NCBI GenBank assembly: GCA_963791595.1
Contig: CAWBTF010000014.1
Location: 455,417-519,416, forward strand
Length of the DNA stretch: 64,000 nt
Source of the DNA: an uncultured beta proteobacterium
GTDB lineage: Bacteria; Pseudomonadota; Gammaproteobacteria; Burkholderiales; Burkholderiaceae_C
Direction of reading: 5' to 3'
The position numbers and the translations under genes were made by a program. How positions within the stretch are numbered: position 1 is the first letter of the stretch; each line of letters opens with the position of its first letter. Of this stretch, positions 1 to 64,000 are shown one piece after another. The notes below the pieces were generated by a model. It did no database searches. It was not told where the DNA came from and saw only the letters and a program-made list of their open reading frames with translations.

Positions 1-490
1 TCGCGATCGGCGTGCTGTACCTGAAAGGCATGAACCCGGGGCCGACGCTTTTCGTCAACAACCCGCAGAACATCTACGCTGTGTTCATCGTCTTCATCCT
101 CGCGCAACTGCTGATGCTGCCGCTGGGTTGGATGGCGATCCGCGCGGCGCGCCAGATCCTGCGCATCCCGGCAAGCGTGCTGATGCCGCTGATCCTGCTG
201 TTCTGCATCGTCGGCAGCTTCGCGATCAACAACAGCCTGTTCGGCGTGATCGTGATGCTCTGGCCGGCGTGATGGGTTTCTTCATGGAGCGCTGGGGCTT
301 CCCGGTCGCACCGACGATCCTGGGCGTCGTGCTCGGCACGATGCTGGAGGAGCATTTCTTCTCCAGCCTGGTGAAGGCCGACGGCAACTTCCTGGTGTTC
401 TTCGAGCGGCCGATCGCCGGGGCGCTGGGCGCGGTGACCTTAATGATTTGGATCTGGCCGGTGTTACGTGCGACGTTCAAGCGTGACTGA
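1..490 (+). CDS. TctA-family tripartite tricarboxylate transporter large permease, C-terminal fragment (gene begins upstream of the window); the frame breaks near 265-275
   Basis: ORFs 12-272 and 128-490 encode consecutive TctA C-terminal segments (…LPLGWMAIRAARQILRIP…FGVIVMLWPA, then MGFFMERWGFPVAPTILGVVLGTMLEEHFF…) in different frames; compare intact TctA at 58057-59562. Confidence 0.7.
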   Translation, partial: RDRRAVPERHEPGADAFRQQPAEHLRCVHRLHPRATADAAAGLDGDPRGAPDPAHPGKRADAADPAVLHRRQLRDQQQPVRRDRDALAGVMGFFMERWGFPVAPTILGVVLGTMLEEHFFSSLVKADGNFLVFFERPIAGALGAVTLMIWIWPVLRATFKRD

Positions 491-581
491 TACCAGTTCG
501 CTTTCGTTTACATAGAAATGGGGGTCTGCCTTCGGCCCATTGCTGACACTCACCGCTGCGCGCCCGCCAGCTGCGGCGCGA

Positions 582-931
582 GGGCAGGTGGCCCGGGGCA
601 CGTTCTCCGGCCCACGCTCGCGGGGCACTCGATGTGGACCACCGCGCGCAGTTCCATCAACGCCAGCCAAGCTCGCGAAGAGCCAGGACACCGCGAATGG
701 GGCCTGCGACCGTACCCCGAGCCACCTGCCCCGGCCACCGGGTGGCACCCCTGCGCATCGCCCGTCACCGTGGGGTGCAGCAGGGCGGTGGTGGTGCCCC
801 CGTGCGCAGGCCCCATTCGCGGTGTCCTGGCTCTTGACGCGCTTGGACGGTGATGAGGCGGTTGAGCGTCGTGGGCTGCGGTGGTGCCCCGCGAGCGAGG
901 GCCGGAGCACGGGGGCGCCGCCACCGCCCTG
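582..931 (-). repeat. MITE-like repeat, copy A (inverted relative to copies B and C); imperfect 27-bp terminal inverted repeats (TTCTCCGGCCCACGCTCGCGGGGCACT … GTGCCCCGCGAGCGAGGGCCGGAGCAC) and an internal palindrome CGCGAATGGGGCCTGCGA / GGCCCCATTCGCGG
   Basis: direct comparison with 18146-18511 and 47941-48304; it lies intergenic between the TctA fragment and fic. Confidence 0.75.
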
Positions 932-1206
932 GGCAACGGTGGCAGGTGGGCTGCGCTTGCACGGACCGCCGGTTTTCGCTCGAAGCCCCCAGCCACCTGA
1001 CCTCGCGTCGCAGCTGGCATGCGCGCAGCGCCGAACGTCAGCAATGGGCCGAGGTGCGGTTGAAAGCCAGTCCGTATGAGGGATTGCGTACTCACGCCGA
1101 TTGCTGCGCCACAACTCGCGGCCCTGCACTGTGTCTTGTCCACAGACGGGCCACCTCCGCCCTTTCGATCTCCTGCGGCACTGACCGAAGGTGGTCGCCC
1201 TTGTAC

Positions 1207-2412
1207 TCAGGGGGCCGATGACGCGACGATTTGCGGGGCACGCAGGTCCGCGTCGGGCTTTTGCAGCAGCGCCAAGAGTTCGTGTGCGACATAGAGGCGC
1301 CCCCATTGGCGGCCAGTTACTTCGCGCAAGCAACCTTGTTCCTCAAGTGCCGCTATGGCTGCGCGTGCCGTGGGGTCCGTCTTCTGCATCACCCGCGCGG
1401 CTCGCTTGGCGTCGGTGAGCGGATTCTGGAACAGGGCGTCGATCAACGTCAACACGCCGGCTTGGCCGGCAAAGTGCGTACGGTAGCGCTCGCGCAGGTC
1501 GAGCAATGCTGTGACCTGTCCGGCGGCCAGCCTCGCGGTCACTTCAATCCCTTGCAGGAAGTAGATGAGCCAGCCGCGCCAATCGCTGTGGGTTCGGGTG
1601 CGCTGGAGGCGCTCGTAGTACTCCGTTTTGTTGGCTTCGATATAAGCCGACAGGTACAGGAGTGGCCGCGACAGACGCTGGCGCTCGCTGAGGAACAGCG
1701 TAATCAGCAAGCGGCCGACACGTCCGTTGCCGTCTGCAAACGGGTGCAGCGTTTCGAAATGAGCGTGCATCAGTGCGCACTGCACAAGGTCTGGCAATGT
1801 GTGGCGCTCATGCAGGAATTTTTCCCAGGAATCCAGGCAGGCCATCAAGCGATCCGGCGGGGGAGGCACGAAGGTGGCTGTATCGATGCGGCTGCCCAAC
1901 GTACCGATGAAATTCTGGTGGGTTCGGAAGTTGCCTGGATTCTTGTCGCCGCCGCGTACACCTTGCATCAGCTGCTCGTGCAGTTCGCGCACCAACCGAA
2001 GTGACAGGGGCAGCTCATGCAGGCGGCGCAGCCCGTGCTCAAGCGCAAGTACGTAGTTTTGGACTTCAGCGGTATCAGCATGGGCGGGCTGTTTGGCGTC
2101 TGTGGGCCTCAGTTCTTCTTCGAAAAGGTCGGAGAGGCTCGCTTGCGTGCCTTCGATCCGCGAAGACAGTACCGCCTCTTGGCGCATGTAGGGTGCAATG
2201 AGCAGATGCGGATTGGGGAGCTGGCGGCCCATGCCGGACAGTTCAGACAGGCTGGCGTCGGCGAGGGAGAGCAGGCGGACGAGTTCAGGATCGAAGTCGA
2301 GGTGCGGCGGCAAAGCAGCAGGCACAAAGGCCGGTACGCCCTGGGGGGTAGTGACCAGTTCACCCAGGAGGGGTTCGACAAAGTCTTCACGGCGCATGGC
2401 TATTAAATCCAA
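1207..2412 (-). CDS. fic: Fic family protein (Fic/DOC fold, probable AMP-transferase); canonical HPFADGNGRVGR motif and an N-terminal inhibitory-helix motif SRIEG ([S/T]xxxE[G/N]), i.e. class II auto-inhibited Fic
   Basis: motifs read in the 401-aa ORF translation. Confidence 0.85.
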   Translation of the reverse strand: MDLIAMRREDFVEPLLGELVTTPQGVPAFVPAALPPHLDFDPELVRLLSLADASLSELSGMGRQLPNPHLLIAPYMRQEAVLSSRIEGTQASLSDLFEEELRPTDAKQPAHADTAEVQNYVLALEHGLRRLHELPLSLRLVRELHEQLMQGVRGGDKNPGNFRTHQNFIGTLGSRIDTATFVPPPPDRLMACLDSWEKFLHERHTLPDLVQCALMHAHFETLHPFADGNGRVGRLLITLFLSERQRLSRPLLYLSAYIEANKTEYYERLQRTRTHSDWRGWLIYFLQGIEVTARLAAGQVTALLDLRERYRTHFAGQAGVLTLIDALFQNPLTDAKRAARVMQKTDPTARAAIAALEEQGCLREVTGRQWGRLYVAHELLALLQKPDADLRAPQIVASSAP

Positions 2413-2491
2413 CCACCTTTCGATTTAAATGATTGCTGCATTGAGGCCGTGCCTTTAATTGCTCGCATGGCTTTAAAAGAATACGGGCTAA

Positions 2492-2526
2492 TTATTCAAA
2501 AGATCGGGGCGCTTTACAAGCGCCCC
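2492..2526 (-). terminator. rho-independent terminator downstream of pntB (minus strand): hairpin GGGGCGCTTGTAAAGCGCCCC followed by a T-run (GATCTTTTGAATAATT)
   Basis: GC-rich stem plus U-tract immediately 3' of the pntB stop at 2574; it sits in an unusually AT-rich stretch (about 2398-2520). Confidence 0.6.
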
Positions 2527-2573
2527 GAAGCATCGATCACGGAAAAGCAGAATCGAATGCCCCCTCTTACAGC

Positions 2574-4044
2574 CTACTCCACCGCCTTCACCATCTGCTC
2601 GACCACCTTCTTCGCGTCGCCGAACACCATCATCGTCTTGTCCATGTAGAACAGCTCGTTGTCCAGCCCGGCGTAGCCGCTGGCCATGCTGCGCTTGTTG
2701 ACGATCACGGTCTTGGCCTTGTAGGCCTCGAGGATCGGCATGCCGTAGATCGCGCTGCCCTTCACGTGCGCGGCCGGGTTCACGACGTCGTTGGCACCGA
2801 GGATGATCGCCACGTCGGCCTGGCCGAATTCGCCGTTGATGTCTTCCATCTCGAACACCTGGTCGTACGGCACCTCGGCCTCGGCGAGCAGCACGTTCAT
2901 GTGGCCCGGCATGCGCCCGGCCACCGGGTGGATCGCGTACTTCACCGTGACGCCCTTGGCGATCAGCTTGGTTGCGAGTTCCTTCACCGCGTGCTGGGCG
3001 CGCGCCACCGCCAGGCCGTAGCCGGGAACGATGATCACGGTCTCGGCGTTGCCGAGCACGAAGGCCGCGTCGTCGGCGCTGCCGCTCTTCACGCTGCGCT
3101 GCTGCGCGGCACCTGCGGCGACCGTGGTCTCGCCGCCGAAGCCGCCCAGGATCACGTTGAAGAACGAGCGGTTCATCGCCTTGCACATGATGTAACTCAG
3201 GATCGCGCCCGATGACTGCCCACCAGCGAGCCGGCAATGATCAGCATGCTGAATTGTTCAGCGAGAAGCCGATGCCCGCCGCGGCCCAGCCCGAATAGCT
3301 GTTGAGCATGCTCACCACCACCGGCATGTCGGCGCCGCCGATCGGGATGATGAGCGTCACGCCGATCACGAAAGCGAGCGCGAGCACGATGCCGAAGTAC
3401 AGGTTCGACTGCGTAACGGTGTAGGCGACGATCAGCGCAACCATTGCCAGGCCAAGCACCGCATTGATCGCATGCTGACCGGAGAACACGACGGGCGCGC
3501 CCTGGAACAGGCGGAACTTGTAGGTGCCCGAGAGCTTGCCGAACGCGATCACCGAGCCGCTGAACGTGACCGCGCCGATCGCCGCGCCGAGCGCCAGCTC
3601 GAGCCGGTTGCCCACCGGCAGTGCGCCGCCTTTTTCCGTGATGCCGAAAGCCCAGGGCTCGACCGCCGCGGCGATGGCGATGAACACCGCAGCCAGGCCG
3701 ATCATGCTGTGGAAGAACGCCACCAGTTCGGGCATCTTCGTCATCTCGACCGTCTTGGCGCGCCACGCGCCATAGCCGCCGCCCACCACCAGGCCGAGCA
3801 GCACCCAGGACAGGCCGTTGGCGGAGCCTGCAAGCTTGACGATCAGCGCCACCGTCGTGAACGCGGCGATCGCCATGCCGGCCATGCCGAACACGTTGCC
3901 GCGGATCGACGTGGTCGGGTGGCTCAGCCCCTTCAGCGCCTGGATGAAGCAGACACTGGCGACGAGGTAGAGCAGGGTGACGAGGTTCAGGCTCATTGTG
4001 AACCCCCAGTCACGGAGGTCCGCGACAGCCCCCCGAGGGGGCAC
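2574..4044 (-). CDS. pntB: NAD(P) transhydrogenase subunit beta (PntB); the coding sequence is split across three frames with two frame breaks within about 3188-3250
   Basis: N-terminal membrane domain is ORF 3241-4044 and C-terminal NADP(H)-binding domain III is ORF 2574-3188 (…[18 protein letters not shown]…); the linking segment [14 protein letters not shown] is in a third frame. Confidence 0.85.
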
Positions 4045-4078
4045 TCGCCTGTCTTGAGGCGGCAGGGCAGCAGGCTCA

Positions 4079-4399
4079 TCACTTCTTCCCCTCGATCGCC
4101 TTCGCAGGCTTGTCCTTCTTTCTGAACATCTCCAGCATGCGCCGCGTGACGAGGAAGCCGCCGAAGATGTTCACCGAGGCCAGCGCGACGGCGAGCACAC
4201 CCATCGTCTTGCCGAGCGTCGTTTCGGTCAGCGCCGCGGCGAGCATCGCGCCGACGATCACGATCGCCGAAATCGCATTCGTCACCGACATCAGCGGCGT
4301 GTGCAGCGCCGGCGTGACGGTCCAGACGACGTGGTAGCCGACGTAGATCGCGAGCACGAAGATGATGAGGTTCGTAATGGTGGGTGAGACGATGTCCAT
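4079..4399 (-). CDS. pntA: NAD(P) transhydrogenase subunit alpha part 2 (small membrane subunit, PntAB)
   Basis: 106-aa protein with 3 TM helices and a KKDKPAK tail; position between pntAA and pntB. Confidence 0.85.
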
Positions 4400-4431
4400 G
4401 GAGTGTTCCTTGTTCTTCGCAGTGCAATCGG

Positions 4432-5547
4432 CTACTTCCGCTTGACCTCGCCGCCCTGCGTCATCAGGCAGGCCACGACGATGTCGTCATCCATCGGCAC
4501 ATGGAACGTGGCTTCCTTCGTGAGCACGAGCTTCAGGAAGTCGAGCACGTTGCGCGCGTACAGGCTCGAGCTGTCGGCCGCCACCAGCGCCGGGATGTTG
4601 GTCTCGCCCACCAGCGTAACGCCGTGCTTCACCACCGTCTTGCCGGCTTCGGTGAGCGGGCAGTTGCCGCCGGCCGGCGCCGCCATGTCGACGATCACCG
4701 AGCCCGGCTTCATGCTCTTCACCATCTCTTCCGTGATCAGCACCGGCGCCGCGCGGCCCGGAATCAGCGCGGTCGAGATCACGATGTCGGCCGCAGCGAC
4801 GCGCTTGGCGACTTCGATCTTCTGCCGCTCTAACCAACTCTGCGGCATCGGCCGCGCGTAGCCGCCCACGCCTTCGGCGGCTTCCTTCTCCTCGGCAGTT
4901 TCGTACGCGACGTCGATGAACTTCGCGCCGAGCGATTCGACCTGCTCCTTTACGCTCGGGCGCACGTCGCTCGCCTCGATCACCGCGCCCAGGCGCTTTG
5001 CGGTGGCGATCGCCTGCAATCCGGCCACGCCCACGCCGAGGATCACGATCCGCGCCGCCTTGATCGTCCCGGCCGCCGTCATCAGCATCGGGAACAGGCG
5101 CTGGTACTTGTCGGCCGCCATCATCACCGCCTTGTAGCCGGCGATGTTGGCCTGGCTGGAGAGCACGTCCATGCTCTGCGCGCGCGTCGTGCGCGGCGCG
5201 GCTTCCAGCGCAAAGCTGGTCAGGCCGGCGCTGGCCAGGCGCTGCAAACCTTCCTTGTCGAAGGGGTTGAGCATGCCGACGAGCGCGGTGCCGCTTTTCA
5301 TCAGGCCCAGCTCGTCGGCGCTCGGGCTGCGCACCTTGAGCACGAGCTCGCAAGCCAGGGCGCCGGCACGGTCGGTGATCTCGGCGCCGGCCGCGGCGTA
5401 GGCCGCGTCGGTGGCGCTGGCGGCGACGCCCGCACCCGATTGCACCTTGACCGTGTGGCCCTGCGCCTTGAGCTTCTTTGCCGTCTCGGGCGTCGCCGCA
5501 ACGCGGGTTTCGCCCGCCGCGGTTTCGAGCGGGACTCCGATCAACAT
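4432..5547 (-). CDS. pntA: NAD(P) transhydrogenase subunit alpha part 1 (PntAA, dI NAD(H)-binding domain)
   Basis: 371-aa translation [26 protein letters not shown]…[21 protein letters not shown] with a Rossmann GxGxxG motif. Confidence 0.9.
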
Positions 5548-5632
5548 GGGTGACTCCTCATCTTGTTAGCCGCGGCGTGGGGCGATGCGCGCGTTTCGAG
5601 CGGCGAGCATACACAAGAACACGCGCGCCGCG

Positions 5633-6916
5633 TCAAGCCGGCGGGACCGGCATGAAAGCCGTGGCGGGCGGGCGCCCGGGCAGGCTGAGCGACGCCGTGG
5701 CCGGCGGCGAGCCGGCGATGCGCTTGCCGCGCCGGTACACCGCCAGCCGGGTCGCGCGCAGGCGAATCGCTTCGATCGGGTCTCGCGCTTGAAGCAACAC
5801 GAAGTCGGCGTGACAGCCGGGTTCGATGCCGTAGTCCTGAAGCGCCAGGATACGTGCCGGCGCTTGCGTGACCGCATCGAAACACTGGCGCATCGCCGCC
5901 TGCCCGGTCATCTGCGCGACGTGCAGGCCCATGTGGGCCACTTCCAGCATGTCGGCGCTGCCCAGGCTGTACCAGGGGTCCATCACGCAGTCGTGGCCGA
6001 ACGCGACCGTCATTCCGTGCGCCAGCAGCTCGGGAACGCGCGTCATGCCGCGGCGCTTGGGGTAGCTGTCGTGCCGGCCCTGGATCGTGATGTTGATCAG
6101 CGGGTTGCTGACCACGCTCAACTGCGCCTGCGCCATCAGCGGCAACAGCTTGGACACGTAGTAGTTGTCCATCGAATGCATCGAGGTCAGGTGCGAGCCC
6201 GTCACGCGGCCGTGCAGGCCGAGGCGCTGCGTCTCGAACGCGAGCGTCTCGACATGGCGCGACAGCGGGTCGTCGGTTTCGTCGCAATGCATGTCGACCA
6301 GGCGGCCCTGCTCGGCGGCGAGTTCGCACAGGATGCGCACGCTTTCGGCGCCCTGCTGCATCGTGCGCTCGAAGTGCGGAATGCCGCCTACTACGTCGAC
6401 CCCCATCGCCAGCGCGCGCTTCAGCTGCTCCAGCGCGCCGGGGCTGCGCAGCACGCCGTCTTGCGGGAAGGCGACGAGCTGCAAGTCGAGATAGGGCGCC
6501 ACGCGTTTCTTCACTTCGAGCAGTGCCTCCACGGCAAGCAGGCGCGGATCGCAGATGTCGACATGCGAGCGAATCGCCAACAGGCCTTTGGCAACGGCCC
6601 AATCGCAATAGGTGAGCGCGCGCTCGATCAAGGCATCTGCCGTCAGCAGCGGCTTCAGCTCGCCCCACAGCGCGATACCCTCCAGCAGCGTGCCGCTCGC
6701 GTTCACGCGCGGCAAGCCGTAGCTGAGCGTCGCGTCCATGTGGAAATGCGCGTCGACGAACGGCGGGCTGAGCAGCAGGCCTTGTGCGTCCAGCGTCTCG
6801 TGCGCCGGTGCAGTCAGCCCCTGCGTGACCTCGACGATGCGCCCGGCTTGCACAGCGACCGCCATCTCGCGGCGGCCATCGGGCAGGTTGGCGTGGGTCA
6901 CCAGCAGATCGAGCAT
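5633..6916 (-). CDS. amidohydrolase-family enzyme, cytosine deaminase-like (CodA/AtzC clade); last gene of the BMP-type ABC operon
   Basis: 427-aa protein with metal-binding FVDAHFHMD and HCDE motifs typical of the cytosine deaminase / guanine deaminase-like amidohydrolase fold. Confidence 0.75.
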   Translation of the reverse strand: MLDLLVTHANLPDGRREMAVAVQAGRIVEVTQGLTAPAHETLDAQGLLLSPPFVDAHFHMDATLSYGLPRVNASGTLLEGIALWGELKPLLTADALIERALTYCDWAVAKGLLAIRSHVDICDPRLLAVEALLEVKKRVAPYLDLQLVAFPQDGVLRSPGALEQLKRALAMGVDVVGGIPHFERTMQQGAESVRILCELAAEQGRLVDMHCDETDDPLSRHVETLAFETQRLGLHGRVTGSHLTSMHSMDNYYVSKLLPLMAQAQLSVVSNPLINITIQGRHDSYPKRRGMTRVPELLAHGMTVAFGHDCVMDPWYSLGSADMLEVAHMGLHVAQMTGQAAMRQCFDAVTQAPARILALQDYGIEPGCHADFVLLQARDPIEAIRLRATRLAVYRRGKRIAGSPPATASLSLPGRPPATAFMPVPPA

Positions 6917-6976
6917 GTGTTCGGCCTTCCGTCTCTTGGCGCAACGCAGCTCGGTGCCGCGCCGCGCGCCCCGATG

Positions 6977-7900
6977 CTATCTCTCGCCCTTGCGATAGGG
7001 CTTCATCAACCCGGCCGGATAAGCCGCCCGCCGCGCCACGAGCACCAGAGCAACGATCGACAAGACATAGGGCAGCATCAAGTAAACCTGGTACGGCAAA
7101 GCCGCGCTGCCCGACTGCTGCAGCCGCAGCTGCAGCGCGTCGAACATCGCGAACAGCAGCGCGCCCAGCAGCGCCTTGCCCGGTTGCCACGACGCGAACA
7201 CGACCAGCGCCACGCAAACCCAGCCGCGGCCGTTGACCATGTTGAAGAAGAAGGCGTTGAAGGCGGCCAGCGTCAGGAACGAACCCGCCACGCCCATCAG
7301 TGCAGAACCGGCGACGATGGCCCCGGTGCGAACCGCTGCCACCGACACGCCCTGCCCTTCGGCCGCGTGCGGGTTCTCGCCGACCATGCGCAGCGCCAAG
7401 CCCGCCGGCGTGCGGTACAGAAAATAGCCGAGCAGCGGCACCAGCGCCAGCGCAAGCAGCGTCAGCGGCGTTTGTTGTTCGAGGATCGGGATGCCGAGGC
7501 CCGTCATTTCAGTGAAGGGCTGCACCGTTGGCGGCGTGTTCACCTTGGGAAACCCGACCCGATAGCCGTAGTAGCTGAGCGCGGTGGCGAGCAGGGTGAT
7601 TCCCAGCCCCGAGACATGCTGCGACAGCGCCAGTGTCACGGTGAGCAGCGCGTGCAACAGGCCAAACACCGCGCCGACGAGCGCGGCCACCGCCACCCCA
7701 CCCCACAGCGGCAGCCCGCTGTAGACCGCGAGCCAGCCTGCAAACGCACCCGCGACCATGATGCCCTCGATGCCCAGGTTCAGCACACCGGCGCGCTCGC
7801 ACAGCAACACGCCCAGCGTTCCCAGCAGCAGCGGCGTCGCGATGCGCAGCACGGCGACCCAGAAAGAGGCGTTGGCGACAATGTCCGCGATCTCGATCAT
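6977..7900 (-). CDS. ABC transporter permease, BMP/nucleoside-type (YufQ/NupQ-like)
   Basis: 307-aa polytopic protein; operon context with the BMP substrate-binding protein and ATPase. Confidence 0.8.
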   Translation of the reverse strand: MIEIADIVANASFWVAVLRIATPLLLGTLGVLLCERAGVLNLGIEGIMVAGAFAGWLAVYSGLPLWGGVAVAALVGAVFGLLHALLTVTLALSQHVSGLGITLLATALSYYGYRVGFPKVNTPPTVQPFTEMTGLGIPILEQQTPLTLLALALVPLLGYFLYRTPAGLALRMVGENPHAAEGQGVSVAAVRTGAIVAGSALMGVAGSFLTLAAFNAFFFNMVNGRGWVCVALVVFASWQPGKALLGALLFAMFDALQLRLQQSGSAALPYQVYLMLPYVLSIVALVLVARRAAYPAGLMKPYRKGER

Positions 7901-7983
7901 GCAAGTGCCGCTGGATTCGACGCCGCGTCGACGCCGGAGCTACTCTGGGTCGAACATCGAAGGCACCTCTCGACCAACATGGT

Positions 7984-9000
7984 TCAGCGAATCACCTCAT
8001 CGGCACGCACGAGCAGACTGTAGGGCATCGCTAGCCCAACAGCCTTCGCGGTCTTCATGTTGATGACCAGCTCAAAACGCATGGGCTGCTCGATGGGCAG
8101 ATCGCCGGGCTTTGTGCCCTTGAGAATCTTGTCCACGTAGGTAGCCAGGCGCCGATACTGCTGGTCGACCGACCCATAGGACATCAGGCCACCGCCCTCG
8201 GTATAAAGACGGTTCTCGTAGATGGCAGGCAAGCGCCGCCGCGCCGCAAAGTCGACAATCTTGCGCCAGAGCCCGAAATTGGGCGGACTGTTCGTCACCG
8301 TCAGTGCGTCTGCGCGTTCGCGGGTCATCACGGCGAATGCTTGGTCAGCGTCCTCGGACTTGTCGATCCCTACCGCGATCATCGTTACGCCCAACTGGGT
8401 TGCCGCAGCTTCTACCTCGCGACGCCGGACATACGCACCCGGCGTCGTTTGGCGATCGATGAACGTGGTGTCGACAAAGGCGAACCGAACGCACTTCGGC
8501 GCGGCTTCCTTCAGCAGTTGCAGCCGCTTGCCGTGGATCTCTGGTCCAGCGGAAAGGGTCACGCCGGTCACATTCCCACCCGGCTGAGCGAGAGTGGAGA
8601 CGAGACCTATTGAATCCGGGTCGTCGATTAGGGCGACGATCGGAATCGATCCGGTGGCCCGCCTTGCCTCCTCGGCCGCGGGTCCGTAGGCGACGATTAC
8701 GTCGACTTTGAGTGCGACGAGATCGCGTATGAGCGCGGGTATACGCTCTGGCCGCCCCTCGGCCGACCGGTGCTCGATGAAGATGTTGCGGCCCTCGACA
8801 TAGCCCAGTTCGCGTAGGCCGTGCACAAAATCCCGGGCACCGGAATGGACGGGCTCCGGCCCAGTCATATCTGCGAGCGGGGCCGTGTTAAATACGAATG
8901 CCACCCGAGGTAATTTTTCAGTGCGCTGAGCTGTGGCGCCTGACGGCACTGCCAGGCCATACGCAGCCGCCATGCCGATCAATCGTCGCCGCTCAATCAT
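7984..9000 (-). CDS. ABC transporter substrate-binding protein of the ABC_sub_bind (PF04392-like) family; a second, unrelated SBP embedded inside the BMP operon
   Basis: translation …PRVAFVFNTAPLADM…DVIVAYGPAAEEARRATGSIPIVALIDDP…; probable start at MIERRRLIGMAAAYG (about 9000); the longer ORF runs to 9057. Confidence 0.7.
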   Translation of the reverse strand: MIERRRLIGMAAAYGLAVPSGATAQRTEKLPRVAFVFNTAPLADMTGPEPVHSGARDFVHGLRELGYVEGRNIFIEHRSAEGRPERIPALIRDLVALKVDVIVAYGPAAEEARRATGSIPIVALIDDPDSIGLVSTLAQPGGNVTGVTLSAGPEIHGKRLQLLKEAAPKCVRFAFVDTTFIDRQTTPGAYVRRREVEAAATQLGVTMIAVGIDKSEDADQAFAVMTRERADALTVTNSPPNFGLWRKIVDFAARRRLPAIYENRLYTEGGGLMSYGSVDQQYRRLATYVDKILKGTKPGDLPIEQPMRFELVINMKTAKAVGLAMPYSLLVRADEVIR

Positions 9001-10124
9001 GCGAGACCTCCTCGAGCTTGTCGCCAGCCGGCCATGAGTCAGAGGATTGTCTTGCACCAGCGCCTGTACCCCAACGCACCCGATACTGCGTGAACATCGT
9101 CGCCACCAGCACCGCGAGCAACGACGTCGCGACGATCACATCGGCGAAGTAAGTCGGCACGCCGACCGCGCGGCTCATGCTGTCGGCACCCACGAGGATC
9201 CCGGCGATGAAGACCGCCGCGGCGAGAACGCCCAGCGGGTTCAGCGCGGCGAGCATCGCGATCACGATGCCGCTGTAGCCGTAACCGGGCGACATATCCA
9301 GCGTCACGTAGCCGGTGCGCCCGGCCACTTCCACCGCGCCGGCCAGTCCGGCGAGAGCGCCTGACAGACACGCGACGATGACGGTTGTGCGCAACGCCGG
9401 CACGCCGACGAACGCCGCGGCGCGGGCATTCGCGCCACTGGCTCGGATTTGAAATCCGAGCAGCGTGTGCTTGAACAGAACGGAGAGCGCGATGGCGAGG
9501 GCCCCGGCCAGCAGCAGGCCGCTGTGCACGCGCGTGCCTGGAATCAGCTTGCTCAATTCGAGCGCATCTGCCAACGCCAGGCTCTGCGGCCAGCCGAGCG
9601 CCGAAGGGTCCTTCATCGCACCGTCGAGCAAGGCCGATACGCCCAGCAGCGCGATGAAATTCAGCAGCAAGGTGGTGACGACTTCGTCGACACCCAGGCG
9701 CGCCTTCAGCAGCGCCGGCACGAGCAGCAACAAGGCGCCTGCCAGCATGGCGGCGAGCAGCATCGCCGGGAGCATCAGCCACGCCGGTGCTGCAAGTTCA
9801 GCGCCGGGGGCGACGCCGCCCACCGCCACGGCGGCCAGCGCGCCGGCATAGAGCTGGCCTTCGGCGCCGATGTTGTACAGCCGCGCCTTGAAAGCGATCG
9901 TCGCCGCCAGGCCGGTGAGGATCAGCGGCACCGCGCGCGTCAGCGTTTCGCTCCACGCGAACACCGAGCCGAAGCCGCCTTGCAGCATCAACGCGTAGGT
10001 TCGCGCTACCGGCGCGCCGGCCCACGCGACCAGCAGGGAGCTCACGAGCAACGTGAAGCCGATCGCCGCGAGCGGCGCGATCAGCAACGCGATGCGCGAC
10101 GACTGGGGGCGCGGCTCGAGCCTC

Positions 10125-10128
<4 letters not shown>
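8993..10128 (-). CDS. ABC transporter permease (YufP/NupP-like); in this sequence it is in one continuous 907-codon frame with the upstream ATPase
   Basis: C-terminal ~380 aa of ORF 8993-11716, beginning MRLEPRPQSSRIALLIAPLAAIGF; an ATGA motif (GCGATGAGG) at the junction has the permease ATG overlapping a TGA in the adjacent frame, so it is probably a separate gene and the fusion is probably a single-base indel artefact. Confidence 0.7.
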
Positions 10129-11716
<1,588 letters not shown>

Positions 11717-11728
11717 GAAGGGACGGGC

Positions 11729-12730
11729 TCATTTCGCGGTCGACTTCGGCTGGTTGTCGTCCACCTTCACCGTGAAGGTGCCCGCCAGGATCGCACCCTC
11801 CTTCGCGCGCATCTTCGCCACCACGTCGGCCGGCACTTTCTTCTCGAAAGTACCCAGCGGCGCGAGCTCCGAACCCTTGTGCTTCATCATCGAATAGGGG
11901 CCGTAGTCTTCGGCAGTGAACTTGCCTTCCTTTACCAGCTTGATCGCACGATCGATGCTCGGCTCCATGTGCCACAGCGCCGAGGCGACCACGGTGTCGG
12001 GGTACTTGTCCTGCGTGTTGATGACGTTGCCGATCGCCAGTTTGCCCTTTTCCTTGGCCGCATCGCTGACGCCGAAGCGCTCGGCGTACATCACGTCCGC
12101 GCCCTTGTCCATCATCGCGATCGCCGCTTCCTTGGCCTTCGGCGGGTCGAACCAGCTGTTGATGAAGCTCACCGTGAACTCGACCTTCGGGTTCACCTCT
12201 TTCGCGCCAGCCATGAAGGCATTCATCAGGCGGTTCACTTCGGGGATCGGAAAACCGCCGACCATGCCTATTCTGTTGCTCTTCGTCATGCCGCCCGCGA
12301 CCATGCCCGACAGGTACGCCGGCTCCTGGATGTAGTTGTCGAACACCGCGAAGTTGGGCGCCTGCGGCTTGCCCGAGCTGCCCATCAGGAATGCGACCTT
12401 CGGGAAGTCTTTCGCCACCTTGCGCCCGGCGGCTTCGACGCCGAACACCTCGCCGACGATCAGCGTATTGCCGCCGGTCGCGTATTCGCGCATCACTCGC
12501 TCGTAGTCGGCATTGGCGACGTTTTCGCTCGCCTTGTATTCGATCTCGCCGCGCGCGGCCGCCGCGTTCAGCGCCTTGTGGATGCGGCTTACCCATTGCT
12601 GCTCGAACGGCACGGTGTAGATGCCAGCGACTTTGAGTTTGGCCTGGGCCACGGCGAAACCGGGTGCGGCCAGGGCGATCGAGCCCGCCAGGGCGAGCAG
12701 GGAGCGGCGCAGTGCATGGTGTGGGGTCAT
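11729..12730 (-). CDS. BMP-family (Med/PnrA basic membrane lipoprotein) ABC substrate-binding protein, probably a nucleoside-binding component
   Basis: 333-aa protein with a signal peptide; family-typical …GFPIPEVNRLMNAFMAGAKEVNP…. Confidence 0.85.
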   Translation of the reverse strand: MTPHHALRRSLLALAGSIALAAPGFAVAQAKLKVAGIYTVPFEQQWVSRIHKALNAAAARGEIEYKASENVANADYERVMREYATGGNTLIVGEVFGVEAAGRKVAKDFPKVAFLMGSSGKPQAPNFAVFDNYIQEPAYLSGMVAGGMTKSNRIGMVGGFPIPEVNRLMNAFMAGAKEVNPKVEFTVSFINSWFDPPKAKEAAIAMMDKGADVMYAERFGVSDAAKEKGKLAIGNVINTQDKYPDTVVASALWHMEPSIDRAIKLVKEGKFTAEDYGPYSMMKHKGSELAPLGTFEKKVPADVVAKMRAKEGAILAGTFTVKVDDNQPKSTAK

Positions 12731-12890
12731 GGATTCTCCTTATGGGTGGGGATGGCGCGGGCGTGCACCTTTGTGTGGCGCGCCAGCAGGGCCTTGAATG
12801 TTGCCCAGGCTGGAACGACCGAGAAAGAGTGCTTATCCCTAGCGCCCGATTGCAGGTTCGGATGCCAGGCCCGCGGCGCCACAATGTCGC

Positions 12891-14426
12891 ATGAAAATGA
12901 GCTTGCCACCGATGAACTTGATCGACGAGTCCGCCGAGCGCTCGGCCGCGCTCGTGCGTCAGCTGATCGATTTGGGCGAGACGCGTCAGCGCGAGTTCAA
13001 GCGTGTCAGCGGCAAGATGGTCGGCAAGGCGTTGGAAACGGTGTGTGGTCTTGCCAACACCGATGGCGGCATTCTGGTGCTCGGCGTCGCCGACCTCAAG
13101 GAACACCAGAGCACGGCGCGGCTCTTCGGGACTGAAGAGAACCCGGAGGCTGTGGACGAGTTGCAGCGCAAGCTGCTCACGGAATTCCAACCACCGCTAA
13201 CGTCGGTGCGTTTGCGTCGGGTGTCCTGCACCTTGCACAACGGGCCGGCGAAAGGCCAGCTCGGGCATGTGCTGCTGGTCTGGGTTGACCGAAGTGACCG
13301 AGTCCATTCCATCGTCAACGGCGGCACGTTCACGCGTTTGGAGGCGGGAAATCGGCAGCTGACTGCAGCCGAGGTGACGGAATTGTCATACCGAAGGGGC
13401 GAGCGCAGTGCAGTCAACGAACCACTCCCGGTGGCGCTGGAGCGCTTGCAAACCGATGCGTGGCGGCGCTTTGCGGCCGGGCGCGGCCCGCTGACGGGAA
13501 ACTTCAGCGATCAGTTGCTTCGTCTTGGACTCGCCGAACAGGTGGCTGGATCCGTGCAACCGCGCCGTGCCGCGGTACTCCTGTTCGCCGACGAGCCGGG
13601 TGGCTTGCTGGCCGCGCACGACACACGCGCCGACGTACGTTTGATGGTCTACGACGGCAAGGCGGTGGTTGCGGGTGCCACACCCAATTTGCGCAAGCAA
13701 GCCAAGACGATTCGCGGCCCGCTGGTCGACCAGATCGACGCGACGGTTCGGGCGGTGCTGGACGAACTGGCGCAGGGCCTGACGCTGTCGGGAAGCGGAT
13801 TCAAGACTGTGCATGCCTATCCGGAACGCGTGGTCAAGGAAGCGATCGTCAATGCCGTCGTGCACCGCGACTATCGCCTCAACCGCGACATCTTTGTGCG
13901 CATCTTCGACGACCGGATCGAGGTGGAAAGCCCGGGCGTGTTTCCGGGGAACATCACCCCAGCCAACATCGCTCGAAAGGGATCGCAGGCGCGCAATCCG
14001 TTGATTGCAACCAACCTTCGAGAGTTTCCGGTTCCGCCGAACATCGACGCTGGCGAGGGTGTAAAGATGATGTTCGCCGAAATGGCGCGGGCCAAGCTCT
14101 ATCCCCCGCAGTACCGTCAGAGCGTGGACAAGGCGGTGGAGAGCGTGACGGTGACTCTTTTCAACCTGAAGCGACCTACTGCCTGGGACGAGGTGAGCGA
14201 CTGGATTGACAGAGTTGGCTCGATCGCCAACGCCGATGTCGTGCGTATCGCACAGGTGGATACGCTGAAGGCCTCGAAAATGTTGGTGGCATGGCGCGAG
14301 CAGGGCCTGCTGCAGGCGATGCCCTTTCGGGGCAAGCGCAACATGGCCTATACGAAGCCCAACCAGGCCGCAGAAGAAGCGCCGAACTTGTTATCTGGGC
14401 TCGAAGATAACAAGCCGGCTGGGTAA
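12891..14426 (+). CDS. ATP-binding protein with an N-terminal AlbA_2 (Schlafen-type divergent AAA, PF04326-like) domain and a C-terminal HATPase_c_4 (RecG C-terminal-like) domain; usually annotated as a putative transcriptional regulator
   Basis: motifs …REFKRVSGKMVGKALETVCGLANTDGGILVLGVAD… and …ERVVKEAIVNAVVHRDYRLNRDIFVRIFDDRIEVESPGVFPGNIT…. Confidence 0.75.
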   Translation: MKMSLPPMNLIDESAERSAALVRQLIDLGETRQREFKRVSGKMVGKALETVCGLANTDGGILVLGVADLKEHQSTARLFGTEENPEAVDELQRKLLTEFQPPLTSVRLRRVSCTLHNGPAKGQLGHVLLVWVDRSDRVHSIVNGGTFTRLEAGNRQLTAAEVTELSYRRGERSAVNEPLPVALERLQTDAWRRFAAGRGPLTGNFSDQLLRLGLAEQVAGSVQPRRAAVLLFADEPGGLLAAHDTRADVRLMVYDGKAVVAGATPNLRKQAKTIRGPLVDQIDATVRAVLDELAQGLTLSGSGFKTVHAYPERVVKEAIVNAVVHRDYRLNRDIFVRIFDDRIEVESPGVFPGNITPANIARKGSQARNPLIATNLREFPVPPNIDAGEGVKMMFAEMARAKLYPPQYRQSVDKAVESVTVTLFNLKRPTAWDEVSDWIDRVGSIANADVVRIAQVDTLKASKMLVAWREQGLLQAMPFRGKRNMAYTKPNQAAEEAPNLLSGLEDNKPAG

Positions 14427-14501
14427 CAAAACCTCTTGTAAATCAGTAAGTTAGCGTGACTCTCTTTATCCCCAAAGGCAATTCCCGAACCGAGTCGCAT
14501 C

Positions 14502-15023
14502 ATGGAATCACCGGCGGACGCAGCCCCCGCCAATGGCGAGCGTTGGAAACCCAGCGTCACCGTCGCCGCGATCATCGAGCACGACGGGCGCTACCTGCTC
14601 GTCGAGGAAAAAACCTCCGAGGGCCTGAAGCTGAACAACCCGGCCGGGCACCTGGACCCGGGCGAATCGCCGCTGCAAGGCGTGGTGCGCGAGGCATTGG
14701 AAGAAACGGCGCGTCAGTTCACACCGCAGGCCGTGCTGGGAATCTACCTGTCGCGCTTTCGACGCCAGCGCAGCGGCGAAGACATCACGTACTTGCGCAT
14801 CGCGTTTTGTGGAACGGTGAGCGACGCCGACCTCAGCCGACCGCTGGACGACCCGATCGTTCGCACGCTGTGGATGACGCCCGACGAAGTGCGCGAAAGC
14901 CGAGCCAGGCACCGCAGCCCCCTGCTGCTGCGCTGCATCGAAGACCACCTGGCCGGAAAACGCTTCAGTCTGGATGTGCTGCACGCTGATGCGTCGCTGT
15001 GGCAGCCGGAACTGCGGCCCTGA
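14502..15023 (+). CDS. NUDIX hydrolase (NudJ-like; frequently found upstream of mnmA)
   Basis: Nudix box GHLDPGESPLQGVVREALEETARQF. Confidence 0.8.
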   Translation: MESPADAAPANGERWKPSVTVAAIIEHDGRYLLVEEKTSEGLKLNNPAGHLDPGESPLQGVVREALEETARQFTPQAVLGIYLSRFRRQRSGEDITYLRIAFCGTVSDADLSRPLDDPIVRTLWMTPDEVRESRARHRSPLLLRCIEDHLAGKRFSLDVLHADASLWQPELRP

Positions 15024-15074
15024 GCGCCACCTTGGCGGGCGGCAGTCGTCGTCCCGCCCCGACAGCGGCCCTGA

Positions 15075-16049
15075 TCAATCGGGCTTGATCCCCGCCCGCG
15101 TCACGATCTCTTTCCACACCTTCTGCTGCTGCGCGATGAACGCGGCAAATTCCTCCGGCGGCCCGCCGCCGCCGACCGCGCTGTCGCTCGCAAAGCGCTC
15201 CGTCACCGCGTTCGACTTGAGCGCCTTCAGCGACTCTTCCTGCAGCCGCAGCACCACGTCGCGCGGCGTTCCGGCCGGCGCGAGGATGCCGTACCACTGC
15301 GAAGTCTCGAAGTCCTTGTAGCCCATCTCGGCGACGGTGGGCACCTCGGGCAACTGCGCCAGGCGCTGCGCGGTGCCCACCGCGATCGCGCGCAGCTTGC
15401 CCGCTTTGATGTGCGGCAGCAGCGCCGGCAAACCGGCCGATGAAGCCTGGGTGCGCCCGGCGAGCAGGTCGGTGAGCTGCGGACCGGTGCCGCGGTAGGG
15501 CACATGCGTGATCGACAGCCCGGTCACGAGCTTCAGGTACTCCATCGCCAGGTGCCCGGCGCTGGCATTGCCGGCCGAGCCGTAGTTCAGCTTGTCCGGG
15601 TGCTGCTTGGCGTAGGCGACGAATTCCTTGAAGTCCTTCGCCGGCACCTCGGGGTGGATCACAAACAGGTTGGGCACCTTGGCGAGCAGCGTCACGGGAA
15701 CGAAGTCCTTGTTCACGTCGTACGGCTGGTTCGGGAAGATGTAGGGGTTGACCGCGAGCGAGCCCACATGGCCGAGGATGATGGTGTGGCCGTCGGGCGC
15801 GGCCTTGGCCACGTCTTGCATCGCCGGGATGCCGGCGCCGCCGCCCTTGTTCTCCACATAAACGGTTTGGCCGAGCTGTTTGGTGAGTTCGTTCGCGACG
15901 GTGCGCGCGACGATTTCCGACGTGCCGCCCGGCGCGAACGGCACGACGAAGCGCACCGCTTGTCTGGGCCAGGCCGCTTGCGCGAAGCTCCAGCGCGGCA
16001 GCGCCAGGGCGGATGCGGCGAGCAGGGTGCGGCGGTTCACTGCGTTCAT
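15075..16049 (-). CDS. TctC/Bug-family tripartite tricarboxylate transporter substrate-binding protein
   Basis: 324-aa protein with a signal peptide and the Bug signature …VENKGGGAGIPAMQDVAKAAPDGHTI…. Confidence 0.85.
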   Translation of the reverse strand: MNAVNRRTLLAASALALPRWSFAQAAWPRQAVRFVVPFAPGGTSEIVARTVANELTKQLGQTVYVENKGGGAGIPAMQDVAKAAPDGHTIILGHVGSLAVNPYIFPNQPYDVNKDFVPVTLLAKVPNLFVIHPEVPAKDFKEFVAYAKQHPDKLNYGSAGNASAGHLAMEYLKLVTGLSITHVPYRGTGPQLTDLLAGRTQASSAGLPALLPHIKAGKLRAIAVGTAQRLAQLPEVPTVAEMGYKDFETSQWYGILAPAGTPRDVVLRLQEESLKALKSNAVTERFASDSAVGGGGPPEEFAAFIAQQQKVWKEIVTRAGIKPD

Positions 16050-16104
16050 GGTGTCTGCTCCGCGGTCGGGGCTTCGAGGTTCGTAGCGGGTCGGGGCCGT
16101 GGTG

Positions 16105-16872
16105 TCAAAACTGGTAGCGCCGCAAGCCGCCGTCCACGGGGATCACGGTACCGGTGATGTAGCTCGCGCGCGGACTGGCGAGGAACACCACCAGGTCGGC
16201 GAGGTCCTGCGGTTCGCCGTAGCGGCCCACGGGGATCTCGTTCTCCGCCTGCCACTGCCGATGCTCGGGCGTGTAGTTGCGAAAAATCTGCTCCGAGTGG
16301 ATGCGCCCCGGCGCGATGCAATTCACCGTGATGCCCTGCTTGCCCACCATTCGGCTCAAGCCCTTGGCCCAGCTGTGCATGCCGGCCTTCGCGCAGAACG
16401 CGCCGTTCACATGGTCGGGCTCGCTTTTTCCCGTGATGTTGACGATGCGGCCCCAGCGGCGCGCGACCATGCTGTCGATCAGCGCCTCGGCCAACTGGCG
16501 CGGCCGGTGGAAGTTCAGCGTCATTGCCTCGCTCCACGCCGCCTCGCCGACGTGCAGTTGCGTGAACGCCCGCGACCCGCCGGCGTTGTTGATCAGGATG
16601 TCCACCGTGCCCAGGCCTGCGCTTGCAGCGGCGGCGATGCGCTGCGGCGCGTCTTGCGCCAGGATGTCCTGCACCACGATCACCGGCGCCACGCCGCCGG
16701 CCGCGACGATCTCGGCGGCCAATTCTTCGAGCTGGTCGCCACGGCGCGCAGTGATCGCCAGCCGCACGCCCTCGGCCGCGAGCGCCTTTGCGATGCCGCG
16801 ACCGATGCCCACGCTCGCTCCGGTGACGAGCGCGGTTCGCCCTTGCAATTGCATGTCCATCGTGGGCTGCAC
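16105..16872 (-). CDS. SDR-family oxidoreductase
   Basis: [12 protein letters not shown] cofactor motif and a YxxxK-type catalytic region. Confidence 0.8.
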
Positions 16873-16923
16873 TGTAAGCCCCCGCGCGCCGTCGCAATAG
16901 CCTGGCCCGGGATAATCCCAGGG

Positions 16924-18060
16924 GTGAAAACATCAGCCCACCAAGCGCAACGCATCGTCGTCGGCCTTTCCGGAGGCGTGGACTCGGCCGTCAGCGCGCT
17001 GCTGCTCAAGCGTGCCGGCCACGAAGTGGTGGGCGTGTTCATGAAGAACTGGGAGGATGACGACGACAACGAATACTGTTCGTCGAACGCCGATTTCGTC
17101 GATGCCGCGGCCGTGGCCGACGTGATCGGCATCGAGATCGAACATGTCAACTTCGCCGCCGATTACAAGGACCGCGTCTTCGCCGAGTTCCTGCGCGAAT
17201 ACCAGGCCGGCCGCACGCCGAACCCTGACGTGCTGTGCAACGCCGAAATCAAGTTCAAGGCGTTCCTCGACCACGCAATGGTTCTCGGCGCGGAGAAAAT
17301 TGCCACCGGCCACTACGCACGCGTGCGCGAGCGCGACGGGCGCTTCGAGCTGCTGCGAGGGCTGGACCGCACGAAAGACCAGAGCTACTTCCTGCACCGC
17401 TTGAGCCAGGCGCAACTGGCGAAGACGCTTTTCCCGGTGGGCGAGCTGCCCAAGACCGAAGTTCGGCGCCTGGCCGAAGAGGCTGGCCTGCCGGTGGCCG
17501 CCAAGAAAGACTCGACCGGCATCTGCTTCATCGGCGAGCGGCCGTTTCGCGAGTTCCTCGAACGCTACCTCGCGAACCAGCCCGGGCCGATCACAGACGA
17601 GCGTGGGCGGATCATCGGCGAGCACGTGGGCCTGAGCTTCTACACGCTCGGCCAGCGCAAGGGCATGGGCATCGGCGGTGTGAAGGCGAAGCGCTCGGCG
17701 CGTGGCGGCGGCGAGCACGAGCCTTGGTTCGTCGCGCGCAAGGATGTCGCGAACAACACGCTGATCGTGGTGCAGGGCCACGAGCATCCGATGCTGCAAT
17801 CGCTGAAGCTGCAAGCGCTTGATGCGAGTTGGGTCGCGGGCGAAGCGCCCAGTCCCGCGCGGCGCAGTGCGAAAACGCGCTATCGACAGGCTGATGCGGC
17901 TTGCGAGCTGGACATTGCGCCGCCTGTGTCTGATGCCATGAACCGCGGGTTCGCGCTCAGCTTCGATTCGCCGCAGTGGGCCGTGACGCCGGGCCAGTCT
18001 GCCGTGCTCTACGACGGCGAGGTGTGCTTGGGCGGCGGGGTCATCGAGGCAGCGCTGTAG
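16924..18060 (+). CDS. mnmA: tRNA-specific 2-thiouridylase MnmA (GTG start inside the long ORF 16099-18060)
   Basis: PP-loop [32 protein letters not shown]…; the C-terminal region is also conserved. Confidence 0.9.
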
Positions 18061-18145
18061 CCACAGGCTCAGCCAGCGGCGCGCGCGCCACGGCGCGAAT
18101 TACGGTGAGCGAAGCGGCCGGCAGTGGAGCGCGCCTGCGTCCGAG

Positions 18146-18511
18146 CGGCAGGGCGGCGGCGCCGCCCCCGTTCTCCGGCCCACGCTCGCGGGGTACCACC
18201 GAGGTTGGCAACGGCCATTCTCGTCATCGCGGCCTGTGCCCTGGCAACGCTTGCGGGCCACCGCGAATGGGGCCTGCGAACGGGGGCACCACCACCGCCC
18301 TGTGCACGGTCGTTGGCGCGGCACCTCGTTGACCGTCACCTTTCGTGCCGGGGCAGGTGGCTCGGGGTGCGTTCGCAGGCCCCATTCGCGGTGGCCCGCA
18401 AACGGTTCCTTGGCACTGGCGGTGTTGACGCATGAACGCATCCTGACCACGGCGGTACCCCGCGAGCGTGGGCCGGAGAACGCACCCCGGGCCACCTGCC
18501 CGTGCTCGATG
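18146..18511 (+). repeat. MITE-like repeat, copy B (TIR TTCTCCGGCCCACGCTCGCGGGGTACC … GGTACCCCGCGAGCGTGGGCCGGAGAA)
   Basis: about 93-95% identical to copy C; lies intergenic between mnmA and the CAP-domain gene. Confidence 0.8.
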
Positions 18512-18574
18512 CCGGGGCGCAACGCGGGAGGCGGCGTGACCGAGGCCAGCGCGGCAGCGGCGTTTGCTCGGGGC

Positions 18575-19156
18575 TTACTGCGGCTTGCCCAGGTCCATCG
18601 TCCAGTACGTCGTGTAGGTGTTGCCTGCGGCGCCTGAAACGCACACCAGGCCGAGGTCGACCAGGTTCGGGTCCATGATGTTCGCGCAGTGGCCGTCGCT
18701 GGCCATCCAGCCGTCGATCACCTGGTCCATCGTGGTCTGGCCCGCGGCAATGTTCTCGGCAATCGCGCTCCAGGCGTAGCCGGTGGCATTGATGCGCTGC
18801 GCCAGCGTGCTTCCGGCGGAGCCGGTGTGCGAGAAGAAATTGTTCGCCTTCATGTCCTGCGAGTGCACTTCGGCGGCCTGGGTCAGCGCAGTGTTCCAGC
18901 GCAACGCCGCAGCAGGCGCGAACGTTCCCGCGGTCCGGCATGACGCGCCCGCCGCCCGGTACTGATTCACCCGAGCCAAGGCCGTCGCCTGGAAATCGGC
19001 CAAGCCGCAGGTCGACGCAGTGGCGTTCGGCGACAGGCCTGCGGGAGCGCTGCCCAGCGGGTCGCCGCCACCGCAGGCGGCCAAAGCCGTGAACGACGCG
19101 ACGATGGCGGTGCGGCGGAGCGCGCTCGCGGCGCGCAAAGCATGCTGTTGTTTCAT
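18575..19156 (-). CDS. CAP/SCP/PR1-like domain secreted lipoprotein (probable start MKQQHALRAA…; lipobox LAACGG)
   Basis: C-terminal CAP-domain motifs GHYTQVVW-like (…DGHCANIMDPNLVDLG…). Confidence 0.65.
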   Translation of the reverse strand: MKQQHALRAASALRRTAIVASFTALAACGGGDPLGSAPAGLSPNATASTCGLADFQATALARVNQYRAAGASCRTAGTFAPAAALRWNTALTQAAEVHSQDMKANNFFSHTGSAGSTLAQRINATGYAWSAIAENIAAGQTTMDQVIDGWMASDGHCANIMDPNLVDLGLVCVSGAAGNTYTTYWTMDLGKPQ

Positions 19157-19287
19157 GGAGCCGCAGGCTAGCGAATCGACGAATCGCGAGGCGTAAGAAC
19201 CGGTAAGGCGCGTGTAGGCACTGCGCTGCACGCTGCGCCTAGAATGAAAAATCGGCACTTTCGGTCATTGCCCTTCACGCTGCAAGA

Positions 19288-19821
19288 ATGGAACGCGCCC
19301 CTGATCTTGTCGCCAAGAGCCAGCGCCGCGCGGCGTTCGCACCGCTGCACTGGATCGGCGTGGCGCTGCTGGCCGCCTTGCTCACGGCGTGCGCGGGAAT
19401 CAAACTCGTTGCCGACTACGACGCCGAGGCAGCCAAGGCCATCGCCGACACGTCGTCGGCGGTGTTCGCGTTTTACGATCGCATGATTTCCGCGCGCGCC
19501 ACGCCGCCGCGGCCGGCCACGCTGGCGTACCGCGACTTTGCCGACGACTGGGGCCGCATCGAAACCCAGATCCGCGTGATGCTGGTGCGCGAAGAGTCGC
19601 GCCCGTTGAATGCCGACTCCGAAGCGATCACGAAAACGATCCTCGGCTTCTGGGCCAACTACCGCAACAAGCACTTGACGACGGACGACTACAACGCGCG
19701 GCTGCTGACGATCCACCGCGACCGATTCCAGCGCCTGTTCGCCGCCGCGCTGCGCGCCGAAAAAGCGAAGCAGTTGAACGCCGCGGACAGCAACCCCGCG
19801 GCCGCGGAAACCGAACCCTAA
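19288..19821 (+). CDS. hypothetical lipoprotein (lipobox LLTAC)
   Basis: 177-aa ORF with a signal peptide; no recognisable domain. Confidence 0.5.
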   Translation: MERAPDLVAKSQRRAAFAPLHWIGVALLAALLTACAGIKLVADYDAEAAKAIADTSSAVFAFYDRMISARATPPRPATLAYRDFADDWGRIETQIRVMLVREESRPLNADSEAITKTILGFWANYRNKHLTTDDYNARLLTIHRDRFQRLFAAALRAEKAKQLNAADSNPAAAETEP

Positions 19822-19829
19822 GGCAATCC

Positions 19830-20156
19830 ATGGCCATCGACTGGGAAGCCATCTTCAAGTCCGCCGCCATGGCGGCTACCGACGCGGTGAAGACGAACGC
19901 GCCCCAGGTCGAGGACTTTCTGCGCGAGATCGCCCAGGGCCACGAAGACGCGCTGAAGGAGATCGGCGACGCGTTTGCCGTGGGCGACATCGACGAAGCG
20001 ACGTTCAAGTCCGAACTCGCCGACGAGGCCAAGACGCTCGAGGCCGAGTTGCGCGCCGTGGCGGTGCTCAGCAAGGCGATCGCGCAACGCGCGGTGAATG
20101 CGTTTCGCGATGCGCTGTTCAGCGGCGTGAAGACCGCGCTCGCGGTCGTGATTTAA
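19830..20156 (+). CDS. hypothetical small acidic alpha-helical protein (108 aa)
   Basis: ATG at 19830, 9 nt after the preceding stop, same operon; no signal peptide. Confidence 0.45.
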   Translation: MAIDWEAIFKSAAMAATDAVKTNAPQVEDFLREIAQGHEDALKEIGDAFAVGDIDEATFKSELADEAKTLEAELRAVAVLSKAIAQRAVNAFRDALFSGVKTALAVVI

Positions 20157-20165
20157 GGGCTGCCC

Positions 20166-20864
20166 ATGGCCACAGGCGCAGAGTTGCTCGAACTGGCGAG
20201 CCGGCACGTGAACCAGACCTACGTGCTCGGCGCCAAGGTGCCGAAAGACAACCCGCACTGGACGGGGCCCTGGGACTGCGCCGAATTCGCCTCCTGGTGC
20301 GTGTACCAGGTGAGCCGCAAGATCTTCGGCTGCGACCAGACCCGCAACCCGAGCACCGCCGACGCCTACACGGGCCATTGGCGAGCCGACGCGCAGCGCG
20401 CGCGCTGCACCGTGCCGATCGTCACCGCAAAGTCGACCCCGGGCGCCTTCGTGCTGCGCTTTCCCGCCGCGCACCTGAACGGCCACATTGCGATCTGCGA
20501 CGGCGAAGGTGGCACCGTCGAGGCGCATTCGCAGGCGCGCGGGGTCATTCGCGATCGGGTCGACGGGCGGCGCTGGGACGTCGGCGTCATGCCGCCGATG
20601 ATCGACTACGAAGAGCCCAACGTGCTGCGGCCGTTCGTTCCCGCCGGCCTGGTGCTGCGCCTGAAGCAGCCGAACATGAAGGGCGCGCTGATCGCGCGGC
20701 TGCAGGCCGAGCTGAACGTGCGCGGCTTCGGCGTCGGAACGATCGATGGCGTGTACGGCCCGCACACCGCCGCGGCGGTGCATGCCTTTCAACTCAGCCA
20801 GGGGTTGGTGCCCGACGGCGAAGCCGGGCGCACAACGCTGCGGGCGCTGGGTCTGAAGGCATAG
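20166..20864 (+). CDS. NlpC/P60-CHAP-type papain-like peptidoglycan hydrolase with a C-terminal PG_binding_1 domain; no signal peptide
   Basis: YVLGAKVP…GPWDCAEFASWCVYQ (catalytic Cys) and …NGHIAICDGEGG (His); C-terminus …LIARLQAELNVRGFGVGTIDGVYGPHTAAAVHAFQLSQGL… (peptidoglycan-binding repeat). Confidence 0.7.
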   Translation: MATGAELLELASRHVNQTYVLGAKVPKDNPHWTGPWDCAEFASWCVYQVSRKIFGCDQTRNPSTADAYTGHWRADAQRARCTVPIVTAKSTPGAFVLRFPAAHLNGHIAICDGEGGTVEAHSQARGVIRDRVDGRRWDVGVMPPMIDYEEPNVLRPFVPAGLVLRLKQPNMKGALIARLQAELNVRGFGVGTIDGVYGPHTAAAVHAFQLSQGLVPDGEAGRTTLRALGLKA

Positions 20865-20877
20865 GGACAGGGACTGC

Positions 20878-23629
20878 TCACACGCTCCACGGCGCGCGGG
20901 CGCGCGCATCCAGCGCATAACGCTCGATCGCGCGCAGCGCCAAGCCTCGCTCGACGACGCCGCTGCGCGCCAACGCGTCGAGCGCGGCCAGTGCGATGTG
21001 GAATCGATCGACCTCAAAAAACCCGCGCAGCGCGACGCGCGTGTCGCTGCGGCCGAAGCCGTCGGTGCCGAGCGTGGTGTACGACGCGACGTTCAGGTAT
21101 TCGGCGATGAGCTGCGGCACGGCGCGCACGTAGTCGGTCGCGGCCACCACCGGCAGCGCGCCGTCCAGGCACTCCTGCACATAGCTCTGCTTCGGCGCTT
21201 GGGCAGGGTGCATGCGGTTGGCTCGCTGCACCTCGCGCGCGTCGCGCGCGAGTTCGGTGAAGCTCGTCGCGCTCCAGACCTCGGCCTGCACGCCGAAGTC
21301 CTGTTCCAGCAATTCCGCCGCGGCGATCGCCTCGAGCAGAATCGTTCCCGCGCCGAGCAATCGCACCTGCGCCGCGCCGCCGTTCGCGCTACCGTTCACT
21401 TCTCGGCACCGGTACAGACCGCGCATCGACACCGTCTTCGAGCCCCGGATTGCCTTGCGGCAGCGCCGGCTGCGCCAGGTTCTGGTTCGTGACGGTGAGG
21501 TAGTAGAACTCGTCGCGCTGCTCGTCGAGCAGGCGCTTCACGCCATGCGCGACGATGAGCGCGAGCTCGTAGCCGAACGCCGGGTCGTAGGCGCGGCAGT
21601 TCGAGATCGTCGACGCCGCGAGCAGGCTGCTTCCGTCCTGGTGCTGCAACCCCTCGCCCGACAGCGTGGTGCGCCCCGACGTCGCTCCGATCAGGAAGCC
21701 GCGCGCGCGCGAATCGGCGGCGGCGAGGATCAGGTCGCCGACGCGCGTGAAGCCGAAGCAGGAATAGAAGATGTAGAACGGCAGCATCGGCACGCCATGC
21801 GTGCTGTAGCTCGTCGCCGCGGCGATCCAGCTGCTCAGCGCGCCCGCTTCCGTGATGCCTTCTTCGAGGATCTGGCCGCTGCGCGATTCCTTGTAGTACA
21901 GCAGTTCGTCCTTGTCTTCGGGCTCGTAGAGCTGGCCCTGCGCGGCGTAGATCGCCACTTCGCGGAACAGGCTTTGCATGCCGAAGGTGCGCGCTTCGTC
22001 GGCGACGATCGGAACGATGTGTTTGCCGATGCGCTCATCGCGCAGCAGTTGCGTGAGCTGGGCGACGAACACCATCGTCGTCGATTGCTCTCGGCCGGCC
22101 AGGCGCTCGACGAGTTTGTGCGTCGCCGCCGGGTCGGGTGCGACCAAGCGCGGCGCCGCGCTGCTGCGCGCCGGCAGGTAGCCGCCCAGGCTCCTGCGCC
22201 GCTCGTGCAGGTAGCGCATCTCGGGGCTGTCGGCCTCTGGCCGGTAGAAGTTCAGTGCGCAGGCTTCTTCGTCTTTCAGCGGCAGCGCAAAGCGATCCCG
22301 GAACGCGAGCAGCGCGTCGTCTTCCAGCTTTTTCTGCTGGTGCGAGCCCATGCGGCCCTGGCCCCAGTGGCCCATGCCGTAGCCCTTCTTCGTCTGCGCC
22401 AGGATCACGCTCGGCCTTCCCGCATGCGTGGTCGCCGCGTGGTACGCGGCGTAGATCTTCACCGGGTCGTGGCCGCCGCGGCGCAGGCGGTCGATGTCGT
22501 CGTCCGACATGTGCGCGACCAACTGCTGCAGCTCCGGGTACTTGTTGAAGAAGTGTTCGCGGTTGAAGCGCCCGTCGGTCGCGGCGTAGGCCTGGAACTC
22601 GCCGTCCACGGTCTCGTGCAGGCGCTTGAGCAGCACGCCGTCCACGTCGCGTGCGAACAGCGGATCCCAGTCGCTGCCCCACATCAGCTTGATCACGTTC
22701 CAGCCCGCTCCGGCAAACAGGCCTTCCAGCTCCTGCACGACGGAGCCGTTGCCGCGCACCGGGCCGTCGAGGCGCTGCAAATTGCAGTTGACGACGAACA
22801 CCAGGTTGTCGAGCCCCTCGCGCGCCGCGAGCGACAGGCCGGCGAGCGATTCCGGTTCGTCCATCTCGCCGTCGCCGACGAAGGCCCAGACTTTTCTTCC
22901 CTGCGTATCGAGCAGACCCCGGTCGCGCAGGTAACGCATGAAGCGCGCCTGGTAGATCGCGGTGATCGGCCCCAGGCCCATCGAGCCGGTGGGGAACTGC
23001 CAGAAGTCTGGCATCAGCCAGGGGTGGCAGTAGGACGACAAACCACCGTTGGCCGGCGCGGATGCTGCCTGCGCATCGCGCGCACCGAGCGTCTCTTGCC
23101 GAAAGCGCATCAGCCGCGATTCGGGAAGTCTCCCTTCGAGGAACGCGCGCGCGTAGACACCGGGCGACGCATGCGGCTGAAAGAACACCAAGTCGCCGTT
23201 TTGACCGGCGCGGAAAAAGTGGTTGAAACCGACCTCGAACAGATCGGCGATCGACGCATACGTCGCGATGTGGCCGCCCAAGTCCCCAGAGAACTTGTTG
23301 CCGCGCACCACCATCGCCAGGGCGTTCCAGCGAACGGCGGCTGACAGCCGCGCCTCGATCTCCAGGTTGCCCGGGAACTGCGGCTGGCGGTCGAGCGAAA
23401 TGCTGTTCACGTAGGGCGTGTTCAGCACCGCGGGCAGCGGCACGCGCAGGCGCCGCGCTTCGTCGAGCAGGCGCCGCAGCACATAGGTGCCGCGCTCGGT
23501 GCCGACGTTGCGCACCAGCGTCGCGAAGCCGTCGAGCCATTCGCGGGTTTCGATCGGGTCGGCGTCGGCGGGAATGACGCGCCAGAAGGCGGCGCTGGTC
23601 GCCGCGGGCGGGAGGTCGTTGGGGTTCAT
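20878..23629 (-). CDS. aceE: pyruvate dehydrogenase E1 component (AceE-type homodimeric 2-oxoacid dehydrogenase E1); frame break near 21389-21432; orphan, no aceF/lpd adjacent
   Basis: ORF 21389-23629 (746 aa; ThDP-binding region) plus ORF 20878-21432 (184 aa; C-terminal domain) are consecutive E1 segments. Confidence 0.85.
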
Positions 23630-23706
23630 GGCAGTGCGGGGTTATGGGGTGCGGCGCGCACCGCAAACCCTATCATCGGACAAATCGACGAACCGCAGGC
23701 AAGGCG

Positions 23707-24297
23707 ATGGCCGAAGCAATCACGAAGGCGCAAATCAAGAAACTTCCGGTGATCGGTTATGAGACGGTACGCGCGCAGTTGCGCAGCGGCGACCTGGTGT
23801 TCTGTTCGGGCTCGTACGCGTTCTCCGGGTTGATCCAGCGCTTCACGCGATCGGTGTGGAGCCACGTGGGCATCGTCTACAGGGACGATTACTTGCAGCG
23901 CGTATTCGTGCTGGAGAGCGAAACCGCGATCGGCGTGCGCCTGGCACCAGTGTCGAAGTACCTGCGCGACTACCACGGCCGGAATCGCCCGTACCGCGGC
24001 AACATCGTCGTCGCGCGGGTCCAGCCCGACGTCGACGAAGACGGCATCAAGCGCGCCGTCAGCTTCGGCATGGACGAGCTCACCAAGCCCTACGACAACT
24101 TCGAGATCCTGCGCATCGCCTTGCGCATCCTGTTTCGCATCAGCCGGCGCCAGCGCGACCGCAAGTACATCTGCTCCGAACTGGTGGAAGAGTGTTTCCG
24201 CAAGGCCGGCGTGAGCTTCAAGCTGGCCGACAACTTCATCAGTCCCGACGACATCTGGAAAGACAAGGCCGTGCGATGGCAGCATCGAATTCTGTGA
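23707..24297 (+). CDS. permuted papain-like amidase, YiiX/YebB (Peptidase_C92) family
   Basis: …SVWSHVGIVYRDD… and …RKYICSELVEECF… in permuted order. Confidence 0.6.
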   Translation: MAEAITKAQIKKLPVIGYETVRAQLRSGDLVFCSGSYAFSGLIQRFTRSVWSHVGIVYRDDYLQRVFVLESETAIGVRLAPVSKYLRDYHGRNRPYRGNIVVARVQPDVDEDGIKRAVSFGMDELTKPYDNFEILRIALRILFRISRRQRDRKYICSELVEECFRKAGVSFKLADNFISPDDIWKDKAVRWQHRIL

Positions 24298-25475
24298 AGC
24301 CCGGCGCATCGACCGTGAGCGCGGTGCCCGTGGCGCGCGGCAACTACGCGAGCCTGTTCACATTGCCGGCTGCGCAGCAGTTGCGCGCGTTCGCCAACAT
24401 GCGAAGCCTGTACCCCACACGAAGCATCGCTCGCGGCGAGCACGTTCGCGAGCTGAGCACCGGGCCGTTGCTTGAACTGAGCTACATCGCCGACGGCCAG
24501 CGCCTGGGCGTCGAAGACTTCATGCAGCGCGGGCGCTGCGCCGGCCTGCTGATCCTGCACCGCGGCAAGGTCGTTCAGGAGCGCTACGCGCTGGGCCACA
24601 CGCCGGACACGCGCTGGATTTCGTTTTCGATGGCCAAGTCGATCACGTCGACCCTGGTCGGCGCCGCGCTGCAAGACGGCTTGATCGCGAGCCTGGACGA
24701 CCCGGTCACGCGCACCGTGCCGCGGCTGCTCGGCAGCGCCTACGACGGCGTGACGCTGCGCCAAGTGCTGCAGATGAGTTCCGGCGTGCGCTGGATCGAA
24801 ACCTACCTCGACCCTCAATCCGACCGGCGCAAGCTGCTCGAGTTGCAGGTGCGCGAGCAGCCGGGCCTCGTGATCGACTACCTGCGCACGCTGCCGCGCG
24901 TGGCCGAACCCGGGACTCGTTTCAACTACAACACGGCTGAGACGTTCCTTCTCGGCGCGATTCTGCACGGTGCGATCCAACGGCCGCTGTGCGACTACCT
25001 CTCGGAGAAAGTCTGGCGCCCGTGCGGCATGCAGGCCGACGCGTATTGGCAGCTCGAATCGGAAGGCGGCCAGGAATTCGCCGGCAGCGGCCTGAGCGCC
25101 ACCTTGCGCGACTACGCGCGCTTCGGCGCTTTCGTGCTGGGCGACGGCGCGATCGACGGCGTGCGTGTGTTGCCCGAAGGCTGGGTGGCGCAGTCCACCG
25201 CAGTAGCGCCACCAGGATCGATGCTCGCGCCGGGCAAGCTGCCGGGCTTCGAGCCGCTCGGCTACGGTTATCAGTGGTGGACCTTCCCCGCCACGCACGG
25301 CCGGCGCGTCTTCGGCGCCCTGGGCATCTTCGGCCAGCAGATCTACATCGATGCCGACGAGCAACTGATCATCGTGCTGCACAGCGCCTGGCCCGAGCCG
25401 GTGCACGCGCCGAGCCGCAGCGAGAGCTACGTCTTCTTCAACGCCGTGGCCCGCGCGTTGCGCGAACGGGGATGA
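24276..25475 (+). CDS. serine hydrolase of the beta-lactamase/transpeptidase-like family
   Basis: SxxK motif SMAKS; about 400 aa; start MAASNSVKPG inside ORF 23856-25475. Confidence 0.75.
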   Translation: MAASNSVKPGASTVSAVPVARGNYASLFTLPAAQQLRAFANMRSLYPTRSIARGEHVRELSTGPLLELSYIADGQRLGVEDFMQRGRCAGLLILHRGKVVQERYALGHTPDTRWISFSMAKSITSTLVGAALQDGLIASLDDPVTRTVPRLLGSAYDGVTLRQVLQMSSGVRWIETYLDPQSDRRKLLELQVREQPGLVIDYLRTLPRVAEPGTRFNYNTAETFLLGAILHGAIQRPLCDYLSEKVWRPCGMQADAYWQLESEGGQEFAGSGLSATLRDYARFGAFVLGDGAIDGVRVLPEGWVAQSTAVAPPGSMLAPGKLPGFEPLGYGYQWWTFPATHGRRVFGALGIFGQQIYIDADEQLIIVLHSAWPEPVHAPSRSESYVFFNAVARALRERG

Positions 25476-26083
25476 GGCGAAGCGACAAGCCCTTCTCCCC
25501 GGCAAGCGAGCGCAATCGCGAGCCGATCCTCGCCGTGTTGCGCGAGCATTTCATCGACGTGCGCAGCGTGCTCGAAGATCGGCAGCGGGACCGGCCAGCA
25601 TGCAGTGCACTTCGCGCAGGCGCTGCCGCACCTGCTCTGGCAAGCGTCGGACCGCGCCGAGAACCTGCCCGGCATTCGCCGGTGGCTCGGTGATGCCGAA
25701 CTGCCCAACACGCCCGAGCCGATCGAGCTCGACGTGAACGGCCGCTGGCCGGACGCGACGTTCGACGCCGTGTTCACCGCGAACACGCTGCACATCATGG
25801 GCTGGAGCGAAGTCGAACGATTCTTCGAGATGCTGCCGCGGGTGATGAACCCCGAGCGCGCTGGTCACCGTCTACGGCCCCTTCAACCGCGGCAGCGCGT
25901 TCACGAGCCCGAGCAACGCGAGCTTCGACGCCGACCTGAAACGCGCCGACCCGAAGCGCGGCATTCGCGACATCGAGGCGGTGGACCGGCTCGCGGCGCA
26001 GGCCGGCTTGAGCATGATCGACGACCGCGCCATGCCGGCCAACAATGCCTGCATCACCTGGCGGCTGCGACCTGGGGTTTGAC
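25472..26083 (+). CDS. DUF938-family class I SAM-dependent methyltransferase-like protein; two frame breaks; ATGA overlap with the upstream stop
   Basis: three consecutive in-order segments in three frames: MRRSDKPFSPASERNREPILAVLREHF…, …QHAVHFAQALPHLLWQASDRAENLPGIRRWL…, …VTVYGPFNRGSAFTSPSNASFDADLKRADPKRGIRD…. Confidence 0.6.
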
Positions 26084-26157
26084 GCAGTTCGGCGGCGAGT
26101 CCGCGCGGCTAGACTTGTTGCAGCGCCAATCCGATCCTGGACGCGAGTGAGCAACCC

Positions 26158-27455
26158 ATGGACCTGCAGCAGCTTAGTCGAACCCGACCGCGTCCACAAA
26201 CGCGTCTACACCGACCCGGAAATCTTCGACCTGGAAATGGAGCGCATCTGGGAGCGCACCTGGGTCTACTGCGGCCACGAGTCGCAGGTGAAGGCGCCCG
26301 GCGACTATCACGCGCTGAACATCGGCCGCCAGCCGATGATCATGGTGCGGCAGGCCCAAGATGCGGGCAGCATCCAGGTGCTCTACAACCGCTGCCCGCA
26401 CCGCGGCGTGCAGATCGTCGGCAACCAGCGCGGCAACACCGGCAGCGCGTTTGTGTGCTCGTACCACGCGTGGAGTTTTCACCTCGACGGCAGCGTGCGC
26501 GCGATTCCGCTGGCCAAGGGCTACGAAGGCACGCGCATGACGCGCGACAACCCCGATTGCGCGATGAAGCGCGCCGCGCGCGTGCGAGAGCTATCGCGGC
26601 TTCGTGTTCGCGAGTTTGGTCGACGAAGGCCCGGGCCTGCTCGAATTCCTGGGCGAAGCGAAGATCGCCTTCGACGACATGTGCGACCGCTCGCCCGTCG
26701 GCGAAGTGGAAGTCGTGCCGATCTGCCACCGCGTGATCCAGCAATCGAACTGGAAGTTCTTCATGGAGAACCAGCTCGACGCGCTGCACCCGTCCGTCAC
26801 GCACCAGTCCACCGGCATCTCGGCCGGGCGCGTGGAAAAGCGCCTGAAGGCCGAACGAGGCGCCGCGCCGCTTTACTACCACTACCTGTCCACCTTCGCA
26901 TCGAGCTTCGAGCTGTGGGACAGCGTGCAGACCATCAACTTCCCGCGCGGCCACGGCATCCTCAAGGCCTACATGGGGCTGCGCCCGCAAGACCCGGACA
27001 CGCTGGAATACGAAGCGCTGCTCGAGAAGGCCTACGGCAAGGAGAAGATGGAGGAGTACCTGTCGCGCAGCATCCACCATGTGCTGGTGTATCCGTACCT
27101 CTCGGTGCAGTCGCCCTTGCAGCAGCTGCGTTGCCTGCGGCCGATTTCGGCCGACAAGACGCTGTCGGAAATCTGGCACTTCAGGTTGAAGGGCGCGCCC
27201 GAGGCGATCTACCGCCGGAGCCTGTGGTACTACAACCTCGTCAATTCACCCGCGACGATGATCAACGCCGACGACCTGGAGAACTGGACCAAGGGCCAGT
27301 GGGGCTTGATGTCCAACGGCGGCGACTGGGTGAGTTTTCACCGCTACTTCGGCGACGACCGGGTTGAAGCCGGCGTCACCTACTCGAACCACGGCACGTC
27401 GGAAGCGGTGATGCGCAACCAGTTCGCGGCGTGGACGAAGTACCTCACAGCGTGA
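26158..27455 (+). CDS. aromatic ring-hydroxylating dioxygenase alpha subunit (Rieske [2Fe-2S] plus catalytic domain); two frame breaks near 26175 and 26585
   Basis: Rieske motif CPHRG…CSYHAW; mononuclear-iron catalytic domain in ORF 26604-27455. Confidence 0.8.
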
Positions 27456-27469
27456 AGGGAAGGTGCATC

Positions 27470-28144
27470 ATGAGCATCTCGAAAAACATCCCCAGCGCCG
27501 GCCCCGACTTCGAACACCTGCTCGCGCAGGATGTCGTGATCGAAGCCGATGCCAGCGCGCAGCGCACCGGTGCCCAGGCGATCGAGCCCGACCACTCGCC
27601 GCGCGCGCCGCAGGCCGGCGCGGCAGTCGCAGCGGCTGCCTTGCCGCAGCCTGGCCTGCTCGCGGGCGCCGACGTACAACGCGAAGTCGAGCAGTTCCTC
27701 TACCGTCAAGCAGAGCTGCTGGACGGCAAACACTGGCAGGCGTGGATCGACCTGTTCGACGCGCAAGGCGTGTACTGGATGCCGGTGACGCCCGAGCAAA
27801 CCGAATGGGAAGGCTCGCCGTCGATCTTTGCCGAAGACAAGCTGATGATGGAAATCCGCAAGGGCCGGGTGTCGCACCCGAACGCGTGGTCGCAGGCGCC
27901 GATGTGGGAGACGAACCACCTCGTCAGCCATGTCGCGATCGAAGCGGTGAACGGCGCGGAAATCCAGGTGCGCTCGCGCTTTCACATGATGGAGCTGCGG
28001 CGCGACACGGTGCGCCACTTTGGCGGGCGCTATCGGCATACGCTGGTGCGGGGGTCTGATGGCGGCTTGCGAATCAAGCTGCAGCGCGTCGACTTGTTCA
28101 ATGGGCAGGCGCCGTTCGACTATGTGTTGCAGGTGTGGGTGTGA
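27470..28144 (+). CDS. aromatic ring-hydroxylating dioxygenase beta subunit (NTF2/SnoaL fold) with an unusually long Ala-rich N-terminal extension
   Basis: C-terminal 160 aa …EVEQFLYRQAELLDGKHWQAWIDLFDAQGVYWMP…; RBS GAAGGGAAGG upstream of the ATG. Confidence 0.8.
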   Translation: MSISKNIPSAGPDFEHLLAQDVVIEADASAQRTGAQAIEPDHSPRAPQAGAAVAAAALPQPGLLAGADVQREVEQFLYRQAELLDGKHWQAWIDLFDAQGVYWMPVTPEQTEWEGSPSIFAEDKLMMEIRKGRVSHPNAWSQAPMWETNHLVSHVAIEAVNGAEIQVRSRFHMMELRRDTVRHFGGRYRHTLVRGSDGGLRIKLQRVDLFNGQAPFDYVLQVWV

Positions 28145-28273
28145 AGAAGGCAACGAACACGAAGGGCTCGCTTGACCCGCGAGGCGACATGCCGCTGCGC
28201 CGACGCGACATCGCCGCAGGCAAGCTTGTGGCGCGAGAACCCAGCGCGAGTGGCGCCGTGCTCTCGGAAGCAT

Positions 28274-28651
28274 CTAGGATTCGCCGACCCTCTTTGTTAG
28301 CTCATTGAGCTGCGCCCGCAACGCCCTGCGCCCGGCACTGTTCGTCGCGCGCCAGGCCTGCAGCGCAAGCGCCAGAAACTGCTGCTCCGTCGCCGACACC
28401 CCCACCGGCGCGCGTTCCTCATCCAGCCACCCCTGCAGCTTGCCGCAGTGCTGCTCGATCTGCCGCGCGAGCTTGTCGCCGATCGGCCGTGACGACTTGA
28501 TCTGGCTCCACATGCTGGGCGAAATCTCCAGGCTCGCGGCAAACGCCTGCTCGAGACCCTTGGGCGAATCGCCCGCGGCCAGCGCCTTTTCGGCGAAGGC
28601 CTGAAACAGCGCCAATGCGTTCTGTCGTCGTGTGACGGTGATGTTGGCCAA
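28274..28651 (-). CDS. hypothetical small DNA-binding-like protein (phage CII/Cro-like HTH region …ISPSMWSQIKSSRPIGDKLARQIEQ…)
   Basis: 125-aa ORF divergent from the promoter/small-ORF unit; resemblance to the lambda cII VDKSQISRWKRD segment is by eye only. Confidence 0.45.
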   Translation of the reverse strand: MANITVTRRQNALALFQAFAEKALAAGDSPKGLEQAFAASLEISPSMWSQIKSSRPIGDKLARQIEQHCGKLQGWLDEERAPVGVSATEQQFLALALQAWRATNSAGRRALRAQLNELTKRVGES

Positions 28652-28713
28652 GTCGTGTTGTGTGCAGGAAGCAACGCATTCGAGCGCCGCGATCGCGCCA
28701 TTGTGGCAGGGGG

Positions 28714-28742
28714 TTGACGGCCTCGTAAAGACTCTTTACAGT
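28714..28742 (+). promoter_or_regulatory. sigma70-like promoter TTGACG-N17-TACAGT
   Basis: near-consensus -35 with optimal 17-bp spacing to a 4/6 -10; about 60 nt upstream of a GTG-initiated small ORF preceded by AAGGA. Confidence 0.45.
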
Positions 28743-28802
28743 GCGCCACTTCGCTCGAAAGAGCATTGTTTGCAACCCAGAATTTCGAAGGACCGCATCG
28801 TC

Positions 28803-28985
28803 GTGAAACCCAATCGCATCGTCGGAACGTTCCGCCCCGCCCAGGGACGGGTCGGATTCGCGCCTGCCTTGGCGATGCAGCCTTGGGTCGCCTGCGGCAC
28901 GGCAATGCAACTGTCGTTCGCGACGAGCTATCTGCCGCTTGATCGACATGAGGATCGATTGCACCCGGGGGAGGGAAGCGCGTAG
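28803..28985 (+). CDS. hypothetical small protein (60 aa, GTG start) between the promoter and the intrinsic terminator; alternatively the 5' part of a small RNA
   Basis: frame of ORF 28632-28985; RBS AAGGA 9 nt upstream; no homology recognised. Confidence 0.3.
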   Translation: MKPNRIVGTFRPAQGRVGFAPALAMQPWVACGTAMQLSFATSYLPLDRHEDRLHPGEGSA

Positions 28986-29011
28986 GCGCACCTTCCAACT
29001 CTGTTCGCAGA

Positions 29012-29050
29012 GGCCCGGGCCCGATGAGGACCCGGGCCTTTTTGTTTTCT
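29012..29050 (+). terminator. rho-independent terminator GGCCCGGG-(loop)-CCCGGGCC followed by TTTTTGTTTT
   Basis: 8-bp GC stem plus U-tract, the only strong example on this strand in the region. Confidence 0.65.
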
Positions 29051-29385
29051 GCCTTGGTCTTTCGTTTTCACTCGGCACGCGCATCGGCGCATGCCGGCGA
29101 TCGATGGATCGCGAGGCCGCGAATGCGGTCGCTCTTTAACAATTTGCCGCGAGACGACTTCGGTACTGGCCGAGGCTTCGTCTCGCATTGTTTGCCGGGC
29201 ACGGTTGCGTCTGCGAGGGCGCTCCGTGCCTGAGCGAACCACTTCGGGTGTGCCCATGCACTCCGCTGCCGCATGCCATGGTGTTGGCGGCGCGGGATGT
29301 GCGCGGCCCCAGGCCGGGGCCACATGCAGCGAGACACCACATCCGACGGGATGCTCGCGTGTGGGCACAGCCGAAGTGGAATCTT

Positions 29386-29462
29386 GTCGCGTTCGTCTAG
29401 CCGGCCCAGGACGCCACCCTTTCAAGGTGACTACGCGGGTTCGAGACCCGCACGCGACGCCA
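29386..29462 (+). tRNA. tRNA-Glu (anticodon TTC)
   Basis: cloverleaf folded by hand; D-arm GTCTAGCCGGCCCAGGAC almost identical to E. coli tRNA-Glu; 27-43 mismatch; encoded CCA. Confidence 0.8.
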
Positions 29463-29551
29463 GTCAAGGAACCCTCGTCGAGCTTGTGCTTCGAGGGCGG
29501 AAATCGGCCGCAACGATTGGGCGGCGCCGGAACCCGTGCCCGGATGGAATT

Positions 29552-29627
29552 GCCTCGTTAACTCAGCGGCCAGAGTGCCGGCCTGTCTAGCCGGAAGCCG
29601 CGGGTTCGATCCCCGCACGAGGCGCCA
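29552..29627 (+). tRNA. tRNA-Asp (anticodon GTC)
   Basis: acceptor GCCTCGT/ACGAGGC; anticodon loop CTGTCTA; T-arm GCGGG-TTCGATC-CCCGC; CCA. Confidence 0.8.
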
Positions 29628-29637
29628 GGACAAATCT

Positions 29638-29713
29638 GCCGAGATAGCTCAGCCGGTAGAGCGGCGCGTTGAAGGCGCGTGCGTCGGGGGATCGAAGCCC
29701 TCTCTCGGCACCA
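29638..29713 (+). tRNA. tRNA-Phe (anticodon GAA); atypical G37 and T-loop ATCGAAG (A54)
   Basis: acceptor GCCGAGA/TCTCGGC; D-arm TAGCTCAGCCGGTAGAGC; anticodon loop TTGAAGG. Confidence 0.7.
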
Positions 29714-29719
29714 GACAGA

Positions 29720-29797
29720 ACCTCGTTAGCTCAGTGGAATCAGAGCATCGGCCTACGAAGCCGAGGGTCGCACGTTCGAGTCGTGCACGAGGTGCCA
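29720..29797 (+). tRNA. tRNA-Arg (anticodon ACG)
   Basis: acceptor ACCTCGT/ACGAGGT; anticodon loop CTACGAA; T-arm GCACG-TTCGAGT-CGTGC; CCA. Confidence 0.8.
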
Positions 29798-29802
29798 CTC
29801 AT

Positions 29803-29878
29803 CTCGGTGTGGCGCAGATGGCAGCGCGCGTGCTTCGGGAGCACGGGGTCGCAGGTTCGAGACCTGCCACCGAGACCA
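29803..29878 (+). tRNA. tRNA-Pro (anticodon CGG)
   Basis: acceptor CTCGGTG/CACCGAG; anticodon loop TTCGGGA; T-arm GCAGG-TTCGAGA-CCTGC; CCA. Confidence 0.8.
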
Positions 29879-29899
29879 TTCGACGACGTGCGCTTGGGC

Positions 29900-29973
29900 G
29901 TGGCCGTAGCTCAACGGCAGAGCTGCGGGATGTGACCCCGCCGGTGCCGGTTCGATTCCGGCCGGTCACCCCC
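29900..29973 (+). tRNA. tRNA-His (anticodon GTG); no encoded G-1 (C at -1), C73 discriminator, A32, and a 3' end CCCCA rather than a clean CCA
   Basis: acceptor GTGGCCG/CGGTCAC; D-arm TAGCTCAACGGCAGAGC; anticodon loop ATGTGAC; T-arm GCCGG-TTCGATT-CCGGC. Confidence 0.6.
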
Positions 29974-29990
29974 AAGCGCACACAACCCAC

Positions 29991-30066
29991 GCGTCGCGAA
30001 CTCGAGCGGCAGAGTACCGGGCTTTTAACCCGGCGTGTCAGGGTTCGAGCCCCTGGCGACGCACCA
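29991..30066 (+). tRNA. tRNA-Lys (anticodon TTT)
   Basis: acceptor GCGTCGC/GCGACGC; anticodon loop CTTTTAA; T-arm CAGGG-TTCGAGC-CCCTG; CCA. Confidence 0.8.
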
Positions 30067-30067
30067 C

Positions 30068-30153
30068 CCCCTCGTGGCGGAATCGGCAGACGCGCCGGTC
30101 TCAGAAACCGGTGCCCAAAGGGCATGTCCGTTCGACCCGGACCGAGGGGACCA
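30068..30153 (+). tRNA. tRNA-Leu (anticodon CAG), type II with a long variable arm
   Basis: acceptor CCCCTCG/CGAGGGG; anticodon loop CTCAGAA; variable arm TGCCCAAAGGGCAT; T-arm GTCCG-TTCGACC-CGGAC; CCA. Confidence 0.8.
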
Positions 30154-30157
30154 ATGA

Positions 30158-30233
30158 TGCGGTGTAGTCGAGTGGCCTCAGACACCAGCCTTTGAAGCTG
30201 GGGACGTTGGTTCAAATCCAACCGCCGCTGCCA
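30158..30233 (+). tRNA. tRNA-Gln (anticodon TTG); U1-U72 mismatch at the top of the acceptor stem and a 3-bp D-stem
   Basis: anticodon arm CCAGC-CTTTGAA-GCTGG; T-arm GTTGG-TTCAAAT-CCAAC; CCA. Confidence 0.65.
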
Positions 30234-30274
30234 TCTACAGACCAAGGGACCGGCTTCAGAAAGGAGGCCACGCC

Positions 30275-30850
30275 ATGCACCATCGACAAAGTGGTCACGT
30301 CCTGCAGCTCGACATCCAGGGCACGCCGCAGGCGTGGATCTCGCTCGAGCACGCGGCCGTGCATGTGGCCACGCACTCGGTGGCGTGGGTCGATGGCGAT
30401 GGGCCATTGGCCACGCTGCGCGGCGGCTTCAATGTCGCGCACGGCCGGCAGTCTTGCATCGACGTGCACCCGATCATGGCGCTGCACGGTGCGTCGAAGG
30501 TCAACCTGTTCGACGTGGCTCCGGCGTTCAGCAAGGCCAAGCTGTTCCGGCGCGACCGGATGACTTGCGCGTACTGCGGCCAGCGCTTTCCCGAGCGCGA
30601 TCTGCAATGCGAACACATCGTGCCGCAGTCGCGCGGCGGGCGCTGGAGCTGGATGAACCTGGTGACGGCGTGCGCGCTGTGCAACGGCCGCAAGGCCGAC
30701 CGCACGCCGGAGCAGGCGCGCATGCCGCTGCTGTACCTGCCGTATGTGCCGAGCCGGTTTGAAGACTTTCTGCTCGAAGGCCGGAACATCCGCGCCGACG
30801 TGCATGACTGGCTGGCCGCGCGCCTGCCGAAGGGATCGCGCCTGAGTTGA
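30275..30850 (+). CDS. HNH endonuclease with an ~100-aa N-terminal domain of unknown function
   Basis: HNH zinc-finger motifs CAYCG…CEHIVPQSRGG…NLVTACALCNGRK; strong SD AAAGGAGG 8 nt before the ATG; 41 nt downstream of the last tRNA. Confidence 0.85.
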   Translation: MHHRQSGHVLQLDIQGTPQAWISLEHAAVHVATHSVAWVDGDGPLATLRGGFNVAHGRQSCIDVHPIMALHGASKVNLFDVAPAFSKAKLFRRDRMTCAYCGQRFPERDLQCEHIVPQSRGGRWSWMNLVTACALCNGRKADRTPEQARMPLLYLPYVPSRFEDFLLEGRNIRADVHDWLAARLPKGSRLS

Positions 30851-31009
30851 TTCATTCAATTCGGGCGCCAACGAGTCTGCTGCGAAAAGCGAACGCTCAC
30901 AGGTCAGGGGTTCGGGCCGAGTTCAAGACAAGGCCCGCCCCGCCGGTGTGCGGCACCCGGCTTCGGCCGTGGGTGCTGCACATGCCGCGCCGCTGGAAAC
31001 AGCCGATGC

Positions 31010-31066
31010 GGGCCGTCAATGGATTGCACCGCGAGGTGCCGGGTTCGATCCCCGGATGGCCCTCCA
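31010..31066 (+). ncRNA. 57-nt tRNA-like minihelix: a 7-bp acceptor stem (GGGCCGU/AUGGCCC), a GCACC-GCGA-GGUGC tetraloop hairpin, a canonical T-arm (CCGGG-TTCGATC-CCCGG), discriminator U and CCA; no D-arm or anticodon arm
   Basis: hand folding; either an internally deleted tRNA remnant or a tRNA-like domain of a larger ncRNA. Confidence 0.4.
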
Positions 31067-31140
31067 CTGGATAGCTCAGATGGGTAGAGCAACGACCTGA
31101 TAAGTCGTGTGTCGCGGGTTCGACTCCCGCTCCAAAGCAC
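31065..31140 (+). pseudogene. tRNA-Ile(GAT)-like pseudogene: intact D-arm, anticodon arm (ACGAC-CTGATAA-GTCGT) and T-arm, but the acceptor-stem strands (CACTGGA vs TCCAAAG) do not pair; a tRNA-Cys-like anticodon hairpin (CTGGA-CTGCAAA-TCCAG) follows at about 31146-31162
   Basis: hand folding of the sequence between the HNH gene and the SPFH gene. Confidence 0.45.
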
Positions 31141-31432
31141 TGGACTGCAAATCCAGCTATTCGAACGGTCGAAAGACCACCGCCGAACGCGTGCAGGGGG
31201 TGGGTCGCACCCAGGGCAGGTTCGCTTGCCCGAGGTGCGCGAAGCCCACCGCACGTCAGCCCTGGCGGCCCGGCATGGAACCCGCCCGGCCCGCGCCCAC
31301 GGCCAGCCGAAGTTGCGTCTCCAAGACGCGACCGACGCGCACCGTGACGCCCGGTCCACGGCACTCCGTGCCCACCGCCACCGCTGTAACGGCACCCTTT
31401 TCAAACGACGCATGACCACAAGGAGAACGATC

Positions 31433-32569
31433 ATGCAATTCAAGCGAGTCACTGTGAAGAAGTACGAGCGCGGCGTGTTGCTGCGCAATGGCGACTTCGA
31501 GCGCGTGTTGCAACCCGGCACGCACTGGCTGTTCGCGGCCATCGACCAGCTGCGCGTCGAGACCTTCGCGCTCGAACAGCCGGCGTTCACGCATGGCCTC
31601 ACCGACTACCTGATGGCCAAGGAGCCCGAGGTCGTCGCGGCCGAGTTCGTTCGCGTGGAGTTGAGCGAAACCCAGGTCGGCCTGCGCACCGAGAACGGCG
31701 TGCTCGTCGAGGTGCTGGCCCCCGCGACGCGGCGCCTGTACTGGAAGGGCCAGGTCGACGTGCGCGTGGATGTCATCGACATCGCCGCGACGGCCGAAGT
31801 GCCTGCCGCGGTGGTGGCACGCCTGGTGCAGACGCAACTGCGGCAACGCGCGGTTGCCGGCCTGGCCGGTGTGCTGCAAGTGCAGGTTCCCGAGCATGGC
31901 GCGGGCGTGTTGTGGGTCGACGGCAAGGTTCAGCAGTTGCTCGGCCCCGGCTCGTACGCGTTCTGGAAGTTCAACCGCAATGTCGCGGTGGAAGCCGTCG
32001 ACCTGCGCTTGCAGGCGCTCGAAGTCACCGGCCAGGAAATCCTGACGAGCGACAAGGTGAGCCTGCGGTTGAACCTGTCGGCGACCTGGCGCTACACCGA
32101 TGTGCTGAAGGCCTTCACGCAACTGCAAAAGCCCGCGGAACACCTGTACCGCGAGCTGCAGTTCGGCCTGCGCTCGGCGGTCGGGACACGCTCGCTGGAC
32201 GAGTTGTTGGAGAACAAGACGGTGATCGACGAAGTCGTCACCGCTCAAGTGAAGGCCAAGCTCTCGGGCTATGGCCTGCAACTCGACGGCGTGGGCGTGA
32301 AGGACATTGTGTTGCCCGGCGAGATGAAGACGATCCTGGCGCAAGTGGTCGAGGCGGAGAAGGCGGCGCAAGCCAACGTGATCCGCCGGCGCGAGGAAAC
32401 CGCGGCCACGCGTTCCCTGCTCAACACGGCCAAGGTGATGGAGGGCAACCCCGTCGCTCTGCGCATGAAGGAGCTGGAGACGCTGGAACGCGTGGCCGAG
32501 CGCATCGACAAGATCTCCGTGTTCGGGGGTCTGGACCAGGTGCTCAACGGGCTGGTGAAGCTGCAGTAA
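31433..32569 (+). CDS. SPFH/band-7 (stomatin/prohibitin/flotillin/HflKC) domain protein
   Basis: 378 aa; RBS AAGGAG upstream of the ATG at 31433; N-terminal hydrophobic segment and a long coiled-coil C-terminus typical of SPFH proteins. Confidence 0.75.
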   Translation: MQFKRVTVKKYERGVLLRNGDFERVLQPGTHWLFAAIDQLRVETFALEQPAFTHGLTDYLMAKEPEVVAAEFVRVELSETQVGLRTENGVLVEVLAPATRRLYWKGQVDVRVDVIDIAATAEVPAAVVARLVQTQLRQRAVAGLAGVLQVQVPEHGAGVLWVDGKVQQLLGPGSYAFWKFNRNVAVEAVDLRLQALEVTGQEILTSDKVSLRLNLSATWRYTDVLKAFTQLQKPAEHLYRELQFGLRSAVGTRSLDELLENKTVIDEVVTAQVKAKLSGYGLQLDGVGVKDIVLPGEMKTILAQVVEAEKAAQANVIRRREETAATRSLLNTAKVMEGNPVALRMKELETLERVAERIDKISVFGGLDQVLNGLVKLQ

Positions 32570-32687
32570 TGGCCCACCCCCGAAGCGGCTTACGCCGCTC
32601 CCCCTCAAGGGGGCAAACACCAGCGGACCGGCAAAGCCGGATCCGCGGTGTTCGCTTGAAATGTCATGCATCATGGAGTGAGAAATC

Positions 32688-33914
32688 ATGGAAACGAACT
32701 ACATTGAAGAAGCCGTTCCCGGCGGCGTGCCGGTGAAGATGTGGACGCGCGGCGTTCCCATCGAAGACGAGGCGAAGCGCCAACTCACGAATGCGGCGCG
32801 CCTGCCGATCGTGTTCAAGCACATCGCGGCGATGCCCGACGTTCACTTCGGCATCGGCGCGACCGTCGGCTCGGTGATCCCCACGCTGCGCGCCATCATT
32901 CCGGCCGCGGTGGGCGTGGACATCGGCTGCGGCATGATGGCCGCGAAGACGACGCTGACGGCGGACGACCTGCCCGACAACCTGGGCCCGCTGCGCGCGG
33001 CAATCGAGCGCGCCGTGCCGCACGGCCGAGCGCCGGGCTCGCGCGATCCGGGTGCGTGGGGGAACTCACATAAGGCGCCCGGCTCGGTGAACACGGCATG
33101 GGCGCAGCTCGAACCCGAGTTCACCGAGCTGTGCCGCGACTTCCCCAAGCTCGCGAAGACGAACCACATCCAGCACCTGGGAACGCTGGGCAGCGGCAAC
33201 CATTTCATCGAGGTGTGCCTGGACGAGGAAGGCTTCGTCTGGTTCATGCTGCACTCGGGCTCGCGCGGCGTGGGCAACGCGATCGGCACGATGTTCATCG
33301 AGCTCGCCAAGCAGGATGCGCTGCGCAACAACATGAACCTGCCCGACCGCGACCTCGCGTACTTCGAGGAAGGCGCGCGCTACTTCGGCGACTACGTGCG
33401 CGCGGTCGGCTGGGCGCAGCGCTTCGCGGCGATCAACCGCGAAACGATGATGAAGCGCGTGATCGACGCGGCGAAGACCGTGATCGCGAAGAGCTTTCAA
33501 AGCCACATCGAAGCGGTGAACTGCCACCACAACTACGTGCAGAAGGAGACGCACTTCGGAGAAGACGTGTACGTCACGCGCAAGGGCGCGGTGAGCGCGA
33601 AGGCCGGGCAGCTGGGAATCATTCCCGGCAGCATGGGCGCGCGCAGCTACATCGTGCGCGGCAAGGGCAACGCGGACAGCTTCGAGAGCTGCTCGCACGG
33701 CGCAGGCCGCGTGATGAGCCGCGGTGAAGCGAAGCGTCGCTTCACCCTGGCCGACCACCGCGCCGCGACGGAAGGCGTGGAGTGCCGCAAGGACAAGGAC
33801 GTGATCGACGAAACGCCCGCCGCGTACAAGGACATCGACGCGGTGATGCAGGCGCAGCGCGACCTGGTCGACGTGGTGCACACCTTGAAGCAGGTGGTGT
33901 GTGTGAAGGGATAG
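32688..33914 (+). CDS. rtcB: RNA-splicing ligase RtcB (3'-phosphate/5'-hydroxyl RNA ligase), 408 aa, closely E. coli-like; no adjacent rtcA or rtcR
   Basis: METNYIEEAVPGGVPVKMWTRGVPIEDEAKRQL…MPDVHFGIGATVGSVIPT…CSHGAGR conserved metal- and GMP-binding motifs. Confidence 0.92.
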   Translation: METNYIEEAVPGGVPVKMWTRGVPIEDEAKRQLTNAARLPIVFKHIAAMPDVHFGIGATVGSVIPTLRAIIPAAVGVDIGCGMMAAKTTLTADDLPDNLGPLRAAIERAVPHGRAPGSRDPGAWGNSHKAPGSVNTAWAQLEPEFTELCRDFPKLAKTNHIQHLGTLGSGNHFIEVCLDEEGFVWFMLHSGSRGVGNAIGTMFIELAKQDALRNNMNLPDRDLAYFEEGARYFGDYVRAVGWAQRFAAINRETMMKRVIDAAKTVIAKSFQSHIEAVNCHHNYVQKETHFGEDVYVTRKGAVSAKAGQLGIIPGSMGARSYIVRGKGNADSFESCSHGAGRVMSRGEAKRRFTLADHRAATEGVECRKDKDVIDETPAAYKDIDAVMQAQRDLVDVVHTLKQVVCVKG

Positions 33915-33997
33915 CTTCGCCCAGACTCGGGCCCGTTGTGTTTGCAGCGGGCCCGTTTTTCTGGGGAGTCCGCCGTCGTTCACCCGGCGACCGTCGC

Positions 33998-36052
33998 TCA
34001 CGCCGACGTTGCTGCCGCCACCTCTACCCGCGCCTCGAACGTCGATTGACCTGCTGAAAAAGCGAATGCATCGACAGCGCAGTCGGGCAGCACGGGCGCG
34101 GCCTCGGTCAGCGTGTTGAGCTGTGGCCAGCCGTCGCGCAGCCACAGCGTGCCGGCGGGAATACGCTCGGTCACATGGGCACGGCCGTGCAGTTCGCCGC
34201 GTTGATTGAAGACGCGGATCGGCGCGCCGTCGATGACGCCACGTGCCTTCGCGTCCGCCGGCGCGACCCACACGTTCGGCTCGGCTTCGCGCCGCGCGAG
34301 CGTCGGCAGTTCGCGGCCGTTGTTGTAGAAGCCGTGGAAGTGGGTGAGCGTGCGGCCTTGGGTCAGCACGAGTGGATGAAGGGCGTTGTCGTCAGCCGGC
34401 ACCGGTGCATCGAATGTCGGCAGTGCAGGCAGCCCGAGATCGCGTGCCTTCGTGGACACGAATTCGAGCTTGCGCGACGCGGTATCGAACTGCAGCGTCG
34501 GGTAGGCGACGTGTGACACGTTCATCGGCACAAAGCCGCCGGCGGCGCGCAGTGAAGCGACCGTGGCGCGGCCGGTACACGGGTGGTCGAGCACCGTATT
34601 CACCATCGCTTCTTCATCGGCCCAGGGGTGAAAGTCCTTCAAGCCGAGCTGCTGCGCGAGTTCGGTCAACACGCGGTACATCGACCGCGTCTGGCCCGGT
34701 GGCGCAAGCGCCGGTTCCATCAGGTAGAGATGCGTGTGCGTCGCCTTGCAGCCGAGTTCTTCGAGCCACGCCGTGCCGGGCAGCACCAGGTCGGCGAACT
34801 GCTGCGCGGTGTGATTCAGGAACAGGTCGTGGCTGACGATCAGCTCGGTGCGCTGCAAGCCTTGCGCCGCGGCGGCTGCATCGGGAAATGACGACAGCAT
34901 GTTCGAGCCCATCTGGAACAGCGTGCGCACGCGGCCTTCGCGCAGTTTCGCCACCACGTCGGACATCTGGTTCGGCCAGGCGCTGCCGCTCGCGCGGCGT
35001 TCCGGCGCAATGATGCTGCCCAAGCCCCGCCCATGCGCCGCGCTGCCGTGGCGCGGGCCGAAGCCGCTGCCGGGGATGCCGAGGTTGCCGGTGAGGCCCG
35101 GCAGGCACGCAATCGCGCGGCTCGCTTGCCAGCCGTTCGCGCCCTTGTGCATCGAGCTGCCGCCGAGCACGATCATCGCGGGTTTCGTTACCGCGTAGCG
35201 CCGCGCCAGCTCGACGATGCGCATCGCAGCGATGCCGGTCACGCCTTCGGCCCAGGCTGGCGAAAACGGCTTCACATGCTCGGCGAGTGCCTCGAAACCG
35301 AGCGTGTGCTGCGCAACGAACGCCGCGTCGTGCAGCTGCTCGGCGCAGATCACGTGGGCCAGTGCGAGGGCAAGCGCCGTATCGGTGCCGGGGCGAATCA
35401 GCAACACGTCGTCCGACTTGGCGGCGGCTTCGGTGTGGCGCACGTCGATCGTCACGACGTGGGCGCCACGTTTCTTTGCGGCGAGCAGATGCCGCGCCGT
35501 GTTCGGTTGGCTCGCGAGGTTCGCCGCCCACAAGACGATGAGCTTTGAGTGCTCGCCCATGTCTTCCTTCGTGTTCGTCTCGAGCACGCCGGTGAGCGCG
35601 AGGCCGAACGCGCCCAGCCCCCAGCAGATCATCGTCGGGTTCCAGAACTGGCTGCCGTGGATGTTGGCAAAGCGCGCCATCAGTTGCGGCCCGATGCGCG
35701 TGCCGTAGCTCGTCGTGAAGATGCCGTGGCCGGGCCAGAACGCGGTGGCTTGCGACGGAGCGCTTTGCATCGACGCGACGATGCGTTGATACGCCTCGTC
35801 CCAACTCGCACGCCGAAACGGCTCGCTGCGCCGATCGCGAATCAGTGGGTGCAGCAGCCGCGCCGGGTTGCCGATGATCTCGCGCGAGGCCTGGCCGCGG
35901 ATGCACAGGAACCCACGGCTGTCGGGGTTGTCGGGGTCGCCTTTCACGCCGAGCAATTCGCCGCCCCGCACCTCGGCCAGCATGCCGCACAGCGTGGGGT
36001 GGCAGTTCATCGGGCACATCGTGCGCACAGTTTGGGTTTGCAATTCGCTCAT
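33998..36052 (-). CDS. molybdopterin-dependent oxidoreductase (MopB superfamily, formate dehydrogenase / assimilatory nitrate reductase-like catalytic subunit)
   Basis: N-terminal 4Fe-4S motif CPMNCHPTLCG…C; 684 aa. Confidence 0.8.
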   Translation of the reverse strand: MSELQTQTVRTMCPMNCHPTLCGMLAEVRGGELLGVKGDPDNPDSRGFLCIRGQASREIIGNPARLLHPLIRDRRSEPFRRASWDEAYQRIVASMQSAPSQATAFWPGHGIFTTSYGTRIGPQLMARFANIHGSQFWNPTMICWGLGAFGLALTGVLETNTKEDMGEHSKLIVLWAANLASQPNTARHLLAAKKRGAHVVTIDVRHTEAAAKSDDVLLIRPGTDTALALALAHVICAEQLHDAAFVAQHTLGFEALAEHVKPFSPAWAEGVTGIAAMRIVELARRYAVTKPAMIVLGGSSMHKGANGWQASRAIACLPGLTGNLGIPGSGFGPRHGSAAHGRGLGSIIAPERRASGSAWPNQMSDVVAKLREGRVRTLFQMGSNMLSSFPDAAAAAQGLQRTELIVSHDLFLNHTAQQFADLVLPGTAWLEELGCKATHTHLYLMEPALAPPGQTRSMYRVLTELAQQLGLKDFHPWADEEAMVNTVLDHPCTGRATVASLRAAGGFVPMNVSHVAYPTLQFDTASRKLEFVSTKARDLGLPALPTFDAPVPADDNALHPLVLTQGRTLTHFHGFYNNGRELPTLARREAEPNVWVAPADAKARGVIDGAPIRVFNQRGELHGRAHVTERIPAGTLWLRDGWPQLNTLTEAAPVLPDCAVDAFAFSAGQSTFEARVEVAAATSA

Positions 36053-36573
36053 CGCGATTGCTCCGTCGCCGGGTGCCGGTAGAGCAAGCAGGGTTGCTCC
36101 ATGAATTCGATCGTCTCGCCGAGCGTGGCGCCCAGGCGCTGCGCAAGCGCGATCGAGCGCTGGTTGTCGGGGCGGATCAGGCTGATGAGTTCAGTGAGGC
36201 CGAGCGCGTCGCGCCCGTAGTCGCGCGCGGCGCGCGCCGCTTCCGTCGCATAGCCCTTGCCCCAGGCGTCGCGCGCGAGCAGCCAGCCGAGTTCGCAGCC
36301 TGGCCAGCCGGGCGGGTCCAGAAACCCGACGCGCCCCACGAGCCGCGCGCCGGAGCGCTCTTCCAACGCCCACATGCCGTGGCCATGCAAACTCCACGAG
36401 CCCAGAAACAACGCCATGTGGCGCCACGCCACATCAACACCCACCGGGCCGCCGGCGCCGATGTAGCGCATGACTTCTTCGTCCGCGCACATCGCAGCGT
36501 AGGCATCGAGATCGGACTCGCGAAACGCCCGCAACCTCAGGCGGGCCGTGGCGAGCGACGGGATCATGTTCAT
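36049..36573 (-). CDS. GNAT-family N-acetyltransferase (RimJ/RimL-like)
   Basis: …ARLRLRAFRESDLDAYAAM… and the acetyl-CoA-binding region; start at MNMIPS. Confidence 0.75.
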   Translation of the reverse strand: MNMIPSLATARLRLRAFRESDLDAYAAMCADEEVMRYIGAGGPVGVDVAWRHMALFLGSWSLHGHGMWALEERSGARLVGRVGFLDPPGWPGCELGWLLARDAWGKGYATEAARAARDYGRDALGLTELISLIRPDNQRSIALAQRLGATLGETIEFMEQPCLLYRHPATEQSR

Positions 36574-36725
36574 CGGTGGCAGGCCCCGGCGGAAGTCAGG
36601 ACGCCTAGCGTACGCCATTCACTGCACCACCGGCTGATGGGGCTCGGGTGAGCGCACAGGCGTGGACACGGCATGCCTGCCTACAATGATTCGGCTCGGG
36701 CGCGTGCCCGGTTCATGGAGCTGCA

Positions 36726-37938
36726 ATGGCGTCGAAGCATCACACTGGGTTCGGTTCGGGTTCGAAGATCGTCGCTGCGTGCGTCGCCCTGTCGACGGTC
36801 GCACTCGCACCCTTCGCCCACGCCGCCGACAAGGTCAAGGTCGGCTTCGTCAGCACGCTGTCCGGCCCGTCTTCGGCGCTCGGCATCGACATTCGCGACG
36901 GCTTTGCGCTCGCGGTCAAGCTGAATGGCGGCAAGCTCGGTGGCTTGCCGGCGGAGGTGATCGTCAGCGACGACCAGTTCAAGCCAGACGTGGCGCGTCA
37001 ACTGTTCGAGCGCAACGTGAAGCGCGACAAGGTCGACTTCATGACCGGCGTGGTGTTCTCCAACATCATGCTCGCCGCGCTGCCCGAGGCGCTGGACAAC
37101 AAGGTCATCTACATCAGCCCGAACGCCGCTCCTTCTTCGATGGCGGGCAAGGACTGCAACCCGCTGTTCTTCGCCGTGTCGTGGCCGAACGATGCGTACC
37201 ACGAGGCGGCGGGCGAGTTCGCGAACCAGCGCGAACTGAAGAACGCGTACCTGCTCGCGCCCAACTACCAAGCCGGCAAGGATTCGCTCGCCGGGTTCAA
37301 GCGCACCTTCAAGGGCGCGATCGTCGGCGAGAACTACACCAAGCTCGGCCAGCTCGACTACGCCGCCGAGCTCGCCGAAATCCGCGCCGCGAAGCCGCAG
37401 GCACTCTACATCTTCCTGCCCGGCGGCATGGGCATCAACTTCATCAAGCAGTTCGTCGGCGCGGGCCTCGGCAAGGACATCCAGCTCGTGCTGCCGGGCT
37501 TTTCGGCCGACCAGGACATCATCACGCCGGTGGGCGCGCCGATGGCAGGCCTGTTCAACACGGCGCACTGGTCGCCCGACTTCACGAACGCGGCGAACCA
37601 GAAGTTCATGGCCGAGTTCCAGAAGGAATACAAGCGCGTGCCGTCGGTGTTCGCGTCGCAGGGCTACGACGCGGCGCTGCTCATCAACGCCGCGGTGCGC
37701 GACGTGAAAGGCAAGATCGAAGACCAGGAAGCGGTGCGCAAGGCGCTGCGCGCGGCGAAGTTCGATTCGGTGCGCGGTGCGTTCAAGTTCAACACGAACC
37801 AGTACCCGATCCAGAACTATTACGTGCGCACGGTGGGCAGCGATGGCAAGGGCGGCCTGATCAACAAGTCGCTCGGCGAGCCGATTCTGAAGAACCATGG
37901 CGACGCTTACGTCGCGGCAATGCAGCATGCCGAAGTGA
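36726..37938 (+). CDS. livK: branched-chain amino-acid ABC transporter substrate-binding protein (LivJ/LivK-like); the native C-terminus (…GDAYVA-QCSMPK*) is reached only after a 1-nt frame correction near 37908; as printed, the ORF reads through to 39020
   Basis: signal peptide; type I PBP motifs; conserved C-terminal GDAYV…QC(K/S)M tail found in the +1 frame, ending at the TGA at 37936-37938. Confidence 0.75.
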
Positions 37939-37943
37939 GGTTT

Positions 37944-38023
37944 GTCATCCCGGCGAAAGCCGGGATCCACCGCCCAGAGTCGCGCATCGGCCCAAGGTGG
38001 ATCCCGGCCTGCGCCGGGATGAC
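37944..38023. repeat. pair of REP-like palindromic elements in inverted orientation (BIME-like): GTCATCCCGGCGAAAGCCGGGATCCACC … GGTGGATCCCGGCCTGCGCCGGGATGAC
   Basis: mutually reverse-complementary; third copy at 49314-49342; translated by the run-on ORF as …VIPAKAGIH…. Confidence 0.8.
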
Positions 38024-38043
38024 GAGTCTTGGGGCAGATCGCC

Positions 38044-38961
38044 ATGACCAGCGTTCTGTTCCTCGAGCAGTCGCTCAACGGCGTGCAGTTCGGTCTGATG
38101 CTGTTCCTGCTCGCCGCGGGGCTGACGATCGTGTTCGGCGTGATGGACATGATCAACCTCGCGCACGGCGCGTTCTACATGGTCGGCGCGTTTCTCGCGG
38201 CCTGGTTCGTCGCGGCGACCGGCACTTTTCTCGGTGGGCTGCTGATCGCCGTGGTGCTGACCGCGCTGTTCGGCATGGCGGTGGAGTCGACGCTGCTGCG
38301 CACGCTGTACGCGCGCGATCATCTGTCGCAAGTGCTGGCGACGTTCGCGCTGATCCTGATCCTGAACGACGGCGTGGAGATGATTTTCGGCACCGACGCC
38401 ACGCTGTCCACGCCCGCCGCGCTGTCCGGCCCGGTCGATCTGGGCGGCGGACTCACCTACCCGGCGTGGCGCCTGGTCATCATCGCCGTGGGCTTAGGCC
38501 TCGCGCTGGCGCTGTACCTGCTGGTGCAGAAGACGCGCATCGGCGCGCTCGTGCGCGCGGGCGCGTCGAACCGCGAAATGAGCCTCGTGATGGGCGTGAA
38601 CATCGAGCGCCTGTTCACGCTCGTGTTCGGCCTGGGCGCGGCGCTGTGCGCCGTGGCCGGCGGGCTGCTCGGGCCGCTGCTCGCGGTGCAGGTAGGGATG
38701 GGCGAGAACATCCTGATCCTCGCGTTCGTCGTGATCGTGATCGGTGGCATCGGCTCGATTCGTGGTGCGTTGATCGGGGCGCTGCTCGTCGGCGTGGTCG
38801 ACACGCTCGGCCGCACGCTGCTGCAACAGGTCCTGCGCGAAATGCTGCCGCCGCAGTGGGCGAGCGCCGCCGGGCCGGCGTTCGCGTCGATCGCGGTGTA
38901 CCTGCTGATGGCCGGCGTGCTGGTGTTCAAGCCTTCGGGCCTGTTTCCCGTGCGGGCCTGA
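38044..38961 (+). CDS. livH: branched-chain amino-acid ABC transporter permease LivH
   Basis: start MTSVLFLEQSLNGVQFGLMLFLLAAGLTIVFGVMD…. Confidence 0.88.
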   Translation: MTSVLFLEQSLNGVQFGLMLFLLAAGLTIVFGVMDMINLAHGAFYMVGAFLAAWFVAATGTFLGGLLIAVVLTALFGMAVESTLLRTLYARDHLSQVLATFALILILNDGVEMIFGTDATLSTPAALSGPVDLGGGLTYPAWRLVIIAVGLGLALALYLLVQKTRIGALVRAGASNREMSLVMGVNIERLFTLVFGLGAALCAVAGGLLGPLLAVQVGMGENILILAFVVIVIGGIGSIRGALIGALLVGVVDTLGRTLLQQVLREMLPPQWASAAGPAFASIAVYLLMAGVLVFKPSGLFPVRA

Positions 38962-39016
38962 TGCAGCGCCCGGGAGCTTGCCGGACTTCGGGCCGGGCCC
39001 GCCGGAAGTGCGTGCG

Positions 39017-39976
39017 ATGAGCCCGGCGCGCCTCGTGGCCCTGCTGGGCATGCTCACGCTCGCGGCCACCGCGTTCGCCCTGCCTTGGCTGCTGCGCGCC
39101 TTCGACGCCGAGTTCTACCTGAGCTTCGCGAGCCGCATCGTCGTCTTCGCGATCGCCGCGACCAGCCTGAATCTGCTGCTCGGTTACGGAGGCATGGTCT
39201 CGCTCGGCCACACCGCGTTCTTCGGCCTGGGGGCGTATGCCACCGGCATTCTGCTCAGTGAGGGCGTGCAGTCGGGCGCGCTGCACGGCCTCGTCACGGT
39301 GGCCGTGGTCGCGGTGGCGGCACTCGCGATCGGCGCGATTTCGCTGCGCACGCGCGGCGTCTACTTCATCATGATCACGCTCGCGTTCGCACAGATGCTC
39401 TTCTACCTGGCGAATTCGATCAAGCAGTACGGCGGCGATGAAGGGTTAACGCTGAAGTTGCGCACGCTGCTGCCGTTCGGCCTGAACCTGCGCGACGGCG
39501 TGACGCTCTACTTCGTGGCGCTGGCCGCGCTCGCGGCCACGCTGCTGCTGCTCGCGCGCTTCACGCATTCGCGCATGGGCCGCGCCGTGCTCGCGCTGCG
39601 CGACGATGAATTGCGCGCTGAAGCACTGGGCCTGCCGACGTATCGCATCAAGCTCGCAGTCTTCGTCGTTGCCGGCGTTATCGCCGGGCTGGCCGGCGCG
39701 CTGAACGTCAACCTGCAAGGCTATGTCAGCCCAAGCCAACTGCACTGGACGCAATCGGGCACGCTGCTCGTGATGGTGATCCTCGGCGGCGTGGGCACGG
39801 TGTGGGGCGGCGTGCTCGGCGCGGCGGCGCTGTTGCTGCTGCAAGAGGTGTTGTCGGCGTACACCAGGCACTGGGGGTTCTGGACCGGCTGGGTGCTGCT
39901 CGCGGTGGTGCTGTTCGGGCGCCAGGGGCTGGTGGGGTTGATCGCGACATGGTTCGGGCGGGCGAAGAAGGCGTGA
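39017..39976 (+). CDS. livM: branched-chain amino-acid ABC transporter permease LivM
   Basis: start MSPARLVALLGMLTL…; polytopic. Confidence 0.85.
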   Translation: MSPARLVALLGMLTLAATAFALPWLLRAFDAEFYLSFASRIVVFAIAATSLNLLLGYGGMVSLGHTAFFGLGAYATGILLSEGVQSGALHGLVTVAVVAVAALAIGAISLRTRGVYFIMITLAFAQMLFYLANSIKQYGGDEGLTLKLRTLLPFGLNLRDGVTLYFVALAALAATLLLLARFTHSRMGRAVLALRDDELRAEALGLPTYRIKLAVFVVAGVIAGLAGALNVNLQGYVSPSQLHWTQSGTLLVMVILGGVGTVWGGVLGAAALLLLQEVLSAYTRHWGFWTGWVLLAVVLFGRQGLVGLIATWFGRAKKA

Positions 39977-39984
39977 GTGCACAG

Positions 39985-40746
39985 ATGACCGCGCCGCTGC
40001 TCGACGTGCAAGCCTTGAGCAAACGCTTCGGCGGCGTCGTCGCGACCGACGGCGTGAGCCTGTCGGTGCAGCGCGGCGAGATCCACGCACTGATCGGCCC
40101 GAACGGCGCGGGCAAGACGACACTCGTCGCGCAACTCGCGGGCCAGTTGCGCAGCGACTCCGGCAGCGTGCATTTCAACGGCGCCGACATCACGAGACTC
40201 GCCGCGCACCAGCGCGCGCGGCGCGGCCTGGTGCGCTCGTTTCAGATCACGCGGCTGCTGAAGAGCCTGTCGGTGCGCGACAACCTGGCGTTCGCGGTGC
40301 AGGCCACGCAAGGCGGCGTCTTCAGCGCCTGGCGGCCGGTGAGCGCCGATCGCGAGCTGGCGGCGCGCGCCGAAACGCTGCTCGCGCGCCTGGGCCTGGC
40401 CGACAAAGGCGAGGCGAGTGTCGAACAGTTGTCACACGGCGAACAGCGCGCCCTCGAAGTCGGCATGACGCTCGCGAGCCGGCCGCAACTGGTGTTGCTC
40501 GATGAGCCGCTGGCCGGCATGGGCGCGCAAGAGTCGCAGGGCATGTCGGCGCTGATCGCCGGGCTGCGCAGCGAGTGCGCGGTGCTGCTGATCGAGCACG
40601 ACGTCGACGCCGTGTTTCGCCTGGCCGATCGGGTGACCGTGCTGGTGGGCGGGCGCGTCGTCGCGAGCGGCGCGCCCGACGAGGTGCGGCGCCATCCCGA
40701 GGCGATCGCCGCCTATCTGGGCGATCCGCAGGGGGCGCCGGGATGA
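39985..40746 (+). CDS. livG: branched-chain amino-acid ABC transporter ATP-binding protein LivG
   Basis: Walker A GPNGAGKTT; signature LSHGEQRALEV. Confidence 0.88.
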   Translation: MTAPLLDVQALSKRFGGVVATDGVSLSVQRGEIHALIGPNGAGKTTLVAQLAGQLRSDSGSVHFNGADITRLAAHQRARRGLVRSFQITRLLKSLSVRDNLAFAVQATQGGVFSAWRPVSADRELAARAETLLARLGLADKGEASVEQLSHGEQRALEVGMTLASRPQLVLLDEPLAGMGAQESQGMSALIAGLRSECAVLLIEHDVDAVFRLADRVTVLVGGRVVASGAPDEVRRHPEAIAAYLGDPQGAPG

Positions 40747-41465
40747 GCGCCGACCTGCTGCACGTCGAGGGCTTGAGCGCGGGCTACCAGCGCACGCCCG
40801 TACTGTTCGATGTGGACTTGCAGGTGCGTGCCGGTGAAATCGTCGGCCTGCTCGGCCGCAACGGCATGGGCAAGACGACGCTCGTGCGCAGTCTGTTCGG
40901 CCTGGTGGCACGCAACGCCGGCACGGTGAGCTTCGACGGCGTGGCGCTCGGCGGCTTGTCCACGCACCGCATCGCACGCCTGGGGCTCGCCCTCGTTCCC
41001 GAAGGGCGGCAGATCTTCGGCAACCTGAGCGTTGAAGAGCACTTGACAGCGTTTGCACGCGAAGCGAGGTCCGCCCCGGGCGGTGCAACGCTCTGGACAC
41101 CGCAGCGCCTGTTCGATCTGTTCCCGCGCCTGGCCGAGCGCCGCCGGCACATGGGCGGTCAACTCTCCGGCGGCGAGCAGCAGATGCTCGCGATCGCGCG
41201 AGCGCTCGTCACGAACCCGAAGCTGCTGATCCTGGACGAAGCGACGGAAGGCCTGGCACCGCTGGTGCGTGAGGAAATCTGGCGCGTGCTGGGCCGTCTG
41301 CGCGAAGCGGGGCACGCGATGCTGGTGATCGACAAATACGTGCAGCGGCTGATCGCCATCGGCGACCGGCAGGTGATCCTGGAGAAAGGGCGGGTCGTGT
41401 GGAGCGGGAGCTCCGCGGCGCTGGATGCGGACCGCGGCGTGTGGGCGCGGCATCTGGGGATTTGA
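40743..41465 (+). CDS. livF: branched-chain amino-acid ABC transporter ATP-binding protein LivF (ATGA overlap with the livG stop)
   Basis: Walker A GRNGMGKTT; signature LSGGEQQMLAIARAL. Confidence 0.88.
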   Translation: MSADLLHVEGLSAGYQRTPVLFDVDLQVRAGEIVGLLGRNGMGKTTLVRSLFGLVARNAGTVSFDGVALGGLSTHRIARLGLALVPEGRQIFGNLSVEEHLTAFAREARSAPGGATLWTPQRLFDLFPRLAERRRHMGGQLSGGEQQMLAIARALVTNPKLLILDEATEGLAPLVREEIWRVLGRLREAGHAMLVIDKYVQRLIAIGDRQVILEKGRVVWSGSSAALDADRGVWARHLGI

Positions 41466-41678
41466 GAGGCCGAACGCCTGCGCTTTGGGCTCGCGGGCAT
41501 CGTCAAGCCGGACCGGGCAATGCCTCGCGCAGCATCTGTTTCATCAACTTTCCATTCGCATTGCGCGGCAGCGGCGAATCGCTCCACGTGATTGTCTCGG
41601 GAACCTTGTAGTCGGCGAGCAGCGCGGCGCAGTGGCTGCGCACCGCGGCGGCGTCGCGTGTCGCGTCCGGCGCGTAGA
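41405..41678. repeat. left copy of a 274-bp direct duplication flanking the IS (covers the last 61 bp of livF, the intergenic region and the 3' end of the acyl-CoA synthetase gene)
   Basis: matches 43654-43927 except for 2 substitutions (G/A and T/C). Confidence 0.85.
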
Positions 41679-43653
41679 CCCGACTTCCGCGCTTTTCCGC
41701 CCGCTTTACCCGCTCAGTCGTTGTGAATCAATGACTTATGTTCGCCGGGCACTACGTTTTTCGGTCTCGGGGGTGTGGCCGATGTAGTGCCCGCAGGTGG
41801 GGTTGGCGATGGGAGTCTTCGATCAGCTGCGATCCACCTCGACATCGAGATTGCGTTTGAGGCCGAACGCCTTGTAGATGCGCGCCGCGTCGTGCCCGAA
41901 GACGCTGGGCAGGCGGTACTTGGCCTTCGTGGTCTTGTGCTGCACGATGCTGGCCTGCACGTCGTGCAGGACGGCGCGGATGCGCTGCACGCTCATCGAG
42001 CCTTGCGCCAGCCCGATGCGCTGCTGGGCGTGGCGAGTCAGCGCGAAGGCCAGGTAGCACAGACCGATGTGGGCTTGGATTCGCTCGGGCTTGAAGTGGT
42101 AGATCGGGCGCACGGCCAAGCCGTGCTTGAGCGTGCGAAACGACTCCTCGATCACCCACAGCCGACGGTAGCGCGCCAGCAGTTCGCGAGCCCGGCTCGT
42201 GCGGTCGTTGGTGACGATGGCGTGCAGCCCGTCCCAGGCCGCGTCGTTGGCGATTCTGTCCTCGTCCAGCACGAACGCGCCGCCCGTGTCGGCCTGCTCC
42301 ACATAGCGCAGGTAGCCCGAGTTGGTGATCAGCTTTTGCGCGTTAGGCTTGGCGGGCTTGATCTCGCCGGTCTTCTTGTCCACGCGCTGGCTGGGGCCCA
42401 GCTTGGCGCTCAGGCGCTCAAGCAGCGCTTGGCGGTCGGCCCGATCCTTGTGCGCGCGCTTGGAGCTGTAGGTGACGATCAAGCGTCGGCCCTGCCAGTC
42501 GAACTCGCGCACCCAAACCAGATCGCCCTCGACCTCGCACGGCGCGGCCAGCGCCGTTTGCAGCACCTGTGCCTGCTCGGCCGCCTTCAGGCTCCTGCGC
42601 AGCGGCATGGCCACCACGTAGCTCCAGGGTGCGGCCTCCAGCGCGGTCAGGTTGGCCTTGCTGCACAGCGCCCGGTCGGCGACGAAGCTGACGCGCTCGA
42701 TCTTCAAACTCTGCTGCCAACTCCGCATGCACGCCAGCAGCGTACTCACCTCGGCCGTGTTCCCGGGGAACAGCTCGTAGCCGATGGGCAGCCCGTCGGC
42801 GTCGGTGGCCAAGGCCAGCACCACCTGCGTGCAGTGGTACTTCTGGTCCTTGGAGTAGCCGAAGGCGCGCAGCGTGTCGGCATCCACGCTCTCGAAGTAC
42901 AGCGTGCTCACATCGAACAGCATCACCTGCGCCGCGCCGCCAATCAGCGACGCGGTGGCCTCGTGCACGATTGCCTTCAAGCGATCGAGCCGCTTGTGCA
43001 GCGCATCCATCAGCCGGTACAAGCGGTCCAGCGGGTAGGCGCGACCGTAGTGCGCATCGAGCTCGGCGGCGCTGCCGCGCTTGGACGCCGGGGCCATGAC
43101 GCGGGCGATAACCAAGTCGCGCAGCATGGCCGTGCCGTGCACGCCCAGGATCCGGTCGAAGTGCAGGTAGTCGAACAGGTGGCCCAGCACCTCATGGGGC
43201 CCTTCCACGCGGCGCGCCACCTCGGCGACCTCGGCCAAGCGCACCTGGTCGGGCGCGGCCACCGAGGCCAGCGTCTGGCGCGGCGGGCGCCCGCCGCGGC
43301 GCACCGGGGCAGACTCGAACAGCGCCCCGGCATTGAGCCGCTCGGCGAGGCTGCGCGAGATGAACTCCTCGGCCATCGCGCGCAGCTTGATCTCTTCGTC
43401 GGCATCCAGCGCGATGCCGATGTGGCGCACGATGCGTTGCGTGACGCGATCGCCCTTTCGCGCGGACTCGACAACCTGCACGCTGCGGCGCGGGGAGTTG
43501 GGCGAGGACTTGATGCGAACGAACACGCCGCCACGTTACGCCACGATGGACCGCGACGCAAGCGGTATTAATAACTAGCTAGGCACTACAACTCCAAAAC
43601 TCGATTCCTCACCTATGAAGAACGGGCTCGGGGTGGGCCAAAACCGCCGAAGT
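41679..43653 (-). mobile_element. insertion sequence, IS4 superfamily / IS1634-like, 1975 bp, with imperfect ~20-bp terminal inverted repeats (CCCGACTTCCGCGCTTTTCCGCCC … GGGCCAAAACCGCCGAAGT)
   Basis: a single 567-aa DDE transposase ORF; element ends are defined exactly by the flanking 274-bp direct repeats. Confidence 0.8.
41823..43526 (-). CDS. IS4-superfamily (IS1634-like) DDE transposase, 567 aa, GTG start
   Basis: MFVRIKSSPNSPRRSVQVVES… N-terminus and overall length and organisation typical of IS1634-family transposases. Confidence 0.75.
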   Translation of the reverse strand: MFVRIKSSPNSPRRSVQVVESARKGDRVTQRIVRHIGIALDADEEIKLRAMAEEFISRSLAERLNAGALFESAPVRRGGRPPRQTLASVAAPDQVRLAEVAEVARRVEGPHEVLGHLFDYLHFDRILGVHGTAMLRDLVIARVMAPASKRGSAAELDAHYGRAYPLDRLYRLMDALHKRLDRLKAIVHEATASLIGGAAQVMLFDVSTLYFESVDADTLRAFGYSKDQKYHCTQVVLALATDADGLPIGYELFPGNTAEVSTLLACMRSWQQSLKIERVSFVADRALCSKANLTALEAAPWSYVVAMPLRRSLKAAEQAQVLQTALAAPCEVEGDLVWVREFDWQGRRLIVTYSSKRAHKDRADRQALLERLSAKLGPSQRVDKKTGEIKPAKPNAQKLITNSGYLRYVEQADTGGAFVLDEDRIANDAAWDGLHAIVTNDRTSRARELLARYRRLWVIEESFRTLKHGLAVRPIYHFKPERIQAHIGLCYLAFALTRHAQQRIGLAQGSMSVQRIRAVLHDVQASIVQHKTTKAKYRLPSVFGHDAARIYKAFGLKRNLDVEVDRS

Positions 43654-43927
43654 CGGGAGCTCCGCGGCGCTGGATGCGGACCGCGGCGTGTGGGCGCGGC
43701 ATCTGGGGATTTGAGAGGCCGAACGCCTGCGCTTTGGGCTCGCGGGCATCGTCAAGCCAGACCGGGCAATGCCTCGCGCAGCATCCGTTTCATCAACTTT
43801 CCATTCGCATTGCGCGGCAGCGGCGAATCGCTCCACGTGATTGTCTCGGGAACCTTGTAGTCGGCGAGCAGCGCGGCGCAGTGGCTGCGCACCGCGGCGG
43901 CGTCGCGTGTCGCGTCCGGCGCGTAGA
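43654..43927. repeat. right copy of the 274-bp direct duplication flanking the IS
   Basis: see the left copy. Confidence 0.85.
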
Positions 43928-45362
43928 GAAACGCATGCACGCGCTCACCCAGCACCGGGCAAGGCCGGCCGATCACTGCGGCCTCCACCACCCCCGGCAA
44001 CGCCATCAGCGCGTTCTCCACCTCGACCGAATAGACCTTGAACCCGCCGCGGTTCAGCATGTCTTTCTTGCGGTCGAAGATGCGCACGAAACCTTGCGCG
44101 TCGATCGAGCCCAGGTCGCCTGAATGCCAGTGGCCGGCAGTGAATGAGCTCGCGGTCGCGGCGGCGTTGTCCCAGTAGCCGGGCACGACCATCGGCCCGC
44201 CGATCCACAGCTCGCCGGTTTCGCCGGCCGGCACTTCAACGCCTTGTTCGTCCATCACGACGATGTGCGCGCAAGGCAAGACGACGCCCACGCTGTCGGC
44301 GTGCTCGCGCGTCAGGCCGGCGGGCATCATCGTCGCGGGCGAGGTGGTTTCGGTGGCGCCGTAGGCGTTGAGCAGCACCAGCTTGGGCACCGCTTCGCTG
44401 AGCGCGTCGATCGTCGCCACCGGCATCGGCGCGCCGCCGTAGCCGCCGATGCGCCAACTGCCGCAGGTCGCGCTGCGCGAAGCCGGGCGTCATCAGGCAG
44501 AGCGTGTACATCGCCGGCACCATCAGCGTGTGCGTGATGCGTTCGCGCTGCAGCAGCTCCACGAAGTCGGGCGCCTTGAATGCGGGAACGACGATCACGC
44601 GCGCCACCCACGTTGACCATCGCCAGGATGATCGCGACCAGCCCCGTCACATGGCTCGCCGGCACGGCAAGCGCGGAGCGGTCACCCGGCTGCAGCTTCA
44701 TGCACGACTGGTAGTGCAGCACCGAATGCGCGAGGTTGAAGTGCGTGAGCATCGCGCCCTTCGGGTTGCCGGTCGTGCCCGAGGTGTAGAGGATGACGGC
44801 GGTGGCGTGTTCGCTCACCGCCGCGGCCTCGGGCGCGGCGCCGGGTTCGGCGGCGAGCTCGGCCAAGGGCATCGCGCCCGGCGCGGCACCGACCACGATG
44901 CGCAGCGCAAGCGAGGGCACTTCGGTCTCGCTCGGCACACGCTCGGCCAGATTCAGCGTCGAACACGATGCCCTTGGCCGTGCATTGGTTGAGCATGTAG
45001 GCCAGCCCGGCACGCGCTTCGCGCACGCCGATCGGCACCGCGATCGCACCGAGCCGCTGCAAGGCGAACAGCACGAACACGAACTCGGCGCGGTTGCCCA
45101 TGAACAGCGCGACGCGGTCGCCCGCCCCAACGCCACGCTTGCTGCAGACCGGCGGCGATGCGCGCGGCCTGCGTATCCAATTCGGAATACGTCCAACGCC
45201 GGCCGTCGCACACCAGCGCCTCTTGCGCGCCGCGCTCCCGCACCGCGCGCGCGAGCATCGCGTGCACGCTCGCGGGCGCCGCACAAAGGCGCGCACCAGG
45301 CGGTCGGGCTGCGGCGCTTCGATGCGCGTCGCGCCGACCGGGTAGTCTTGCCAGTGGTTCAT
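43752..45362 (-). pseudogene. AMP-dependent synthetase/ligase (acyl-CoA synthetase family), disrupted by at least 5 frame breaks; its 3' end lies inside the duplicated segment next to the IS
   Basis: at least 6 consecutive segments in alternating frames (MNHWQDYPVGA…; …LVCDGRRWTYSELDTQAARIA…; …GDRVALFMGNRAEFVFV…; …ILYTSGTTGNPKGAMLTHFNLA…; …ARVIVVPAFKAPDFVELLQRERITH…; …GELWIGGPMVVPGYWDN…NGKLMKRMLREALPGLA). Confidence 0.7.
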
Positions 45363-46096
45363 CGCAGATTCATCTCGCATCGCTCGTCGACTGCATCGGT
45401 CGGCTGCGATCGACGCCGGCTCCAACGCGAACTCAATCTCCAGCCGCACCCAGCCGGCACAAGATTCGCGCCGCGCTCGATCGTGAACTCGGTATCGATC
45501 AAGCTGCGCGAATGGTTCAGGTCGGACTGCGCGATCAGCACCGCCATCGCGCCGCCGCGCAGGCCGCCGATCACGTCAGCCAGGCGGTTCGCCAAAGCCG
45601 GCGCCACGCCCTCGAACGGCTCGTCGAGCAGCAACAGTTTCGTGCCGACCGCGAGCGCACGCGCGAGCGCGACGAGCTTCTGCTGCCCACCGGAGAGCAG
45701 CAGCGCCCGCCGCTCGCGCATCTCTTTCAGCTCGGGCAGCACGCCGTAGACGAATTCCAGTCGCGTCTCGGCCTTCAGCGCTTTCGACGCCCACACCGGA
45801 ACCAGGATGTTTTCTTCGACCGTGAGTTCGGGCACCAGGCCGCGATCTTCGGGCATGTAGCCGATGCCCAGGGCCGCGCGCGCGTGGCGCGGCAGTTTGG
45901 CGAGGTCCTGGCCTTCGAAGGCGATGCGGCCTTGCGTCACCGGCAAGTGCCCCATCACGCTGCGGATCAGCGTCGTCTTGCCCGCGCCGTTGCGCCCGAC
46001 CAGGCCGATCATGCGCCCCGCCGGCGCGGCCAGGCTCAGCCCGCGCAGCACCTGCACCGCGCCGATCGCGACGTGGATCGCTTCAATGGCGAGCAT
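45359..46096 (-). CDS. LivF-type ABC transporter ATP-binding protein (second Liv-like system)
   Basis: Walker A GRNGAGKTT; signature LSGGQQKLVALARAL; TGA overlaps the acyl-CoA synthetase ATG (ATGA). Confidence 0.8.
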   Translation of the reverse strand: MLAIEAIHVAIGAVQVLRGLSLAAPAGRMIGLVGRNGAGKTTLIRSVMGHLPVTQGRIAFEGQDLAKLPRHARAALGIGYMPEDRGLVPELTVEENILVPVWASKALKAETRLEFVYGVLPELKEMRERRALLLSGGQQKLVALARALAVGTKLLLLDEPFEGVAPALANRLADVIGGLRGGAMAVLIAQSDLNHSRSLIDTEFTIERGANLVPAGCGWRLSSRWSRRRSQPTDAVDERCEMNLR

Positions 46097-46898
46097 GGCG
46101 ATCCTGGACGGAGCCGGTGACGTAGCGGCGCACCTCCTCGAGGCCGAGCGCGACGCCCGGGACGTCGTCAGCGATGATCTTGCCGCTGTAGAACGCGAGC
46201 ACGCGATCGGCGTAACGCTCGACGATGTCCATGTCGTGTTCGACGAACAGCACCGTCAGCGCCTGCGCGCCGAGCGCCGTCATCACGATATCCATCATCG
46301 GAAACTTCTCTTCGGCCGAAACGCCACTGGTGGGCTCATCCAGCAGCAGCAGTTTCGCCTCGCCGGTGAGCGCCATCGCGATGTCGAGCAATTTGCGCAC
46401 GCCGCCGGGCAGTTCGGCGGCGCGGCGGTCGCGGTGTTCGCTCAAGCGAAAGCGCGCGAGCAGCTCTTCAGCGCGCGCCAGTGCACTCGGGCGCCGCGCG
46501 GCCTGCCAGAACGACAGGTGTTCGCCGTGGCACGCCGTGGCGACCAGCATGTTCTCGAGCACGCTGAGCTCGGCGCACAACTGAGGAATCTGGAACGAAC
46601 GCGCGACGCCGAGGCGCGTGATCGCGCGCGGCGAGAGCTGCGTGATATCGAGTTCGCCGAAGTGGATCGATCCGGCGTCGGGCTTGAGGTAGCCGGTGAT
46701 CATGTTGACGAACGTCGTCTTGCCCGCACCGTTGCTGCCGATCAGGCTCAGGCGCTGGCCGATTGGAATCTCGACGTTGATTTCGCTCGCAGCGACCACG
46801 GCGCCGAAACGCTTTTCGATGCCGGTGGCCCGAAGCATGGGGCGCCCACTCGCCGAGGGGGTTTCGCCCGGCTTCGGGCGGCCGTGCGCCGGGCTCAT
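46083..46898 (-). CDS. LivG-type ABC transporter ATP-binding protein (second system)
   Basis: Walker A GSNGAGKTT; alternative start MLRATGIEKRF at 46838. Confidence 0.8.
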   Translation of the reverse strand: MSPAHGRPKPGETPSASGRPMLRATGIEKRFGAVVAASEINVEIPIGQRLSLIGSNGAGKTTFVNMITGYLKPDAGSIHFGELDITQLSPRAITRLGVARSFQIPQLCAELSVLENMLVATACHGEHLSFWQAARRPSALARAEELLARFRLSEHRDRRAAELPGGVRKLLDIAMALTGEAKLLLLDEPTSGVSAEEKFPMMDIVMTALGAQALTVLFVEHDMDIVERYADRVLAFYSGKIIADDVPGVALGLEEVRRYVTGSVQDRHARH

Positions 46899-47874
46899 TT
46901 CCCACCCCCAGCCCCTTGAACCACTCGCGGTCGAACCAGAGCGACCCGATTCCGCGCGGCAGGAACCGGATCACGAACAGCAGGAACAGCCCGAGCGCCA
47001 ACTGCCAGGTGTTCGGAAAGTAGGAACTCGAAAACGAACGCACGACTTCGAGCACGGTGGACGCCACGAACACCGCGAGCACACTTTGCCAGCCGGCGAG
47101 GATGGCAACGAAGACGAATTCTCCGGACGTCGTCCAGTAGCTGAAGTTCGGGTCGATGTGGCCGAGCGACATGACGGCCAGCGCGCCTCCGGCGCCGCCG
47201 GCAAACGCAGCGAGCACGAAGTTCACCGCCATCACGCGCCGCACCGAGCCGCCGAGGTACTCGACGCGCAACTCGTTGTCGCGCGTCGCCAGGCTCACCA
47301 GGCCGCGCGTCGAATCGAAATAGACTCGCGCCAGCAGCGCGAGCAGCGCGGTGATGGTGACCGTCACGCTGTACATCACATAACCCACGCGGGCATCGGG
47401 CAGGCTCTGGCCGAACAGCGTGGGCCGGCCCATGTTGAAGCCGTCGGAGCCGCCGAGCGCCTCGGTCTTCACGAGCGCGCCGTAGGCCACCATCGACAGC
47501 GCGAGCGTGAGCATCGCGAAGAAGATGCCGCGGTAGCGCGACAGCAGCGGCGCGAACGGCGCCGCGATCAGCGTCGCCGCCGCGCCGCCGAGCAACGCCA
47601 GGCCCACGGCGTCGGTGATGCCGAGCTTGTTGAAACCCAGCGCCGCGGCGTAGGCACCGGTGGCGAACACCAGGCCCTGGCCGAACGACACCACACCGCC
47701 GCGCATCAACAGCACGATTCCCAAACTCACCAATCCATGCGACGCCGCCATCGTGACCAGAAACGTCAACCACTTCGGCATGAACGCTCCGGCGATCACG
47801 AGCAGCACGGTGAGCGCCACACCCGCGAGCAGGAAGCGCACTCCCGGCGCGGGCCGCGCGGGCAGTTGCTGCAT
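46895..47874 (-). CDS. LivM-type ABC transporter permease (second system); the C-terminus is reached only via a frame shift, with the TGA at 46895-46897 overlapping the livG-like ATG; alternative start at 47931
   Basis: ORF 46468-48006 encodes the permease body (MQQLPARPAPGVRFLLAGVALTVLLV…) but runs through the stop; the terminal …QGAGGGK* is in the frame of ORF 46895-48022. Confidence 0.65.
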
Positions 47875-47940
47875 GGGTTCCGATATCGCGGCGCTCACTG
47901 CGGAAGCTCCATCGAGCAGGGCAGCGCGCATACGTCCGCG

Positions 47941-48304
47941 CGGCAGGGCGGTGGCGGCGCCCCCGCTCTCCGGCCCACGCTCGCGGGGTACCACCGAAGC
48001 CCACAACAGACAGCCGCGTCATCGCCGTCCAAGTGCACGAAGAGCCAGGACACCGCGAATGGGGCCTGCGATCGGGGGCACCACCACCGCCCTGTGCAAG
48101 GTCGTTGGCGCGCCACCTCGTTGACCGTCACCTTCGTGCCGGGGGCAGGTGGCTCGGGGTGCGTTCGCAGGCCCCATTCGCGGTGGCCCGCAAGCGCATC
48201 CAGGGCACTGGCGGTTTTGACGCATAAATGATTCCCTGCCGCGACTGGTACCCCGCGAGCGTGGGCCGGAGAACGCACCCCGGGCCGCCTGCCCCTGCTC
48301 GATG
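47941..48304 (+). repeat. MITE-like repeat, copy C, inserted between the two permease genes of the second Liv-like operon
   Basis: TIR GCTCTCCGGCCCACGCTCGCGGGGTACC … GGTACCCCGCGAGCGTGGGCCGGAGAACG; about 93-95% identical to copy B. Confidence 0.8.
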
Positions 48305-48364
48305 CTCGGGCGCGGATCGGCCAAGTTGCCACCGACGCGCGGAAAGCAAGTGTCGAAACCGCGC

Positions 48365-49270
48365 TCATATTTTTCGCGCCTGAATCTGCTGAAACAACCC
48401 CTCGGGCCGGAACATCAGCACCGCCGCCATCACGATGTAGATCGAGAACAGCTCGGCCACTGGCCACAGGTGCACGGCCGAAGAGCGCGCCAACCCGACG
48501 ATCAGCGCGCCAATCGCCGCGCCGGGAATGCTGCCCAGGCCACCGATGATCACCACCGCGAACGAGACGATGATCACGCCCACCGACACCCCCGGCTGCA
48601 CCGAGATCATCGGCGCCGTGAACGCACCGCCGATCGCCGCGAGGAAGATGCCGATCGCGAACGCCATCATGTAGACGCGCGACACGTTCACGCCCATGCT
48701 CGACGCGACTTCCGCGCTGTGAATCACCGCGAGCACGATCTTGCCCTGGCGTGTGCGGTTCAAGCCCCACCAAACCGCGCCGCCGACGATGGCCGCGAGT
48801 GCGACGAGCACGAAGTCGTAGCCGACGTAGACCTGCGTGCCGATTTCCACGTTGCCGAACAGGCTGTACGGCGCCGACACGTAAAACGGGTTCGCGCCCC
48901 ACACCAGTTTCGTCACGTCTTCCAGGATCAGGAACAGGGCGTAGGTCACGAGCACGAGCAGCACTTCGTCGCGGCCATAGAAGAAACGCAGCAGCCCACG
49001 CTCGACCACGGGTGCCACGAGCGCGGCCACCGCCACTGCGGCGAGCAGCAGCGCGACGATCGACCACGCCGGCGCGAACTTCAGCGCCGCGAACCACCCG
49101 ACGAAGCTCGCCGCCGCGTAGGCGCCGAGCGCGTAGAAGCTGCCGTGTGCGATGTTCAGGATTTTCAGCACGCCGAACACGAGCGTCAGCCCGAGCGCGA
49201 CGATGAACAGCCATGACGCGTAGGTCAGGCCGTCGATCAGGATCGTGAGTGCGGTGCTCATGCTGGACAC
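48365..49270 (-). CDS. LivH-type ABC transporter permease (second system)
   Basis: 301-aa polytopic protein MSSMSTALTILIDGLTYASWLFIVALGLTLVFGVLKILN…. Confidence 0.85.
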   Translation of the reverse strand: MSSMSTALTILIDGLTYASWLFIVALGLTLVFGVLKILNIAHGSFYALGAYAAASFVGWFAALKFAPAWSIVALLLAAVAVAALVAPVVERGLLRFFYGRDEVLLVLVTYALFLILEDVTKLVWGANPFYVSAPYSLFGNVEIGTQVYVGYDFVLVALAAIVGGAVWWGLNRTRQGKIVLAVIHSAEVASSMGVNVSRVYMMAFAIGIFLAAIGGAFTAPMISVQPGVSVGVIIVSFAVVIIGGLGSIPGAAIGALIVGLARSSAVHLWPVAELFSIYIVMAAVLMFRPEGLFQQIQARKI

Positions 49271-49313
49271 GCGTCACCCCGGCGCACGCCGGGGTCCAGT
49301 GTGGCGCACTTCG

Positions 49314-49342
49314 GGTGGATCCCGGCGTTCGCCGGGATGACG
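49314..49342. repeat. REP-like palindromic element GGTGGATCCCGGCGTTCGCCGGGATGACG, preceded by the hairpin CCCCGGCGCACGCCGGGG
   Basis: same family as 37944-38023; intergenic between the SBP and the livH-like gene. Confidence 0.75.
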
Positions 49343-49398
49343 CCATGTGAGGGCCGGCGCGAAGATGTCGGTCAGGCTCCTCGGTTCGACGCAACCAC

Positions 49399-50703
49399 TC
49401 AATTGCACTTCGCGCCGGGCATGCCGGCCTTGATCCAGTCTTCCGCCTTCATGTTCGCCGGCGGGTTCACGCATTCGGCCGGGAAGCGCTGGATGTCGTC
49501 GAGCATCACCATCTTCTTCGCCGCGTCGTAGCGAGTCTTGCCGATCGCCGTGTCTTGAATCGCCTGGTGCCCGTTGCCGAGCGCCATCTTGATTCTGCCG
49601 GCCGGCGTGTCCCACTCCGAATTGCGCAGCGCGTCGGCGAGTTGTTCCGGCGTGGGCTTCTTGCCGCCGTTGGCGGCCATCGCCTTTTCCACCGCGAGCT
49701 TCAACCCCAACAGCGCCTGGATCATGCGGTTCGGCGCCTGCACCGGGTACACCGTGTAGGCCTTCTGGTAGATGCCCCACCACCAGTCGTTCAGCGCCGA
49801 CTTCGGCGACATCAGGCCATACGCGCCGCGCGCGCCGAGGATCACGCCGTCGGGCATCTTGTCGCCCAGGCCCGGCAGCACATGGTCGGCGGCGGAGAAC
49901 ACGAACTGGGTGCGCTTGAACAGGCCGCGCGGCCCGCCTTGCAGAATCAGCGCCTGCAGGTCGCCGCCCCACAGGCTGGAGTGAGTGACGTCGGCGGGCT
50001 TGGCCATCAGCGCCGAAATCTCGGTGCCGTATTGGCCCGCGCCGAACTTGGGCAGCAGGTCTTCGCCCGCCTTCGCGCCGGGGTAGAGCGTGCCCATCGC
50101 GGCGACGAAGTCCTTGCGCGAATCGTGGCCCCAGGCGTAGTCCTGGTGGATCAGGTTGAAGCTGTCGGCCTTGACGTTGCGCGCCTTCAGATAACGCGCC
50201 AGCGCCACGTTGTCCATGGCGGCGTGCGCCGCGGTGCGGAACACGTAGTTGTATTTGCCTTCTTCGAAGATTCGCGGCGTGCCGCAGTCGTAGAGGATCA
50301 GGAACTTCTTCATCTCCTCGGCCACCGGCGCGACCGCCAGGCAGTCGCCCGAGCCCACATAGCCGACCACCGCGTCGACCTTGTCGCGGTCGTACAGGTT
50401 GCGCATTTCCTGCACCTGCTTGGTCGCGCCGCCGTTTTCGTCGACATAGATCGGCTCGATGATCACGCCGCCGAAACCCTTCTTGTTGTACGGCGCCGGT
50501 GCCTCGCCCTTGTTGAACGCCTCGATCACGACTTTCGCGCCGTTCACCGCGGGGATGCCGAAACTTTCAGCCGCCTGGCCGGACAGGAAGCTGACGATGC
50601 CGAGCTTGAACGTCTCTTGCGCGTGAACGCCGGGCGCGGCGAACAACAGGCCGGCAGTCGCTGCCGCCAAGGCGTGGCGGACCGGTCGGGTGGGGAAGGT
50701 CAT
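49399..50703 (-). CDS. ABC transporter substrate-binding protein, type I PBP (Liv-like/amide-binding), 434 aa with a signal peptide
   Basis: MTFPTRPVRHALAAATAGLLFAAPGVHAQETFKLGIVSFLSG…; first gene of the second Liv-like operon. Confidence 0.8.
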   Translation of the reverse strand: MTFPTRPVRHALAAATAGLLFAAPGVHAQETFKLGIVSFLSGQAAESFGIPAVNGAKVVIEAFNKGEAPAPYNKKGFGGVIIEPIYVDENGGATKQVQEMRNLYDRDKVDAVVGYVGSGDCLAVAPVAEEMKKFLILYDCGTPRIFEEGKYNYVFRTAAHAAMDNVALARYLKARNVKADSFNLIHQDYAWGHDSRKDFVAAMGTLYPGAKAGEDLLPKFGAGQYGTEISALMAKPADVTHSSLWGGDLQALILQGGPRGLFKRTQFVFSAADHVLPGLGDKMPDGVILGARGAYGLMSPKSALNDWWWGIYQKAYTVYPVQAPNRMIQALLGLKLAVEKAMAANGGKKPTPEQLADALRNSEWDTPAGRIKMALGNGHQAIQDTAIGKTRYDAAKKMVMLDDIQRFPAECVNPPANMKAEDWIKAGMPGAKCN

Positions 50704-50859
50704 GCAAATCTCCGGAGGGTGTGGGTCGGGTGGGCGGTGTTACGCATACGGCGATTCCGCGCCAGGACGATCATCGCGCATTCTTCGGGCGCCGGAGCGC
50801 GCTGGGTATGGGCGAAAACCCTGCGACGCTGCCTGCCCCAGTGCGGCGTTCTGGGCGGC

Positions 50860-51846
50860 TCAACCACCCGCCACGCCTTGCGTGGCGACATACAGCGAAT
50901 ACACCGAATGGCTCGCCGCCATGAACAATCGGTTGCGCGCCGGGCCGCCGAAGCACACGTTGGCGCAGCGCTCGGGCAGGTGGATGTGCAGCAGCGGCTT
51001 GCCAAGCGCAGAGAACACGCGCACGCCGTCGAGCCCCTCGCGCATGCCCCAGCCGCACCACAGGTTGCCGTGCACGTCGACCCGAAAGCCATCAGGCGTT
51101 CCGCCGTCGCTGTCGATCAGCGTGCGCTTGTTCGCGAGCGCCGCGCCGCCGTCGACCACGTCGTAGGCGAGGATCAGCCTGGGGCTGGCGCGGCTCTCGA
51201 CGATGTAGAGCCGGCTCTCGTCGGGCGAAAACGCCAAACCGTTCGGACAGTTGATGCCTTGCGCGACGACGCTCAGCCGGTCGCTTCGCGGGTCGAACCG
51301 GTACACGTCGGTCGGCAATTCGGGCGTCGCGGCGTGGCCTTCGTAGTGGTGCAGGATGCCGAACGGCGGATCGGTGAACCAGATCGTGCCGTCGCTCTTG
51401 CAAACGATGTCGTTCGGCGAATTCAACCGCTTGCCGTCGAAGTGGCTCGCGAGCACGGTGATGCTGCCGTCGTATTCGGTGCGCGTGACCCGCCGCGCGC
51501 CATGTTCGCAGGTCAGCAGCCGGCCCTGCCGGTCGCGCGTATTGCCGTTGCTGAAGTTCGACGGGCTGCGGTACACGGTCACCGCGCCGGTTTCTTCATC
51601 CCAACGCAGCGTCTTGTTGTTCGGGATGTCGTTCCACAGCAGGCAGCGCGCGTCGCCGAAATACACCGGCCCTTCGCACCAGCGCATGCCGCTCGCCAGC
51701 CGTTCGACGCTGGCGCTGGCCAGGCGCAGGTTCGCGCCTTCGGGGGCGAGCACTTCAACCGCCGGGTCGGGCAGGCGCAGCGCCGGCGCCCATGCGGGTT
51801 CTGCCGGGGCGGCAGCGAAAGGCTTGTGGGGCAAGGCGGTGGACAT
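50860..51846 (-). CDS. SMP-30/gluconolactonase/LRE-family protein (start MSTALPHK… inside the long ORF)
   Basis: six-bladed beta-propeller motifs …EGPVYFGDARCLLWNDIPNNK…NGLAFSPDESRLYIVES…. Confidence 0.75.
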   Translation of the reverse strand: MSTALPHKPFAAAPAEPAWAPALRLPDPAVEVLAPEGANLRLASASVERLASGMRWCEGPVYFGDARCLLWNDIPNNKTLRWDEETGAVTVYRSPSNFSNGNTRDRQGRLLTCEHGARRVTRTEYDGSITVLASHFDGKRLNSPNDIVCKSDGTIWFTDPPFGILHHYEGHAATPELPTDVYRFDPRSDRLSVVAQGINCPNGLAFSPDESRLYIVESRASPRLILAYDVVDGGAALANKRTLIDSDGGTPDGFRVDVHGNLWCGWGMREGLDGVRVFSALGKPLLHIHLPERCANVCFGGPARNRLFMAASHSVYSLYVATQGVAGG

Positions 51847-52068
51847 GGCGGCAGCGCGTGGCGATCGACGAAGGATCAGAGCATAGACGACGTGCGGGCC
51901 GAGGCGCGCGTTCGAGCCCGGCATGCCGGGCCGTGCTTGTGCGTCGTTCGCACCCGTGCGAGGGGGCCCCGTCCGCTCACGACTTTTGAATGTGGCCTTC
52001 AAGCTCGCGCGGCCTTCGCGTCGTCGCGATGTCTTATGCTTTGCCGCACTACTTCTGGAGGCATTCCG

Positions 52069-52485
52069 ATGCTCGATTCCTTCAAATCCCCTCTCGTGGT
52101 GGCCGGCCGCATCCTGCTGGCGCTGATGTTCGTGATGGCCGGTTTCAGCAAGCTCGGCAACATTGCCGGTACCGCCGGCTACATCGCCAGCGCCGGCTTG
52201 CCGATGGCCACCGCGCTCGCCTGGGCCACGGGCCTGTTCGAGGTGGTCGCCGGTCTGGCGCTCGCAGTGGGGTTTCACACGCGCTGGGCGGCGCTGTTGC
52301 TCGGCCTGTTCACGCTGCTCGCGAGCGTGCTGTTCCACAACTTCTGGGCCATGCCCGCCGACAAGCAGTTCATGCAGCAACTCATGTTCATGAAGAACCT
52401 GGCGGTGGCCGGTGGCATGTTCATGGTGGCGGCACTCGGTGCTGGACCGCTGAGCCTGGACGCACGCCGCGCAGGCACGACCTGA
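52069..52485 (+). CDS. DoxX-family membrane protein
   Basis: 138 aa, 4 TM helices; RILLALMFVMAGFSKLGN…. Confidence 0.75.
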   Translation: MLDSFKSPLVVAGRILLALMFVMAGFSKLGNIAGTAGYIASAGLPMATALAWATGLFEVVAGLALAVGFHTRWAALLLGLFTLLASVLFHNFWAMPADKQFMQQLMFMKNLAVAGGMFMVAALGAGPLSLDARRAGTT

Positions 52486-52516
52486 AACCGCGCGCCGGGT
52501 GGCGCGCCCTGGCCCA

Positions 52517-53290
52517 TCACATCGCGTGCAAGCCGCCGTCCACCATCAGCGTGGTGCCGGTGATGTAGGCCGCCTCGTCGCTCGCGAGCCAGAGCGCCGG
52601 CCAAGCAATCTCCTGCGGCGTCGCCCAGCGGCGCAGCAGCGTCGCGTGTTCGCGCTCCATCGCGAGTTGGTCGAGGGCCTTGCCGGCGGCGCGCGCCTTG
52701 TTGATGTGAAAGTCAGTCAGCGTCGGCCCAGGGCAGAGGGCGTTGGCGCGGATGCCGTGCGCCGCCTCTTCATGCGCGAGGGTGCGCGTGAACGCCAGCA
52801 GGCCGGCCTTGGTGGCGTCGTACAGGCCCATGCCCTTGCGGCCGGTCACGGCGTAACACGACGAGACGTTGACGATCGCGCCACGCCCGCTCTTGCGCAA
52901 CTCCGGCAGCGCGGCGCGGCAGTAGTTCGCCGCGCCCATCAGGTTCACGCCGAGCACCGCCTGCCACTCCTGCGGCGTGGCGTCGGCCAGGGCCGCGTAG
53001 TTGCGCATCGCGGCGTTGTTGATCAGCACGTCGATCTGGCCATGCGCGGCGATCGCGTGCGCGGTGGCGGCATGTGCAGCTTCCGCATCGGAAACGTCGG
53101 CGGTGAACTTCGCGATTCGCGCGCCGTGCAATTGCTGTTCGATCGCCGCGCAGGTCGATTCCAGCGCACCGGCATCGGCGTCGACGAGCGTCACGGCCGC
53201 GCCGTGTTCGACGAACAACCTGGCGATCGCGGCGCCGATGCCTGCGCCGGCGCCGGTGATCAGCGCCGCTTTGCCTTGCAGGCGGCTCAT
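52517..53290 (-). CDS. SDR-family oxidoreductase
   Basis: TGAGAGIGAAIA motif; YDATKAG catalytic region. Confidence 0.8.
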   Translation of the reverse strand: MSRLQGKAALITGAGAGIGAAIARLFVEHGAAVTLVDADAGALESTCAAIEQQLHGARIAKFTADVSDAEAAHAATAHAIAAHGQIDVLINNAAMRNYAALADATPQEWQAVLGVNLMGAANYCRAALPELRKSGRGAIVNVSSCYAVTGRKGMGLYDATKAGLLAFTRTLAHEEAAHGIRANALCPGPTLTDFHINKARAAGKALDQLAMEREHATLLRRWATPQEIAWPALWLASDEAAYITGTTLMVDGGLHAM

Positions 53291-53324
53291 CGAATTTGCG
53301 GTTGCGCGGTCGGCCGCGGCAGCA

Positions 53325-54305
53325 TCAATCGGCTTTTGCACCGGTGGCCTTGATCACCTTGCCCCAGCGCGGAATTTCGCTGCGGATCCAGGCGCTGAAG
53401 TGCTCCGGCGTGCCGGCGACGATCTCGAATTCCATCGCGGTGAGCTTGTCGCGGATCTCGGGCGAGGTGACGATCCTTACGATCTCCTTGTGATAGCGGT
53501 CGATGATCGGCCGCGGCGTGCCGCCCGCGGCAAGAAAGCCGATCCACGCCACCGCCACCAGATCGGGGTAGCCCGATTCCACGAGCGTGGGCACGTCGGG
53601 CGTTCCCGGAAAGCGCTTCGCCCCGGACGACGCGATGAGCCGCAGCCGCCCTTCCTTGGCGAACTGCAGCACGTTGCCCGGCACCATGAACGCCGCCTGC
53701 ACCTGGCCGCCCACCAGATCGGTCAGCGCCGGCGCCGCGCCCTTGTAGGGGATGTGCGCGATGTCGATGTTTGCGGCGAGCTTGAGCATCTCCATCGTCA
53801 GGTGCGACGCGCTGCCCACCGCGATCGAGCCGTACGACATCTTTCCCGCCTGTGCCTTCGCGTGCGCGACGAACTCGCCGATGTTCTTCACCGGCAGGCT
53901 CGGGTTCACGACGAGGTATTGAGGCGTCGTCACCATCAGCGTGATCGGCGCCAGGTCTTTCAGCGGGTCGTAGGGCAGCTTGTCGAACAGCGACACATTC
54001 ACCGCGATGGGTCCGTTGTAGCCGATCAGCAGCGTGTGGCCGTCGGGCGCCGACTTGGCGACGAAGTCGGCACCGATGTTGCCGCCCGCGCCGGCCTTGT
54101 TCTCGACGACGACCGTCTGGCCGAGCGCTTCCTGCAGCTTGGGCGCGACCAGGCGCGCGATCACGTCATTGGTGCTGCCGACGATGGGAACGATGATTCG
54201 GATCGGTTTGCTCGGCGCCCACTCCTGGGCCTGGCTGGCGGACATCGTCACGCACAGCACCGTGGCCAGCGCGCGCCCCAGGCCCCTCAGTCGCATTTTT
54301 GTCAT
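53325..54305 (-). CDS. TctC/Bug-family substrate-binding protein
   Basis: Bug signature …VENKAGAGGNIGADFVAKSAPDGHTLL…; start among several Met codons at 54296-54317. Confidence 0.8.
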   Translation of the reverse strand: MTKMRLRGLGRALATVLCVTMSASQAQEWAPSKPIRIIVPIVGSTNDVIARLVAPKLQEALGQTVVVENKAGAGGNIGADFVAKSAPDGHTLLIGYNGPIAVNVSLFDKLPYDPLKDLAPITLMVTTPQYLVVNPSLPVKNIGEFVAHAKAQAGKMSYGSIAVGSASHLTMEMLKLAANIDIAHIPYKGAAPALTDLVGGQVQAAFMVPGNVLQFAKEGRLRLIASSGAKRFPGTPDVPTLVESGYPDLVAVAWIGFLAAGGTPRPIIDRYHKEIVRIVTSPEIRDKLTAMEFEIVAGTPEHFSAWIRSEIPRWGKVIKATGAKAD

Positions 54306-54324
54306 GCCCATCCTCATTCTGTGA

Positions 54325-55608
54325 TCACAGCGAAAACACCGGCTTGCCGCGAACACGCTGGATCTTCTCAAGCGCCCAGGGCTTCGGGTCCTGGCCCCTG
54401 GGCAGCAGCACCCCGGCGGCGCGAACCTGCTGCTCGGCGGCGTTCAGCGCCGGCGGCTCGATGCCCTGCTGCAAGCCGAGCGCCGCCTGCTCCAGCATGC
54501 GCCGCGCCATCGTCACGCCCTTGTCGGTGGGCAGCAGCAGCTCGCGCGTGCGGTCCTGGATCGGGCCCATGCTTTCCTGCAACGACGCGTCCTGCTCGGA
54601 GAAGCCGAACACGCCGCTGTAGCTGCGCTTGTCTTTCTGCGCCTGCCGGTCGATCAGGTAATCGTTGTCCTTGTTCGCGCGCGGCCGCCAGGCCATCGCG
54701 TTCGGGCCTTGCTCGTACGCGACGTGGATGCCCTTGCCGGCGGCCATCTGCTCGCGTTCGTGTTCCGAGAGCGGCTTGTCGGGGTGGAAGTTGATGCTCC
54801 AGGCCCAGCAGTTCTCATCGTCGATCGGCACCCAGACATGGCCGCCGAGCGCGTGCTCGCCGAACGGCGGGATCAGCGTGAACCACGGGAACAGCCACTG
54901 CGTGATGCGCCAGTAGTACGAGTCGGCCTCGCCGTTGCGCCGGCCGTAGAGCGTCAGGCCGAAGGCGTTCTGCTCGATCTCGAACACCACGTTGCCGTCG
55001 GCCTTGATGTAGTCGAGCGCCTTCACGCCGCGGTGCATCGGGTCGATGTCGACCTCATAGCGGTGCACGTAGGACACATGGGCGGTGTCGATGCCGCCTT
55101 CCATCGCCTGCAGGTAGTTGCACTGCTGCAGGCGCTTCGAGACGAACACGTGGCTGTCGGGCAGCAGGCACCACTCCACTTCGGGCGGCGCGGGCTGCTT
55201 GTCGGGCGGGCCCATGTAGGCCCACACGAGCCCGCCGCGCTCGATGCACGGGTAGGCCTTGATGCGCATGCGATCCGCCACCTGCGGGGCCGAAGGCACG
55301 TCGACACAAGCGCCGCTGCGGTCGAACTTCAGGCCGTGGTACGAACAGCGGATGCCGCATTCTTCATTGCGCCCGAAGAACAGCGACGCGCCACGGTGCG
55401 AGCAGAACTCGTCGATCAACCCCGGCGCGCCGGTCGTGTCGCGAAATCCGATCAGCTTTTCGCCGAGGATCTGCACGCGCTGCTGCGGGCCGTCGGGCTC
55501 GCTGATTTCGCTGGAGGCGAGGATCGGCACCCAATAGCGGCGCATCAGGTCGCCCATCGGCGTGCCGGGGCCGGTGCGGGTGAGCAGGTCGGAGGTGGCG
55601 CGGTCCAT
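54325..55608 (-). CDS. Rieske (2Fe-2S) non-haem iron oxygenase alpha subunit, phthalate-dioxygenase/VanA-like class; divergent from the TetR regulator
   Basis: Rieske motif CSHRGASLFFGRNEECGIRCSYHGLKF; start MDRATSD at aa 327 of ORF 54325-56586. Confidence 0.8.
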   Translation of the reverse strand: MDRATSDLLTRTGPGTPMGDLMRRYWVPILASSEISEPDGPQQRVQILGEKLIGFRDTTGAPGLIDEFCSHRGASLFFGRNEECGIRCSYHGLKFDRSGACVDVPSAPQVADRMRIKAYPCIERGGLVWAYMGPPDKQPAPPEVEWCLLPDSHVFVSKRLQQCNYLQAMEGGIDTAHVSYVHRYEVDIDPMHRGVKALDYIKADGNVVFEIEQNAFGLTLYGRRNGEADSYYWRITQWLFPWFTLIPPFGEHALGGHVWVPIDDENCWAWSINFHPDKPLSEHEREQMAAGKGIHVAYEQGPNAMAWRPRANKDNDYLIDRQAQKDKRSYSGVFGFSEQDASLQESMGPIQDRTRELLLPTDKGVTMARRMLEQAALGLQQGIEPPALNAAEQQVRAAGVLLPRGQDPKPWALEKIQRVRGKPVFSL

Positions 55609-55725
55609 TGAATCGATTATCGGGGCGGCAGGTGTGGCGCCACGGAAACCCACGTGTCGGGGCGGCCCCGGTTCGCGATCGCCTGAGCAAGCCCGATACT
55701 TGGCCCGACCGCTGAGACAGCCCCC

Positions 55726-56376
55726 ATGACGAAGAAAGCACCGAAGGCGCCCGAGCCGCGCACGCGCGACGCCGAGCGCTCGCAGCTCGACATCCTGGAC
55801 GCGGCTCTGGGCGAATTCGCCGAGTTCGGCCTGGGCGGCGCGCGCATGGACCGCATCGCGCAGCGCGCTGCCGTGAACAAGCGGCTCATCTACTACTACT
55901 TCGAGAACAAGGAGAGCCTGTTCCTCGCGGTGCTGGAACGCGCCTATCAAAACATCCGCGGCGAGGAGCGGCAATTGAACCTGGCGCAGGTCGAGCCGAC
56001 CGAGGCGATCCGCCGGCTGATCTCGTTCACCTGGAACTACTACCTCGCGCACCCCGAGTTCCTGACGCTGCTCAACAGCGAGAACCTGCACCGCGCGCGG
56101 CACCTGAAACAGTCGACCCAGGCGCAGACGCTGAACTCGCCGCTGATCGAGACGATCTCCGAAGTGCTGGCGCGCGGCGCCAAGCTGCGGATGTTCCGCA
56201 GCGGCGTCGACCCGGTGCAGCTCTACATCTCGATCGCCGGGCTGTCCTACTTCTACCTCGGCAACAGCTACACGCTGTCGACGATCTTCGACCGCCAGTT
56301 GCTCGGCGCGAAGGCGAAGGTGGAGCGGCTGTCGCACATGACGGATCTGGTGCTGGGCTACTTGGTGCGGGATTGA
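55726..56376 (+). CDS. TetR-family transcriptional regulator
   Basis: N-terminal HTH …ILDAALGEFAEFGLGGARMDRIAQRAAVNKRLIYYYFENKESLF…. Confidence 0.85.
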   Translation: MTKKAPKAPEPRTRDAERSQLDILDAALGEFAEFGLGGARMDRIAQRAAVNKRLIYYYFENKESLFLAVLERAYQNIRGEERQLNLAQVEPTEAIRRLISFTWNYYLAHPEFLTLLNSENLHRARHLKQSTQAQTLNSPLIETISEVLARGAKLRMFRSGVDPVQLYISIAGLSYFYLGNSYTLSTIFDRQLLGAKAKVERLSHMTDLVLGYLVRD

Positions 56377-56470
56377 GGGCCAGCCGAGGGCAATTGCGGA
56401 TTCCGCGCGCGGCGGTTTCGGTTCACCATATGGTGAATAGCGCTCCTCCTGAGCGCGCGAGGAGACTTGA

Positions 56471-57478
56471 ATGAGCCAATGCCCCGGGTTGACCCGCGTC
56501 CTGTCCGTTGTTGCGCTGGCGGCCGCCGCGCTCACACCATTGGCGGCACACGCGCAATGGAAACCCACCAAGCCCATCACGATCATCGTTCCCTGGGCCG
56601 CGGGCGGCGCGACGGATCAGGTGACGCGCATCGCCGCGGCCGAGCTCGAAGCCGGGCTCGGGCAGAAGATCGTGATCGTCAATCAGCCCGGCGGCGCGGG
56701 TTCGATCGGCACCAAGGCGGCGATGGAAGCGGCGAAAGACGGCTACACCTGGACGGCGGGAGCCGCCAAGCAGCTCGGCACCTACCCGGTGCTGGGGATG
56801 ATCAACAGCAAGGTCGACGACTTCCACCTCTACCTCGCGGTGACGAACGTGTCGATCGTCAGCGTGAATCCGGCGTCGCCTTACCAGACGCTGCCGCAGT
56901 TGCTGGAGGCGATGAAGACCAAGCAGGTGTCGGTCGCGACCGCGGGCAACAGCTCGTCGGGCCATTTCGCGATGGAGGCGATCGTCAAGGCGGCGGGCGT
57001 GAAGTACCGCCACGTCACCTATGACGGCGGCAACCCGGCAGTGGTGTCCACCGTATCCGGCGAAACCGAAGTCACGACGCAGCTCGCCCCCGAACAGAGC
57101 GAGATGATCAAGGGCAAGCGGCTGCGCCCGCTCGCGGTGGTGGCCGACCAGGCGCTGACGATCGAAGGCGTGGGGACGATCCCGCCGATCACGCAGTTCG
57201 TGCCGAATTTTCCGAAGGTCACCACCGGGTTTGGCATCTTCATTCCGAAGGGCGTTCCGGCCGAAGTCGTGACCACCGTCGACAAGCTGTGGATGGAACG
57301 CATCGTCACTTCCGAGAAGCTGCGCAAGTACGCGGCCGACCGCGGCGCGTTGTTCACGCCACTCTACGGCCAGGCCGCGTTCGACGCGGTCTGGCCCACC
57401 GTCGTGACCGACGCCTATCTGCTGCAGGACGCGGGGATGGCGAAGGTGTCGCCGGAGTCGCTGGGCATCAAGCGCTGA
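56471..57478 (+). CDS. tctC: TctC-family substrate-binding protein (first gene of tctCBA)
   Basis: …VNQPGGAGSIGTKAAMEAAKDGYTW…. Confidence 0.85.
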   Translation: MSQCPGLTRVLSVVALAAAALTPLAAHAQWKPTKPITIIVPWAAGGATDQVTRIAAAELEAGLGQKIVIVNQPGGAGSIGTKAAMEAAKDGYTWTAGAAKQLGTYPVLGMINSKVDDFHLYLAVTNVSIVSVNPASPYQTLPQLLEAMKTKQVSVATAGNSSSGHFAMEAIVKAAGVKYRHVTYDGGNPAVVSTVSGETEVTTQLAPEQSEMIKGKRLRPLAVVADQALTIEGVGTIPPITQFVPNFPKVTTGFGIFIPKGVPAEVVTTVDKLWMERIVTSEKLRKYAADRGALFTPLYGQAAFDAVWPTVVTDAYLLQDAGMAKVSPESLGIKR

Positions 57479-57542
57479 TTTGCTGCGTCCCGTCGCCGGT
57501 GCTTCTTTCGTTGGCTTTGCCGGCGCCTGCGCCGCTGATGGA

Positions 57543-58049
57543 ATGTCGCGCCGCGCCGAAGTGCTGAGCGCTGCCCTCTGGGCGGCCGCCGGGGGCGCGA
57601 TCGTGATCGCCTCCTGGCGCATGGAGCGGCTGGACAAGCTCGGCATCAACCCCTGGTCCGCGCCGGGGCTGACGCCGGGAATCATCGGCGCGTTGATCGT
57701 CTTGTTCGCACTCGCCTTGCTGTGGCGCTCGCTGCGCGCCGCGGCCGAGCCGCAAGTGGATTCGGCCGTCGACGAAGGCCCCATGCCTACAGCCGGCTCC
57801 GCGCGCCGCACCATCGCCGCCGTGCTGATGTGCGTGCTGTTCGCCGGCATCAGCCTCGGCCACGGCTGGCCGTTCGCGGTGGAAGGCGCGCTCTTCATCC
57901 TCGTCTTCACGGCCGCGTTCAGCTGGACGGCGTGGCGCGCCGAGCGCCGCATCGCACGCGGCCTGGCCCAGACGCTGGCGGTCGCGGTGCTCGCCTCGGC
58001 GTTCATCTCCTGGCTGTTCGAGTCGGTGTTCCTGGTGAACTTGCCATGA
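57543..58049 (+). CDS. tctB: TctB-family small membrane subunit
   Basis: position between tctC and tctA; about 4 TM helices. Confidence 0.7.
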   Translation: MSRRAEVLSAALWAAAGGAIVIASWRMERLDKLGINPWSAPGLTPGIIGALIVLFALALLWRSLRAAAEPQVDSAVDEGPMPTAGSARRTIAAVLMCVLFAGISLGHGWPFAVEGALFILVFTAAFSWTAWRAERRIARGLAQTLAVAVLASAFISWLFESVFLVNLP

Positions 58050-58056
58050 TCTCTCG

Positions 58057-59562
58057 ATGGAAGGCCTGAGCCACCTCGGCACGGCGCTGGTCGCGCTCTG
58101 CGGCCCCTGGCAGATCGCCTACGCGCTCGGTGCCACGCTCGCCGGCATCATCATCGGCCTGTTGCCGGGGTTGTCGGCGACGCTCGGCGTCGCGCTCTTC
58201 ACCACGCTGACGATCAAGATGGCGCCGAACGACGCGATCCTGGTGCTGGTGTGCGTCTATGTCGGCGCAATCTACGGCGGCAGCCGAACCGCGATCCTGC
58301 TCAACATTCCCGGCACCGCGGCGAACGCCGCCGCGTGCCTGGACGGCAACATGCTCGCGCGCCAGGGCAACGCGGGGCGCGCGATGGGCATCGCGACCAC
58401 CGGCTCGGTCGCGGGTTCGCTGTTCGGTGTAGTGTGTCTGGCGATGTTCACGCCGCTGCTCGCCGAGACCGCGCTGAAGTTCGGCGCGTTCGAATTCTTC
58501 TGGCTCGGCATGGCGGGCGTGATGATGTCGGGCAGCCTCACCGGGACGAACCCGCTGAAGGGCTGGCTGATGGGGCTGCTGGGCCTGTTCGTCGCGACGA
58601 TCGGACTAGACCCGATCCACGCGCATGCGCGCTTCACGTTCGAGCAGAACGCGCTGTCGGGCGGCATCGGCCTGATCCCCGCGCTCGTCGGCGCGTTCGG
58701 CTTCGCCGAAATCCTTACCGTGATGGGCGAGCCGAAATTCAAGGCGATGATCACGTCGTTCGATTCGGTGTTGCCGAAGATCGCCGATCTGCTGCGCTAC
58801 TGGCGCACCATCATCCGCTCGGGCGTGATCGGCGTGTTCATCGGCATCCTGCCGGGTGTGGGCGAAGACATGGCGGCATGGTCGTCGTACGCCGCGGCCA
58901 AACGCGTCAGCCGCGAGCGCGAGCTGTTCGGCAAGGGTTCGATCGACGGCCTGATCGCCGCCGAAACGGGCGACAACGCGGCGATTCCCGGCGCGCTGAT
59001 CCCGGCGCTCGCGCTCGCGATCCCCGGCTCGGCGCCGGCCGCGGTGCTGATGGCGGCGATGATCATCCACGGCGCGCAGCCCGGGCCGATGCTGATGGTG
59101 AACCAGCCGCAGTTCATCTACGACGTGGTCGGCATCACCCTGGTCGCGACACTGGCGATGCTGCTTTTCGGCCTGCTGCTGGTGCGGCCGATCCTGTGGG
59201 TGCTGCGCGTACCGCGCGAGATCATCATGCCGATCGTGTTCGTGCTTTGCGTGCTGGGGTCGTACTCGATCACGCAGCGCCTGTTCGATGTGTGGGTGAT
59301 GCTGGCGGTGGGCATTCTCTGCTTTCTGTTGCGCCGCCAAGGCTTTCCGGTTGCGCCGTTCGTGCTCGGCCTGGTGCTCGGCGACATCGTCGACAAGTCG
59401 CTGCGCCGTGGGCTGGTGCTGTCCGACGGCAGCCTGTGGCCGTTCTTCACGCGTCCGATCAGCGCGGTGCTCGCGCTGCTGGTGCTTGCGATGCTGCTGG
59501 CGCAGATACCCGCCGTGCAGCGGCGCCTGTCTCGGACCGTTCAGGCGGGAGTGGCCCCATGA
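58057..59562 (+). CDS. tctA: TctA-family large permease, intact
   Basis: 501 aa, with the same C-terminal motifs as the fragment at 1-490. Confidence 0.88.
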   Translation: MEGLSHLGTALVALCGPWQIAYALGATLAGIIIGLLPGLSATLGVALFTTLTIKMAPNDAILVLVCVYVGAIYGGSRTAILLNIPGTAANAAACLDGNMLARQGNAGRAMGIATTGSVAGSLFGVVCLAMFTPLLAETALKFGAFEFFWLGMAGVMMSGSLTGTNPLKGWLMGLLGLFVATIGLDPIHAHARFTFEQNALSGGIGLIPALVGAFGFAEILTVMGEPKFKAMITSFDSVLPKIADLLRYWRTIIRSGVIGVFIGILPGVGEDMAAWSSYAAAKRVSRERELFGKGSIDGLIAAETGDNAAIPGALIPALALAIPGSAPAAVLMAAMIIHGAQPGPMLMVNQPQFIYDVVGITLVATLAMLLFGLLLVRPILWVLRVPREIIMPIVFVLCVLGSYSITQRLFDVWVMLAVGILCFLLRRQGFPVAPFVLGLVLGDIVDKSLRRGLVLSDGSLWPFFTRPISAVLALLVLAMLLAQIPAVQRRLSRTVQAGVAP

Positions 59563-60430
59563 TCGACAGGCTTTCGCTCTGCAATGAAGTGCTCGCGCCC
59601 TGGGGCTTCGCCGAGCAATGCGCGTATGCCGCCAAGCTCGGCTATCGCGCGCTCGAAGTCGCGCCGTACACGCTGGCCGACGACCCGACGGCGATCACCG
59701 AGCGCCAAGCACAGCAATGGGCGTCGATTGCAGCCGATCACGGCCTGGCGATCAGCGGCCTGCACTGGCTGCTCGTCGCGCCCAAGGGCTTGTCGATCAG
59801 CAGCCCGGACGCAGCGGTGCGCGCGCGCACGCAATACGCGATCGAGCGCCTGATCGAACTCTGCGCGCAACTCGGCGGCAGTTACCTCGTGCACGGCTCG
59901 CCGGCGCAGCGCAACCCGCAGCCCGGCCAGAGCCACGCCGACGCGCTGGCGCGCGCGACCGACGCCTGGGTCGCGGCCGGGCAAAAGGCCGGCGCGCTTG
60001 GACTCACGTATTGCATCGAGCCGCTGTCGCGCGACCAGACGAGTGTCGTGAACACGGTCGCCGAAGCCGCGGCGATCGTGCAAGCCGCGGCCTTGCCGGG
60101 GCTGCGCACGATGCTCGACACGTGTTCTGCGGGCGCCACCGAAACGCAGCCGCTGTCGGAGCTGATTGATCGCTGGTGGCCGAGCGGGCTGCTCGCGCAT
60201 GTGCAGTTGAACGACCGCAACCGGCGCGGCCCGGGCCAGGGCGACGAGCGCTTCGCGCCCGTCCTCGCCGCGCTCGCGCGCCAGGGCTATGCGGGCTGGC
60301 TGGCGGTCGAGCCGTTCGACTACCAGCCCGACGGGCCGGGCTGCGCGGCGGTGTCGATCGGCTATGTGCGCGGGCTGCTCGAAGCTCAGGCCTGGCTCAG
60401 CCCGCGAACCGCCGATTCGCGCGCGCCAGG
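59559..60430 (+). CDS. sugar phosphate isomerase/epimerase (xylose isomerase-like TIM barrel); 3' end uncertain: the printed frame runs on to 60617 and there is a probable frame break near 60400
   Basis: MIDRLSLCNEVLAPWGFAEQCAYAAKLGYRALEVAPY…AGWLAVEPFDY; ATGA overlap with the tctA stop. Confidence 0.65.
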
Positions 60431-60533
60431 TAGAACCATTCCTTGCCCGGCTCGGCAGAAGGGTTGGGGAAGACGATCCAGCCAGTCGGCCTGCGCGTGC
60501 AGCGCGCTGCCGTCGTGCCGCGTCGCGATGAGC

Positions 60534-61358
60534 TCACCGGCAGCGCACGGCGTCGAAGCTCTGCCAGGGGCGCGCCAATTGGTCATCGGCGTGGTGCCGG
60601 TCGACCACCTCGAATAGGCGGAGCATCTCCACGTCGCGCGCCGGCGGCGGGTCGGGCGCGTCGATCAGGCGCAGGTGCGCCAGGGTGTTCAGGATCGCCC
60701 GGTAGGCGACGTCTTGCGCGCCCGGGTCGTCGTGCTGGCCGCATTCGAGCGTGCAGGCCCAGCCGCCGCGGCGGCGCATGTATTCCGTGGTTCCCACGCC
60801 GTAGTCGGCGTGCAGGTCGGCCACCGCATCGCCTTCGCGCAGGCGCCGCGCGCGGCGCTGCTCCACACCCGCAGCGTAAGTCGAGAGCCAGCCGTCGACG
60901 ATGCGCCGCACGCCCAGCCGCAGCACCAGCGCCTGCTCGCGCGCCGCATGCGCAAACGGTTCCAGCGCATCGCTGTTGTTCTCCGGGCCGACCAGCGCGA
61001 ACGGCTCGCCCGGCGTGCGAAACGAGTGCAGGTCGAGCAGCGCGTCGTGTTGCGCCAGCAGCGGGCATAACCAGTTGGCGACGTGGTCCTCGAATTCGCG
61101 CGGTGTGTCGGTCGGCGCGAGCTTGCGGTTCAGGTTGCGCTCGCCTTCGCGCTGGCGCCGCTCGTAGGCGAGCGGGTTCGTCACCGGAACGAAGGTCACG
61201 GCGCCGGCGACGATGCCGATTCTCCCCGCCTCAATCTCTTGCAACACGCGCCGGATCGCGACGCTGCCGCAGGTCTCGTTGCCGTGCACCGCGCCGGTGA
61301 CGATCAGGCGCGTGCCGGGGGTGGGGGTGGCGAAGTGAATCGATTCGAAGGCGCGCAT
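60534..61358 (-). CDS. succinylglutamate desuccinylase/aspartoacylase (AstE/AspA) family protein
   Basis: zinc-binding HGNE motif VTGAVHGNETCGSVAI. Confidence 0.75.
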   Translation of the reverse strand: MRAFESIHFATPTPGTRLIVTGAVHGNETCGSVAIRRVLQEIEAGRIGIVAGAVTFVPVTNPLAYERRQREGERNLNRKLAPTDTPREFEDHVANWLCPLLAQHDALLDLHSFRTPGEPFALVGPENNSDALEPFAHAAREQALVLRLGVRRIVDGWLSTYAAGVEQRRARRLREGDAVADLHADYGVGTTEYMRRRGGWACTLECGQHDDPGAQDVAYRAILNTLAHLRLIDAPDPPPARDVEMLRLFEVVDRHHADDQLARPWQSFDAVRCR

Positions 61359-61470
61359 GGTGGGCAATGGGGCAACGTGGGCGCCGAGGATAGCGCCTCG
61401 GGTGGGCCGCGCCGTGTTGGCCCGCCCTCGTCGCCAGGGCGCGGCCGGCTGAGCGCTCGCGCTGCCTGAA

Positions 61471-61840
61471 TCAGGTGCCGGCGCGCAGCGCCTGCAACGC
61501 CGCCCGCAGCGGCGTGAGTTCGCGCGGCCGCACGACGCGTGCGACTTCCTTGCCGTCGCGAAGGAACACCAGGGTCGGCCAAAGCTTCACGCCGAACGAG
61601 CGGCCCAGCGGCCGGCCCGGGCCGTCGGCGATCTTCAGGTGCTTCGCCATGCCCTGCGCGCCCAGCTCCTGCTCGCGCAGTGTCTGCTCGACCAGCGGCT
61701 GCGCGGCGCGGCAGTAGCCGCAGGTCGGGCTGCCGAACTCGAGCAGCACCGGGCCACTGCCGGCGTCGATCTCGGCGCGGCTGGGTTCGGTGGCCTGCCA
61801 ATGGGCGCCTGCGCTTGCGCTCTTGTTGGGTGGGGGTGGG
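61471..61840 (-). CDS. thioredoxin-fold protein (CxxC motif PTCGYC); start uncertain (no ATG; TTG or GTG candidates)
   Basis: …GPVLLEFGSPTCGYCRAAQPLVEQ…LWPTLVFLRDGKEVARVV…, the C-terminal part of the long minus-strand ORF. Confidence 0.5.
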
Positions 61841-61847
61841 TTGCGAT

Positions 61848-62870
61848 TCAAGGTTTGATCCTGCTGTTGAACTGGTTCGTGAACACATCGGCCACCGCGA
61901 GCGGCTTGTCTGGCTTCGCGTTCGCGAACGTGATGTCCATGGTTTTTTGCATCAGCTCGGGTTCGATCCAGCCCAGGCCGTTCTTCGCCGAGCGTTCGGT
62001 CACGCACAGGTCGAGGATCTGCGGCATCGTCGCGAGCAGCGTGTCGCGGTCCAGGCCCGGCACCAGCTCGGCCATCGCGTCGATCGACGCCGCCGGGTTC
62101 GCCTTCGCGTCGCGCCAGCCTTTGTGCGTGGCGCGCAGAAAGCGCTCGATCAGTTTCGGGTTCTTGCGAAGCGTCTCGTTGTTGACGAAGTAGGTGTGGC
62201 CGTAGATCGGCAGGCCGAAGTCGGCCCACAGCAGGTGGCCGACGTCGCCCTTGCCGAGCACCTTCTCCCAGATCGCGTAGCTGGTGTACAGGTCGAACGA
62301 GCCGTCGACTTCGTTGGCCGCGACGATCGCCTGCTTGCCTTCGGGCTTCACGTTGACGAGCGTCACGGCGTTCGGGTCGATGCCGTGCAGCGCGGCAAAC
62401 GCCGGCCACAGCACCCGGTGCGAATCGGCAGGCGGCACGGCGATCTTCTTGCCGATCAGGTCTTTGGGCGACTTGATGTTCGCGCTTTTGCGGAAGAACA
62501 GGTTGTTGCCGGCCTTGTCGTAGACCACGGCGACCATCTTCAGGTTCGCGCCCTTGCTGATCGCGGTGAGCACGGTCGGCGCGTCGGAGATGCCGACGTC
62601 GGACTGGCCAAGGTCGACCTTCTTCGCGCTGTCGGCCGAGCCGCTGCCGCGCAGCACCGTCAGATCGAGCCCCTCTTCCTTGTAGTAGCCCTTCTTCAGC
62701 GCGAGGTAGATGGGCGAGTGGTCTGCGAGGTGGAACCAGTTCAGCTGGAGCTGGATCTTGTCTTGCGCGTGGGCCGGCGCCGTGGCCAGCCACAGCAGCG
62801 CGCCCGTGGCCAGGGCCGCGGCAAGGCGGAAACGCCAGGTGGCGGTGACTGGGTCGTGGCTTGAATGCAT
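61848..62870 (-). CDS. ABC transporter substrate-binding protein, NMT1/SsuA/TauA-like (sulfonate/nitrate/taurine family)
   Basis: signal peptide; …LQLNWFHLADHSPIYLALKKGYYKEEGLDL…. Confidence 0.8.
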   Translation of the reverse strand: MHSSHDPVTATWRFRLAAALATGALLWLATAPAHAQDKIQLQLNWFHLADHSPIYLALKKGYYKEEGLDLTVLRGSGSADSAKKVDLGQSDVGISDAPTVLTAISKGANLKMVAVVYDKAGNNLFFRKSANIKSPKDLIGKKIAVPPADSHRVLWPAFAALHGIDPNAVTLVNVKPEGKQAIVAANEVDGSFDLYTSYAIWEKVLGKGDVGHLLWADFGLPIYGHTYFVNNETLRKNPKLIERFLRATHKGWRDAKANPAASIDAMAELVPGLDRDTLLATMPQILDLCVTERSAKNGLGWIEPELMQKTMDITFANAKPDKPLAVADVFTNQFNSRIKP

Positions 62871-62885
62871 GGAAGGTCTCCTCGG

Positions 62886-63620
62886 TCATCCGGTCGGATC
62901 GTCGCGGTGCGCCCAGGGCGCAACGATGTGCTCGACGGCGACGACCAGACCGTAAAGCAACAATCCCATCGCCGAGATCAGCATCAGCGACGCGAAGATC
63001 ATCGGCGTCTGCATCGTAACGCCGCCGGTGATGATGAGCGAGCCCAGCCCCCGTTCCGACGCGACGAACTCGCCGACGATCGCGCCGATCACGCTCATCG
63101 TCGCGTTCAGCTTCAGGCCGACGAAGATGTAGGGCACGGCGTTCGGGAAGCGGATCTTCTTCAGCACCTGCCAGCGGCTCGCCCGCAGCGTGCGCACCAG
63201 GTCGAGCATTTCCGGCTCGGCGCTGGCCAGGCCGACCGCCGTGTTCACCACCATCGGAAAGAAAGCGATCGTCGTGCCGATCACGATGTTCGGCCAGATG
63301 CCGTAGCCGAGCCAGATCACGAACAGCGGCGCGAGCGCAATCTTCGGCAGCGTGTTGAACAGCACCAGCACGGGCATCACGGTGCGCAACATCAAGTCGT
63401 TCCAGACGATGACCACGGCGAGCAGCACACCGAGCACCGCCGACAGAACGAACGCGCCGAGCACCGCATACAGCGTGGCGAGCAGGTTCGCGGTCCACTG
63501 GTAGTTGGCCTCGCCCAAGGTGCGCAGCGCGGCCCATGGCGTGGGCAGGATGTACTCCTTGACGCCGAGCGCCGTCACGCTGAACTGCCACAGCACGAGC
63601 AACGCAAGCATCACCAGCAC
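62886..63620 (-). CDS. ABC transporter permease (SsuC/TauC-like); the true start is probably upstream at a non-ATG codon
   Basis: …TLYAVLGAFVLSAVLGVLLAVV…EAA-like binding-protein-dependent transport signature. Confidence 0.75.
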   Translation of the reverse strand: MLVMLALLVLWQFSVTALGVKEYILPTPWAALRTLGEANYQWTANLLATLYAVLGAFVLSAVLGVLLAVVIVWNDLMLRTVMPVLVLFNTLPKIALAPLFVIWLGYGIWPNIVIGTTIAFFPMVVNTAVGLASAEPEMLDLVRTLRASRWQVLKKIRFPNAVPYIFVGLKLNATMSVIGAIVGEFVASERGLGSLIITGGVTMQTPMIFASLMLISAMGLLLYGLVVAVEHIVAPWAHRDDPTG

Positions 63621-64000
63621 GCTGGGCAGGTAGTAGACAACCGCAGCGCCAAGCCGGGCGCGCAGACCAGCGTCGGCCGGCGAATCGCGCGGCGCCTGCG
63701 CTCATGGCGTGCGCGGCGCGGTGTGCGCCGGTGCCAGCGCCTGCGCGCGCGCGCCACGGGCGACGCTATCGGCTGCAAGGCCTGCCAGTCGGGCAGCGCG
63801 CCGCTCGCGAAGCCGGCGCAGCGCAGCGAGCCGATCGCGAGTTGCCCGTCGCGGATGCGCACCCGCACCGCGCCGTGGCTGAACTCGTACAGGTCCGGGT
63901 GCGCGGCGAGAAACGCCTGCTGCTCGGGCTCGGGCAGGCCGGCCATGCCGTTCACGTAGTGGTGGCCGTTGCGCTCGACGTGGCCGATGCCAAGCAGCGA
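63611..64000 (-). CDS. hypothetical protein, partial (continues beyond the window end); the frame degrades into an Arg-rich tail, so it is probably frameshifted
   Basis: …LLGIGHVERNGHHYVNGMAGLPEPEQQAFLAAHPDLYEFSHGAVRVRIRDGQLAIGSL…. Confidence 0.3.
   Translation of the reverse strand, partial: SLLGIGHVERNGHHYVNGMAGLPEPEQQAFLAAHPDLYEFSHGAVRVRIRDGQLAIGSLRCAGFASGALPDWQALQPIASPVARARRRWHRRTPRRARHERRRRAIRRPTLVCAPGLALRLSTTCPACW

What the first reader, a model, noticed from the sequence alone, without database searches (positions are those of the whole stretch)
30851..31432. tRNA-like remnants and a 57-nt tRNA minihelix between the HNH and SPFH/RtcB genes
The 580-bp spacer contains three elements. 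(i) A 57-nt element at 31010-31066 has a perfect 7-bp acceptor stem, a GNRA-tetraloop hairpin, a canonical T-arm, discriminator and CCA, but no D-arm or anticodon arm. (ii) A tRNA-Ile(GAT)-like gene (31065-31140) has intact D, anticodon and T arms but acceptor strands that cannot pair. (iii) A tRNA-Cys-like anticodon hairpin lies at about 31146-31162. These could be decayed array members. Alternatively, they could belong to a structured ncRNA carrying a tRNA-like domain: bacterial Y RNAs (YrlA) carry a tRNA-like module and are encoded next to rtcB in the rsr-yrlA-rtcBA operon. No Ro60/Rsr homologue is present in this window.
Basis: partly seen in the sequence, partly recalled or inferred. Interest (0 to 1): 0.55.

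Follow-up and report, generated by a model that had tools for sequence, protein, structure and literature searches.

The report
tRNA-mimic RNA of SPFH–RtcB repair operon
The three "tRNA remnants" are conserved, base-pair-covarying modules of one ~520-nt structured non-coding RNA that precedes the SPFH–RtcB RNA-repair genes in many bacteria. It is the predicted but never validated "band-7-associated tRNA", which turns out to be much larger than a tRNA.

Summary
The 57-nt CCA-tailed minihelix (31010-31066), the tRNA-Ile-like cloverleaf (31068-31134) and the anticodon-like hairpin (31140-31156) are all present.

They are not debris. The whole HNH–SPFH spacer is conserved at 65-83% DNA identity in 80 Burkholderiales loci. 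A covariance model finds exactly one copy per locus (window: 174 bits). 29 of 37 modelled pairs show compensatory changes, and 94.7% of cells are paired against 35-45% in slid controls.

The "anticodon" is free to vary: 23 different triplets, and a tetraloop-sized cap in 19 of 78 copies. So the cloverleaf is a tRNA mimic, not a decoding tRNA.

Two flanking closed domains (30875-31007 and 31182-31393) also covary. Together they give a ~520-nt RNA that ends about 40 nt before the SPFH start codon.

In relatives such as Acidovorax, Burkholderia, Photobacterium and E. coli, the RNA starts just downstream of a sigma-54 promoter; except in E. coli, RtcR is encoded divergently upstream of it. In this window a tRNA array plus an HNH gene occupy that place.

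The RNA matches the "b7a-tRNA" predicted by Burroughs & Aravind (2016) beside Band-7/RtcB genes. It is not YrlA (18.9 bits against a threshold of 69).

The function is inferred: a tRNA-mimic cofactor and/or leader of the repair operon. The multi-domain architecture is not in Rfam 15, and I found no description of it.

The parts
29386..30233 (+). Array of 9 tRNA genes, all with encoded CCA. This is upstream context and is probably co-transcribed.
   Evidence: ARAGORN, Rfam tRNA, sequence. No promoter-like or terminator-like site was found between the array and SPFH.
30275..30850 (+). HNH endonuclease gene (191 aa) directly abutting the RNA.
   Evidence: Pfam HNH_5, 6e-17. It is conserved between array and RNA in about 50 related loci.
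30839..30868 (+). Hairpin spanning the HNH stop codon (GCGCCUGAGU-UGAUUCAUUCA-AUUCGGGCGC). It is found only in loci that carry HNH. It may be a processing signal or a transcript boundary.
   Evidence: The alignment shows compensatory changes (GCCUGUGC/GCACAGGC, GCCUGAAC/GUUCAGGC). It has no U-tract.
30875..31007 (+). 5' domain: a closed multi-helix domain. P1 pairs 30875-30882 with 31000-31007. Inside are the hairpin GGGG...CCCC and a long hairpin flanked by the near-invariant GGUG / CAUGCCGC.
   Evidence: RNAalifold on 70 sequences gave 37 pairs, 27 with compensatory changes. In Acidovorax this domain starts a few nt downstream of a sigma-54 promoter.
31010..31066 (+). Module 1: a CCA-tailed minihelix. 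It has a 7-bp acceptor, a 10-nt linker containing GG, a GNRA-capped hairpin, a tRNA-type T arm, and U + CCA.
   Evidence: Sequence. CM R1 and the count of structure pairs: the acceptor helix has 4/4 modelled pairs covarying, and the hairpin and T arm covary. N-CCA is present in 60 of 78 distinct Burkholderiales copies.
31068..31134 (+). Module 2: a tRNA-like cloverleaf (b7a-tRNA type). It has a 4-bp acceptor UGGA/UCCA, an invariant D arm, a covarying 'anticodon' arm with a non-conserved loop, and a T arm.
   Evidence: ARAGORN tRNA-Ile(GAT). Rfam tRNA 51.8 bits, model positions 4-67. Orthologues are called with 10 or more different anticodons. There are 23 different triplets, and 4-5-nt caps in 19 of 78 copies (3 more have loops of 2 or 6 nt). 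Anticodon stem: 5/5 pairs covary.
31140..31156 (+). Module 3 remnant: an optional anticodon-arm-like hairpin (5 bp, loop CUGCAAA).
   Evidence: It is present in 43 of 78 copies, with variable loops that are often CU-NNN-AA or GNRA. In low-GC relatives the same position holds a D arm plus an anticodon-like arm.
31167..31178 (+). Near-invariant GGUC-GNRA-GACC hairpin, followed by the conserved ACCGCCGAACG.
   Evidence: Alignment. 99% of cells paired (helix 9).
31182..31393 (+). 3' domain: a closed multi-helix domain. GCCG 31182-85 pairs with CGGC 31390-93, CAG 31257-59 with CUG 31384-86, and GCGUGC 31189-94 with GCACGU 31251-56. A long branched stem lies inside.
   Evidence: RNAalifold on 60 sequences gave 44 pairs, 32 with compensatory changes. 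The closing pairs are invariant, so they cannot be tested by covariation.
31421..31435 (+). Shine-Dalgarno AAGGAGA and the ATG (31433) of the SPFH/slipin gene.
   Evidence: Conserved in the alignment. Pfam Band_7, 5e-33.
31433..32569 (+). SPFH/Band-7 (slipin family) gene.
   Evidence: Pfam. Homologues are named 'slipin family protein'.
32688..33914 (+). RtcB RNA ligase gene.
   Evidence: Pfam RtcB, 7e-129.

Best explanation
The spacer encodes one conserved structured non-coding RNA of about 520 nt (30875-31393, + strand). It is transcribed ahead of, and probably together with, the SPFH (Band-7/slipin) and RtcB RNA-ligase genes.

Its centre is a chain of tRNA-derived modules. The first is an acceptor/T-arm minihelix ending in N-CCA. 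The second is a cloverleaf that keeps the D-arm/T-arm 'elbow' of a tRNA but has a truncated acceptor and a freely varying or capped anticodon loop. The third is an optional anticodon-like hairpin. Two closed multi-helix domains flank this chain.

Shown here:
- conservation and covariation
- one copy per locus
- fixed position and orientation upstream of SPFH
- a sigma-54 promoter with divergent RtcR in relatives
- a non-conserved anticodon

Inferred:
- The RNA works as a tRNA mimic. It presents one or two tRNA elbows or minihelices to the operon's proteins (the SPFH oligomer, RtcB) and to tRNA-recognising enzymes. Y RNA/YrlA does the same for Ro60 in rsr-yrlA-rtcBA operons.
- In that role it would either scaffold repair of cleaved tRNAs or compete with tRNAs for the damaging nucleases.
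- RNase P and 3' trimming at the encoded CCA may cut it into pieces. This last step is speculative.
For: - The whole spacer aligns at 65-83% identity in 80 loci from many Burkholderiales genera.
- CM R1 finds a single copy per locus at 100-182 bits (window 174.1), with Photobacterium at 84.7 and B. cenocepacia at 76.1. Array tRNA pairs score at most 73 bits.
- Covariation: 94.7% of cells paired, 29/37 pairs with double changes, score 0.436 against 0.129 shuffled and at most 0.074 slid.
- The 5' and 3' domains have 27/37 and 32/44 pairs with compensatory changes.
- Orthologues carry 23 different 'anticodons' or 4-5-nt (tetraloop-type) caps.
- The element is present in loci with no array or HNH gene (Acidovorax, Burkholderia, Photobacterium).
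- In relatives, RtcR (PF06956 + Sigma54_activat) is divergent, and a sigma-54 promoter sits about 10-15 nt before the RNA's first helix.
- SPFH genes in distant, low-GC metagenome loci are also preceded by tandem tRNA-type T arms, often with tRNA arrays upstream and RtcB downstream.
- Literature: b7a-tRNA was predicted next to Band-7 and RtcB (10.1101/312249). The P. aeruginosa homologue PA4581.1 lies between rtcR and the SPFH-rtcB cluster, lacks CCA, and is detected by qRT-PCR (PMC13637947). YrlA is cleaved by RNase P and receives CCA (PMC4201824).
Against: - There are no expression data for this organism.
- The window has no RtcR and no sigma-54 promoter. Transcription here must come from the array/HNH unit or from an undetected promoter.
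- The original b7a-tRNA description could not be read. Identity with that family rests on a second-hand quotation plus gene context.
- No protein-RNA contact is shown.
- The CCA is absent in B. cenocepacia and Photobacterium. In low-GC relatives the acceptor end is closed by a loop. A free CCA 3' end therefore cannot be essential to the family.
- The closing helices of the 3' domain are invariant and so untested.
- CM-derived alignments lean towards the modelled structure.
Confidence: 0.7

Rival explanations
1. Cis-acting leader or sensor. The RNA is the 5' UTR of the SPFH-rtcB mRNA, and its tRNA-like modules sense tRNA status. They might be cut by the same anticodon nucleases or by RNase P, or they might bind tRNA fragments. 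The outcome would tune translation or stability of the downstream genes. This is not exclusive of the best explanation.
For: - The RNA is always on the same strand and immediately upstream of SPFH, ending about 30-60 nt before the SD.
- In E. coli and Photobacterium the conserved 3' motif (CUGUUAAGCAAGGA / UAUCAGCAAGGA) runs into the SD.
- In relatives a sigma-54 promoter directly precedes it, so it is by position the operon leader.
- There is no terminator between the RNA and SPFH.
Against: - No terminator/antiterminator or SD-sequestering alternative pairing was found.
- The distance from the 3' domain to the SD is variable and unconserved in Burkholderiales.
- The size and the three independently closed domains are unusual for a leader.
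- In 19 of 78 copies the anticodon loop is replaced by a 4-5-nt cap (mostly GNRA tetraloops), so sensing by anticodon-loop cleavage cannot be general.
Confidence: 0.3
2. Processed small RNAs. RNase P cuts 5' of G31010 and 3' maturation stops at the encoded CCA. This releases a stable ~57-nt CCA-ended minihelix (and the other pieces) as separate small RNAs. The minihelix would be the active species, for example a substrate or competitor for the CCA-adding enzyme, EF-Tu or RtcB.
For: - The acceptor/T-arm stack plus N-CCA is the classic minimal RNase P / CCA-enzyme substrate (established knowledge).
- N-CCA is kept in 60/78 Burkholderiales copies, although the acceptor sequence itself changes freely.
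- M. smegmatis YrlA is cut by RNase P and gets CCA (PMC4201824).
Against: - The CCA is missing in Burkholderia and Photobacterium homologues.
- The equivalent acceptor is a closed hairpin in low-GC relatives.
- The discriminator and acceptor carry no conserved identity element.
- No end-mapping data exist.
Confidence: 0.25
3. Pseudogene debris: decayed members of the neighbouring tRNA array with no function.
For: - The elements lie 0.8 kb downstream of a tRNA array.
- The modules are clearly tRNA-derived.
- The acceptor of module 2 is truncated, and the third module is often absent.
Against: - Conservation with compensatory changes is seen across 80 loci and in distant genera.
- The elements are present where no array exists.
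- There is one copy at a fixed position.
- The D and T loops are invariant.
Confidence: 0.02
4. A genuine decoding tRNA-Ile(GAT) gene plus unrelated flanking sequence.
For: ARAGORN call and an Rfam tRNA score above the gathering threshold.
Against: - Positions 1-3 and 70-72 are mostly unpaired, and there is no 3' CCA, although all nine array tRNAs encode one.
- Orthologous copies read as Met, Ile, Thr, Val, Phe, Glu, Cys, Leu, Pro or '???', or they carry tetraloops.
Confidence: 0.02
5. A Y RNA (YrlA family member) that binds a Ro60/Rsr protein encoded elsewhere.
For: - There is a weak partial Rfam YrlA match (T arm, then D arm).
- The gene neighbourhood with rtcB parallels rsr-yrlA-rtcBA.
- Distant relatives have the YrlA-like order T arm, capped acceptor, D arm.
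Against: - The score is 18.9 bits against a gathering score of 69.
- No YrlA hit was found in 20 related loci.
- In the window the acceptor is open, not capped.
- No Ro-binding stem was identified.
- The adjacent genes are HNH and SPFH, not rsr.
Confidence: 0.04

Closest known systems
[quoted passage not shown]
   Same: A tRNA-like gene encoded next to a Band-7/SPFH gene and RtcB, and proposed as the cognate ncRNA of the SPFH scaffold. Module 2 of this RNA fits that description. The P. aeruginosa copy is annotated as tRNA PA4581.1.
   Different: [quoted passage not shown] Here the cloverleaf is only ~67 nt of a ~520-nt covarying RNA. That RNA also has a second tRNA-derived minihelix, a third optional arm, a GNRA hairpin and two large closed domains. 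I could not check whether the original paper describes these parts.
YrlA / bacterial Y RNA (Rfam RF02553) of rsr-yrlBA-rtcBA operons
   Same: An ncRNA with a tRNA-elbow mimic, encoded inside an RtcR/sigma-54-controlled RtcB operon and partnered with a ring- or cage-forming protein. Low-GC relatives of this RNA even share the permuted order T arm, capped acceptor, D arm.
   Different: It does not match the family model (18.9 against 69 bits). There is no adjacent Rsr and no recognisable Ro-binding stem. The protein partner is SPFH. In this window the acceptor helix is open and ends in CCA.
Canonical tRNA (RF00005)
   Same: The D arm, T arm and overall cloverleaf of module 2 score 51.8 bits.
   Different: The acceptor is truncated, there is no 3' CCA, and the anticodon is not conserved or is replaced by a tetraloop. 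It sits at a fixed position in a larger RNA.
Long tRNA arrays (L-arrays) and the translational-stress regulon of Anabaena (PMC8421152, PMC10272220)
   Same: The same four gene kinds (tRNA array, HNH endonuclease, slipin, RtcB) are co-regulated in Anabaena and are physically linked here.
   Different: In Anabaena they are dispersed and controlled by the repressor TrcR. No tRNA-mimic RNA upstream of slipin was reported there.
Large 'ornate' bacterial ncRNAs such as OLE, GOLLD and ROOL (from memory)
   Same: The size class (300-600+ nt), many covarying helices and GNRA tetraloops. GOLLD and ROOL are also often found near tRNA genes.
   Different: There is no sequence or model match (Rfam gathering and E-value searches). 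The gene association (SPFH-RtcB) is different.

Membership tests
b7a-tRNA (Band-7-associated tRNA-like RNA) | Encoded adjacent to a Band-7/SPFH gene that is linked to RtcB | tested here: met
   The RNA ends 40 nt before SPFH (PF01145). RtcB (PF01139) follows. An SPFH-upstream RNA matching R1 at 76-182 bits is seen in 79 of the 80 Burkholderiales loci plus B. cenocepacia and Photobacterium, and RtcB lies downstream in most of them.
b7a-tRNA (Band-7-associated tRNA-like RNA) | Strong resemblance to an authentic tRNA | tested here: met
   ARAGORN tRNA-Ile call. Rfam tRNA 51.8 bits against a gathering score of 29.
b7a-tRNA (Band-7-associated tRNA-like RNA) | Match to the original authors' alignment or definition | not testable with these tools
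   The paper is not held and there is no Rfam family for it.
YrlA / Y RNA (RF02553) | Score at or above the Rfam gathering threshold | tested here: not met
   18.9 bits against 69, a partial match to model positions 27-81. No hit in 20 related loci.
YrlA / Y RNA (RF02553) | Permuted tRNA-like domain: T arm, loop-capped acceptor, D arm | tested here: not met
   In the window and in Burkholderiales the acceptor is an open helix formed with an upstream strand (helices 1-2). The permuted form does occur in low-GC relatives.
YrlA / Y RNA (RF02553) | Adjacent Ro60/Rsr (TROVE) gene and a Ro-binding stem | tested here: not met
   The flanking genes are HNH and SPFH. The rest of the 64-kb window was not scanned for TROVE domains.
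Decoding tRNA (RF00005) | Cloverleaf scoring above the gathering threshold | tested here: met
   51.8 bits.
Decoding tRNA (RF00005) | Full 7-bp acceptor with discriminator and CCA end | tested here: not met
   Only model positions 4-67 align. There are 4 contiguous pairs and the 3' side continues AAAGCA. All nine array tRNAs do encode CCA.
Decoding tRNA (RF00005) | Anticodon conserved among orthologues | tested here: not met
   23 different triplets, and 4-5-nt caps in 19 of 78 copies.
tmRNA | tRNA-like domain plus a tag reading frame | tested here: not met
   ARAGORN finds no tmRNA in the window. There is no Rfam hit.
mascRNA-type tRNA-like small RNA (RF01684) | Score at or above the gathering threshold | tested here: not met
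   The minihelix scores 19.2 bits against 42.5.
RtcR/sigma-54-controlled RNA repair operon | Divergent rtcR and a sigma-54 promoter upstream of the operon | tested here: not met
   Window: no RtcR by tblastn and no sigma-54 promoter match at or upstream of the RNA. The feature is met in Acidovorax, Rhizobacter, Albitalea, B. cenocepacia and Photobacterium relatives.

The most novel reading that the evidence does not exclude
The b7a-tRNA may be only the recognisable tip of an unrecognised class of large (about 300-600 nt) ornate RNAs. These would be spread from Firmicutes and Flavobacteria-like bacteria to Proteobacteria, including about 30% of E. coli genomes. They would be built from two or three tRNA-derived modules, in open or circularly permuted topology, between two closed multi-helix domains. 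On this reading the RNA is the RNA subunit of an SPFH-cage ribonucleoprotein that captures broken tRNAs for RtcB (or for the RlaP nucleotidyltransferase). That would make it a bacterial counterpart of Ro-Y RNA or vault-vtRNA particles.
Probability: 0.25. Interest if true: 0.85.

Novelty: new member of a known kind. Interest (0 to 1): 0.6.

Why it matters
What bacterial RtcB repairs, and with which cofactors, is still open. RtcR is known to sense broken tRNAs, and the Ro-Y RNA branch has been studied. The SPFH branch and its predicted tRNA-like RNA had not been validated experimentally as of the 2018 preprint, and I found no later study.

This analysis makes that RNA concrete:
- its boundaries
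- about 120 base pairs, most of them supported by covariation
- a non-decoding tRNA elbow and a minihelix
- a sigma-54/RtcR promoter in relatives
- homologues in tractable hosts: E. coli isolates, P. aeruginosa PA4581.1 and Acidovorax

It also warns that genome annotations list these elements as ordinary tRNAs with arbitrary anticodons. Finally, it shows a physical fusion of a tRNA array, an HNH gene, the mimic RNA, SPFH and RtcB. That fusion mirrors the co-regulated translational-stress regulon of Anabaena.

Tried and rejected
- **Rfam.** The gathering search of the whole window and the E-value search of the spacer gave only tRNA above threshold. YrlA, mascRNA, tRNA-Sec and BcKCsr2 hits were far below their thresholds.
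- **INPHARED phages.** Only generic tRNA similarity by DNA. No SPFH homologue by protein.
- **IMG/VR.** A DNA pattern for the GNRA hairpin motif gave 10 hits. None matched the covariance model or carried SPFH, RtcB or HNH, so they are chance hits. The SPFH protein scan found nothing.
- **Sigma-54 promoter pattern in the window.** No more hits than chance, and none at or upstream of the RNA (the nearest, at 31815, lies inside the SPFH gene). The conserved GUAACGGCACC near the 3' end was considered as a -24/-12 promoter. It was rejected because the -12 GC is not conserved and the motif pairs within the 3' domain.
- **Sigma-70 promoter and terminator scan of 28900-31500.** Nothing usable.
- **Single-sequence MFE of the minihelix.** It gave a non-tRNA inner fold, which the comparative data overrule.
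- **Burroughs & Aravind 2016.** Could not be retrieved by DOI or PMC id.
- **Protein-coding reading of the spacer** (upstream GTG extension of SPFH at 31109, and antisense ORFs). Rejected because of variable-length hairpin insertions, helix covariation, and the conserved SD and ATG at 31433.
- **Pfam and NCBIfam on the two ORFs upstream of the array** (27380-28273 and 28419-29084, minus strand). No hits.
Full report
**Setting.** The window is a 65-70% GC chromosome segment. The SPFH protein's closest relatives are from Piscinibacter, Aquabacterium and Rubrivivax, all Burkholderiales. The local order on the + strand is as follows:
- nine tRNA genes, all with encoded CCA, at 29386-30233
- an HNH endonuclease gene at 30275-30850
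- the 582-bp spacer in question
- an SPFH/Band-7 'slipin' gene at 31433-32569
- RtcB at 32688-33914

**Observation.** The three reported elements are there.

The minihelix at 31010-31066 has these parts:
- a 7-bp acceptor that includes one G·U pair
- a 10-nt linker
- a GCGA-capped hairpin
- a tRNA-type T arm
- U + CCA

The next element is called tRNA-Ile(GAT) by ARAGORN. It scores 51.8 bits with Rfam tRNA, but only over model positions 4-67.

**Conservation.** I used the SPFH protein as an anchor and fetched 80 related genomic loci. The whole spacer, not just the three elements, aligns at 65-83% identity across many genera. Several blocks are near-invariant.

ARAGORN calls the orthologous cloverleaf Met, Ile, Thr, Val, Phe, Glu, Cys, Leu, Pro or 'unknown'. 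In Acidovorax it makes essentially no call (one locus is called Cys).

The alignments show free compensatory variation in three places: the minihelix acceptor, its GNRA hairpin, and both T arms. In 19 of 78 distinct copies the 7-nt 'anticodon' loop is replaced by a 4-5-nt cap, mostly a GNRA tetraloop. The other 56 seven-nt loops carry 23 different triplets.

I built a covariance model of minihelix + cloverleaf + GNRA hairpin (R1). It finds exactly one copy per locus at 100-182 bits (window 174.1). It also finds Photobacterium (84.7 bits) and Burkholderia cenocepacia (76.1 bits). Tandem array tRNAs stay at 73 bits or below.

On the model-based alignment of 81 copies:
- 94.7% of cells form pairs, against 77% shuffled and 35-45% slid.
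- 29 of 37 pairs show double changes.
- The covariation score is 0.436, against 0.129 shuffled and at most 0.074 slid.
- No shuffle out of 500 reaches the observed values.

This rules out 'debris' and a decoding tRNA.

**The real extent.** The flanks are structured too.

The 5' domain is 30875-31007. It is closed by a covarying helix (30875-82 with 31000-07), and 27 of its 37 predicted pairs have compensatory changes.

The 3' domain is 31182-31393. It is closed by the invariant GCCG:CGGC and CAG:CUG, and 32 of its 44 pairs have compensatory changes.

Between module 2 and the 3' domain lie two further features:
- the optional third hairpin, present in 43 of 78 copies
- a near-invariant GGUC-GNRA-GACC hairpin

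The object is therefore one RNA of about 520 nt, or a tightly packed set of RNAs. It ends about 40 nt before the SPFH start codon. A further hairpin spans the HNH stop codon, but only in loci that have HNH.

**Transcriptional context.** An RtcR homologue (PF06956 + sigma-54 activator domain) is encoded divergently in Acidovorax, Rhizobacter, Albitalea, B. cenocepacia and Photobacterium. In those loci a sigma-54-type promoter lies a few nucleotides before the first helix of the RNA; E. coli has the promoter, but its upstream neighbour is yjbD, not rtcR:
- Acidovorax: CTGGCACGCATCTGGCAAT
- B. cenocepacia: TGGCACGCTCCTCGCT
- E. coli: TGGCACGCTTCTCGCA

In those genomes the RNA is thus the first transcribed part of a sigma-54 operon (RtcR-linked except in E. 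coli). This matches the position that the Y RNAs hold in the Salmonella rsr-yrlBA-rtcBA operon.

The window itself has no RtcR. It has no sigma-54 promoter match at or upstream of the RNA. No sigma-70 promoter or terminator was predicted between the array and SPFH. Here the tRNA array plus HNH gene abut the RNA, which suggests read-through from the array unit.

**Wider distribution.** Homologous SPFH genes with a long upstream non-coding region occur in several other places.

1629 of 5426 complete E. coli genomes have one. The order there is sigma-54 promoter, a reduced RNA with one T arm, slipin, the RlaP nucleotidyltransferase, and a zeta-toxin-family gene on the opposite strand. Nothing is annotated in the 529-bp intergenic region.

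Photobacterium has two complete tandem tRNA-like units. A Firmicute (Subdoligranulum) has a GNRA hairpin followed by two T arms.

A metagenome scan with an SPFH alignment returned 80 diverse loci with GC from 0.29 to 0.67. Most carry one or two tRNA-type T arms 260-600 nt upstream of SPFH. Many also have tRNA arrays further upstream and RtcB downstream.

In the low-GC, Flavobacteria-like group the topology differs. The order is T arm 1, then a loop-capped acceptor-like hairpin, then a D arm, a short linker, and T arm 2. There, 99% of cells are paired, all five hairpin pairs covary, and the score is 0.659 against 0.211 shuffled.

That is the permuted arrangement known from YrlA. The same three-dimensional unit, an acceptor/T-arm stack next to a D arm, is therefore built in two topologies. 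This also argues that a free CCA end is not essential to the family.

**Comparison with the literature.** Wang et al. (bioRxiv 10.1101/312249) summarise Burroughs & Aravind 2016. [quoted passage not shown] This RNA strongly resembles a tRNA, is proposed to be functionally analogous to YrlA, and has not been validated experimentally. The original paper is not in the library.

In P. aeruginosa the SPFH gene PA4582 sits in the rtc locus (PMC13086221 and PMC8619066). An odd 'tRNA-Arg4' (PA4581.1) without CCA lies between rtcR and that cluster, and it is detectable by qRT-PCR (PMC13637947). This is the only expression evidence for a homologue that I found.

[quoted passage not shown] YrlA is a substrate for RNase P and CCA addition (PMC4201824).

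In Anabaena a long tRNA array, an HNH gene, rtcB and a slipin gene are co-regulated by TrcR during translational stress (PMC8421152 and PMC10272220). These are the same four gene kinds that are physically fused in this window.

**Mechanism.** The data directly show a conserved, structured, single-copy RNA. It is fixed upstream of SPFH, has tRNA-elbow features under strong constraint, and has no decoding constraint.

By analogy I infer that the RNA acts as a tRNA mimic for the SPFH/RtcB system. It could scaffold repair, or it could compete with tRNAs for the damaging nucleases. It might also act as a cis leader.

Cleavage by RNase P at the minihelix and trimming to the encoded CCA are plausible for the Burkholderiales form. 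They remain unproven, and they cannot be general to the family.

**Verdict.** The finding is real and functional-looking. Its tRNA-like core belongs to a kind already predicted in 2016. It is not YrlA and it is not debris.

Several points appear to go beyond what I could find described, and none of them is in Rfam 15:
- the minihelix
- the two flanking domains, giving about 520 nt in total
- the open and permuted topologies
- the fusion with a tRNA array and HNH gene in place of RtcR

Noticed in passing
window 29386-33914: A tRNA array, an HNH gene, the tRNA-mimic RNA, slipin and RtcB are physically contiguous and co-oriented, with no predicted promoter or terminator between them. The same four gene kinds (tRNA L-array, HNH all8564, slipin alr0740, rtcB all3526) form the TrcR translational-stress regulon in Anabaena (PMC10272220).
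   Followed up: partly
window (whole) versus L052-L079, L028, L063, L082, L083: Relatives have a divergent rtcR and a sigma-54 promoter right before the RNA. The window has neither: the array + HNH module abuts the RNA's first helix. L028 (Albitalea) keeps RtcR, with the array + HNH lying beyond it, which looks like an intermediate arrangement.
   Followed up: partly
L081 / L085 (E. coli, between yjbD and lysC): 1629 of 5426 complete E. coli genomes carry a sigma-54 promoter, a ~300-nt reduced homologue of this RNA (a single T arm), slipin, the RlaP nucleotidyltransferase (PF10127) and an opposite-strand zeta-toxin-family gene. The 529-bp intergenic region has no annotation.
   Followed up: partly
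L133-L172 (metagenome loci), e.g. L156:2544-2622: In low-GC relatives the order is T arm, loop-capped acceptor hairpin (often GNRA), D arm, T arm. This is a YrlA-like circularly permuted tRNA mimic, and the hairpin covaries strongly. A further D arm plus an anticodon-like arm follows.
   Followed up: yes
L020, L031, L045, L074, L075 (about positions 1640-2865): A second, divergent RtcB paralogue (55% identity) lies between the tRNA array and HNH. In these loci no RtcB was found downstream of SPFH within the fetched flank.
   Followed up: no
L004:5200-6096 and similar loci with a ~1-kb gap between SPFH and RtcB: An extra gene between SPFH and RtcB encodes a ClpP-like SDH-type serine protease, an NfeD-like partner typical of SPFH operons. 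The Acidovorax gene at the same place (L052:5141-5950) has no Pfam hit.
   Followed up: partly
window 30839-30868: A hairpin spans the HNH stop codon. It shows compensatory changes among HNH-bearing loci and has no U-tract, so it is not a canonical terminator.
   Followed up: partly
window 30275-30850: The closest NCBIfam similarities of the HNH protein's nuclease motif are sub-threshold hits to the HNH domains of IscB and Cas9d. The protein is only 191 aa.
   Followed up: no
L001-L080 at the position homologous to window 31065-31138; P. aeruginosa PA4581.1: tRNA finders call the mimic a tRNA with arbitrary identity (Met, Ile, Thr, Val, Phe, Glu, Cys, Leu, Pro). The P. aeruginosa copy is annotated 'tRNA-Arg4'. 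These calls probably inflate tRNA gene counts in genome annotations.
   Followed up: partly
window 27380-28273 (-) and 28419-29084 (-): Two ORFs upstream of the tRNA array have no Pfam or NCBIfam match. It is not known whether they are real genes or regulators of the array.
   Followed up: no

Follow-up and report, generated by a model that had tools for sequence, protein, structure and literature searches.

Nearly all DDE transposases leave a target duplication that is short and of fixed length, both ends of the element attacking from one rigid complex; an exception, represented by IS1634 and IS1549, was already recognised in the late 1990s. In the IS4 family, the duplications are fixed at 8-13 bp and are made by a rigid synaptic complex (PMC2266710). 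The norm in the IS1634 family is a duplication of 5-6 bp, rich in AT, and IS1549 and IS1634, which form repeats of 8-514 bp, are the sole two members reported to do so (PMC2266710). Elements of this family are 1500-2000 bp long, have ends of the form C-----YT and usually miss the arginine of the YREK motif (De Palmenaer 2008; PMC2266710). A 6-bp duplication was found experimentally for ISGka5 (PMC8024623), and in the laboratory a duplication of 13 bp was made by IS1549 in an lsr2 mutant (PMC10066036). Up to the family review of 2008, the long repeats had been given no mechanistic model (PMC2266710), and our search of the later literature found no report of long duplications in prokaryotic insertion sequences (IS) beyond that review.

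Here, we analysed a 64-kb stretch of DNA from an uncultured betaproteobacterium (hereafter, the window), for which an earlier note had described a 1975-bp IS bracketed by a 274-bp direct duplication with two differences. Comparison across the whole window recovered the direct repeat (41405-41678 and 43654-43927; 274 nt, two mismatches, no gap), which is far beyond chance and is both the longest and the most identical in the window, the runner-up being a dispersed repeat of 188 nt at 89% identity. The boundaries, on the other hand, had to be moved. Six other copies match positions 1-1979 of the IS in full, at 95-100% nucleotide identity, and have in common the termini CCYGACTTC...GAAGTCGGG; as all six end in this way, the CGGG at 43654-43657 is the terminus of the IS, so that the element measures 1979 bp and the target duplication proper 270 bp, and the CGGG at 41405-41408 is a coincidence of four nucleotides. 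Judged from the sequence, an IS of the IS1634 family has very probably hit the junction between the 3'-ends of livF and an acyl-CoA synthetase gene, duplicating 270 bp of target with one copy on each flank (Table 1). The terminal inverted repeats are imperfect, with the nine outermost nucleotides identical (CCCGACTTC) and 18 of 23 positions matching overall; the terminal motif C[CT]NGACTT is kept in relatives as distant as about 28% amino acid identity. The GC content of the IS is 66.7%, against 66.9% for the whole window.

Table 1. Features of the livF/acyl-CoA synthetase junction and of the inserted element (positions in the window).
Feature	Position	Strand	Remarks
livF-type branched-chain amino-acid ABC transporter ATPase	40743..41465	+	intact; ends inside duplication copy 1
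Putative target-site duplication, copy 1	41409..41678	.	270 bp; boundary from the termini of the other copies
Insertion sequence assigned to the IS1634 family	41679..43657	minus (transposase strand)	1979 bp; six full-length other copies
Transposase-distal terminal inverted repeat	41679..41701	+	CCCGACTTCCGCGCTTTTCCGCC
Transposase gene	41823..43526	-	567 aa; GTG start; sole ORF between the repeat copies
Transposase-proximal terminal inverted repeat	43635..43657	-	reverse complement CCCGACTTCGGCGGTTTTGGCCC
Putative target-site duplication, copy 2	43658..43927	.	270 bp; boundary from the termini of the other copies
Acyl-CoA synthetase (AMP-binding) gene	43752..45380	-	convergent with livF; 3'-end inside duplication copy 2

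The single DDE transposase that the earlier note placed between the repeat copies is indeed there, with a DDE triad (D205, D284 and E460) that is invariant in alignment A1 and a spacer of 176 residues between the second D and the E. The protein matches the NCBIfam model of the IS1634 family, NF033559, with 347.8 bits (cut-off 100) over profile positions 1-482 of 483; all eight aligned relatives match the model too. The residues Y453-x2-L456-x3-E460-x6-K467 correspond to a YREK motif with leucine in place of arginine; the ends CCCGACTT supply the C1, T7 and T8 of the family consensus C-----YT, and the length is within the family range. By these sequence features, the transposase is a member of the IS1634 family. 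The element has in common with the IS4 family (IS10, IS50/Tn5, IS231) the Pfam DDE_Tnp_1 domain (63.9 bits) and terminal inverted repeats around a single transposase ORF, but membership in the IS4 family proper is contradicted by a score of 33.9 bits with the IS4 model NF033592 (cut-off 115), by the absent YREK arginine and by the 270-bp duplication. The IS701 and IS1380 models also scored under their cut-offs, and a profile search detected no relatives in the PDB.

The closest described systems are IS1634, from Mycoplasma mycoides subsp. mycoides SC, and its close relative ISMbov3, which match the same NCBIfam model, carry one long DDE transposase, are of about 1.9 kb and, like the element described here, create long direct repeats, whose length varies, when they insert (PMC2266710). 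An IS1634-family copy in a finished Mycoplasmopsis record has the termini CCTGAGTT..., one base off CCTGACTT, and a repeat of 43-44 bp. However, the transposase studied here is only about 27-29% identical, in amino acids, to those of Mollicutes, its host is a high-GC uncultured betaproteobacterium whose 67% GC the IS shares, and the largest repeat, of 620 bp, is longer than the 514 bp at which the published range for IS1634 and IS1549 ends. IS1549, from Mycobacterium smegmatis, is by its published description of the same family (once called the IS1549 family) and has long, variable repeats, whereas its host is an actinobacterium and the relatives found on Mycobacterium plasmids are less than 30% identical to our transposase. 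More generally, a megablast search of PLSDB gave no match to the IS, and tblastn for plasmid copies returned solely IS1634-family genes below 30% identity, with ISAzo6 as the sole specific IS name. Typical short-duplication members, for example ISGka5, from Geobacillus kaustophilus, and archaeal ones, share the family HMM, a DDE triad with the long D-to-E spacer, a YREK motif without arginine, the C-----YT end consensus and a size of 1.5-2 kb (PMC2266710). They make AT-rich duplications of 5-6 bp, in contrast to the element in the window and other copies of it, which are abutted by repeats of 270, 73, 479, 620 and about 417 bp (copies at least 95% identical in nucleotides).

The duplicated DNA is, by its gene content, host DNA, made up of the 3'-ends of livF and of the synthetase gene, each of which occurs singly in orthologous loci. 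LivF orthologues, 90-91% identical, are so named by JGI. As the earlier note had it, the 274-nt repeat carries the last 61 nt of livF, which ends within it, as well as the 3'-end of the convergent gene, whose stop codon (43752-43754) is the equivalent of 41503-41505 in copy 1. Copy 1 holds the intact 3'-end of livF, a 37-bp spacer and a relic 3'-fragment of the synthetase gene; in copy 2, the final 57 nt of livF survive as a relic (43658-43714), together with the 3'-end that runs on into the synthetase gene. The latter is probably a pseudogene, since it is broken by five 1-bp indels (45273, 45138, 44951, 44599 and 44458). The two copies differ at 41510 (G, against A at 43759) and at 41537 (T, against C at 43786). 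Both substitutions are non-synonymous when read in the frame of the synthetase gene, and where a direction can be assigned, which is for one of them, the relic copy has the derived state; it was reasonable to conclude from them that the insertion is not brand new and that the repeat is not an assembly collapse. The possibility that the repeats are long terminal repeats of the element itself was rejected, as they consist of host genes and are different for each copy. In a homologue search (LivF identity 82-91%), the 3'-ends of livF and of the synthetase gene were found once each in the orthologous loci. An exact LivF look-up was empty and all the orthologous loci carry cargo genes, which differ, between the two genes, so that no strict empty site was found. 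Because even the closest loci (90-91% LivF identity) carry other genes there, we infer single-copy ancestry, though not at the nucleotide level.

An identical transposase is encoded on three more contigs from the same sample (99.9-100% nucleotide identity); it is thus a recent element, present in several copies. Other copies of the IS are abutted by repeats of unrelated host sequence, of 620 bp (16 mismatches; copy L001), 479 bp (one mismatch) and 73 bp (none), and a further copy by a repeat of about 417 bp (249 nt visible). A relative with 76% amino acid identity has a 139-bp repeat in two samples; the repeats of a Parachlamydiales relative, 42-46% identical, are of 446, 341, 334 and 93 bp, and those of three metagenomic relatives of 29, 45 and 48 bp. 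Over copies and relatives, the duplications range from 29 to 620 bp and the host sequence differs each time. None of the 36 evaluable metagenomic relatives showed a short duplication (at least 4 bp, any boundary shift allowed), nor did any copy of the element itself. Nearly all relatives are on contigs of about 2 kb. At the window locus and at two others, L008 and L012, the duplications span the 3'-ends of convergent genes. The claim that host DNA is duplicated over a long stretch on insertion is upheld by these copies and relatives, and the analysis supports taking this replication, in different host sequences and at different lengths, as the decisive evidence for it, to the extent that comparison of sequences can decide. 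That long duplications are a hallmark of the IS1634 family was put too strongly, given the family norm and the two published members; the trait is confirmed for the present clade.

A flanking repeat accompanies five of the seven copies of this IS and all four in Parachlamydiales. Any such repeat is missing from L025, L005 and L015, on long contigs, and from L061, L067, L036 and L118, on short-read contigs. In L005, inspected for a possible local deletion, the IS has the end of a GH10 xylanase gene on one side and, on the other, a PQQ sugar dehydrogenase gene of which the C-terminal half is present; the loci of xylanase homologues have the same insertion (L112) or are non-syntenic (L113). In L061, L067 and L072, the broken genes do not resume across the IS, but these are short-read contigs, for which a chimeric assembly is possible.

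The flanks of the element are biased, with T at position -1 in 45 of 48 cases and A at +1 in 41 of 48; both joints thus have a T-IS-A preference, which is the same read from either end. The T and the A lie inside both repeat copies, which makes them target DNA; that they belong to the IS was rejected on this ground. From this anatomy alone, a strand-transfer geometry and a repair step can be proposed. Strand transfer would link each 3'-OH end of the element to one strand of the target, the two joints lying 270 bp from each other in a 5' stagger and being picked largely independently (T at one end, A at the other); host DNA synthesis would then copy the 270-nt stretch on both sides, which would require unwinding or strand displacement of the duplex in between. 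The spacing would not be set by the transposase complex, hence the variation, from tens to more than 600 bp, among duplications of the same element. Copies without a flanking repeat are not predicted by this simple model.

Alternatively, the target of the two ends may be a stretch whose strands are already apart or under replication (a replication fork, a lagging-strand gap or an R-loop, for instance), in which case the size of that structure, rather than a loose transposase complex, would set the length of the duplication. The range of 29-620 bp falls within the sizes of bacterial Okazaki fragments and transcription-associated structures, and the convergent 3'-ends spanned at the three loci named above point in the same direction; selection for insertions that spare genes would, however, yield the same bias towards gene ends, and we consider this alternative unlikely, if worth keeping in view. 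Much less probable is that two ordinary insertions in the same orientation, 270 bp apart on sister chromosomes or in different strains, were merged by a homologous exchange between the two IS, leaving a single IS with a duplication on its flanks. The element is multi-copy and recently active, so that such recombination could occur, and the repeat-less copies L005 and L025 suggest rearrangements at these elements; yet paired close hits and a crossover would be needed for most copies, both of this IS and in Parachlamydiales, and the short duplications expected at ordinary insertions were seen in none of the 36 relatives.

It is scarcely credible that an assembler, in placing a polymorphic or multi-copy IS, doubled a single 270-bp segment. 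The source is a metagenome assembly, and the related contig L027 breaks within its flanking repeat, which shows that such repeats do trouble assemblers. Against this, the two copies differ at two positions, the source contig is of 793 kb, and the same architecture recurs in at least 10 independent insertions, in several assemblies made with several assemblers and at other host sequences and lengths, as well as in the finished Mycoplasmopsis record. Equally implausible is a prior tandem duplication of the livF/synthetase junction with the IS landing later exactly at the joint: the intergenic spot is variable in relatives, as their differing cargo genes show, but not a single nucleotide lies between either end of the IS and the repeat copy beside it, so precise a fit at more than 10 unrelated sites is no coincidence, and the orthologous loci are single-copy.

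Returning to duplication on insertion, a wider reading, which we offer tentatively and hold to be possible rather than probable, is that long, variable duplications are the normal outcome for a large clade of the IS1634 family with conserved CCYGACTT termini, found across phyla (Betaproteobacteria, Chlamydiae, Legionellaceae, Campylobacteraceae and Mollicutes). Each end may choose its target phosphate independently, beside a T. With a 5' stagger of d bp, the outcome may be a duplication of d bp; with the opposite stagger, d bp may be deleted and nothing duplicated, which would account for the copies without a flanking repeat. If true, DDE transposition would have a mode in which the target stagger is not fixed.

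The behaviour of the element is rare, yet it has been described before. At this locus, the host is an uncultured betaproteobacterium in which the element has several copies and was active recently; five duplications were measured, of 73-620 bp, and the trait extends to relatives 42-46% identical, in another phylum, with conserved termini and a symmetric base preference at the joints. Such insertions break short-read assemblies, and annotation tools for IS that expect short duplications will mis-call them. With both flanking reading frames retaining, as we infer, a complete 3'-end, insertions of this kind can spare both adjacent genes; the 99%-identical repeats would offer homologous recombination a route to precise excision, making such insertions reversible in principle.

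A repeat search of positions 40000-45500 and of the whole window returned an ungapped direct repeat of 274 nt (41405-41678 and 43654-43927), the two copies of which differ at two positions (41510 G / 43759 A; 41537 T / 43786 C). The second-best repeat, found in the whole-window search, is a 188-nt dispersed element with 89% identity, and the 274-nt repeat is so far ahead of it that it cannot be a chance match. A single long ORF (41823-43526, minus strand, 567 aa) lies in the 1975 nt that separate the copies, and imperfect terminal inverted repeats of the IS are found at 41679 and 43657. The repeat search and the ORF thus bear out the earlier note, which had described a near-identical direct repeat bracketing a single-ORF element, and the gene positions agree with its placement of the duplicated segment over the 3'-ends of livF and of the convergent acyl-CoA synthetase gene. 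The sizes given there, 1975 bp for the element and 274 bp for the duplication, require a 4-nt boundary correction. All copies of the IS share the termini CCYGACTTC...GAAGTCGGG and each aligns end to end with window positions 41679-43657; since the other copies end in these termini, CGGG at 43654-43657 is the IS terminus. The IS is therefore 1979 bp long (41679-43657), rather than the 1975 bp that separate the 274-nt copies, the duplication is 270 bp, and CGGG at 41405-41408 is a coincidental 4-nt match.

Features of the window and of the loci compared with it (copy 1, livF side; copy 2, synthetase side)
Locus	Feature	Position	Remarks
Window	livF	40743-41465	plus strand; 3'-end within copy 1
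Window	AMP-binding (acyl-CoA synthetase) gene, stop codon	43752-43754	convergent with livF; stop within copy 2
Window	target duplication	41409-41678 and 43658-43927	270 bp, 2 mismatches; bounded by the termini of other copies
L001	repeat flanking same IS		620 bp, 16 mismatches
L002	repeat flanking same IS		479 bp, 1 mismatch
L003	repeat flanking same IS		73 bp, 0 mismatches
L027	repeat flanking same IS		about 417 bp, 1 mismatch; left copy cut by contig end, 249 nt visible
L005	repeat-less copy, long contig	3869-5852	
L025	repeat-less copy, long contig	3088-5066	
L015	repeat-less copy, long contig	3875-5789	
L028	livF-synthetase gap	4724-5341	OMP (outer-membrane) beta-barrel gene
L029	livF-synthetase gap	4724-6359	MT-A70 methylase and BglII-like endonuclease
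L030	livF-synthetase gap	4736-7358	three other, unrelated genes
L111	repeated segment	16581-16717 / 21273-21409	137 bp
L111	repeated segment	18045-18138 / 23300-23393	94 bp
L111	repeated segment	21366-21409 / 23256-23299	44 bp

The transposase matches NCBIfam NF033559 ('IS1634 family transposase') over the full profile with 347.8 bits (cut-off 100); in the profile search the IS4, IS701, IS1380 and IS5 models all scored far under their cut-offs, and the Pfam match is DDE_Tnp_1. Alignment with seven relatives shows D205, D284 and E460 to be invariant, and the residues around E460 (Y453-x2-L456-x3-E460-x6-K467) form a YREK motif without the arginine. This motif, a long D-to-E spacer, a size of 1.5-2 kb and C-----YT ends are the features by which De Palmenaer et al. 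split IS1634 from IS4 (PMC2266710), and the window IS has all of them; the profile score and these features confirm the family proposed previously. The GC content of the IS is 66.7%, vs 66.9% for the window.

According to the 2008 family review, duplications of 5-6 bp, AT-rich, are the norm in the IS1634 family; long, variable repeats of 8-514 bp were reported for IS1549 (M. smegmatis) and IS1634 (M. mycoides), and no mechanistic model for them had been proposed at that time (PMC2266710). ISGka5, a Geobacillus family member, produced a 6-bp repeat in experiment (PMC8024623), and IS1549 a 13-bp duplication in a laboratory lsr2 mutant (PMC10066036). In the literature searched, no later report of a prokaryotic IS making long duplications came up. 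Thus, the phenomenon is already known, and the window IS, with 270 bp in place of the usual 5-6 bp and with long, length-variable repeats like those of IS1549 and IS1634, is a new, unnamed example of this type.

Scanning species-representative genomes turned up three full copies of the same IS (95-96.5% nt identity), all in the MAG 'uncultured beta proteobacterium MFD04651.bin.2.88'. An exact-protein look-up added three more (99.9-100% nt identity) on further contigs of ENA sample ERZ25039524, which also contains L030, one of the orthologous livF loci. Direct repeats of unrelated sequence and differing length adjoin copies of this IS to the nucleotide, and that at L001 exceeds the published range. 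Among relatives of the element, one of 76% identity has a 139-bp repeat, present in two samples, and three metagenomic ones have repeats of 29, 45 and 48 bp. A Parachlamydiales MAG carries a related IS (transposase 42-46% identical) with the same termini, CCTGACTTC...GAAGTCGGG, all four copies of which are repeat-flanked (446, 341, 334 and 93 bp); the copy with the 93-bp repeat (L011) has an extra internal insert of ~670 bp (4433-5129). In Mycoplasmopsis gallopavonis, an IS1634-family copy with termini CCTGAGTT... has a repeat of 43-44 bp. Nested IS3 and IS1634-family insertions in this species (L111, NZ_LR215032.1, 16581-23393) are accompanied by several repeated host segments, which resemble long, layered target duplications; the sequence record, although labelled a plasmid, carries chromosomal housekeeping genes. 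A Chlamydiales MAG contig (L020, 2410-3908) has a long array of diverged ~100-bp tandem repeats (units 67-74% identical) near a partial IS copy. Plasmid-borne annotated family members are all <30% identical to the window transposase. Metagenomes yielded more than 120 unnamed relatives with an identity of at least 73% (P0241-P0360), almost all on contigs of ~2.0-2.5 kb (also L031-L110); short-read assemblies break at such elements, so that flanks, and hence duplications, are systematically invisible.

In three orthologous loci (LivF 82-91% identical) a convergent AMP-binding gene likewise comes after the liv operon, and the 3'-ends of livF and of the synthetase gene are single copy in all three. 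Judged from these loci, the repeated 270-bp DNA is host DNA. The loci agree with a duplication as far as the single-copy 3'-ends go; the cargo between the two genes differs among them, and therefore none is a nucleotide-level empty site. The gap seems to be a gene-insertion hotspot. Two insertions followed by recombination could in principle create such a repeat, but this is very unlikely given the replicated abutting repeats at other copies and relatives and the absence of any duplication of at least 4 bp, with the boundaries shifted by up to 4 nt either way, in all 36 metagenomic relatives with usable flanks. The host origin of the repeat, the abutting repeats at other insertions and those in distant relatives jointly exclude an assembly artefact, a pre-existing duplication and long terminal repeats of the element. 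The reading as a long target duplication, already put forward from the window alone, is supported by the host-DNA repeat, independent insertions of the same IS and distant relatives.

The IS ends are joined precisely, repeat copies abut both ends, and insertions of a single element differ greatly in the length of their repeats. In 48 IS1634-family copies (L031-L110 and others) the flanks are biased to T at -1 (45/48), Y at -2 (40/47) and T at -4 (31/47), and to A at +1 (41/48), R at +2 (40/47) and A at +4 (29/46), a symmetric preference that is identical when read from either IS end; since in the long-repeat cases the flanking T/A is found in both repeat copies, it belongs to the target DNA and not to the IS. 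We suggest that each 3'-OH end of the IS would attack a target phosphate adjoining the preferred base, one attack falling on each strand, with a 5' stagger of a length that the complex would not fix; the duplex between the joints would be unwound or displaced, and host synthesis would copy each strand, giving the two repeats. We moderately prefer such an unfixed stagger to versions of the model where the spacing of the joints is dictated by DNA that was already unwound, for example at a fork, a gap or an R-loop.

The proposed mechanism leaves some copies unaccounted for: L025, L005 and L015, on long contigs, and L061, L067, L036 and L118, on short-read contigs, are not flanked by a direct repeat, long or short. 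At L005 the IS lies between the end of a GH10 xylanase gene and the C-terminal half of a gene for a PQQ-type sugar dehydrogenase, which implies that target DNA was lost or rearranged. One idea is that an opposite stagger would yield a deletion in place of a duplication; the homologous loci compared in this respect were not syntenic.

In the window, livF takes its complete 3'-end from copy 1 and the synthetase gene from copy 2, so neither reading frame was truncated by the insertion. Duplications at L008 and L012 (low-GC Parachlamydiales) also span the 3'-ends of convergent ORFs, a placement that may reflect survival of harmless insertions. Both inter-copy substitutions are non-synonymous when read in the frame of the synthetase gene (copy 2, KRMLREALPGLA; copy 1, KQMLREALPGPA); orthologues have KRVLRE, and thus of R and Q it is the Q of copy 1, the relic, that is derived. 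Relative to the orthologues in L028 and L029, the synthetase gene (43752-45380, minus strand) has five 1-bp indels (45273, 45138, 44951, 44599 and 44458); seven neighbouring genes are intact, with 91-97% aa identity. The gene is probably a recent pseudogene; sequencing error confined to it is an unlikely alternative. The 270-bp copies appear long and alike enough for precise deletion of the IS by homologous recombination. Elsewhere in the window, a dispersed GC-rich repeat cluster occupies three intergenic places (~530-1050, ~18120-18520 and ~47916-48313) in both orientations, with 84-96% identity; it has inverted repeats within it, GGACACCGCGAATGGGGCCTGCGA being one example, and resembles a REP or MITE element.

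The livF locus alone would not surprise a specialist. The replicated set, with five lengths for one IS, a 42-46%-identical chlamydial relative that behaves alike, conserved termini, symmetric T/A joints and no short duplications, offers a useful way into the mechanism by which long repeats form.
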